From the NCBI GenBank assembly GCA_963514005.1, contig OY740783.1, positions 6,262,001-6,326,000 on the forward strand: 64,000 bases of DNA. Reading direction: 5' to 3'. Under the pieces are notes generated by a model. The model was not told the origin of the DNA and did no database searches. It saw nothing but the letters and a program-made list of their open reading frames with translations. Both the position numbers and the translations under genes were made by a program. Shown one piece after another: positions 1 to 64,000 of the stretch (position 1 is the stretch's first letter; the number at the start of each line of letters is the position of its first letter). Source of the stretch: Raja brachyura (taxonomy: Eukaryota).

Positions 1-440
1 CCCAATGTTCGCAGGTGACGTTGTAACGTGGTCGGGGAGGGTTTGAATTGAAGATACCCCTCATTAATTTGGACACAAGTTCGTATGATCCTACCCCTAT
101 GCAGAGGTAGGAGGACAGTGCGCTCCTGGCACTGTTGATGGCGCTGTAGCTGAGGTGTTCGTCATGATGCAGCCCTGCGAGAAATTCCAGCACATGTGGT
201 ATCGTGGCAGTCATACGAGATGTTAATCCGTATGCAGTTGGCCTTCCATTTTCTGATTTGTGTCAGGTACTGCCGTCTGGTAGACTCTCTGTACTATGCT
301 CCGATGGTGTCCATGGTCCTTGGTGTGCGTCCATATTGTAGCAGAGGTCTTTTCAAAACCTGCGGTCCAACAGGTTCAGATGACCATGGCATGGATGGTA
401 TTCCCCTGTAGTGGAGTTAGTCACCAAATCTGGGCTCTTG

Positions 441-770
441 TTAAAATGGTTCTTTAATCATCCCAAGGACCACCGGATACCATGGTTGTGTAGGCCAGTC
501 GGGTATTATTAAAATACCTGTTGCAGAATCTGATTTTATTTTCCGCAACACCCGACTGATGAAGCAAAATGGAGGAAATGCATAGAAAAACCATTTCCGC
601 CAGTGCAGCGAGAAAGCGTCCATCGCTATTGCCCCAGGATCTGGTTCCCAAGATACATATGTTGGCATCTGATGGTTCAACCTGGACGCAAAAAGGTCGA
701 TATCCGGTGAACCAAATTTGGCTGTGATTTTTGTAAATATTTGATGATTCAACATCCATTCAGTTATCAT
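441..770 (-). pseudogene. DIRS DNA N6-adenine methyltransferase-like domain (C-terminal part of pol)
   Basis: IDLFASRLN, YAFPPF and PDWPTQPWYP motifs typical of the DIRS MT domain. Confidence 0.8.
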
Positions 771-944
771 TGAATACTCGTGACCTGGTGTCCGCCACTG
801 TATTGAGCTTACCTGGAAGATAGGTAGCTGATATCCAAATATTTTGTTCTATGCACCAGAACCAAATTGAATTTGCCAATTCATCACAAGATATTGACTT
901 GATACCACACATATGATTTAAATATGCCACCACAGTGGTATTGT

Positions 945-2250
945 CTATTTGGAGATGGACATGCGTATCATAGAGGCTTGTACAATAAGCTCGTAACCGT
1001 GAAATGCTCCAAGCATCTCCAAATAATGTATCCCTTGTGATAATAGAAGGGTAGATTCATGTGAGTCCCATCTGCTGCCACAACTGGAAGTAGTGTTGGT
1101 AGCTCCCCAACCCTGGGCGCTTGCGTCAGTTTGTAAAACCACTGACAGGTAAGGCACAATGATGGACTTCAATGAGTTACGAATATTATCAATCCACCAT
1201 TGTAACTCAAATTTTGCCTTGATTGGCAGCTGCATAGGTCTGTCAAAATGTCCAGCATTCATTTTTAATGCTGAAATCTTTGTTCTTTGTAAATTTTGAT
1301 AATGTAAAGGTCCAAATTGGGCAGCTGGAAATGTAGCTACCAATTTCCCAATTACCTTAGCAGTGTGTCTAATTGTCGGTGCACTGGCGCAAACAAGTTC
1401 ATTATATGCTCCAATGATATCCATAGCTTTGTTAGCTGGGATTGAAGCAATCATTTGATTGGTGTCAATCGTGAATCTCAGATAGTCCATAACCTGTGAT
1501 GGGTAGAACTTAGATTTGTCTGGATGGATTACAAACCCCATTTTTTGAAACAATGATGTAGTAGCTGTTACTGCTAAATTTGTTGATTCCATGGTATCTC
1601 CTACTATTAGGATGTCATCCAAATAGGCCATAACTATATGGTTCTGTCTCCTCAGTGTTGCTAACACTGGTTTCAATAATTTGGTAAATAATCTAGGGGC
1701 TGTAGTAAGCCCATTAGGCAGAGCTCTATATTACCACAGCTGATCCATCCAAACAAACTTCAAGAACTCCGGTGATGTTTCCGTATGGATACTGAATAGT
1801 ATGCATCTTTTAAATCGATGCATGCCATGAAGCAACCTCTAGAAAACAGTAATTTGGCTGTTTCAAACGTGTCCATTTTAAAACGGGTATATTGCACAAA
1901 GGTATTCAAATGGGTTAAATCAATGATGATACAACATCCACCATCTTTTTTAGTTTTAGTAAAGATGTTGGATACGAACTCAAGAGGTTCGTGAATCGTT
2001 TTTTTCTATCACCCCTTTTCCTTGTAGCCTCAAAATTTCTACATGTCCTTCCGCTATTTCCTTATGGGAAAGTGCACATTTCCGGTCTGGTACATGTTGA
2101 GGCGGGGGAAATTGTTCATTCATGAACTCAATTTCGTACCCCTGAATACTTTGTAAAATAAACGAGTCTGAAGTGATAGAACTCCATGCATCCCCAAAAA
2201 AACCTCAATCTCCCACCAATTTGCGAGGTTACACATGCAACTCGTGCATG
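945..2250 (-). pseudogene. DIRS reverse transcriptase/RNase H, frameshifted
   Basis: QIGGRLRFF start, HIVMAYLDDILI and LQTDASAQGWG motifs. Confidence 0.88.
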
Positions 2251-2663
2251 AGAACCAGACCGCCTTACCTCCATGGTTAGCCGCGGGCCTTGACATTTTT
2301 GGTGTTTCGTGGAGGTGCTTGGTTTTGGGTTTGACGCATCTTCCACGCCGGCCGCTGAGGGCCTTGTCCTTAAAAAGGCTTCTGCTGTTGTTGTTGATGT
2401 TGATGTTGTGGTGCTGCCGGCGTGCAGGTCCTTGCTAGCCTATCGGGTGGCCCCCGAGGTCTTGAACATGGCAATCGGCATATTGGGCAGGTCTTCCCCA
2501 AACAACTGTCTCGGCGGTGGCGTCGAGGACGCTTTGCATAATCCCGCGAACTTCGGGTTGAGGGTCGGCTTTATGGTGATCTTCCGGAATGCATTAATCT
2601 CGTATTGAGTATTACATAATAGAGCAAGAGCATCCTCTTGCTCTGTAGTCAGTTCCGTCCCAT

Positions 2664-4037
2664 CTACCGACCTGGCAAAAGTGACGTGAGCAGCTTCAGG
2701 ATTTTTTGCAATTTCAACTCCTGTGCTCTAATCCCCGAGCTGATTTTGCCCCAAATGGGTGTGTTTACTGTGGGCACATTAAATGAATTACAGTTGTTTG
2801 GGGCCTTGTACTGGTTCATTGCCTCAGTAAGGACCTGTTCTTGCAGCTGGTGGGTGGCGAGGAAGTCTAAGCTAGCTGCCAATTTGGGCTGTAGAGGTTG
2901 ACCCGAGGGCTTCGGGTGGGAGAACTTGGAGACAACTCCTAGAAGTTCTTCCTGGGCCTGTTCAGGCACCGCAGGTTCCTGCTGTAACCCTTCTTCCTCT
3001 TCCCCCAGCTGCTGATCCCTGGCACTCCCCACCGATGATGGGGATATGCTGGGGGCCCCAGCCACATATCTCCTTGAACTAGAGGACATAGGGTCCTGCT
3101 GCTGGAGATTGTGTTCCAGGAGACGCTCCATCATGCGCTCCATGCGTTCAATGCGACCGCCGCCGACATATGCGGACGACAAGTCGGCTTCCTCAGGTTA
3201 TGGGGAATCCCTGAGGCTCCTGTCATCAGCCCGCACCTCGCCGAGGTGATAACACGGGTGCCGTGACAGGATGTCGCTGCCTGCCGCTGCTGCGGGGCTA
3301 GGCGACTCCCGCGTGGACCTGCCGCTGGTCCGTCGTCTTCCAGACGGAGGCGGCCCGCTGGTCTGAAAGGACATAAGCGGTGATAGGTCGGTTCCGAGCG
3401 TCAAAGCGTGTTGCCCCGACGTCCGCGCGGGCTTGCCGCCTGTCCTCCTTAGGGACGAAGGCGACGTTCGGTCACGTCCTGCCGCTAAAGGGGGGTGCGG
3501 TGACCGAGATGAGACTGCACCGGCCCGCGATCTGGCAGGCTCCCCCGGTGGTGAGTCTATGCCGGCCGCACCTGCGGGGCTAGTAGACCCCGGTCTCGAT
3601 CCCTCACCGGTCCGCAGTCTGGCGGCCAGCTCCGGTGGAAAGTCGACCCCGGCTCCTTCAGCGGGGCTCACCGACTGGCATATGGCTCTTTCCCTGGTTC
3701 GCCCTCTGGTGACCTGAATGGCTGGGGAGAGAGAACGTGCCGTCGAGCGGGTAATACGCCTACGCATTTTAGCCATGCTGCCCCTATGTGTAGGGGACAG
3801 TGGCAAGGAGTCAGGGTCTTGCCTACCCTGCTCCTGCGCGGTGCTCCTTCCACTCTGCTGCTCTAAAGACAGCTGTGGTGGAGAGTCGGGTCCCGTTGGT
3901 GCAGGGCTTCCCGACGTCCGTGCCCGTTTCCCGGCCCGACGAGCGGGTGCTGCCGTTGTAGCGGGCAGCTCCGGGGTATGCAGCCGCTGACTCCTATCGG
4001 AAGTCCTGCGGTTAGAAATGCTCTTACTCCTGTCCAT
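2664..4037 (-). pseudogene. DIRS gag-like ORF1, disrupted
   Basis: Two consecutive ORFs (3198-4037, 2664-3182). The C-terminal IRAQELKLQKILKL segment matches the decayed gag of DIRS copy B near 22285. Confidence 0.7.
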
Positions 4038-4236
4038 CGTTCCTGTGAAACAAACAAGTTTTCCCCACAGGAACTAACCAACTCAAGGATTGTTCCCCTT
4101 ACCTGAGCGGTCCTTTTGAAGGGCTGGTGGTGGAGCACACTCCTCCTCCAGCCGTCGACAGCAACTGCGAGCAACGATATGTGGCGCATGCGTGTTGGCG
4201 GGGTCTTCACAAAGTCACTCACGTGACTCCGAAATG

Positions 4237-5930
4237 AGACCAGGTTCCTGAACTTAAAGAAAGGTAACTTTGATGGTAAGACAAGGGAATTGACTGGGAT
4301 AGACTGGTAAATTATACTTAACGGATTGACGGTGGAGATGCAATGGCAAAGATTTAAAGATCACACGGATCAATTACACCGATTGTTCATCCCTGTCTGG
4401 CGTAAAAATAAAACAGGGAAGGCGGCTCAACTGTGGCTAATGAGGGAAATTAGGGACAGTGTTAAATCCAAGGAAAATGCACATAAATTGGCTGGAGGAA
4501 GCAGCAAACCGGAGGACTGGGAGAACTCAGAGGAGGATGAAGGGGTTAATTAAGAGGGGAAAAAAGAGCAAGAAAGAAAGCTTGCGGGGAATATAAAAAC
4601 TGACTTAAAAGCTTATTTAGATATGTGGAGGAAGAGATTAGTGAATATAGGTCCCATACAGTCAGATACTGGTAAATTTATAATGGGAAACAAGGAAATG
4701 GCAGAAGAGTTAAATGAGTACTTTGGTTCTGTCTTCACTAAGGAAGACACAAACAATCTCCCAGGAATATTAGGGGACCGAGGATGTAGTGCGAGGGAGG
4801 AACTGAAAGGAATCTACATTAGTCAGGAAATGGTGTTAGGAAATGGTGTTAGGGACTGAAGGCAGATAAATCCCAGGGCCTGGTGGTCTGTATCCCAGAG
4901 TACTCAAGGAAGTGGCCCTAGAAATCGTGGATGCATTGGTGACCATTTTCCAATGTTCTCTCAACTCTGGATCAGTTCCTGTGGACTGGAGGGTAGCCAA
5001 TGCAACCCCACTGTTTAAGAAAGGAGGGAGAGAGAAAACGGGGAATTATAGACAAGTTACCCTGACATCAACAGTGGGGAAGATGCTCGAGTCGATTATT
5101 AAAGGTTATAGCAGCACATTTGGAAAGCAGTGACAGGATCGGTCAAAGTTAGCATGGAGTTATGAAGGTAGACAAAAATACTGGAGAAACTCAGCGGATG
5201 AGGTAGCATCTATGGAGCGAAGGAATAGGTGACATTTTGGGTCGAGACCCTTTTTCAGTTATGAAGGGTAAATCATGCTTGACTAATCTTCTGGAATTAT
5301 TTGAGGATGTAACAAGTAGAATGGATAAGGGAGAGCCAGTGGATCTGGTGTATCTGGACTTTCAAAAAGCCTTTGACAAGGTCCCACACAAGAGATTAGT
5401 TTGCAAAATTAGAGCAATGCAAAGAATGCAGCAATAAACTATTTTAAAACTAAACCAGATACTAAGCAGGCAGGTACAGCAAACAGTGACGAGGAAACAA
5501 AATTCACCCAGAGAGTTTTGAATCTGTGGAATTCTCTGCCTCAGAAAGCAGTGGAGGCAAGTTCACTGGATGTTTTCAAGAGCGAGCTAGATTTAGCTCT
5601 ATTGCTAAAGGAATCGGGGGATATGGGGAAAAAGCAGGAATGGGATACTAATTTTGGATGACCAGCCATGATCATATTGAAAACTTTTTCACACGGAGTT
5701 GTGAGTCTGTGGAATTCTCTGCCTCAGAGGGCGGTGGAGGCCGGTTCTCTGGATACTTTCAAGAGAGAGCTAGATAGAGCTCTTAAAGATAGTGGAGTCA
5801 GGGGATATGGGGAGAAGGCAGAAAAGGGGTACTGATTGAGGGTGATCAGCCATGATCACATTGAATGGCGGTGCTGGCTCAAGGGGCCGAAAGACCTCCT
5901 CCTGCACCTATTTTTCAATGTTTCTATGTT
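4237..5930 (+). mobile_element. Degenerate CR1 LINE ORF2 with internal deletion and two tandem 3' ends
   Basis: [20 protein letters not shown] and [13 protein letters not shown] motifs; CR1 3' UTR ending in a TTTCTATG-type tail. Confidence 0.85.
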
Positions 5931-6537
5931 AACCAATCTGCAGTGCAGTTTCCCAGCTGAGGATCCTGCTGGAATCTTTGATAACCATCTTCACTATCTA
6001 AACTTCCACCCACTTTAGTTTCATCTACAAACTTATCATGCCTTGAGTATTCTCATCCAAATAGTTAATATAAACCACCAACAGCAATGGGCCGAGCACC
6101 GATCCCTGAGGCACAACACGTAAGCTTGACTTGATTGTACTTGATGTTGACTCATGTATGTATAGTAATGCGAGATCTGTTTGGACTGCAAAAAAACAAA
6201 GCTTTTCACAGTACATCATTACACACGACAGCTCGCTCATTCGCTCGTGTGCCAGACGACGCGTAGCTCGCTGTTGTCTTCTGTCGTCGTCCAACGTTGA
6301 CAGAATTGGTCACCGGACGCGTCACAGAGTTCACCAACGTGTCGTCGTTTCTGGGGATCGCCGCGAGGAGGCTTCTGTCACGACCCCCACACATGGCAGT
6401 AATAACGCTAAACTAAAGTTGCTCCTCATTCCCAGTTTATGAGTTTGGAAGGATTTGGTGACAGACGTTTGTGTGACTGCCATGATCTCATAAGGACCAG
6501 GATGGTGGGATGTCCCACGGGATCACCAGTCAAGTCA

Positions 6538-7415
6538 ATAGACAATGGACAATAGGTGCAGGAGTAGGTTCTTTTGGCCCTTGGAACCAGCACCGCCATT
6601 CAATGTGATCATGGCTGATCATCCCCAATCAGTACTACCAACCAGCTCCTCCCTCATGGCCCCATAGTCCCCTTTATTCAACTGCAACATTGACACCCCC
6701 GATCTACTCTTCTCCCTCTCCAATTGTAGATTAAACCCGACCATGTTATGGTCACTGCTTCCTAATGGCTCATTAACCTCGAGGTCCTTTATCAAATCTG
6801 GTTCATTACATAACACTAAATCCAGAATTGCCTTCTCCCTGTTAGACTCCAATACAAGCTGGTCAAAGAATCCATCATGAAGGCACTCTACAAAGTCCCT
6901 TTCTTGGGGTCCAGTACCAACCTGATTTTCCCAGTCTACCTGCATGTTGAAATCTCCCATAACAACCACAGCATTACTTTTACTACATGCCAATTTTCAC
7001 TCCTGATTCAACTTGCGCCCTATATCCAGGCTACTGTTTGGGGCCTGTAGATTAGTCCCATTAGGGTCTTTTTACCCTTACAATTCCTTCGTTCTATCCA
7101 TACTGACTCCACGTCTCCTGTTTCAATCCCACCCCTCGCAAGGGACTGAATTTCATTCCTCACCACCAGGGCAATCCCACCCCTTCTGCCCACCTGTCTG
7201 TCTTTTCGATAGGAGGTATACCCTTGAATATTCAGTTCCCAGCCCTGGCCCTCTTGCAGCCATGTCTCAGTAATTCCCACAACATCATACTTGCCAATTT
7301 CTAACTGAGCCTCAAGCTCGTCCAATTTATTTCTTATACTTTGCGCATTCATATACAACACTTTGACCTCCGTATTCACTTCCCCCCTCGCTATTGGCCC
7401 TGACCTTACTCTGTT
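6538..7415 (-). mobile_element. CR1 fragment (endonuclease region joined to 3' end)
   Basis: YMNAQSIRNK, ITETWL, MGDFN and SDHN apurinic endonuclease motifs. Confidence 0.85.
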
Positions 7416-7569
7416 GTCCATCGCAAGCTTTCCTTCCCATTAATTCGAGAATCTTTTGTAATATTTTCTGTAGCCACTCAGCTTCAAGTCAAGTCAGGTC
7501 AAGTGTTTCCTGGTTGTTCTGTGTTGGGGGTGCAGAACGATTTGGCTTCAGCAATGAGATCACAAAGCC

Positions 7570-8220
7570 AATGGATTGCTAGCTTTCATAGCAAAAGGAT
7601 TTGAGTATAGGAGCAGGGAGGTTCTACTTCAGTTGTACAGGGTCTTGGTGAGACCACACCTGGAGTATTGCGTACAGTTCTGGTCTCCAAATCTGAGGAA
7701 GGACATTATTGCCATAGAGGGAGTGTAGAGAAGGTTCACCAGACTGATTCCTGGGATGTCAGGACTGTCTTATGAAGAAAGACCGGATAGACTCGGTTTA
7801 TACTCTCTAGAATTTAGGAGATTGAGAGGGGATCTTATAGAAACTTACAAATTCTTAAGGGGTTGGACAGGCTAGATGCAGGAAGATTGTTCCCGATGTT
7901 GGGGTGGTCCAGGACAAGGGATCACAGCTTAAGGATAAGGGGGAAATCCTTTAGGACCGAGATGAGAAGGACTTTTTTCACACAGAGAGTGGTGGGTCTC
8001 TGGAACTCTCTGCCACAGAGGGTAGTTGAGGCCAGTTCATTGGTTATATTTAAGAGGGAGTTAGATGTGGCCCTTGTGGCTAAGGGGATCACAGGGTATG
8101 GAGAGAAGGCAGGTACGGGATACTGAGTTGGATGATCAGCCATGATCACATTGAATGGCGGTGCAGGATCGAAGGGCCGAATGGCCTACTCCTGCACCTA
8201 ATTTTTATGTTTCTATGTTT
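7570..8220 (+). mobile_element. 5'-truncated CR1 3' fragment
   Basis: Near-identical to the 3' end of the CR1 at 39910-40555. Confidence 0.9.
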
Positions 8221-8698
8221 GGAATTTCCAGTTGGTGATGTTTATCTGTACGCTCTGTCTCACATGAATAGGCCACACCTTAAACACAGTGATTGTTTTA
8301 GATGGGGCAGAGATTGACATTTGACAATGCAGGAACCGAGTTATTTTTAGATGTAAATGGAACAAGGCTCAATGTTTCCCGCGCACGCTGCGCCACCTTT
8401 GTGTGAGCGGTAAGTTACATCATTGGAATGTGTTCTGCATCGTCGGGAGAATGTACTCCAGTGATTGTAAATGCAAAGACCGATTCCAATGCAGAAACTT
8501 CACTTGAATGTAATGGACGTGATCATGTCAGCTGTGAAAATGAACAAAGGCAGCAGATACTTCACGGAGCAGTCATGCCCACCCTGAACTCTAAAAGGTC
8601 CCAGAATCGCCTTCATCAACGATGGGCAGAGTGGTCCATGCCCCCAGCACCACCACAGGACGTGAATCCCCAATGGCAACCACTGTGCAAAGGGCTTT

Positions 8699-8955
8699 GT
8701 GTAGGAAGGAACTGCAGATGCTGGATTAAACCCAAGGCAGACACGACAAGCTGGAGTAACTCAGTGGGACAGGCAGCATATCTGGAGACAAGGAGTGGTG
8801 ATGTTTCGTGTCGAAACCCTTCTTCAGTGTAACTCGGCCCAAAAACATCACCCATTGATCAGTCTGAAGAAGGGTCTCAACCTGAAACGTCACCCATTCC
8901 TTCTCTCCAGAGATGCTGCCTGTCCCACTGAGTTACTCCAGTTTTGTGTAGAAGG
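8699..8955. repeat. Inverted pair of Penelope-type terminal repeats with hammerhead-ribozyme-like cores
   Basis: Arms GCTGGAGTAACTCAGTGGGACAGGCAGCAT and its reverse complement. CTGAAGA-stem-GAAACGTC core at 8864-8891 (+) and about 8800-8827 (-). Confidence 0.6.
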
Positions 8956-9089
8956 GTTTAGTCTTCTTTCTCTTACACCCCCCCACCCACAACATAAACA
9001 ACCTCCCACCTTCCAGTCTGTCCCGATTCCTTATCATGCTGGACACAGGACCTCCCCAGGTAAGAGCAGGCCTGGTTCTTGTAAATAGT

Positions 9090-9930
9090 TTATAATCCGA
9101 GCATAGTTATACAGCATGGACACAGGCCCTTCGGCCCAACTTGCACATGCCGACCAAAATACCATCAACACTAATCCCACCTGCCCGCGTTTGGCTCATA
9201 TCCCTCCTGTTCATTTCCTGTCCATATGTTTTGTTAAATGTTGTGATAGTACCTGCTTCAACCACCTCCTCTGGCAGCTCGCTCCATACACCCACCACCC
9301 TCTGTGTGAAAAAGTTGCCCCTCGGGTTCTTTTGTCCCTCACATTAAACCTCTGACCTCAGATTTTTGATTTCCCTGCTCTGGGTAAAAAACTCTGTGCC
9401 TTTATGCTATCTATTCCTCTCATGATCTTACACACCACTATAACCTCACCCCTCATCCTCCTGCGCTCCAAGGAGTAAAGTCCTAGCATGCTCAACCTCT
9501 GCTTGTGGCTCAAGGCCTCGAGTCCTGGCAACATCCTTGTAAATATTTCCCTCATAATCTATGCACCTCTATAAAATCGCCCCTCATTCACTTGAGTTCT
9601 CAATGGGTTTCGTTTCAGCCCTTCTTAAATAGAGGCAGAGCATTATCTATCCCAGTGTCTTCTGGCACCCCGCCCGTATCTAATGATCACTCCTACATCG
9701 CAGCCAACATGCCTGCAATTATCTCCCTAGCTTCCCAGTGTCCTCGGATATATCTGACCAGGCGTGGGAGATTGTCTCCCTTCATAACCGTTTGGACTAT
9801 CAGCATTTCTTCGACTGTATGACTGCTCACCAGAGACTTCATTCAACTGTTCCATGTTCCCCAGTCCACATGTCTTTTTCCACAGTAAAATCAGAGGAGA
9901 AATACTCATTGAAGACCTTGCCTATCTCAT
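9090..9930 (-). mobile_element. Old CR1 fragments
   Basis: LGLYSLERRRMRG and 3' UTR similarity. Confidence 0.7.
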
Positions 9931-9939
9931 GTGGCTATT

Positions 9940-10105
9940 AGAGTTTAGACTTTGGAGAAACAGTTTGGAAACATGCCCTTCGGCCCATCGGGTCCATGCT
10001 GACCAATGATCACCCATACGTCAGCACTATCCTACACACTGGGGACAATTTACAGAAGCCAATTACCCTACAAACCTGCACGTCCTTGGAGTGTGGGTGG
10101 AAACC
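9940..10105 (-). mobile_element. Partial HE1/V-SINE
   Basis: Reverse complement of the SINE body at 52229-52500 (GTGCAGGTTTGTAGG..AATTGGCTTCTGTAAATTGTCC). Confidence 0.65.
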
Positions 10106-10114
10106 ATCTCATCC

Positions 10115-10484
10115 TCCTCCATCCTTCTCCATCATGGTCTGGTTTGGCTCAGCCACCAAGCACGACACCTGGAGGCTGCAGCGAATCGTCCGATCAGCAG
10201 AGAAGGTTGTTGGCTGCAACCTTCCCTCCATTGATGAACTGTACACTGCAAGGGCCAGGAAGCGAGTGGGCAAGATCATCTCTGACCCCTCTCACCCTGG
10301 CCACAAACTCTTTGAATCACTTCCCTCTGGAAGGCGACTCCGGACTGCCAAATCTGCCACAGCCTGACATAAAAACAGTTTTTATCCACGAGTAGTTGCT
10401 CTACTCAACAGCCAAAAATCTGTAGCCTCCTTTTGATCTGGTATTTTGTTGGTTCACATGCTTGATCAATGGTGTTTTATCATT
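10115..10484 (+). mobile_element. Rex1/Babar LINE 3' fragment
   Basis: VWFGS..LQRIVRSAEKVVG..DPSHPGH..LPSGRR C-terminal motif. Confidence 0.8.
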
Positions 10485-11418
10485 AATAGTAAGATTAAAT
10501 GAGAACTTACCAGTTTGAAGTTTGATCTTTATTTTATGAGGAGTTACGATGAGGGACTACGTGAAGAACCCAGTCCAGCCGCAAGTGCGTCAATCTTCAA
10601 AGCAGCGGTATGAAATCACAGGTAATAGTGACTGAAGTACAATACTAAGATAACAGAAGACTAGAACTACAGATTACATTCATGAGGGTTGGGAGCGGAG
10701 GGCACATAGTCCATCATCGTAACTCCTCATAAAATAAAGATCAACTTCAAACTGGTAAGTTCTCATTTAATCTTACTAATTTACTTCGGAGTCACGTGAG
10801 TGACTACGTGAAGATTTCAAAGCTCTGTGATTTCATGCCGCAGATTTAAATCCCGGTCCCTCACTGCATTGATTGACTCAACATGATTAAATAATCAATA
10901 ATGCATCAATCATAACATTGCTTAAACGAATTAACGGTTTATTTTTACAAAGAAAATAGCAAACCTTCTATCCAAGGGGGAAACTATATAACTGAATTTA
11001 AAACAGAATCAGCAAATACCCCCAGCCTTGCAATTGGCTTATGATAAAATCTCTGGAACATCAACTCACTGGACCATCCTGCGGCCGTGAAGATATGGTC
11101 TATAGGAATGTCCATCGCCCTGGCCGCTGATGTTGATGCCGCCCTGGTGGAATGAGATTTAAATTTATCAGTATCAATCCCAGCGCTCACCAGAACCTGC
11201 TTTAGCCACCTTGAAATTGTTTGCACCGACACCTTACTGTGTGTTTTTTTTGGGGTAATAAACAATCCTGACTCTGTTCCTCTTAGGGTTCTGGTAGACT
11301 TAATGTAATGGGACAAATACGATACTACACACAGGTGGGAATCCTTTGGGTATGCCGAAAATACAATCTTACACCCTGTCACCCCTATTCTACTCCGCTT
11401 GAGCAGAAGTACTGACAC
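10485..11418 (-). mobile_element. DIRS 3' fragment (copy D): tyrosine recombinase C-terminus, ICR and right terminal repeat
   Basis: HSTRAASTS..AAGWSS..FQRFYHKP catalytic H-x-x-R and Y. Inverted repeat about 10488-10555 / 10713-10778 adjoining the TTCGGAGTCACGTG junction sequence. Confidence 0.9.
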
Positions 11419-12326
11419 TTTTGAAAAATGTCAAAGTGGAAAAGTCTCCAGGTCCTGACAGGATATTCCCTAGGACATTGAGGGAAGTTAGTGTAGAACT
11501 AGCAGGGGCTATGACAGAAATATTTCAAATGTCATTAGAAACTGGAATAGTGCCGGAGGATTGGCATACTGCGCATGTTGTTCCATTGTTTAAAAAGGGT
11601 TCAAAGAATAAACCTAGCAATTATAGACCTGTTAGTTTGACTTCAGTGGTGGGCAAATTAATGGAAAGGATACTTAGAGATAATATATATAAGCATCTGG
11701 ATAAACGGGGTCTGATCAAGAACAGTCAACATGGATTTGTGCCTGGAAGGTCATGTTTGACAAGCCTTCTTGAATTTTTTGAAGAGGTTACTAGGGAAAT
11801 TGATGAGGGTAAAGCAGTGGATGGTGTCTATATGGATTTCAGTAAGGCCTTTGACAAGGTTCCCCATGGAAGGTTGGTTAAGAAGGTTCAATCTTTGGGT
11901 GTTAATGGCGGAGTAGCAAGATGGATTCAACAGTGGCTGAATGGGAGATGCCAGAGAGTAATGGTGGATGGCTGTTTGTCAGGGTGGAAGCCGGTGACCA
12001 GTGGGGTGCCTCAGGGATATGTGTTGGGTCCACGGTTGTTTGTCATGTACATCAATGATCTAGATGATGGGGTGGAAAATTGGATAAGTAAGTATGCAGA
12101 TGATACTAAGATAGGTGGTGCTGTGGATAATGAAGTAGATTTTCAAAGTCTACAGAGAGATTTGGGACATTTGGAAGAGTGGGCTAAAAGATGGCAGTTG
12201 GAGTTTAATGCTGATAAGTGTGAGGTGCTACATCTTGGCAGGAGAAATCAAAATAGGACGTACATGGTAAATGGTAGGGAATTGAGGAATGCTGTGGAAC
12301 AGAGGGATCTAGGAATAACTGTGCAT

Positions 12327-13783
12327 TGAATTGAATTGAATTGAATTGAATACCTTTATTGTCATTCAGACCTTTCGGTCTGAACGGAATTTCGTGCCTG
12401 CAGTCATACATATATAAAAAAAACAACAATACAATACCACACAATAAACACAAAATTAACATCCACCACAGTGAGTTCACCAAACACCTCCTCACTGTGG
12501 TGGAAGGCAAAAGTCTTAAGGTCTCAGTCATTTTCTCCCCTCCTTATTCTCCCTCTGCGCTGAGGGGATCCAGGCCGCCGCCACCGCTGACGCCAGAACG
12601 CCGGAACACCGCCACAGGGCCCGCCGCCGGAACGCCGCTGGAGCACCGCAGCTCCCGACACCCAAGCTGCCGCTGGAGCACCGCAGCTCCCGACACCCAA
12701 GCTGCCGCTGGAGCACCGCAGCTCCCGACATCCAGGCCGCCGCTGGAGCACCGCAGCTCCCGACACCCAAGCTGCCGCTGGAGCACCGCAGCTCCCGACA
12801 CCCAAGCTGCCGCTGGAGCACCGCAGCTCCCGACATCCAGGCCGCCACTGGAGCACCGCAGCTCCCGACACCCAGGCCGCCGCTGGAGCACCGCAGCTCC
12901 CGACATCCAGGCCGCCGCTGGAGCACCGCAGCTCCCGACATCCAGGCCGCCGCTGGAGCACCGCAGCTCCCGACATCCAGGCCGCCGCTGGAGCACCGCA
13001 GCTCCCGACACCCAAGCTGCCGCTGGAGCACCGCAGCTCCCGACACCCAAGCTGCCGCTGGAGCACCGCAGCTCCCGACATCCAGGCCGCCGCTGGAGCA
13101 CCGCAGCACCCGACATCCAGGCCGCCGCTGGAGCACCGCAGCTCCCGACATCCAGGCCGCCGCTGGAGCACCGCAGCTCCCGACATCCAGGCCGCCGCTG
13201 GAGCACCGCAGCTCCCGACATCCAGGCCGCCGCTGGAGCACCGCAGCTCCCGACACCCAGGCTGCCGCTGGAGCACCGCAGCTCCCGACACCCAAGCTGC
13301 CGCTGGAGCACCGCAGCTCCCGACATCCAGGCCGCCGCTGGAGCACCGCAGCTCCCGACATCCAGGCCGCCGCTGGAGCACCGCAGCTCCCGACATCCAG
13401 GCCGCCGCTGGAGCACCGCAGCTCCCGACATCCAGGCCGCCGCTGGAGCACCGCAGCTCAGAGGGAGCCAGGCCGCCGCTGGAGCTCCCGAAGCCCAGGT
13501 CGCCGCTGAAGCTCCGAAAGCCGTGCCGCCGCCGCTGGAAGGCCGTCACCAAGGCCTCAGCACAGACGGAGACGGTGTCGGGGGACACGACAGGAAAGTC
13601 GCATCCCCCCGAGGGGAGAGACTAAAACCCCGTTTCTCCCACCCTCCCCCCCCCCCCCCACACACATACACAACCCGACAAACCAAAAATAAACACCAAA
13701 AACAGGGACGAGGACAAAAATAAAATAAAGACAGACGGACTGCAGGTGAGCCGCAGCTGACAAGCAGCGCCGCCACTCCGAAA
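12327..13783 (-). mobile_element. Non-autonomous LINE-dependent element with AATAAA + (ATTCA)n tail and an internal minisatellite
   Basis: Tail TGAATTGAATT.. on the plus strand, hairpin CCACCACAGTGAG/CTCACTGTGGTGG at about 12463-12503, GC-rich 5' end; it interrupts a CR1 precisely. Confidence 0.6.
12634..13460. repeat. 35-bp GC-rich minisatellite, about 23 copies
   Basis: Unit GCTGGAGCACCGCAGCTCCCGACA(T/C)CCA(G/A)GC(C/T)GCC with two main variants. Confidence 0.97.
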
Positions 13784-14492
13784 CATAGTTCCCTGAAGGT
13801 GGAATCGCATGTAGATAGGGTGGTAAAGAAAACTTTTGGTGTGCTGGCCTTTATAAATCAGAGCATTGAATATAGGAGTAGGGAAGTAATGTTAAAATTG
13901 TACAAGGCATTGGTGAGACCAATTCTGGAGTATGGTGTACAATTTTGGTCGCCTAATTATAGGAAGGATGTCAACAAAATAGAGAGAGAGTACAGAGGAA
14001 ATTTACTAGAATTTTGCCTGGGTTCCAGCAACTAAGTTACAGAGGAAGGTTGAACAAGTTAGGTCTTTATTCTTTGGAGCGCAGAAGGTTAAAGGGGGAC
14101 TTGATTGAGGTCCTTAAAATGATGAAAGGGTGATAAAATGATAAAATGATGAAAACAGAGTTGACGTGGATAAGCTTTTCCCATTGAGGGTAGGGAAGAT
14201 TTAAACAAGAGGGCATAACATGAGAATTAAGGGACAGAAGTTTAGGGGTAACATGAGGGGGAACTTCTTTACTCAGAGAGTGGTGGCTGTGTGGAATGAT
14301 CTTCCAGCAGAAGTGGTGGAGGCAGGATCGATTTTAACATTTAAAAGTAAAGTGGATAGGTATATGGATGGGAAGGGAATGGAGGGGTATGGTCTGAGTG
14401 CAGGTAGATGGGACTAGGGGAAAATAAATGGTCGGCACGGACTGGAAAGGCCGAGAAGGCCTGTTTCCGTGCTGTAATTGTTATATGGTTAT

Positions 14493-14810
14493 AGATGTTG
14501 GTTTATACCAAAGATAGACACATTGTTGGAGTAACTGAGTGGGTCAGGTAGCATCTCTGGACAAACAAGTGATTTGGGGATGGAATAGAAGAAGGGTCCT
14601 TACCCAAAATATCACCCATCCTTTTCCTCGAGAGATGGTGCCTGACCCGCTGAGTTGCTCCAGCACTGTGTGAAACGTCACCTATCCATGTTCTCCACAG
14701 ATGCTGCCTGACCCGCTGAGTTACTCCAGCACTCTGTGAAACGTCACCTATCCATGTTCTCCACAGATGCTGCCTGACCCGCTGAGTTACTCCAGCACTC
14801 TGTGTCTATC
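14493..14810. repeat. Penelope-type terminal repeat cluster (one inverted arm plus about three tandem 64-bp units)
   Basis: GATGCTGCCTGACCCGCTGAGTTACTCCAGCAC repeated; GAAACGTCAC motif. Confidence 0.65.
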
Positions 14811-16020
14811 TGTGGTACAATGTTGATCAGTGATAATTGTAAATGATTGAAGCACAATGTGGGACAAGGAGGTGGAACAGATGCAGGGATAATATAGAGT
14901 ATTGGGCTGAAGGATATTCTTACCGTGAACCCAGTGACTTGGAACAATTGGTCTGCTGTGGATTTGAGTAAGGTTGTATAAAATTTCCCAATGAGCTGAT
15001 GCTATCTCTGTCTCCAATGTTTGGAGACCCTGGGAAAATGTGCAGACAAGATTTTTGAGGATATTGCCAAGAATTATTGTTGTTGCCAAGTCAAACCAGT
15101 ACTTTGTCCACATATCAGATGGGCCTGCAATGCAGCGGATCGCCACACGGTGGGAGTGTTGACCACAAATTGGAGTGACCTGTTATATGAATTCACTGCC
15201 CATTGTGAGCGCTGTCTACAAATTAGGTATAATTGTGCTCTTTACAGCAAAATGGTTCTTTATTGCTCTGTGACCGGTTTCCTTTCCCCATAATGCACCC
15301 ATTGCCCAGATGCCAAACTTAGTAAAAGCCCTGAAACCAGGGAAGTTTTGGGATGAAAATCAAGGAACTGCAGGTGCTGGTTTACAAAAAAGACACAGAG
15401 TGCTGGAGTAACTCATCGGGTCAGGCAGCATCTGTGGAGAACATGGATAGGTGAGATTTTGTGTTGGGGGCCTTCAGACTGATTTCTGGGTGTGGTTCTG
15501 TTTACTTCATGAAGGTGGTGGCAAGAATGAATTTGTCTCTGGGATAGCTGTCCAATTGAGTTTTAATTGGGGCACTTTAAGAAGACTGGTTTTCAGTTGA
15601 TGATTAATTGTTATGATTAAAAAGAAGCAAGGAATTTAAAGTGGATCTACATTGTACGTGGTTGAGGAAAGTTAATGTGAGCTAGTTTTTTTATTTTTTT
15701 AATATATTTTTATTAGAGGCCAATACATATTATGGTGAAAACATTTCATGTGCATCAATCACACATTATTAATATTATCAATTGATTCATTCTGCTTCTA
15801 ATAGCTTTTTTTAAATATAGATAGAAAGTTAAAGAGAGAGAGAAAAAAAATCATATATGTCAAGATTTAAAAAAAGAATGGAATTATTTACTATTAATAC
15901 ATCATTGGAGATAGGGTCAAAGAGTATAACTTTTCATCTGATCCTGAGTCCCAGTTTCAGTTAGGTTCCCCTGCCGAACCAATCTGCCCTTTCAAATAAT
16001 CGATGAAAGAAGACCATATT

Positions 16021-18020
16021 AGAAACATAGAAACATAGAAAATAGGTGCAGGAGTAGGCCATTCGGCCCTTCGAGCCTGCACCGCCATTCAATGTGATCA
16101 TGGCTGATCATCCAACTCAGTATCCCGTACCTGCCTTCTCTCCATACCCCCTGATCCCTTTAGCCACAACTAACGCCCTCTTAAATATAGCCAATGAACT
16201 GGCCTCAACTACCTTCTGTGGCAGAGAATTCCAGAGACTCACCACTCTCTGTGTAAAGAATGTTTTCCTCATTTCGGTCCTAAAGGAATTCCCCCTTATC
16301 CTTAGACTGTGACCCCTTGTTCTGGACTCCCCCAACATCGGAAACAATCTTCCAGCATCTAGCTTGTCCAACCCCTTAAGAATTTTGTAAGTTTCTATAA
16401 GATCCCCCCTCAATCTTCTAAATTCCAGCGAGTACAAGCCGAGTCTATCCAATCTTTCCTCATATGAAAGTCCTGACATCCCAGGAATCAGTCTGGTGAA
16501 TCTTCTCTGTACCCCCTCTATGGCAAGGATGTCTTTCCTCAGATTTGGAGACCAAAACTGTACGCAATACTCCAGGTGTGGCCTCACCAAAACCCTGTAC
16601 AACTGCAGTAGAACCTCCCTGCTCCTATACTCAAATCCTTTCGCTGTGAATGCTAACATACCATTTGCTTTCTTCACTGCCTGCTGCACCTGCATGCCTA
16701 CTTTCAATGACTGGTGTACCATGACACCCAGGTCTCGTTGCATCTCCCCCTTTCCTAATCTGCCACCATTCAGATAATAGTCTACCCTCATGTTTTTGCC
16801 ACCAAAGTGGATAACCTCACATTTATCCACATTATACTGCATCTGCCATGCATCTGCCCATTCACTCAGCCTATCCAAATCACCCTGCAGCCTCCAAGCA
16901 TCCTCCTCACACCTAACTATACCCCCCAGCTTGGTATCATCTGCAAATTTGGAGATGTTGCATTGAATTCCCTCGTCCAAATCATTAATATATATTGTAA
17001 ATTGCTGGGGTCCCAGCACTGAGCCTTGCGGCACCCCACTAGTCACTGCTTGCCATTCTGAAAACGACCCGTTTACTCCTACCCTTTGCCTCCTGTCTGC
17101 TAGCCAGTTCTCTATCCACATCAATACTGAACCCCCAATACCGTGTGCTTTAAGTTTGTATGCTAATCTCTTATGCGGGACCTTGTCGAAAGCCTTCTGA
17201 AAGTCTAGATATAACACATCCACTGGTTCTCCCTTATCCACTCTACTAGTTACATCCTCGAAAAATTCTATCAGATTTGTCAGACATGATTTACCTTTCG
17301 TAAATCCATGCTGACTTTGTCCAATGATTTCACCACTTTCCAAATGCGCTGCTATCCCATCTTTAATAACTGACTCTAGCAGTTTCCCCACTACCGATGT
17401 TAGACTAACTGGTCTGTAATTCCCCGCTTTCTCTCTCCCTCCTTTTTTAAAAAGTGGGGTTACATTAGCTACCCTCCAATCCTCAGGAACTACTCCAGAA
17501 TCTAAGGAATTTTGAAAAATTATCACTAATGCATCCACTATTTCTGTGGCTACCTCCTTGAGTACTCTGGGATGCAGACTATCTGGCCCTGGGGATTTAT
17601 CGGCCTTCAATCCGTTCAATTTACCCAACACCACCTCCCGGCTAACCTGGATTTCACTCAGTTCCTCCATCTTATTTGACCCCCGTTCCACTGCTATTTC
17701 CGGCAGATTATTTATGTCTTCCTTAGTGAAGACAGAACCAAAGTAGTTATTCAATTGGTCTGCCATGTCCTTGTTCCCCATGATCAATTCGCCTGTTTCT
17801 GACTGCAAGGGACCAACATTTGTTTTAACTAGTCTCTTTCTCTTCACATATCTATAAAAACTTTTGCAGTCAGTTTTTATGTTCCCTGCCAGTTTCCTTT
17901 CATAATCTATTTTCCCTTTCCTAATTAAGCCCTTTGTCCTCCTCTGCTGGATTCTGAATTTCTCCCAGTCCTCCGGTATGCTGCTTTTTCTGGCAAATTT
18001 GTATGCCTCATCTTTTGTTT
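16021..18020 (-). mobile_element. 5'-truncated CR1 with uninterrupted 576-aa RT/C-terminal ORF (16117-17847)
   Basis: [14 protein letters not shown] and KFADD motifs; (TTTCTATG)n tail at 16021. Confidence 0.95.
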
Positions 18021-21000
18021 TCTAACAAATATTCTAACAAAAAGTTCTTGTTTGTCCATTAAGACAAATCTGATTCTTTCCAGGTGGAAGGTCTCCGACA
18101 TTTCCATAATCCACATTTTAATTGTGGGGGTTATAGGGCCTTTCCAAAATTTTAATATTAATTTCTCCCCAGTTATTATACTGTAGTCTAGGAAGTTTCT
18201 TTGGCTTGTTGTGAGTGTTAAACTTTGTTCTGATATTCCAAGTATTATTACTTTTGAGTCAGGATCCAGTTTAGTATTAACAACTTCAGAAATTATTCTA
18301 AAAATATCAATCCAGAATTTTTTTATTTTTATACAATTTGCAAAAGTATGTGTTAAGTTAGCCTCTAGATGCTGATATTTATCGCAGATAGGAGAGATAT
18401 GTGGGCAAATTCTATTTAGTTTTACTTTAGAGTAGTGTAATCTGTGTAATACTTTAAATTGTATTAAAGCATGCCTGGCATTTAATGAGCATTGATGCAT
18501 ATATTGTAAACTTTTGTCCCAGATATATTTCGTTATGGGTTGGCTTAATTCATTTTCCCATGTATGTCTATATGATTCCGTCGATGGGACCTCGGTCTCT
18601 AAAAGGATATTATAAATATACATTCATTTTTCTGTATTAGGATGTTTATTCAAACATTCATCAAGGATTTCTGGTTCCCTACTCCTATAATCTTGTGTAT
18701 TGGATTTAACATAATCTCTAAATTGTAGATATCTAAAAAAAATATTTGAGTGTAGTCCATAAATCTGTTGTAACTCCTGAAATAACATAAAAGTGCCTTT
18801 CTTATAAAGATGTCCCATCTTTTTAATTCCATAATTTTTCCATTGTGTGAAACCTTTATCCAGCATGGAAGATTTGAATAAGGGATTGTTTACAATGGGG
18901 GGACAGAGTGGTATATTATCCAATTTTAAAGCCTTTTTTAATTGTTTCCAGATTTGTATACCACCATGTATTATAGGGTTTTCCCTAGAGGTTTTTTTGT
19001 GCAATTTTAACCAGTCAGGTTGCTGGTCCATTTCTTCCAGCCAGAAATTCATGTTTTGAACATGGGCTGCCCAAAAATAAAACAGAACATTTGGTGACGC
19101 TGAACCTCCATTTATCTTTGATTTACATAAATGTTTTTTGCTTATTCTATGATTCTAATAATCACAAATGAAAGTTGTAACAGTGGAGTCGACTTTTAAA
19201 AAAAAGATTTGGGGCTATATATCGGGATTCACTGAAATAAGTACAGTAATTGCAGCAAAAAAGATCATTTTTATAGCATTAATTCTACCAAACATTGAGA
19301 TGGGGAGTGTTTTCCAATACTGAATATTCATCTTTAGTATATTCAGTAAAGGTGGGAAGTTTGATTTAAATAAAGAAGTGTACGTCTTAGTTACATAAAT
19401 ACCTAAATATTTAAATTTTCCCTCAACTATTTTAAAAGGGGATTGTTGGAGTGTATGTAAATTGAGTTCCGTTATTGGCATGATTTCGCTTTTATTCCAA
19501 TGAATCCTATATCCTGAAAACTGACCAAACTACTACAATATTTGCCGTCAATATCTTCTATAGTTGATATATGTTTAAAAGGTATACCTTTACGGATTAA
19601 TATTGCAACCCCTCTAGATTTATGTGTGAATTAAGAGTGATACCTTTGAGCAATCCATTTTGCTTTCAATCTGTGTTGTGCTTTTTAAGATGAGTTTCCT
19701 GGAGAAATATATCTGTTTTAAGCAATTTTAAATGAGCTAATACTTTACCTCTCTTGATGGGTTCATTAATTCCCTTAACATTCCGAATACAGAATGTAAT
19801 TCCTTCACCCCCAGTTTTCACATTTACATCTTGCATCTTATGATTAAGGTGGTCTATGATTAAGCAGATGGTTCAGCACATTAAACCCTACCTTACACCC
19901 GAACTTCAGATAGATTAATTTTAGATCTCGTAGATTTTCTTCTCGGGCATATCTCCTTAAATAAAACATAATTCAATTCAAAATAAAAATTATAATATAA
20001 TATAAAATAGAAAAAGTAAGAGAGTGTTATATTAGTAAAGTGTAAAAGAAAGAAAAAAACTGCATCTATAGTTAGTGCAGTTAGTGAGAGCCACCCTAAT
20101 GTGGCTAGACTTATTTTGGTAAAATAAATAAATATTACTAGCTCCGTACTTTCCTTAAAAGAAAAGCTTCAATTTCAATAAAAAACATTACATGGGGGAT
20201 GGAAAACAATGGTTATATTCCACTAGTGGAATAATTATTAGTCTCAAAGTAAAATATTAGTCTCGTATAGCAAAAATATTAGTCAACGATTAGTCAAAAG
20301 TATCAAGGAGTAAACCTCAACATTTTTATTAATAAATTGCCTGAATCACACATTACTTACAATTCATCCTTTTAGCTAATTCTAATTTGATCCAGTTAAC
20401 AATTAATAATAATTAGTAATCATGATTAGTAATAATTAGTAATAATTAGTACTAAAATATAAAATATTATATAACAATAACAAGATAACTACTCAATTCT
20501 CATTCTAAATTCTAGACAGTCCTTAAGTATAGCAATTTAAAGTTCAATTTCTTTTCTGTGGGGTAACAATATCCGGTATCGTCAGGTGTATATTGAGTGT
20601 TGAATGTTATTCAATCCTCAGTCTCACTCTCAATGTTCTCAGTGTTCTTGATGTTCTCGATGTTCTTTGCAAATTCAAGGGCCTGTGTGTGCTTGGAGAA
20701 AAAATATTCCTTCTTATCGTAGATGATTCTCAATGTTGCGGGGTACATCAGTCCATATCTCAGGTTTTTTATGTTCTTAAGTATTCTTCTTGTGTCTGTA
20801 AACAATGCTCTTTTCTTGGAGACCTCCGCAGGGTAATCTCGAAATATACCGATCTTATCTCCTCCAAATTCGAGATTTCTGCTGCGAACGATTTTCTTCA
20901 TCATACCATCCAAAACATGATCATATTGCACCTTCACTATCTGTTGTCTTGTGGGGGCATCCGCCCTTGGGCGGCGTCTCATTGCTGTACGTACCCAAGC

Positions 21001-22158
21001 AAGTAAAGGTGCTTGATCCGATTTAAAACTTTCTTCAATAGATCTGCAGCAAATTCACGGGGGTCACGGTTCCCCTCTCTGCCTTCCCAAACGCCCATAA
21101 TTCTTAGATTCGAGCGTCTCTGACGTCCCTCCAAGTTAATACATTTTCCAGTTATTTTATGCAATGTCTGATAAATGCTTGTTCTAGGAGAGAAGCTTTC
21201 TTGTAGTTTTAGAGCTGTTTCAGCAATTTCCTCTAATTCAATTACAGTTTTATGTTGTTGCTCTAGTGCCTGGGAAATGGGGTCCCACTTTGAATTTTAC
21301 TTCGGAGTCACGTGAGTGACTACGTGAAGAAGACCCCGCCTGGCGCTGGAACGGCATTACGTCGACGCTATCGGCAGTGGAAGAGCTGCAGAGCGCAGCT
21401 CCAGCACAGCGGTAAGGAAACGGCCCGCAGGTAAGTAAAATTATTTTACTTCCAGGGCGTTTTTCTTAAAACTCCGTAGGCTGGTAGGAAACCAGCAGGA
21501 GTTTAAATAAAAATAAAAAATAAAATGTTTTAAAAAGAAAATCGCGGGTAAAACGTGCGTCCCGGGGTGTAAAAAGTCGGGACAGCAGACTATTGCGGAG
21601 CCGGTTCCGATACCGGTGGCCGATTGAAATACCCGTTAGGGAGCCTTTAGTTGTTCCACAAACAACACTTGAAAACCCAGTGCCTAAAAAGTAAAAAGAG
21701 GCTTGAAAGGCCTGAGGTTTCTAAAAGATCCTGTAAAGTAAGCCTAAAATTGGCTAAGTATGGATCTAATGGAGGAAATACTCCAAATTATATCAACCAA
21801 GGGTCTAAGTACCCAGAATATTCCCAGGCAGCCCCTGAGGGGGTTCCATATCGTGAATATGGTGCCAATTCGAATTGGGAATTTGAAACCCCAGTGCCTG
21901 GGTATGGACTGGAGGAAGTCTCCTTGAACGAGTTTCAGGAGTACCAGGGCTGTATGAGACAGACCCTGAAAGTGGTGTTTGTGGTCAGAAGTACCCACCA
22001 CAATGCAAATCCAGGTGTGTCTGAGGGGCACAAAGTTACTATACCTGGTGGAGGCGGTGAGGCCATGGAAGGAACCTGGCGGCCAATGTTAATTATATGG
22101 TCTCTCACCTGCCTCAAGAAGCTGTTATGGTTGAAACAGCAGATTTGCATTTAAACAT

Positions 22159-22223
22159 GTGCTCGCTTCGGCAGCACACATACTAAAATTGGAATAATAC
22201 AGAATATAATGCATGAAGCATTC
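22159..22223 (+). pseudogene. RNU6: U6 snRNA-derived fragment (nt 1-45 plus probable 3' piece) inside DIRS gag
   Basis: GTGCTCGCTTCGGCAGCACACATACTAAAATTGGAATAATACAGA matches the U6 5' end. CATGAAGCATTC at 22212-22223 resembles U6 CGTGAAGCGTTC with CpG decay. Confidence 0.9.
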
Positions 22224-22673
22224 TAAAACACCTTTAAGTAGGTACCTGGTAAATCCGGGTTTTAGGCGCCAATGTCAGCAATTATGCGGGCGCAGGAATT
22301 ACGATTAAAAGAATCCTCAAACTAATTGGCATCACTGTGTTTTAAGACAAGCTGGGAAGTTGTGGAATGACTAAAGTTCAGAATGAAACAAAATATGTTA
22401 GGTTTATTCTGCAAACTTATTTGAGTTAAATTATATAAATAGAAGATTGCCATTCGGCCTCTTTTACATCCAAAGATTTACAGGACAAGCAATGTTCAAA
22501 CTCCTGGTTATTGATTCGGAGAAAATCTGTTTAAGCAAATTAAGTATGGATGAAGGGGAAGAAACTGTTGGTCTTATGAAACCCTTCAGTTGGCCAGTAG
22601 GCTGGTCATATGGAAAAGGGATTTGATTTGAGCTGAGGCAGGAGTATGATAAGGAAGAATTTCCAGCCAGCAA

Positions 22674-22768
22674 ATCGTTTCTCGGCTTTTTGGCTAAGAT
22701 TAAGCATGGTATCTGTTCTTATCAGTTTAAATCTGATACGTCCCTTATCTAGGGACCATATATTAAAT
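22674..22768 (+). pseudogene. RNU2: U2 snRNA 5' fragment (about nt 1-96) inside DIRS gag
   Basis: ATCGTTTCTCGGCTTTTTGGCTAAGATTAAG..TATCTGTTCTTATCAGTTTAA.TCTGATACGTCCCTTATCTAGGGACCATATATTAAAT; it stops just before the Sm site. Confidence 0.92.
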
Positions 22769-25700
22769 AAAATAACGAATGTACACCCACATTTTTGGGT
22801 AAGGAGGTAATTTCGTCAAACAGTTGGGGAGGTACAAAACTTAATCCTATTTAAGAAGGATGTTTGGATGAACCTCAGATTGGTGGTAGACTCCAAATGT
22901 TGATAATGAAGAGGTATGGATCCATTGGGACACAATAACCTGATCATTCTTCATGTTATAGTCTTGGAATAATTCAAATTGACAAAGATGTGAGAATTTG
23001 TGTGAGGAAGGAGGTATTGAGAAACAGGTAAAGGATCCACAACAATTGTATCAAATATTTTCCCCAGGCCATAGAAGATGGGGTTGTACAATCATGTTAG
23101 ATCTCACACAATTAAATATATTGTCCAGTAAAAAATTTTAAAATGGACACATTCAACACTGCAATACAGCAGGTATCAACAGGTGGTTATGGCTGCAATA
23201 AATTGAAGAGATGCATATTTCGGTCCCAATTCACCATAATTTCATAGGTAATTAAGTTATGGATGAGACAGTTTGTGGTACTACAAGCTTTGCCTTTAAG
23301 GATTAAGCCAGCATTTGCACTGCCTTAGGCACAAAAGTACATCGTTATGGCTTATCTAGATGACATTTAATTGTCAATGCTAATCAGGAGCCAGGTGGAA
23401 AATTAGTCAGTAACTACAAGTTGTTTGAGAAGTTGGGTTCCTGATCCATCCAACAAATCTAAGTTACAGCAATCCCAAACCATTGAATTTGGTTTGAGAT
23501 TAACTCAGTTACCATGTTGGTAACTTTACCAATGGATAAGTGTTGGATTTGACAAATGTGTGTCAAGACCTGATTTACAAACCTTATCCCTCCATCCGAG
23601 AGGTTGCCAAGATTATTGGTAAATTGGCAGCAGCATTCACCAGACAGTAGAGTTTGGTCGTCTACATTACCAAAATCTTCAAAGGGCAAAAACTCAAGCG
23701 CTTATTCAGCGAGCAAGCCATTTGATAGGCCAATGCAATTGCCTAAGGAAGTTTTATCAGAATTACATTGATGGATTGAGAATGTTCCATAAGCTGCTTA
23801 GAACTTTTAGTTCATCAGCCAGTAGTGTTTTTGCAAAATGACGAAGTTCTCTCGGATGGGGGGGGGGGGGTACGGATAATGAGACCAGCTGTAGAGGCAG
23901 ATGGGCTGTCCAAGAGGATTTATTGTTCCAAACATATGGTATTAATTATTTGGAGCTCTTGGTAGCATTTTATGTATTAAAAGCTTATTGCCCTTCATTA
24001 AAGGATTTGCATGTCCAAGTACAAATAGATTATACCACAGCTGTGGCATATATTAATCACATGGGTGGTGTTAGATCAATATCATGTGATCATCTGGTAA
24101 ACCAGATGTGCCAATGGTGTATGGCAAAAAATATTTGGCTTTCAGCTATTTATCTCTCGGGGAGAGACAATGTTGTGACAGATAAAGATCACAAATATTT
24201 GAAGACAATACAGAATGGATGTTTAATCCACACAATTTCAAAATATTGTCAGTCGGTATGGAGTGCCGGACATTGATCTGTTTGCATCTAGATTGAATCA
24301 CCAATTGCTCAAATACGTGTCTTGGGGAACACGATCCAGCGGCAGTAGCGGTGGATGTTTTCTCGCTACACTGGGGAATTTGTTATTTTATGATTTTCCC
24401 CATTCTGTCTCATTGGGCAATGTCTCAATAAAAAGCGCAAGACGCTGTCGAATGCAATTTTGGTGGTGTCAGATTGGCCCACGCAGTCATGATTCCCATT
24501 GATGCTAATATGATTATTGAACCATGTATGACAATTCCCAGTTGCGACAATCTGTTGACACAACCAGTAACAAAAGGAATTCATCCATTGCATGATCATA
24601 TGTATTTGTTAATCTGCAGGTTCTGACCAGACCATTGCAAGAGTTTGTACTGTCGGACAGGACCATGGATGTTATAGTTGCAGCTTGGAGGAATAGCACT
24701 AAAACAATATAAGTCGCATATAAGGAAATGGGAAGTGTACACAGTCAAAGATATCTTATCATACTGCAAACATTTCAAATGTATTACAGTTCCTTGCTGG
24801 GTTACACTTGATGAGCATTTGAGTATAGTGCCATTAATTGTGCTCGTAGTGCATTGTCATCCTATTTAGGACAAATTTCAGATCGAGATTCATTGGGTCT
24901 CACCCATTAGTATCCCGACTCATGAAAGGAATTTCAATAAAATCATCCCAAGCCCATATATACAGGAATTTGGGATGTTAGCATTGTTCTCACTTTGTTT
25001 AAACAATGGACTCCAATTAATTCAATGTCTTTGCAGAAATTAACATTCAAGGTGGTAAAGTTAATGGCATTGGTATCAGCTCAAAAAGAGTACAAGCTTT
25101 GCAGTTGTACGGTTGGATTGCATGCATGTGACTGCAGATAACATTATGTTTTATGTTTATGACTTGATCAAACAAAGCAGACCAGGAAGAACTGGAATGA
25201 AGGTAATGTTTAAAGCATATCCTATTGATGAAACATTGTGTGTGGTTAAGCATTTAACTCAGTACATTGAGGTAACCAAAATCTCAGAGGTTCTGAGAAA
25301 GCGTTATTAATAACACACAAAAAGCCACATACAAAAGGTTCAGTTCAAACCATTTCTGGATGGTTTGTGTCTAGCAAGAATAGACACTGATGTGTTTAAA
25401 TCTCACTCCACTAGGGCGGCAGCTACGTCCGTGGCAAAGGTACAGGACGTGCCACTCGATAAAATTTTAGAGGCCGCAGGGTGGTCTAGAGAAGAGATTT
25501 TCAAAGTTCTAGAATAAACCTGTTGTCACAGTGCCAGGATTTAGACACACAGTAATGGGTTCTCTTTAATGCTTGCTTTGTTTTATATTATCGATTCATA
25601 TTATCGATTTATGTTACCATTGACAACATTTATCAATTTATTTTGTAATTTTCCCCTAAGATAGAGGGGTTATTATTAAAAAGTTGTTCTTTTTATGATT

Positions 25701-26874
25701 AAAGGACTTATTACATAAATTGTAACAATGTCCTAAAATACTATTTACTCACTACTGTTTTGACTAAACAGAGAGTCGTATGAAATGAATTTACGACATG
25801 AAAAACACAGAGCTTCAAAATCTTCACGTAGTCACTCACGTGACTCCGAAGTACAATAGTGAGATTAAACGAGAACTTACCAGTTCGAAGTTTGATCTTT
25901 ATTTTATGAGGAGTTACGATGAGGGATTACGTGCCCTCCACTCCCAACCCTCATAATGTAAATGATCATCTGGTAGTTCTAGTCTATTTTGAGCCTTACT
26001 ATTTTACTTCGGCTATTGGTTTCTGTGTTTTTCATGCCGCTGCTTTGAAGTATGCCGTTCCAGCGCCAGGCGGGGTCTTCTTCACGTAATCCCTCATCGT
26101 AACTCCTCATAAAATAAAGATCAAACTTCGAACTGGTAAGTTCTCGTTTAATCTCACTATTAAATGTGGATTCCATCAAATTCAATTTAACATTTACCTC
26201 TTCAATCTTTTGATTAAGATGTTCTTCCATGTTGAACTTCCAGGCATCCAGTACTTCATGTACAGAGGCTATGACATCTTCTTGAATTTCTTCTTCAATT
26301 TCTTTTTTTTTACAAATTCAATTCTTCCTTGAAGTTCTGTTTAAGTTTTTTCAATTCTTCCATTATATTTGAGATTTCTTGTGCGAGGAAACTTCTTAAT
26401 TCTTCCACATCTGTTTTCTTCTTCTTTGAGATCTCTTCTTGGGACGATGTTAAACCTGAGCCCAAGGCTTCAGTCGGGCCTACTTCTTACCGGGTTTTCT
26501 CGACTTGGTGTGTGTGTATGTTGAGTAGACATACCGCCGGTGTCGTCGCGCGCTTGATGACGTCTCACGCTTACTGCAAGCAACCGGTACCGTTGTACTG
26601 CAAGTAAGTCCCGATTTCCCCCCCCCCCCCCCTTTTTAATCAATTTTTTGCGGAGCTAAACGGCGCGAGTCTGCCTTGCTCCATAGCACCGACAGAAGTC
26701 CGTGAGCTAGTTGTTAACCACTCGTGTGAAATGGTTAATGTTAACTACCCTAATCAAAGCTTGTTTATTATGAATTCTTATGAAGGACTTTCAGGTGAAA
26801 GGAATGTGTGGAGTGGCCATTCATTGAGCTTTGGACTGGACAGACTGTTGTAGATACTTGGATGCTCTTGCTCA

Positions 26875-28800
26875 AAATGCTGGAGTAACTCAGCGGGTCA
26901 GGCAGCATCTGTGGAGAACATGGATAGGTGATGTTTCACAGAGTGCTGAAGTAACTCAGTGGGTCACGTTTGATGCCAATCGGGAAGAGTACAACATTGG
27001 GCAGCTCAGTCGGGGAGTTCACGGTTTGTGTGAAGTGTTGGCTTTGATATAGCTGGGATGTTACTGTGCCAGTTTGATTATGAAAATAGTCAATGTATTC
27101 TTCCACCTTGTAGGATTCACTACTGCAGACTCATTTGAATTTCACTGTAACTTAATTGGTACATGTGACGATAACACTTGGCCCAATGTTTCAAGGTCAG
27201 TTTATTTTTCCAGGCCCTGTCCATCCAATGTTTGATACTTTGAGGTGAATGTAGAATCTACCTGCTGCTGTCTCTCCATCTACAATTACTCTACTTGTTT
27301 CTGGTTGATGCGCCAAGGTCTTTGGATATCTTCTAATGTCCTCAGTTTCCTATGGTTTGTGATAGGTGGGCTTTGTCAACTTGCTGTTCCAAGTACTGCT
27401 TGTGATAGAGGGTGTGATCAAGGATGTCAGGAGATTTCAATCATTAAAGTGATCTGTTTTTTGTTATAACCATGTCTACCTAATCTAGTCTTTGTGGAGA
27501 TGGTATGAAGAGAAGGCCCTTGTTTAGATCCTCTCGTGGTTTCAATGGGGATAAATCTTTGAGAAAGATTAACAATGTCTTTTCCCAATTGCTTTGTGGT
27601 CACATTCCTTGTATTTCAGGGTGCTGGAATGCTGAGCAGAAATGCTGGAGGAACCGAGGGTCAGGCAGCATCTGTGGGGGAAATAGACAGATTGGGTTAG
27701 AAACCTTCAGACTGAAGGGGGAGAAAGATGGAAAGTGGGGGTGGGACAAAGCCTGGCATGTGAGGGTGGGTGGTTGGCAGATGAATGGAATAAGTGACGA
27801 AGGCCAGATGTGACAGTGATAAAACATGAAGGATAAGGGGGAAAACATGAAGGATAAGATCTCGGAGAAAACCCACTTGGTCACCGGGAGAACGTACAAA
27901 CTCCGTACAAAACCAGTGTCTCTGGCACTAAGGCAACAACTCAACCACTGTGCTGCCCTTCAACAAAGCTGGCATGTTGCTGTGGCAGGGAATTACAGTA
28001 GTCAATGTATTCTGCTACCCTGTAGGGTTCACTACAATCCTTTCAATGGCTGATCCTGTTTCTCATGACCTCCAATTACATTTGGAATCTGTTCCTCTCT
28101 AGGTGTGAAGGAGGATGTCATCAGACTTCAAATCACTAACGTGACATTGGTTTGTTTTGTATGTAACTTAGTCTATCTGAAAATAAAAAGTTAAATTAAT
28201 CTTCAACAGTTATTAAGGGCCTGGAAAAATAACCCTAGGCCCAATGTTTCAAGGTCAGTTTATTGTCACATGTACTGTCTGCAGTAGTGAATCCTACAGG
28301 GCAGAAGAATACATTGCCTATTTTCATAATCAAACTGGCACAGCAACATCCCAGCTCTATCAAAGACAACACTTCACACAAACAGTGAACTCCCCGACTG
28401 AGCTGCCCAATGTTGTACTCTTCACGTTTGGCATCAAACGTGACCCACTGAGTTACTCCAGCACTCTGTGAAACGTCACCTGTCCATGTTCTCCAGAGAT
28501 GCTGCCTGACCCGCTGAGTTCCTCCAGCACTTTGTGTCTTTTTTTGTAACCCAGCACCTGCAACTCCTTGATTTTCATCCCAAATCTTTCCTAGTTTCAG
28601 GGCTTTTACTAAGTTTGGCATCTGGGCAATGGGTACAGGGAAAGGAAAAGGGTCCCAGAGCAATAAAGCACCATTTTGCAGTAAAGAGAACAATATCTAA
28701 TTTGGAGACAGCGCTCCAAATGTGCAGTGAAATCACATAACAGGTCGCTCCAATTTGTGGTCAACACTCCCACCGTGTGGTAATCCACCACACTGCAGGC
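26875..28800. repeat. Old inverted duplication: 28217-28800 is the reverse complement of 26875-27218 plus 15120-15455
   Basis: Matching conceptual translations HTVGVLTTNWSDLL at 15021(+) and 28609(-), and EEYNIGQLSRGVH at 26831(+) and 28235(-). Confidence 0.85.
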
Positions 28801-28945
28801 CCGTCCAATTTGTGGTCAACACTCCCACCATGTGGTGATCCACCACACTGCAGGCCCGTCCAATATGTGGTCAACACTCCCACCGTGTGGTAATCCACTG
28901 CACTGCAGGCCGGTCCAATTTGTGGTCAACACTCCCACAGTGTGG
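28751..28945. repeat. 55-bp tandem repeat, about 3.5 copies
   Basis: CAATTTGTGGTCAACACTCCCACC recurs at 28751, 28806, 28861 and 28916. Confidence 0.93.
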
Positions 28946-28949
28946 TTTA

Positions 28950-29535
28950 AGAAAGAACTGCAGATTCTGGACAAATCTAAGGGAGACAAAAATGCTGGAG
29001 TAACTCAGCGGGTGAGGAAGCATCTATGGTCACCTATGAAGGAATCGGTGACTGTTCAGGTCGAGACCCTTATTCAGACTGAAGTTGGGGTGGGCGGGAA
29101 AAAGACAAGAAGAGGCAGAGACTGTAGGCTGTGGGAGAGCAGGGAAGGAGGGAGAAACCACTGATATTGGAGAATGGGAAGATGAGGCCAGTGGTGGGAT
29201 CCCATTGGAGGTGGCAAAAATGTTGGAGGATTATCTGTTGTATGTGACGGCTGGTAAGGTGGATGGGGAGGACATGGGGGACTCTGTCCTTGTTACGAAT
29301 AGGGGGGTGGGGAGTAAGACCAGAGCTGTGGGATATAGAGGAGACAATGATAAGAGTGCTGGAGTAACACAGCGGGTCAGGCACCACCTCAGGAGGAAAA
29401 GGATGGGTGATATTTTGGGTAAGAACCCTTCTTCCGTTCCATCCCTAAATCTCTTGTTTCTCCAGAGATGCTGCCTGACCCACTCAGTTACTCCAGTAAT
29501 GTGTCCATCTTTGGTATAAACCAGCATCTACAGGT
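28950..29535 (-). mobile_element. Penelope-like element fragment with terminal repeats
   Basis: RNKDRVPHVL..H.TSRHIQQIILQHF..LQWDPTT resembles the PLE linker between RT and GIY-YIG; flanked by the same repeats as at 8.7 and 14.5 kb. Confidence 0.65.
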
Positions 29536-29549
29536 CTGTTTCGACATTT

Positions 29550-31875
29550 TAGTCAAAGTCAAGTCAAAAGAGTCAAAAGAGTTTATTGTCATGTGTCCCT
29601 GACAGGACAATGAAAATCTTTCTTTGCATAGCACAACAGAACATAGAAGGCATTGACTACAATTCTATACATAAATACACCCATGACTTAATAAATTAAT
29701 AAAGTGCAAATAACAGATGGAGGGATATTAATGTTCAGAGTTCCGAGCCAGGTTTAATAGCCTGATGGCTGTGGGGAAGTAGCTATTCTTAAACCGGGTT
29801 GTTGCAGTCTTCAGGCTCCTGTACCTTCTACCCGAAGGTAGCAGGGAGATGAGTGTGTGGCTAGGGTGGTGTGGGTCCTTGATGATGCTGCCAGCCTTTT
29901 TGAGGCAGCGACTGTGATAAATCCCCTCGATGGAAGGAAGGTCAGAGCCGATGATGGACTGGGCAGTGTTTACTACTTTTTGGAGTCTTTTCCTCTCCAG
30001 GGCGCTCAAGTTGCCGAACCAAGCCACGATGCAACCAGTCAGCAAGCTCTCTACTGTACACCTGTAGAAGTTAGAGAGAGTCCTCCTTGACAGACCAACT
30101 CTCCGTAATGTTCTCAGGAAGTAGAGGCGCTGATGAGCTTTCTTAATAATTGCATCTGTGTTCTCGGACCAGGAAAGATCTTCACAGATGTGCATGCCCA
30201 GGAATTTGAAGCTCTTGACCCTTTCAACCATCGACCCGTTGATATAAACAGGACTGTGGGTCCCCATCCTACTCCTTCCAAAGTCCACAATCAGTTCCTT
30301 GGTTTTGCTGGTGTTGAGGGCCAGGTTGTTGTGTTGGCACCATATGGACAGTCGCTCGATCTCTCTCCTATACTCGGACTCATCCCCATCAGTGATACGT
30401 CCCACAATAGTGGTGTCATCAGCGAACTTGATGATGGAGTTCGCGCTATGACCGGCTATGCAGTCATGAGTATAGAGTGAGTACAGCAGGGGGCTGAGCA
30501 CGCAGCCCTCAGGTGCTCCCGTGCTGATTGTTATCGAGTCTGACACATTTCCACCAATATGAACAGACTGTGGTCTGTGGGTGAGGAAGTCGAGGAACCA
30601 ATTGCAGAGGGATGCGCAAAGACGCAGTTCTGCGAGTTTGGTAACCAGCTTGGAGGGGATGATTGTGTTAAATGCCGAGCTGTAGTCAATAAATAGCAGC
30701 CTGACATATGAGTTTTTGTTGTCCAAGTGGTCCAGAGCGGAGTGGAAGGCCAGTGAGATCGCGTCCACCGTTGATCTGTTGTGGCGGTAAGCGAACTGCA
30801 GTGGGTCCAGGTTTCTGTTGAGGTAGTAGTTGATTTTCGCCATGATCAACCTCTCGAAGCACTTCATCACCACAGGCGTTAGTGCCACAGGTCGATAGTC
30901 ATTGAGGCGCGTCACCTTGCTCTTCTTGGGCACCGGTATTATTGATGCCCTTTTGAAGCAGGTGGGAACCTCAGCCCTCAGAAGTGACAGGTTGAAAATG
31001 TCCGTAAAAACTCCAGCCAGTTGGTCCGCACAGGTTTTTAGGACACGACCAGGTATGCCATCAGGTCCAGACGCTTTTCGAGGGTTCACCCCCCTGAAGG
31101 ATTTCCTGACGTCGGCCTCTGTGACTGAAATACCATCACAGCGAATAGGGGCTCGGAAAGGCACATCGGTGTTCTCCCTATCAAAGCGTGCGTAGAATGC
31201 ATTGAGCTCATCAGGGAGTGATGTATCGCCGACATCCGAGCTGCTTCCTGGTTTCACCTTGTAGGAGGTGATTGCATTCAGTCCCCGCCACAGCTGCCGA
31301 ACATCTGTCTCATCCTCCAGCTTGGAGCAGAGCTCCCTTTTGGCCTTTTTGATGGCCTTACCAAGGTCGTATCTGGACTTCTTATAGATCACTGTGTCAT
31401 CAGACATGAATGCCCGGTGTCTGGCCTTCAGAAGAGTGCGGATCTCACAGTTCATCCAAGGTTTCTGATTGGGAAACACTCGGAAGGTTTTTGTAGGAAT
31501 GCAGTCCTCCACACATTTCTTTATGAAGTCTGTAACGACTGTGGCGTATTCATTCAAGTCTGTTGCCGAGTCCTTGAACAGCCCAGTCTACAGACTCCAA
31601 ACAGTCTTGTAGTTGTTCTTCTGCCCCCGCCGACCAGCTCTGTACTGTCCTCACCTCTGGGGGTGCGCTCTTTAATTGCTGCCTGTAGGCAGGAAGAAGC
31701 AGCACCGCGGTATGGTCGGATTTACCGAAGTGAGGGCGAGGGATAGAGCGGTAGGCATCCTTGATGGTGGTGTAACAGTGGTCGAGGGTGTTTGGTCCTC
31801 TGGTGCAGCAGGAGACATGTTGGTGGAAGTTGGGGAGTGACTTCTTTAGGTTTGCCTTATTGAAGTCCCCCGATT
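29550..31875 (-). mobile_element. Rex1/Babar LINE, 5'-truncated, 609-aa uninterrupted RT ORF (29728-31557)
   Basis: [31 protein letters not shown] and LPSGRRYRS motifs; (GACTT)n-like tail. Confidence 0.93.
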
Positions 31876-32245
31876 ACATCAGCCCGATTCAATTTCAGTT
31901 GTGATAAGGTTAGGGTATCATCACTTTAGTAAAGATACATCCTTTTATTCTGACACTGTGCCCTCTGGTCCGAGACTCCCCTGCTAGCAGAAACACCCTT
32001 TTAGTTCAGAGATACAGCGCAGAAACAGCCCAATTCCAGTTGCACCAGAAAAAATAATCATTGAAAACCCTGGACATTTCAAATGACACAATTGAAAGGA
32101 AAAATCAGCAGAATTAATCAAAGAAGCAAACACAATTCAGGAGAGAGCGATAGTGTTCTCACCAACCTCATGCCCTGGAGATGCAGATCTACATCAGACA
32201 CTAGGGGAGGTTCCCTGCCTCTACCCTGAGCATTGTTCCCAACAA

Positions 32246-32340
32246 CAGCCCAGGACCACTGCTTCCATCCTCAGCCCAGGACCACTGCTTCCATCCTCAG
32301 CCCAGGACCACTGCTCCCATCCACAGCCCAGGACCACTGC
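32246..32340. repeat. 26-bp tandem repeat, about 3.7 copies
   Basis: CAGCCCAGGACCACTGCTTCCATCCT units. Confidence 0.9.
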
Positions 32341-32834
32341 ACTCGGACACTCCATCAACTCCTCCCTTTTATACACAGGAGCTGACAATTTCCTAATCAG
32401 CTGCAATCAAGCCAATTACCACATTAACCCTTCGCCCACCAGTGCCCAATCAGTGTTTGTCGCACACATCATGATATCCACCTGGGGCAGTAGTTGTCCG
32501 TTGGACAATAATTGCCCTCTGTTGACTCATTGCTCTTTGCACAAAGTGGCTGCTCGCATTTCCTTAAGTCAGAGACGACACACAGGTGGCGTATCGACAG
32601 AGCGGCCATTCGGTTCGTTGGTGTTTAGGCGCCCCATCCTTTCGGTTCGTTGGCGTTTTGTCTTCGGACGTTCGGTTTATTGGCGTTTCGGCCTCGTTTC
32701 CATTCGATTCTTTGCTTCGGCCTCTTGTCCGTCGGCGCCACGTCCGGGTATCCTTCCTCGCATTCCAACAGGAAACGGTTCCCCGCTCCTGCCCTAGAGG
32801 CAGGAAACGATGTTTGGGGAGTCCAGCACCAGTC

Positions 32835-33095
32835 ACCCTCAGGTTCCTATTAAATCTTCCACCCCCCCTCACCTTAAACCTATGTCCCCTGGTCCTCGAT
32901 TCCCCTACTCTGGGCAAGAGACTCTGTGCATCTACCCGATCTATTCCTCTGGTGATTTTATACACCTCTATAAGATCACCCCTCATCCACCTGCACTCCA
33001 AGGAATAGAGTCCCAGCCTGCTCAACCTCGCCCTGTAGCTCATGCCCGTCAAGTACCGGCAACATCCTCGTAAATCGTCTCCGCACCCTTTCCAA
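32835..33095 (-). mobile_element. CR1 C-terminal fragment
   Basis: RLGLYSLE..RGDLIEVYKI..SRTRGH motif. Confidence 0.8.
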
Positions 33096-33124
33096 ACTCA
33101 ACATCTTTTTTCCCAACCCATTTA

Positions 33125-33700
33125 TCCCCCTCTCTCTCCCTCTCTCTGCCCCTCTCTCTCATTCCTCTCTCTGCCCTCTCCCACCCTCTCTCTCTCTCCT
33201 CGTCTCTATCTCTCTCTGCTTCTCTCTCCCCCTCTCTCTATCTCTCCGTTTATCTCTCTTCCCCCTCCCTCTCTCTCTCCCCCCCTATCTCTCCCCCCTC
33301 CCTCTCTCTCCCGCCCTTCCTTTCCCCCCCTCTCTCTCCCCCCTCTCTCTCCCCCCCTCTTTGCCCCCTCCCTCTCTCTCCCCCCCCCCTCCCTTTCCCC
33401 CCTCTCTCTCTACCTCAGATGCAGTTGATCGTGAATCTTCGGGACGAGTTGGAGCAACTGAAGGTGACGGTTGGTGAACAGGGGGAGAGAATTGCCCTGC
33501 TGGAGGGGGGGGGGGGCAGTGAACCCCCCCTAAGGACCCCTCCCCCGGTAAAACACAACCAGCCCCCCCCCCTTAAATGGGGGGGGGGGTAAAGGAGGGG
33601 GGGGGAGATGGAGAGGAGGGTGTGAGAGAGTGAGAGAGAGAAGGTGAAGAGGGAAAGAGGGAGAGAGAGAGAGAGAGGAGAGAGAGAGGGGGGGAGATAG
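33125..33700. repeat. CT-rich then GA-rich low-complexity tracts
   Basis: Polypyrimidine 33125-33410 and polypurine 33575-33700. Confidence 0.9.
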
Positions 33701-33886
33701 GGTGAGTGTAACAGAGGAGGGCGTTCCCTCCCTTCCAGCCCCCTGTGGGGGTGGGTGATGTGACCCTGGTGTGTGGGGACAACAGCTTCAATAAACAATC
33801 AGCCACTGCCCGTCAGTGTTCGTCTCTTGCGTGAGCATGTGTGTGGCGTGAGTGTGTGTGGCGTGTCGTGTGTCATGTGCGTGCGC

Positions 33887-35107
33887 CAGATTAAGTCGGA
33901 CCCGTTGGGTCCCAGCATCACATGGGAGGGCTGGTCCCCCAATGCAATATTCCACCTCTTCACCAATTCCAATATTGGTGGGCAGTGGGGGTGGGGGCTT
34001 TCTGGAGCGCTAGTATGGGTGTTGTGGGCTGAAGGGACTGGTTTCCAGAGGGCTAGTATGGAGATTGTGGCCGAATGGATTCTTGGGCTGGCAGCTCAGT
34101 CACTCAAGCTTAGTGTGCTGGCCGCTCACTCACTCATGGCTGGTGGGCTGGCAGTTGACTCACGGCTATTCCTTGAAATTCCATTTCAAGCAGGGTGCAA
34201 GGCCAGCAAACTCAAGTGCAGTTTCCCACCACTTCAAGCAGGGTGCAAGACCACCAAACTCAAGTGCAGTTTCCTACCACTTGAAGCAGGGTGCAAGCGT
34301 ACAAAACTCAAGTGCAGTTTCCTGCCACTTCAAGCAGGGTGGACGGCCACCAAAGACAGAGAGTCGTGACCTCTCTCTCCCCCATCTTGCAGAGACTGAG
34401 CTACGCCCACACTTTTGGGATTTATAGTTCCTCCCCCATCCCACCGGAAGGGGCATGGCATTAATGGCATGATTGACGAGAGAATCTCAACATTTTTTAA
34501 ACACTAATAACTCTTTTATTTTTCATCAATGGGAAAAATCCCCAGCACCTGATGAGCAGCAGGGGACTAGTAAGATGTCCAAAAATCACAGCTGTACGTG
34601 GCAGCGTTTTTTCTAAAATCAATTAGACTTTTAATTATATAGATTTTCAAACCACATTTTCATTTTCAAACCAACCACATTTTCATTTTCAAACTTAATT
34701 TTAAACCACATTAAGGGCACTCACAGGTCAGTAAAACCACACTCACAGTTTAGTAGACATGTGTTGTGTTATTCACAGCTCAGACTGAGAGTCATGACCT
34801 CTCGCTCCCCCATCTTGCAGAGACTGAGGCATGTCCACACATGTCCGGGTGTTATAGTCCCTCCCACTCCCGCCGGAAGGGGCGTGGCCTTTATGGCATG
34901 ATCAACAGGAGAGAGCATCTCAACATTTTTTAAACTCTAATGTCTTTTATTTTTCGTCGATGGGAAATATCCTCTTGTCCTGCGCAGCGGAGGAGGATTC
35001 TGAGTAAGATGGCCAAGAAATACAGCCATAAGTGGTGGCATTTTTTCTAAAATCAATATGCAGTGTAAACAGGAAGTGGTCAAGTTTAGACTTTTAATTA
35101 TATAGAT
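33887..35107 (+). mobile_element. Probable non-autonomous Helitron/Helentron-like element with duplicated 3' module
   Basis: 5' hairpin GGACCCGTTGGGTCC; 48-bp tandem repeat at 34187-34345; about 290-bp module duplicated (34355-34645, 34785-35107), each copy ending CTTTTAATTATATAGAT. Confidence 0.45.
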
Positions 35108-36532
35108 GTCGGGGGGGGGGGCGAAGAGAGGGGGTGCATGATGTGGGGGGGGGAGGAGAGGAGGGAGGGGATAGTCAGCATACACTGAGTCACACTTTTG
35201 TTCTTTCACAACAGGAGTGTGTGAGTGCACAAGGGGAAATTGAGTCTTTACTCAAGAAAGGGGTAATTGAGAGGTCGAGTCATGAGCCTCACCAGTTTGT
35301 GTCCAATATATTTACTAGGCAAAAGAAGGATGGAGGATGTCGAATCATTCTTGATTTATCTGAGCTTAACAACTTTGTGCAGTATAAGCACTTCAAAATG
35401 GAAAACTTTGTCACTGCCAAACAACTGGTTTCCAAAGGATGTTACATGGCATGCATTGACCTCAAAGATGCTTACTATTCAGTGGCCATTCATGAAGACC
35501 ACAAGAGATATTTGAAGTTTAGCTGGATGGAGCAATTGTGGAAGTTTAAAGCATTGCCTAATGGGTTAATCTCAGCGCCCAGACTATTCACAAAATTGCT
35601 AAAACCAGTCCCGGGGCTACTCAGGGCACAGAATCATATAGTCATGGCATATTTGGATGACATCTTAATCATTGGGAAAACTTTGGAATTAGCTGAATTA
35701 TCTGTGTCAGCTACCAAACTCATGTTTGAGAGACTGGGGTTTCTAATCCATTCAGTTAAGTCTAAATTGGTACCATCTAGGATAATTAATTATTTGGGAT
35801 TCACCATTAACTCAATGCAAATTGGGGCAAGCAATTAAAGTTAATCGAAGCCTGCAGAAACCTCGTTGTTAAGAACCTTCTATTAGACATGTGGCTAGTA
35901 TAATTGACAAATTAGTGGCTGCTTTCCCAGCTGCTCAGTTCGGGCCTTTGCACTTCCAAAATTTACAGCGGGCAAAGGAGCAGGCACTCAAGCTTCATAG
36001 AGGTCGCTTTGATAGGCCTATGCAGTTGCCAGCTGAAGCCATTGCTGAGATACAATGGTGGGTTACCAATATTTAGTAGTGTTCTATTACTATTTTAGTT
36101 GATACACCATAAGTTATCCTGCAAACTGATGCCAGTGCGCTAGGTTGGGGTGCTACCAACACCACCTCTAGCTGCGGGAGCAGATGGAATCTGCAGGAAT
36201 CATCGATGCTTCAGTCACATGGTATTAACTACTTTGAATTGTTGGGAGCACTCTAAGGGTTAAAGGCTTATTGTACCCATATGCATCATGTGCATGTTCA
36301 ATTTCAGATTGACAACACTACAGCAGTAGCATACATTAATCACATGAGTGGAAGTAAGTCTGTATCCTGTGATAAATTGTCTAATCTAATTTGGCCCTGG
36401 TGTATTACGAGAAACATCTGGGTTTCAGCAATCTACTTACCAGGTAGATATAACATGATGGCAGACACCAGGTCACGACAATTCAATTACAACAATAAGT
36501 ATATATATTTAATAGAGTAATTTGGGAGTAAG

Positions 36533-37480
36533 ATGTCAGTGGAGATTGGTCCTGTGGTTTGCTCAGCCTGCAACATGTGGGAGATCAGGGATATGGTCGG
36601 TGTCCCTGATGACTACATTTGCAGGAAGTGTGTCCAGCTGCAGCTCCTGGCAGACCGCATTGAACGATTGGAGCTGCGGCTGGATTCATACTGGAGCATC
36701 CACGATGCAAAGAAAGTCGTGGACAGCACATACAGCGAGTTGGTCACGCCACAGTTAAAAGATAAGAGGACAGAAAGGGAGCGGGTGGCCAATAGCCAGC
36801 AAAGCAGTAGGCAGATAGTGCAGGAGTCCCCTGCGGTCATCTCCCTACTCAACAGGTTTACCATTTTGGATACTGTTGAGGGAGATGGCTCATCAGGGGA
36901 ATGCAGCAGCAGCCAAGTTCATGGCACCATGGGTGGCTCTGCAGCACATGATGGGGGAAAAAAGAGGGGAAGGGCTAATGTAATAGGGGATTCAATTGTC
37001 AGGGGAATAGATAGGCGTTTCTGCGGCCGCAAAAGAGACTCCAGGATGGTATGTTGCCTCCCTGGTGCAAAAGTCAGGGATGTTACTGAACGGCTGCAGA
37101 ACATTCTGGAGGGGGAGGGTGAACAGCCAGTTGTCGTGGTGCATATTGGCACCAACGATATAGGGGAAAAAAGGGATGAGGTCCTACAAGGTGAATTTAG
37201 GGAGCTAGGAGATAAACTCAAAAGTAGGACCTCAAAGATAATAATCTCTGGATTATTACCAGTACCACGGGCCAGTCAGAGTAGAAATAGGAGGATATTG
37301 CAGATGAATACGTGGCTTGAAAAATGGTGCAAGGGAGAGGGATTCAAATTTTTAGGGCACTGGAACCATTTCTGGGGGAGGTGGGACCAGTACAAACAGG
37401 ACGGTCTGCACCTGGGCTGGAATGGAACCAATGTCCTTGGGGGAGTGTTTGCTAGTGCTGTCGGGGAGGATTTAAACTAA
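36533..37480 (+). CDS. CR1 ORF1p (zinc finger/leucine zipper plus SGNH esterase domain), intact
   Basis: CSAC..CRKC, IGDSIVR, HIGTND and DGLHL motifs. Confidence 0.9.
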   Translation: MSVEIGPVVCSACNMWEIRDMVGVPDDYICRKCVQLQLLADRIERLELRLDSYWSIHDAKKVVDSTYSELVTPQLKDKRTERERVANSQQSSRQIVQESPAVISLLNRFTILDTVEGDGSSGECSSSQVHGTMGGSAAHDGGKKRGRANVIGDSIVRGIDRRFCGRKRDSRMVCCLPGAKVRDVTERLQNILEGEGEQPVVVVHIGTNDIGEKRDEVLQGEFRELGDKLKSRTSKIIISGLLPVPRASQSRNRRILQMNTWLEKWCKGEGFKFLGHWNHFWGRWDQYKQDGLHLGWNGTNVLGGVFASAVGEDLN

Positions 37481-40459
37481 TGTGGCAGGGGGATGGGTAC
37501 AAGAGCAGAGAGGCAGGTGGGTGTAAAACGAGGGTGGAAGCAATAGGGAGCAAGGTGAAAAGTAAAAGTGGCAGGCAGACAAAACCAGGGCAAAAATCAA
37601 AAAGGGCCACTTCTCAACAAAATTGTATAAGGGGTAAGAGCTTTGTAAAAACAAGCCTGAAGGCCTTGTGTCTAAATGCAAGGAGTATTCGTAATAAGGT
37701 GGATGAGTTGAACGTGCAGATAGCTATTAATGAGTATGATATAGTTGGGATCACGGAGACATGGCTCCATGGTGACCAAGGCTGGGAGCTGAACATCCAG
37801 GGATATTCAATATTCAGGAGGGATAGAGAGAAAGGAAAAGGAGGTGGGGTAGCGTTGCTGGTTAGAGAGGAGATTAACGCAATGGAAAGGAAGGACATTA
37901 GCTTGGAGCATGTGGAATCAGTATGGGTAGAGCTGCGAAACACTAAGGGGCAGAAAACGCTAGTGGGAGTTGTGTACAGGCCACCTAACAGTAGTAGTGA
38001 AGTTGGGGATGGTATAAAACAGGAAATTAGAAATGCGTGCGACAAAGGCAAAACAGTTATAATGGGTGACTTCAATCTACATATAGATTGGGTGAATCAA
38101 ATTGGCAAGGGCGCTGAGGAAGAGGATTTTTTGTAAAGTATGAGGGATAGTTATCTAAATCAACATGTAGAGGAACCAACGAGAGAGCAGGCTATTTTAG
38201 ACTGGGTATTGAGTAATGAGGAAGGGTTAGTTAGCAGTCTTATTGTGCGTGCCCCCTTGGGCAACAGTGACCATAATATGGTCGAGTTCTTCATTAGGAT
38301 GGAGAGAGACATTGTTAATTCAGAAACAATGGTTCTGAACTTAAGGAAAGGTAACTTTGAGGGTATGAGACGTGAATTGGCCAAGAGTGACTGGCAATCA
38401 ATTCTAAAAGGGTTGACGGTGGATACGCAATGGAAGACATTTAAAGACTGCATGGATGAACTACAAAAATTGTTCATCCCAATTTGGCAAAAGAATAGAT
38501 CAGGGAAGGTAGTGCATCCGTGGATAACAAGGGAAATCAGGGATAGTATCAAAGCAATGGATGATGCGTACAAAGTAGCCAGAAAAAGCAGCATACCAGA
38601 CGACTGGGAGAAATTCAGAGACCAGCAGAGAAGGACAAAGGGCTTGATTAGGAAAGGAAAAATAGATTATGAAAGAAAACTGGCAGGGAACATATAAACT
38701 GACTGCAAAAGTTTTTATAGATATGTGAAGAGAAATAGATTAGTTAAAACAAATGTAGGTCCCTTGCAGTCAGAAACAGGTGAGTTGATCATGGGGAACA
38801 AGGATATGGCGGACCAATTGAATAACTACTTTGGTTCCGTCTTCACTAAGGAAGACATAAATAATCTGCCGGAAATAGCAGGGGACCGCAGGTCAAAGGA
38901 GTACTTGAGTGAAATCCAGGTTAGTCGGGAAGTGGTATTGGGTAAATTGAATGGATTAAAGACCGATAAATCCCCAGTGCCAGATAGGCTGCATCCCAGG
39001 GTACTCATGGAAGTAGCTCCGGAAATAGTGGATGCATTAGTCATAAACTTTCAAAACTCTTTAGATTCTGGAGTAGTTCCTGAGGATTGGCGGGTAGCAA
39101 ACGTAACCCCTCTTTTTAAGAAGGGGGGAAGAGAGAAAATGGGGAATTACAGACCAGTTAGTCTAACATCGGTAGTGGGGAAACTGCTAGAGTCAGTTAT
39201 TAAAGATGGGATAGCAGCACATTTGGAAAGTGGTGAAATCATTGGACAAAGTCAGCATGGATTTACGAAAGGTAAATCATGTCTGACGAATCTTGTGAAA
39301 TTTTTTGAGGATGTAACTAGTAGCGTGCATGGGGGAGAACCAGTGGATGTGGTGTATCTAGACTTCCAGAAGGCTTTCGACAAGGTCCCACATAAGCGAT
39401 TAGTATATAAACTTAAAGCATATGGCATTGAGGGTTCAGTATTGATGTGGATAGAGAACTGGCTGGCAAACAGGAAGCAAAGAGTAGGAGTAAACGGGTC
39501 GTTTTCACAATGGCAGGCAGTGACTAGTGGGGTACCGCAAGGCTCAGTGCTGGGACCCCAGCTATTTACAATATACATAAATGATCTGGATGAGGGAATT
39601 GAAGGCAATATCTCCAAGTTTGCGGATGACACTAAGCTGGGGGGGCAGTGTTCGCTGTGAGGAGGATGCTAGGAGAATGCAAGGTGACTTGGATAGGCTG
39701 GGTGAGTGGGCAAATGTTTGGCAGATGCAGTATAATGTGGATAAATGTGAGGTTATCCACTTTGGTGGCAAAAATAGGAAAACCGACTACTATCTAAATG
39801 GTGGCCGATTAGGAAAAGGGGAGATGCAGCGCGACCTGGGTGTCGTGGTACACCAGTCATTGAAAGTAGGCATGCAGGTACAGCAGGCAGTGAAGAAAGC
39901 CAATGGTATGTTAGCTTTCATAGCAAAAGGATTTGAGTATGGGAGCAGGGAGGTTCTACTTCAGTTGTATAGGGTCTTGGTGAGGCCACACCTGGAGTAT
40001 TGCGTACAGTTCTGGTCTCCAAATCTGAGGAAGGACATTATTGCCATAGAGGGAGTGCAGCGAAGGTTCACCGGACTGATTCCTGGGATGCCAGGACTGT
40101 CTTATGAACAAAGACTGCATAGGCTCGGTTTATACTCTCTAGAATTTAGGAGATTGAGAGGGGATCTTATAGAAACTTACAAAATTCTTAAGGGGTTGGA
40201 CAGGCTAGATGCAGGAAGATTGTTCCCGATGTTGGGGAGGTCCAGGACAAGGGGTCACAGCTTAAGGATAAGGGGGAAATCCTTTAGGACCGAGATGAGA
40301 AGGAATTTTTTCACACAGAGAGTGGTGGGTCTCTGGAACTCTCTGCCACAGAGGGTAGTTGAGGCCAGTTCATTGGCTATATTTAAGAGGGAGTTAGATG
40401 TGGCCCTTGTGGCTAAGGGGATCAGAGCGTATGGAGAGAAGGCAGGTACGGGATACTGA
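37480..40459 (+). pseudogene. CR1 ORF2p (APE endonuclease plus RT), disrupted
   Basis: Four consecutive ORF pieces: 37480-38136, 38140-38697, 38725-39660 and 39581-40459. Confidence 0.92.
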
Positions 40460-40696
40460 GTTGGATGATCAGCCATGATCATATTGAATGGCGGTGCAGG
40501 CTCGAAGGGCCGAATGGCCTACTCCTGCACCTAATTTCTATGTTTCTATGTTTCTAACAAGGAATGAATGTTGAATTACAAAGTGTTTAATGACATTGTC
40601 ATTCGTAATTTACAAATTAGCCAGAAAAAGCAGCCTACCAGAGGACTGGGAGAAATTCAGTCCAGCAGAGGAGGACAAAGGGCTTAATTAGGAAAG

Positions 40697-42273
40697 TCAA
40701 GTCAAACAAACTTTATTGTCATTTAGAAATACATCGATATATGCAATTCCAAAAAACGAAATTCCATTGCATTTGGCTCCCTGAGCAACACAAAAATTAA
40801 AAAGGGTAAAATGGAAAAAAAATGGATAAAAGGATAAAAGGATAAAATAGACAATGGTGGCAGCCCATTACATGGCATTCAGGAGTCTGATGGCTCGTGG
40901 GAAGAAACTGTTGCAGAAACTTGATGTTCTGCTCCGTAAGCTACGATATCTTTTGCCCGAGAGCAGCAGAATGAACAGTCCGTGATGGAGATGTGTGGGG
41001 TCTTTTATAATACTGCTGGCCTTAGACTCGCAACGATTGTTCGCAATATCCCCAATTGAGGGGAGAGAAGTCCCAATTATTTTTTCCGCTGTCCTCACCA
41101 CTCTCTGCACGGACTTCCAGTCAGAGACTTTACAGTCCCCAAACCAGACAGAGATACAGCTGGTCAAAATACTCTCTATGGTGCCCCTGTAGAAAGTGGT
41201 GAGGATGGGATGGGGGAGGTGAGCTCTTCTCATCCGGCGCAGAAAGTGCAACTGCTGCTGCGCTCTCTTAACTGTTGATGAGATGTTATTTGACCAGGTC
41301 AGACTGTTAGTGATCTGCACCCCCAGGAACTTAGTGCTACTGACCACCTCCACATCGCTGTCATTGATGTGAAGTGGTGTGGGACTATGCCGGTTTTTCC
41401 TGAAGTCGATGATGACCTCCTTTGTTTTTTCGACATTCTGGATCAGGTTGTTCGTATTGCACCAGTCCCCCAGTTGTTTCACCTCCTCCCTGTAAGCCAG
41501 CTCATTGTCGTCCTGGATGAGGCCCACCACTGTAGTGTCATCTGCGTACTTCATGGTGTGGTTTGTACTAAACCTGGCACAACAGTCGTGGGTCATCAGG
41601 GTAAACAGCAGTGGACTCAGGACACAGCCATGAGGGGAGCCGGTGCTCAGAGAGATGATGTTAGAATTGTTATTTCCAACCCTCACTGACTGGGGTCTGT
41701 CAGTGAGGAAGTCCAGTAGCCAGTTACACATGGGGGTGCTGAGGCCCAATGGAACCAGTTTGCTTATCAGGTGCTGAGGGATAATTGTGTTGAATTCTGA
41801 ACTAAAATCCACGAACAGCATTCGCACATAAGTGTTCTTCTCCTCTAGATGTTCCAGGCTCAGATGGAGTAAGGAGGATATAACGTCCTCTGTGGAGCGG
41901 TTTGGCCAGTAAGCAAACTGGTATGGGTCAAGTGTGGAGGGGAGTCTGGAGGTAATATGGTCCCTGACCAGCCTCTTGAAGCACTTCATCATTATGGGAG
42001 TGAGTGCTACAGGGCGGTAGTCGTTGAGACATTGCATATTGGATTTTCTTGGCACTGGTATGATGGTGGCAGTCTTGGGACACGATGGGACAACAGCCTC
42101 GTTCCGCGAGGTGTTAAAGGACATGTGCCTGCTGATCAGCACATTTCCTGAGCACCCGCCCTGTTATGTTATCAGGGCCTGCCGCCTTTCATGTGTCCAC
42201 CCCTTTTAGGGTCCTCCGGACATCCACCATGTCAAGACTGAGTGCCTCTTCATCACAGTGAGGAACTCAGTGA
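40697..42273 (-). mobile_element. Rex1/Babar LINE, 5'-truncated, with GAAAG target duplication
   Basis: ORF 40868-42142 (KYADDTT); GAAAG at 40692-40696 and 42274-42278. Confidence 0.9.
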
Positions 42274-42592
42274 GAAAGGGAAAATAGATTATGAAAGAAA
42301 ACTGGCAACGAACATAAAAAATGACTGCAAAGGTTTTTATCGATATGTGAAGAGAAAAAGGTTAGATAAAACAAATGTAGGTCCCTTGCAGTCAGAAACT
42401 GGTGAATTGATCATGCGGAACAAGGACATGGCAGACCTATTGAATAACTACTTTGGTTCTGCCTTCACTAAGAAAGACATAAATAATCTGCTGGAAATAG
42501 CAGGGGACCGGGGGTCAAATGAGATGGAGAAACTGAGTGAAATCCAGTTTAGCCGGGAAGTGGTGTTTGGTAAATTGAATGGATTAAAGGCC

Positions 42593-44025
42593 TATAACCA
42601 TATAACAATTACAGTATGGAAACAGGCCCTCTCGGCCCTTCCAGTCCGTGCCGACCATATAGTTTCCCCGAGTCTTATCTACCTGCACTCAGACCATACC
42701 CCTCCATTCCCTTCCCGTCCACATACCTATCTACTTTACTTTTAAATGTTAAAATCAAACCTGCCTCCACCACTTCTGCTGGAAGCTCATTCCACACAGA
42801 CACCACTCTCTGAGTAAAGAAGTTCCCCCTCATGTTACCCCTAAACTTCTGTCCCTTAATTCTAATGTCATGCCCTCTTGTTTGAATCTACCCTACCCTC
42901 AATGGGAAAAGCTTATCCACGTCAACTCTGTCTATCCCTTTCATCATTTTAAAGACCTCAATCAAGTCCCCCGCTAGCCTTCTGCGCTCCAAAGAATAAA
43001 GACCTAACTTGTTCAACCTTTCTCTGTAACTTAGTTGCTGGAACCCAGGCAACATTCTAGTAAATCTCCTCTGTACTCTCTCTATTTTGTTGACATTCTT
43101 CCTATAATTAGGCAACCAAAATTGTACACCATACTCCAGAATTGGTCTTACCAATGCCTTGTACAATTTTAACATTACTTCCCAACTCCTATATTCAATG
43201 CTCTGATTTATAAAGGCCAGTACACCAAAAGCTTTCTTTACCACCCTATCTACATGCGATTCCACCTTCAGGGAACTATGCACAGTTATTCCTAGATCCC
43301 TCTCTTCCACAGCATTCCTCAATTCCCTACCATTTACCATGTACATCCTATTTTGATTTGTCCTGCCAAGATGTAGCACCTCACAATTATCAGCATTAAA
43401 CTCCATCTGCCGTCTTTCAGCCCACTTTTCCAAATGGCCCACATTCTCTGTAGACTTTGAAAATCTACTTTGTTATCCACAACACCACCTATCTTAGTAT
43501 CATCTGCATACTTACTTATCCAATTTTCCACCCCATCATCCAGATCATTGATGTACATGCCAAACAACAGTGGACCCAACACCGATCCCTGAGGCACCCC
43601 ACTGGTCACCGGCTGCCAACCTGACAAACAGCCATCCACCATTATTCTCTGACATCTCCCATTCAGCCACATTTGAATCCATCTTGCTACTCTGCCATTA
43701 ACACCCAAAGATTGAACCTTCTTAACCAACCTTCCATGGGGAACCTTGTCAAAGGCCTTACTGAAATCCATATAGACAACATCCACTGCTTTACCCTCAT
43801 CAATTTCCCTAGTAACCTCTTCAAAAAATTCAAGAAGGTTTGTCAAACATGACCTTCCAGGCACAAATCCATGTTGACTGTTATTGATCGGACCCTGTTT
43901 ATCCAGATGCTTATATATATTATCTCTAACTTTCCATTAATTTGCCCACCACTGACGTCAAACTAACAGGTCTATAGTTGCTAGGTTTATTCTTTGATCC
44001 CTTTTTAAACAATGGAACAACATCC
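42593..44025 (-). mobile_element. Antisense CR1 of the same subfamily as 11419-14492
   Basis: ORFs 43334-43864 and 42888-43442; TTATATGG-type tail at 42593. Confidence 0.9.
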
Positions 44026-44674
44026 CCAGGATAAATCCAGAACAGTGGAACAACATCCCCAGGATCAATGGATAAATCCCCAGGGCAAAGATAGGCTGCA
44101 TCCCAGAGTACTTAAGGAAGTAGCCCCAGAAATAGTGGATGCATTAGTGATAATTTTTCAAAACTCTTTAGATTCTGGAGTAGTTCCTGAGGATTGGAGG
44201 GTAGCTAATGTAACCCCACTTTTAAAAAAGGGAGGGAGAGAGAAAACGGGGAATTACAGACCAGTTAGTCTAACATCGGTAGTGGGGACAATGCTAGAGT
44301 CAGCTATTAAAGATGGGATAGCAGCACATTTGGAAAGTGGTGAAATCATTGGACAAAGTCAGCATGGATTTATGAAAGGTTAATCATGTCTGACGAACCT
44401 TATAGAATTTTTCGAGTACGTAACCAGTAGAGTGGATAAGGGAGAACCTGTGGATGTGTTATATCTGGACTTTCAGAAGGCATTCGACAAGGTCCCACAT
44501 AAGAGATTAGTATACAAATGGAAAGCACATTGTATTGGGGGTTCAGTATTGATGTGGATAGCGAACTGGCTGGCAGACAGGAAGCAAAGAGTAGGAGTAA
44601 ACAGGTAATTTTCAGAATGACACGCAGTGTCTAGTGTGGTACCGCAAGGCTCAGTGCTGGGCCACTTTGGTGGC

Positions 44675-45245
44675 TGTTAGGTACTTCCCCTCCCCCTCTG
44701 GTGAATGCGATGGACTTACCTTTTTGTTTCTCTGCAGGCCGTGGCTGGGAGCCAGGAATCAAGGGGTTAAGAGCTTCTGTACCTGATTGGCCAAGCTACG
44801 TCAGGTGACTCATCGGTAGCTTAAAAGGCAGACGCTCCCAGAATTCTCTCTCTTCGTGCTAGATCCCGGAAGGAAGAGGTGCCGGTCTGAGCTGCAGGAG
44901 GCCTGTCCGCATGGCAGAGCACTTTGTATATTTGTCGCATATATTTGCAAATTAATGTTGTCTTGGGATGGTAGGGATGACCTGAGAGTTTTCAGGTATT
45001 TTTGGTTGCAGGGTTTTGTCTATATAGGCAGGATTAGGGTCTTCAGTCCGATGGCCCATTGAGAGGCTGGCTGGAGCACACATATATTATTTGTCAGCCA
45101 ATTCTGGTCCTTGACCGTGTTGTTTAAATCAGCTTTGGGTTTTGTCTTAGTTTAACACAATTAAAGACTTTTTTTTATCTTAAACTTGACCCTGGTTTTG
45201 ATTTGTTACGCAACTCTGAGGAACCTGCCTTCGGGGGACGTAACA
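44675..45245 (+). mobile_element. Solo LTR (571 bp)
   Basis: TGTTA...TAACA termini and 5-bp TSD GTGGC (44670-44674, 45246-45250). Internal TTAAAA near 44821 and ATTAAA near 45160 suggest the orientation. Confidence 0.88.
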
Positions 45246-47994
45246 GTGGCAAAAACAGGAAAGTAGACTATTATCTGAATGGTGGCCGATTAGGAAAAGG
45301 GGAGATGCAACGAGACCTGGGTGTCATGGTGCACCAGTCATTTAAAGTAGGCATGCAGGTGCAGCAGGCAGTGAAGAAAGCGAATGGTATGTTGGCATTC
45401 GTAGCAAAAGGATTTGAGTACAAGAGCAGGGAGGTTCTACTGCAGTTGTACAGGGTCTTGATGAAGCCACACCTGGAGTATTGCGTGCAGTTTTGGTCTC
45501 CTAATCTGAGGAAGGACATTATTGCCATAGAGGGAGTACAGAGAAGGTTCACCAGACTGATTCCTGGGATGGCAGAACTTCCATATGAAGAAAGACTGGA
45601 TAGACTCGGCTTGTACTCGCTGGAATTTAGAAGATTGAGGGGGAATCTTATAGAGACTTACAAAATTCATAAGGGGTTGGACAGGCTAGATGGAGGAAGA
45701 TTGTTCCCGATGTTGGGGAAGTCCAGAACAAGGGGTCACAGTTTAAGGATAAGGGGGAATTCCTTTAGGACCGAGATGAGGAAAACATTTTTCACACGAG
45801 AGAGTGGTGAGTGTCTGCAATTCTCTGCCACAGAAGGTAGTTGACGGCAGTTCATTGGCTATATTTAAGAAGGAGTTAGATGTGGCCCTTGTGGCTAAAG
45901 GGATCAGGTGGTATGGAGAGAAGGCAGGTACAGGACACTGAGTTGGATGATCAGCCATGATCATATTGAATGGCGGTGCAGGCTCAATTGGCCTACACCT
46001 ACACCTATTTTCTATGTTTCTATGTTTCTATTTTATGGTGTACCGGACATTGATCTGTTTGCATCCGTGATTAATCACCAGTTACCAAATTACGTGTCAT
46101 GGGAGTCAGACCTAGGGGCAGTAGCAGTTGATGCATTCTCACTACACTTGTATGTATTTGTATGAATTTCCCCTATTCTGCCTCATCAGTTGATGCTTGG
46201 CCAAGATCAAGCAAGACTCCACTTCCGGCATATTAGTAGTACCAGACTGGCCGACTCAGCATTGGTTTCCACTCGTCCGAGCTATAATTACACAGCCTTT
46301 TATGGCTCTCCCCAAGAGCAGAAATCTGCTGGTACACCCTGTGACAGGGGAAAGCCATCCTCTTCATGACCGTGGAAATGTATTGGTTTGCCGATTCTGA
46401 GGAGACCGTTCCTGGGGCTCGGGCTTTCAGAGCGTACGATAGATGTGATCACTGCGGCCTGGAGGAAGAGCATCCAAAAACAGTACCTCACTCACATAAG
46501 GAAATGGGAGATGTACTGTTCTCTCTCAAAAATTTCATATGACACGGCTTCCATCACGGATGTTTTGGAGTTTCTTTCATCACTTTTCTACGATCAGAAG
46601 CTCAGTTACAGTGCCATAAATAGTGCTAGGAGCGCTTTGTCATCTTATTTATGGCTGGGGTCAGGGAATTACACTGTAGGATCTCATCCCTTAATAACTA
46701 AATTCATGAAGGGCATTTTTAACTCTACTCCCCCTAGGCCTACGTATTCACAGATATGGGATGTGAGCGCGGTTCTCACGCTGCTCCGTCAGTGGGCACC
46801 AGCTTCATCCCTGTCTCTGCATTATCTCACACTCAAGGTAGTCATGCTCATGGCGTTGGCCTCAGCTCAACGGGTCCAGACGTTACACAAACTTAGACTG
46901 GACAGCATGGTTACATCTTGTGATAACATCACCTTTTTTGTTCATGATCTCATTAAGCAGAGCAGGCCGGTGATATTGGGGCTAGAAATTAGTTTTATGG
47001 CTGACTCCTTAAACCTACAGTTGTGTGTGGTTTTATATACGTTAAGGTCACTAAGGGCCTCAGAGGCCCGGAACTATCCTTATTCGTCAGCTACACCAAA
47101 CCTCATAGGAAGGTTACAGTGCAGACCATCTCAAAATGGATTAAACAGGTTCTGGCATGTGCAGGAGTGAACACTGACACCTTTAAACCTTATTCCACCA
47201 GGGTTGCATCGACATCAGCAGCAAGGGATATGGACGTCCCTCTAGACCACATTCTAGCGGCTGCGGGATGGTCTAATGAGCGGACGTACCAAAGGTTTTA
47301 CAACAAACCTATCGCCAGACCGGGGACTTTCGGTAATTCTGTTTTAAGTTCTGTTTCACAGTTTCCCCCTGGGTCAGAGGGGTCACTGTTAATTTTCTTT
47401 TTGCTATTAAAGCATTAGCATTTTTATCCATGTCATGTTTGAATGCATTAATTCTTTCTCACTCATCCTGGTCAATTGATGCAGTGTGTGACGCATGGAG
47501 TAGTTTCCACGGCATGAAATCCCAGAGCTTCAGAATCTTCACGTAGTCACTCACGTGACTCCGAAGTAAAATAGTAAGATTAAACGAGAACTTACCAGTT
47601 TGAAGTTTGATCTTTATTTTATGAGGTGTTACGATGAGCGATTACGTGCCCTCCGCTCCCGACCCTCGTAACATAAAGATTTTTCTGGAAGTTCTAGTCA
47701 GCTCAAATATTACTATTTTAGGTCACAACTGTTCTTCTGTGATTTCACATCGCTGCTTTGAAGATTGACGCGCATGCGGGTTGACGACCTTCTTCACGTA
47801 ATCGCTCATCGTAACTCCTCATGACACAAAGATCAAACTTCAAACTGGTAAGTTCTCATTTAATCTTACTAATATGTGGTACAAATCCGAATGCATTTTC
47901 CATGTCCAGAAAACGCTACATTCCAACATCTTCTCTCAAGCATGGCAGTCTGAATCTGGTGCCATAACTGTTCAAAACTGTGTTCAAACAGAAT

Positions 47995-50545
47995 CAGGTT
48001 TTGACGGTATGAGAAGGAAATTAGCTAGGATAAACTGGCAAGTGATACTTAATGGCTTGACGATGGATATGTAATGGCAAAGATTTAAAGATCGTATGGA
48101 TGAATTGCAACAATTGTTCATCCCTGTTTGGCGTAAAAATAAAACAGGGAAGGCGGCTCAACTGTGGCTAACGATCGAAATTGGGGACAGTGTTAAATCC
48201 AAAGCGCATAAATTGGCCAGAGGAAGCAGCAAACCGGTGGACTGGGAGAAATTTAAAATTTAACAGAAGAGGACAAAGGGTTTAATTAAGAGGGGGAAAG
48301 TGGAGCATGAAAGGAAGCTTGTGAGGAAAATATTAGTGAAGACAAATGTAGGTCCCTTACAGTCAGAAACAGGTTAATTTATAATGGGAAACAAGAAAAT
48401 GGCAGACCAGTTAAACAAATACTTTGGTTCTGTCTTCACTAAGGAAGACACAAACATTCTCCCAGAAATACAAGGGGACCCAGGATCTAGTAGGAGGGAG
48501 GAAGTGAAGGAAATCCACATCAGTCAGGGAATGTTGTTGGGTAAACTGTTGGGACTGAAGGCAGATAAATCCCCAGAGCCTGATGGTCTGCATGCAAACC
48601 AACTCAAGGAGGTGGCCCTCGAAGTCGTGGATGCATTCGTGATCATTTTCCAATGTTCTATAGACACAGGATCAGCTCCTGTGGACTGGAGGGTAGCTAA
48701 TGTAACCCCACTTTTTGAGGAAGGACGGAGAAAGAAAACAGGGAATTATAGACCAGTTAGCCTGACATCGGTAGTGGGGAAGATGCTTGAGTCGATTATT
48801 AAAGATGTTATAGCAGCGCATTTGGAAAGCACTGACAGGATCGGTCAAAATCGGCATGGATTTATGAAGGGGAAAACATGCTTTCTTTTTTGGGTTTTTT
48901 TTTGTTAGAAGTAAGTACAGTAATGTAGTACCTGATACATACATACATACATACATACATACATACATACATACATACATACATGTTGCCATTCTTGTAC
49001 AAGTTCTTATTTTTTATTTAATAATAAAATAGAAAAAGGAAAATAATGAGTGTCGAGATAGATAGACAAGAGAGTAGAAACAGATAGCGAGAGAGACAAA
49101 AAGCAGAGATAAGAAGCTAAGGAGATTGAAAAAGAAAAGGAAAATAAAAAGGAAAGAAATTAGGAGAGATATACCTATTTAATATCTTTACCCATCCATC
49201 ACCCAGTTCTGAACCATTTAATTTCTAAAGTTATGTTATGTTGCACCATATGCTTGTAAGTCGATAAAAGGAGACCAAGTCTTTAAGAATTGGTCTACTT
49301 TGCCTAGTAGGAGGAATCTCATTTCTTCAAGATGTAGCGTTTCCGTCATATTTGAAATCCACATTTTGAACGTTGGCGTGGATGCGTTTTTCCAAAATTT
49401 AAGTATGTTTTTTTGCTGTTATTAAACCATAATTAAAGAGCGCTTCTTGGAACGTAGATAATTTACGCCCCTCTTCCATTGATCCGAAGATAATCAGTTC
49501 TGTATTGGGGTTCAATTTTGTGCTGAATAGTTTTGTAAAAGTTCCGAAGATTTCATTCCAACATTGATGAAGTTTTGTACAAGAGACAAAGGAATGTGCT
49601 ATAGTGGCATTTTGAGTTAGACATTTGTCACAAATGTGGGAAACATTTGGAAATATTTTATTCAACCTGGTTTTCGAGTAATATAGTCTATGTAAAATTT
49701 TAAATTGAATTAATGCTTGGAAAATTGGAAACCATGCTTGACTAATCTTCCGGAATTTTTTGAGTATGTAAGAGGGAAAATGGATAAGGGAGAGCCAATG
49801 GATGTGGTGTATCTGGACTACCTAATGCCCTTTGAAAATGTCCCACACAATTGATTAGTGTGCAAAATGAGCGCACATGATATTGGGGGTTAGATATTGT
49901 CACGGATAGAAAACTGGTTGGCTGACAGGAATCAAAGAGTAGGAATTAACGGGCTATTTTCAGAATGACAGGCCGTGACTAGTGGGTGGCTCAAGGCTCA
50001 ATGCTGGTACCCCCAGGTATTTTCTATATATATTACCGATTTGGACGAAGAAATTAAATTTAACCTCTCCAAGTTTGCGGATGACACAGAACTGGGTGGT
50101 AGTGTGAGTTTCGAGGAGGACTATTTGGGGCTACATGGTGACTTGGATATGTTGGGTCAGTGGGCATATGCACGGTAGATACAGTACAACGTGGATACAT
50201 TTTGAGGTTATCCATTTTGGTGGCAAGAAAAATAAGGTAGATTATTATCTGAATGGTGTCAGATTAGGAAAAGTAAAGATGCAACATGACCTGTGTGTCC
50301 TTGTACATCAGTCACTGAAAATAAACATACAGGTTAGGCAGGCAGTGAAGAAAGCGAATGGCATGTTGGCCTTCACAGCGAGGGAATTTGAGTAAAGGAG
50401 CAAGGAGGTCCCACTGCACATGTACAGGGCCCTGGTGAGACCACACCTATAGTATGGTGTGCAATTTTATCTCCTAATTTGAGGAAGAACATTCTTGCCA
50501 TTGAATGAGTACAGCTTAGGTTCACCAGGTTAATTCCCGGGATGC
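47995..50545 (+). mobile_element. Degenerate CR1 ORF2 interrupted by an antisense L1 3' fragment
   Basis: ORF 48384-48908 ([13 protein letters not shown]) continues after about 49730. Confidence 0.85.
48893..49715 (-). mobile_element. L1/Tx1 3' fragment with (TACA)n microsatellite
   Basis: CDKC..AHSF..C zinc-knuckle-like C-terminus homologous to 17925-18623; T-rich tail. Confidence 0.85.
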
Positions 50546-62619: not shown

Positions 62620-62819
62620 CTGAAAGAAAATAAACTTCATTGGAATTGCTCTAAAACAATCGTCAATTAATATTGACACATTATTTTGACCAAAAAAAAA
62701 ATCACTTTTTCCGATTAAACGTAGCCACCCACTCACTTGGACTTGCAGAGATGTTGCTAAATTCTTTGTTTATCATGGTACATCGAGTGCTCGTAAATGG
62801 GGAAATTATAGCTCGGTAA

Positions 62820-63087
62820 TGCCCCTGTCCCACTTAGGAAACCTGAACGGAAACCTCTGGAGACTTTGCGCCCTACCCAAGGTTTCCGTGCGGTTCCCGG
62901 AGGTTTTTGTCAGGTTCCCGGAGGTTTTTTCAAATTTGTGAAATAATGGCCGGAACATAGAAGAAGCGGAAACCACTTTCGACCATTAGGGAGACTGACG
63001 AAAACCTCCGGGAACCGCACGGAAACATTGGGTGGGGCGCAAAGTCTTAGAGGCTTCCGTTCTGGTTTCCTAAGATGGACAGGGGCA
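62820..63087. mobile_element. PIF/Harbinger-type MITE
   Basis: TIRs TGCCCCTGTCCCACTTAGGAAACC / GGTTTCCTAAGATGGACAGGGGCA; TAA TSD at 62817-62819 and 63088-63090. Confidence 0.85.
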
Positions 63088-63569
63088 TAAGTAGTTGTCA
63101 CTTGGATGTTATGGGCCAACTGTTCTGCTTCTGTCCTCTATGTCTGTGTCTGTGCTTTTAATACCCTTGATAATGTTCTCAACATGATGCACTCAGCCGC
63201 TTCGATTGTTCGCGAGTTAAAATGTAACTTATCTACGGATAGATCAGTTCCTCGCGATTTATATGAACGTGCTCGTGATGATAATACATTTATGAGCACT
63301 CTTTTCAAGCTCTCTTCCAAGTCATTTTGGTTTTTTATGATTTTGTAAATGGTGAATTGCCTCGATAATTGAAGCACCGCCTTCCGTTCCATGCCAAGAA
63401 CGAACGACAGTGCTTCGGTATTATAAATATCGCTCTCGCCCCTCGGTGCCAGGAAACAAAACTCACCGTTTTATCCAATCAACAACAGCAGATGGTGTTC
63501 AATTTTTTTTTTTAAAGCAAAGAGCTGGAATAATTTAGCGGGCAAGGCATATTGTCACTTTCAGTTGAG

Positions 63570-63975
63570 ATAGAAACATAGAAAATAGGTGCAGGAGGAG
63601 GCCATTTGGCCCTTCGAGCCAGCACCGCCTTTCATTGTGATCACGGCTGATCGTCCCCAATCAAGAACCCGTACCTGCCTTCTCCCCATATCCCTTGACT
63701 CCACTAGCCCCTAGAGCTCTATCTAACTCTCTCTTAAATCCATCCAGTGACTTGGCCTCCACTGCCCTCTGTGGCAGGGAATTCCATAAATTCACAATTC
63801 TCGGGGTGAAAACTTTTTTTCTCACCTCAGTCTTAAATGACCTCCCCTTTATTCTAAGACTGTGGCCCCTGGTTCTGGACTCGCGCAACATTGGGAACAT
63901 TTTTCCTGCATCTAGCTTGTCCAGTCCTTTTATAATTTTATATGTTTATATGTTTCTATAAGATTCCCCCTCACC
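63570..63975 (-). mobile_element. CR1 3' fragment
   Basis: SRTRGHSLRIKG..GYGEKAG plus tail. Confidence 0.9.
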
Positions 63976-64000
63976 AGCAGTGCTACCCCCCCTCCTCTGC

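Follow-up and report, generated by a model that had tools for sequence, protein, structure and literature searches.

A lineage of non-autonomous DIRS retrotransposons in the genome of Raja brachyura has gained pieces of spliceosomal snRNAs serially, and these pieces have been inherited by hundreds of copies. One member of this lineage (lineage A) lies in the window, the analyzed stretch of 64,000 nucleotides of contig OY740783.1, and comprises the following features:

21297..26161, + strand: non-autonomous DIRS (tyrosine-recombinase) retrotransposon, lineage A; ATT at both junctions, terminal repeats
21297..21357, + strand: left inverted terminal repeat; pairs with the right end and the internal complementary region (ICR); marker with 639 exact matches
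21500..25560 (approximate), + strand: decayed coding region (gag-like part, RT with presumed RNase H, tyrosine recombinase); aligns to long-frame relatives
22159..22224, + strand: U6 snRNA cargo in two parts, nt 1 to ~45 and nt ~82–99, separated by internal deletions; Rfam and sister copies
22674..22772, + strand: U2 snRNA cargo, nt 1–96 plus AAAA; Rfam, own U2 gene, empty site
25821..25933, + strand: ICR; complementary to both ends
26052..26161, + strand: right inverted terminal repeat; pairs with the left end and the ICR

The DIRS element at 21297–26161 is complete in length, but its reading frames are destroyed. Its inverted terminal repeats pair at 96% (21313–21357 with 26052–26096), and the ICR is complementary to both termini (21294–21330 with 25821–25857 on the left side; 25855–25933 with 26083–26161 on the right side, 100%). 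RT and tyrosine recombinase coding regions were identified via the relative L193, which has Pfam matches to RVT_1 and Phage_integrase and to which the window element aligns at 79–99% per bin; in the last two 250-nt bins at the right end, identity to a long-frame relative is 96–99%. The same Pfam search returned no match to RNase H or methyltransferase domains, and two fragments of the window element alone gave no Pfam match. Compared with a long-frame relative, the window element has 106 indels, 93 of them frame-breaking, and the longest sense frame was 88–209 aa in all 30 lineage A loci. Intact DIRS relatives contain frames of 1,048–1,078 aa plus 332 aa and have their ends in common with lineage A. 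Near-identical, dispersed, non-coding copies coexist with intact partners sharing their ends, and lineage A probably depends on the proteins of these relatives for its copying. The DIRS identity and the non-autonomous state, both proposed in the first-pass annotation, are borne out by the terminal repeats, the ICR, the RT/tyrosine recombinase relatives, and the loss of coding capacity. The description of the cargo flanks as gag-like holds in terms of position, since the U6 and U2 sites both fall upstream of the RT domain in the long frame of the intact relatives; "gag" is a positional label, because Pfam returned no gag model.

The U2 piece matches Rfam RF00004 at 22674 (+) with 86.4 bits (gathering score 46). 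Compared with the genome's own U2 gene (L212, located by Rfam), positions 22674–22768 correspond to U2 nt 1–96 and differ by six substitutions and a single deletion; the next four bases are AAAA. The U6 match (RF00026 at 22159–22203 (+), 27.9 bits, E 6e-4) is below the gathering score. In older sister copies, the piece extends from U6 nt 1 to ~100, which is the captured form; a simple 3′-truncated capture of 45 nt was therefore rejected. Within lineage A, U6 decayed by a 7-nt internal deletion and later by one of 31 nt, and 22208–22224 is the remnant of its 3′ part. Two sense-oriented snRNA pieces starting at nt 1 (U6 at 22159, U2 at 22674), as reported previously, were confirmed by Rfam and, for U2, by comparison with the own gene, and the reported lack of a target site duplication (TSD) at either piece was verified against empty sites. 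The accompanying statement that no obvious poly(A) tail is present has to be qualified, as short A runs occur at the junctions. Neither piece has the properties of a functional snRNA gene, which would be full-length and contain an Sm site or terminal U run: U2 ends at nt 96 of 191, and U6 is internally deleted. The divergence of the cargo is close to that of its flanks (U6 6/61 versus 45/420 and 75/698; U2 6/95 versus 31/421 and 52/686), so no function is evident. Further weak Rfam matches (miRNA, snoRNA, and sRNA models) were all below gathering scores and were set aside.

The two snRNA junctions recur exactly 306 and 308 times in the genome, and 30 loci are 97.2–100% identical over 3.15 kb while their flanks are distinct. 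Since the junctions recur about 300 times at different insertion sites, the cargo travels with the element. This recurrence is the outcome anticipated in the first-pass annotation for cargo carried along by a DIRS lineage; its opposite, cargo unique to this locus and flanked by L1-type TSDs, is excluded. Single-locus retropseudogenes were accordingly rejected, as was segmental duplication, because the flanks diverge right at the element end. Sister copies form a ladder from no cargo via U6, U6 plus U2, and an extended U2 to the deletion inside U6, and a side branch of lineage A added U5. The order of gain was assessed in a tree of 56 copies with the cargo excluded from the alignment; L168 and L170 were omitted (failed anchoring), and L161, L104, and L164 show long branches caused by rearrangements. 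U2 carriers are nested within U6 carriers and the long U2 within the short U2 (100/99), with cargo-free and U6-only copies only partly resolved. Basal copies contain the short U2 form (nt 1–89), to which nt ~90–96 and the A run were joined later. In the extended form, two private changes (nt 14 and nt 35) persist from the older piece, joined by gene-matching nucleotides plus an A run that is absent from the gene; a repeated switch to U2 RNA, guided by homology, would produce this pattern. Deletion from the long U2 is disfavored as the origin of the short form, because the short form is seen in all 10 copies that retain the ancestral 5′ junction, the long U2 is nested, and the short copies also show the changes at both of these positions; a recombination partner outside the sample may also have been involved.

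Altogether, seven separate snRNA insertions were found (A-U6, A-U2, A-U5, B-U2, C-U2, D-U6, and F-U4), a small sample biased toward amplified lineages. The DIRS backgrounds A, B, C, and F are distinct on a tree, and D is set apart by BLAST only; the four backgrounds besides A captured U2, U2, U6, and U4. All seven insertions are in sense orientation (chance 0.5^7 = 0.008) and begin at or adjacent to snRNA nt 1, and none has, when compared with its empty site, the target duplication typical of L1-type retropseudogenes. In six of the seven, at most one DIRS base was lost; the U5 capture removed ~22. Most insertions end in short A-rich runs, with untemplated AAAA at the 3′ junctions of C, D, and the long U2 and untemplated AAAC at that of A-U6. 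F-U4, a single copy (1/40 scored), shows a 3-base overlap at the 5′ junction and three bases of precursor extension plus A11 at the 3′ junction. The terminal U run is missing in both U6 captures.

These features probably reflect jumps of the DIRS reverse transcriptase onto associated, trimmed, oligo-A-tailed snRNAs and back. After a break in the DIRS RNA, the enzyme would run off the broken end and jump onto a trimmed snRNA, in many cases oligo-A-tailed, starting at its 3′ end. Having copied the snRNA to its first base, it would jump again, now onto the free end of the second DIRS fragment, and the cDNA repaired in this way would integrate normally. The insert would kill coding copies, whereas non-coding lineages would carry it as a passenger. 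The snRNA-capturing lineage postulated in the first-pass annotation is supported by the shared junctions, the non-coding state, and the lack of L1-type duplications, and its template-switching component is suggested by orientation, junction shape, and recurrence. Several observations fit jumping less well. The U5 capture was accompanied by the loss of DIRS bases, and the A-U6 3′ junction, which repeats eight bases present just upstream, can be read as an 18-bp TSD that possibly once flanked A-U6 and was deleted later (it is retained in 0/16 exact copies). From a terminal 19-mer with 36,332 matches, ~18,000 DIRS elements (~3% of the genome) were estimated, an abundance at which one or two snRNAs would be expected to land in DIRS by chance; U4 was seen in one copy only. 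Among the best-scoring candidates, no 7SL was found in DIRS elements (0/9), although 7SL is the RNA most packaged by retroviruses; U3 (0/8), 7SK (0/5), and Y RNA (0/2) were likewise not found there, nor was U1 in 30 examined of 119 candidates. Thirteen further copies with the lineage A terminus contained no other cargo. Sequencing runs were also searched by words (seven runs, three organism codes, 24–65% of words); no RNA run was listed.

It is rather unlikely that snRNA cDNAs, made by LINEs or captured during DNA break repair, were inserted into DIRS copies already resident in the genome and that the cargo then spread because some of these copies became masters. LINEs often handle snRNAs in this genome: among 70 sampled U2-like matches, 12 form the head of a LINE family, and of 17 U6 copies outside DIRS, some of which may be genes, 5 show a duplication of at least 12 nt. 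With so low a fraction, the absence of a TSD does not by itself identify the mechanism. End joining could also produce blunt junctions with added A, DIRS elements make up ~3% of the genome, and the A-U6 site is readable as a TT/AAAC cut with a TSD deleted later. Against this origin stand the uniform sense orientation and the missing TSDs, the accumulation, over ~10% divergence, of three insertions plus an extension in the same 4.9-kb lineage, the C and U4 sites, which are not AT-rich, and the extension, which fell exactly at the end of the resident U2.

An extended form of the jumping model, in which the DIRS reverse transcriptase routinely bridges RNA breaks by end-to-end jumps through nascent or decaying snRNAs assembled alongside it, and in which the pieces are retained and even renewed by non-coding lineages because they aid export or packaging, is quite improbable. 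If true, snRNA-tagged parasites of DIRS would exist, a class making up most dispersed U2 copies here. Still less probable is capture by the DIRS enzyme followed by selection, with U6/U2 structures helping RNA export, packaging, or protection so that carriers out-replicate cargo-free sisters. Carriers are indeed numerous (~306 of 639 copies with the lineage A terminus marker; 46/70 sampled U2 matches in lineage B), and in the window copy the U6 5′ stem-loop (nt 1–19) is unchanged and U2 nt 36–96 has one deletion and no substitution, stretches that were chosen after looking. The flank-like divergence of the cargo as a whole and the U6 deletions do not fit such selection, and cargo-free non-coding sisters were amplified too (121 copies with the exact empty U6 site). 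It is hardly plausible that the snRNA 3′ end was ligated to broken DIRS RNA prior to reverse transcription, so that a jump was needed for the 5′ junction only: RNA ligation is described for U6/L1 chimeras, and this origin would fit the sense orientation and blunt 3′ junctions, but A-tailed ends are not expected ligase substrates, the U6 terminal U run is absent, and the homology-guided U2 extension is left unexplained.

If the DIRS enzyme jumped, the junctions are a fossil record of host RNAs that met it, namely trimmed, A-tailed, and precursor snRNAs, the class packaged by MLV. They predict a testable end-to-end jumping activity in a replication complex that is poorly known, primer included (PMC7192593), and would represent a LINE-independent route to snRNA pseudogenes. 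Because 56 of the 70 sampled U2-like matches lie in DIRS elements, U2 and U6 annotations and copy counts are inflated in such genomes. Nested captures are usable as markers ordering DIRS subfamilies.

No report of snRNA cargo in DIRS elements was found in literature searches, and the word "snRNA" is absent from the Xenopus DIRS paper (PMC9210276). Like DIRS-1 of Dictyostelium and the Xenopus DIRS-like families, the elements described here have inverted terminal repeats and an ICR, RT and tyrosine recombinase in intact relatives, and, presumably, mobilization in trans (PMC7192593, PMC9210276); for DIRS-1, trans action of the RT and a cytoplasmic location of the cDNA are described (PMC7192593). 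Unlike them, lineage A is full-length but non-coding and bears heritable internal snRNA cargo. U6-L1 and other snRNA-LINE chimeras and 3′-truncated snRNA pseudogenes also contain sense, 5′-complete snRNA, for which template switching has been proposed, and truncated L1-made copies have TSDs in 70–100% of cases (PMC4476161). The chimeras carry the snRNA at the 5′ end of one insertion, have TSDs, and are dead ends, whereas the DIRS cargo is internal, TSD-free, and amplified. In SINEU and Keno, U1 or U2 pieces are likewise inherited in a multi-copy family after serial addition by template switch, but as a 5′ head and by a non-LTR mechanism (PMC4494074). Cassandra, Helenus, and Ajax are also non-autonomous retroelements with small-RNA-derived sequence; these carry 5S or tRNA sequences within their LTRs, conserved as promoters for Pol III (PMC10886601). 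The cargo described here is internal and drifts like its flanks, which distinguishes lineage A from TRIMp3 (Cassandra-like) elements. Further parallels concern retroviruses, for which packaging and capture of host non-coding RNAs have been described (Giles 2004, cited in PMC4476161): the RNAs packaged by MLV include pre-U2 and U6, the latter also in truncated or adenylated form (PMC4378196), A-tailed decay forms among them, and template switching patches host RNAs into retroviral cDNA (PMC4997597). Those cases involve exogenous or LTR elements and rare or old single events, whereas in the DIRS elements serially gained cargo became fixed in a spreading lineage.

The first-pass annotation had placed two sense snRNA copies, each starting at snRNA nucleotide 1 (U6 at 22159, U2 at 22674), inside a DIRS retrotransposon, and both were recovered on the plus strand by Rfam. 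The element (ITR, inverted terminal repeat; ICR, internal complementary region) and its surroundings comprise:

12633-13485 and 28749-28946: tandem arrays, the first with 24 copies of a 35-mer
20611-21296 and 26162-26317, minus strand: LINE ORF1-like frame hosting the DIRS, its two halves joining across the common ATT
21297-26161: DIRS element of lineage A, with left ITR, ICR (25821-25933) and right ITR; ATT at both junctions
22159-22203, plus strand: U6 from nucleotide 1 (27.9 bits, E 6e-4)
22208-22224: U6 3' remnant
from 22674, plus strand: U2 from nucleotide 1 (86.4 bits)
26873-28534: inverted arms of 258 nt, 1,146 nt apart and 94% complementary, made of a common short repeat

Compared with this genome's own references (U2 array L212-L222, U6-like gene L109), the U2 piece spans nt 1-96 and is followed by AAAA, and the U6 piece covers nt 1 to about 45 plus the 3' remnant. 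The ORF1-like frame, a tested fragment of which had no match in Pfam, is presumably that of a LINE.

The snRNA cargo travels with the element and is heritable. In a genome search with 22000-22950, 40 of 40 scored matches were 99-100% identical over all 951 bases; 30 loci taken from it share 97.2-100% aligned identity across 3.15 kb, and their flanks differ at the element's first base. Genome-wide, where the left-terminus marker has 639 matches, there are 306 exact matches to the U6 junction pattern and 308 to that of U2 (reversed controls, 0), the outcome that the first-pass annotation had named as a sign that the cargo moves with the element. Divergence in the cargo is similar to that in its flanks (U2 6/95 against 7.4-7.6%; U6 6/61 against 10.7%, with a U6 loss of 38 nt). 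On these sequence comparisons the cargo is most probably a passenger; an advantage to carriers is less likely.

Relatives were sampled as the first 20 terminus matches on contig C1 with neither exact junction, plus 13 more. Reading frames as long as 1,048-1,078 aa and 332 aa are present in several of them and match RVT_1 and Phage_integrase (Pfam), and none of the long-frame relatives checked in this sample carries any snRNA. The longest sense frame across the 30 lineage-A loci is 88-209 aa, and between the window copy and one long-frame relative the coding span has 106 indels, of which 93 break the frame, the last 350 bases being 96-99% identical. Lineage A is therefore non-coding with intact relatives, and we infer that it is mobilised in trans. 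A 19-base DIRS terminal word (≤1 mismatch) has 36,332 matches genome-wide, indicating many diverged DIRS families with a near-identical terminus. Apparent tandem arrays lie at C1:720,743-763,020. At loci L059 and L061 two DIRS copies meet head-to-tail, the right end of the first abutting the left end of the second, which is what a circular intermediate or tandem integration would give.

Within lineage A the cargo was gained serially. The U6 site is empty in 121 copies, and the U2 site is empty both in copies that hold U6 only and in copies with no cargo. A tree of 56 copies, computed on the flanking sequence with the cargo left out, groups the U2 carriers inside the U6 carriers (support 98/85 once the basal L126 is set aside). 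It also nests copies with the long U2 (nt 1-96 plus A run) within those with the short U2 (nt 1-89; 100/99) and places copies that share the 31-nt U6 deletion of the window in a terminal clade (100/99). L057 has a separate U6 deletion, and the tree does not cleanly resolve cargo-free from U6-only copies. The short U2 is the form seen in each of the 10 copies that keep the ancestral 5' U2 junction. In the long U2 there are extra U2 bases that match the gene, followed by an A run that the gene lacks, and the private changes at nt 14 and 35 of the short copies are retained; we read the extension as the result of switching to U2 RNA a second time. L329 and L330 carry U6, U2 and U5 nt 3-102, all in sense. 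In a further subgroup (L290, L291, L299, L300; several copies on small contigs) the U6 interior is rearranged.

Captures also occurred in other DIRS backgrounds, A, B, C and F being distinct:

B: U2 nt 1 to about 88, near the end of the long frame and shortly before the tyrosine recombinase frame
C: U2 nt 1-86 plus AAAA, gag-like region; 9 empty sites
D: U6 nt 1-97 plus AAAA, RT region; filled in 4 copies, and contiguous at the insertion point in 8 of the 9 unfilled loci listed
F: complete U4 that runs on for 3 downstream bases and ends in A11; single copy, many empty sisters

Among 70 of the 673 U2-pattern matches (the first 30, then 40 more; 9 rows skipped as seen or presumed known, namely 6 lineage A, 2 LINE heads and 1 tandem duplicate), 56 lie within DIRS (46 in B, 7 in C, 3 in A), 12 stand at the head of a LINE and 2 belong to neither class. 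For U6 the figure is 28 of 50 examined among 61 matches (skipped: 5 known lineage-A copies, 2 cluster neighbours, 4 on small contigs), for U5 2/14 and for U4 1/5. No U1 (0/30 examined), 7SL (0/9), U3 (0/8), 7SK (0/5) or Y RNA (0/2) match was in DIRS. A tandem U2 gene array (C55:14.86-15.64 Mb) is spaced at about 20 kb, and U1 matches cluster at C19:43.6-44.1 Mb. Two U6 copies without the first 6-8 bases (L112, L119; L188, L189) share upstream sequence and differ in downstream flanks, which suggests U6 joined twice to one repeat. A LINE family (L072, L093, L095, L133-L139, L141, L143-L147, L151-L153, L159, L160, L332, L333, L339) has variable 5' heads of U1, U2, U4, U5 or U3 pieces, frequently two one after the other, upstream of a common leader; its first frame encodes ZCCHC3-type RNA-binding and zinc-knuckle domains. 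We take this family to resemble Keno or SINEU.

All seven insertions (U6, U2 and U5 in A, U2 in B and C, U6 in D, U4 in F) are in sense, and none has a target-site duplication (TSD; 0/7), in agreement with its reported absence at the window's U6 and U2. At most one DIRS base was lost in 6 of 7 (about 22 at U5). Added bases are mostly A: three before and AAAC after U6 in A, one on either side of U2 in A, and AAAA after the C and D inserts. The first-pass annotation had seen no obvious poly(A); the added runs are indeed short, but the window U2 does end in AAAA. Flanking duplications of 12-19 nt occur in 5/17 non-DIRS U6 copies against 0/5 DIRS-embedded ones, a test that is only supportive since most non-DIRS copies also have none. 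Truncated snRNA copies made by L1 mostly have TSDs (PMC4476161). A possible 18-bp TSD with later deletion at the lineage-A U6 was looked for and seen in 0/16 copies.

The comparisons show that the cargo is inherited, that it was gained serially and more than once, and how the inserts are oriented and joined; we infer that capture occurred during DIRS reverse transcription, which would have jumped end to end through snRNAs that were trimmed, A-tailed or precursors. Three published findings fit this reading: DIRS-1 RT acts in trans and its cDNA is cytoplasmic (PMC7192593), MLV packages pre-U2 plus truncated or adenylated U6 (PMC4378196), and retroviruses show patch repair (PMC4997597). DIRS, with its 36,332 terminus matches, makes up an estimated 3% or so of the genome, so that single captures, U4 for one, could have arisen by chance insertion into genomic copies. 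The sample of events is also skewed to amplified lineages. Three insertions and one extension in a single 4.9-kb lineage, and a sense orientation in 7 of 7, are hard to obtain by such chance insertion.

The snRNA-carrying DIRS observation is real. No such element was found in the literature searched, as far as its accessible text goes and outside subscription journals, Repbase entries and supplements. Related cases in that literature are snRNA-LINE chimeras, SINEU and Keno (PMC4494074), Cassandra, Helenus and Ajax (PMC10886601), and old snRNA-LTR associations, mentioned second-hand in a citing paper.
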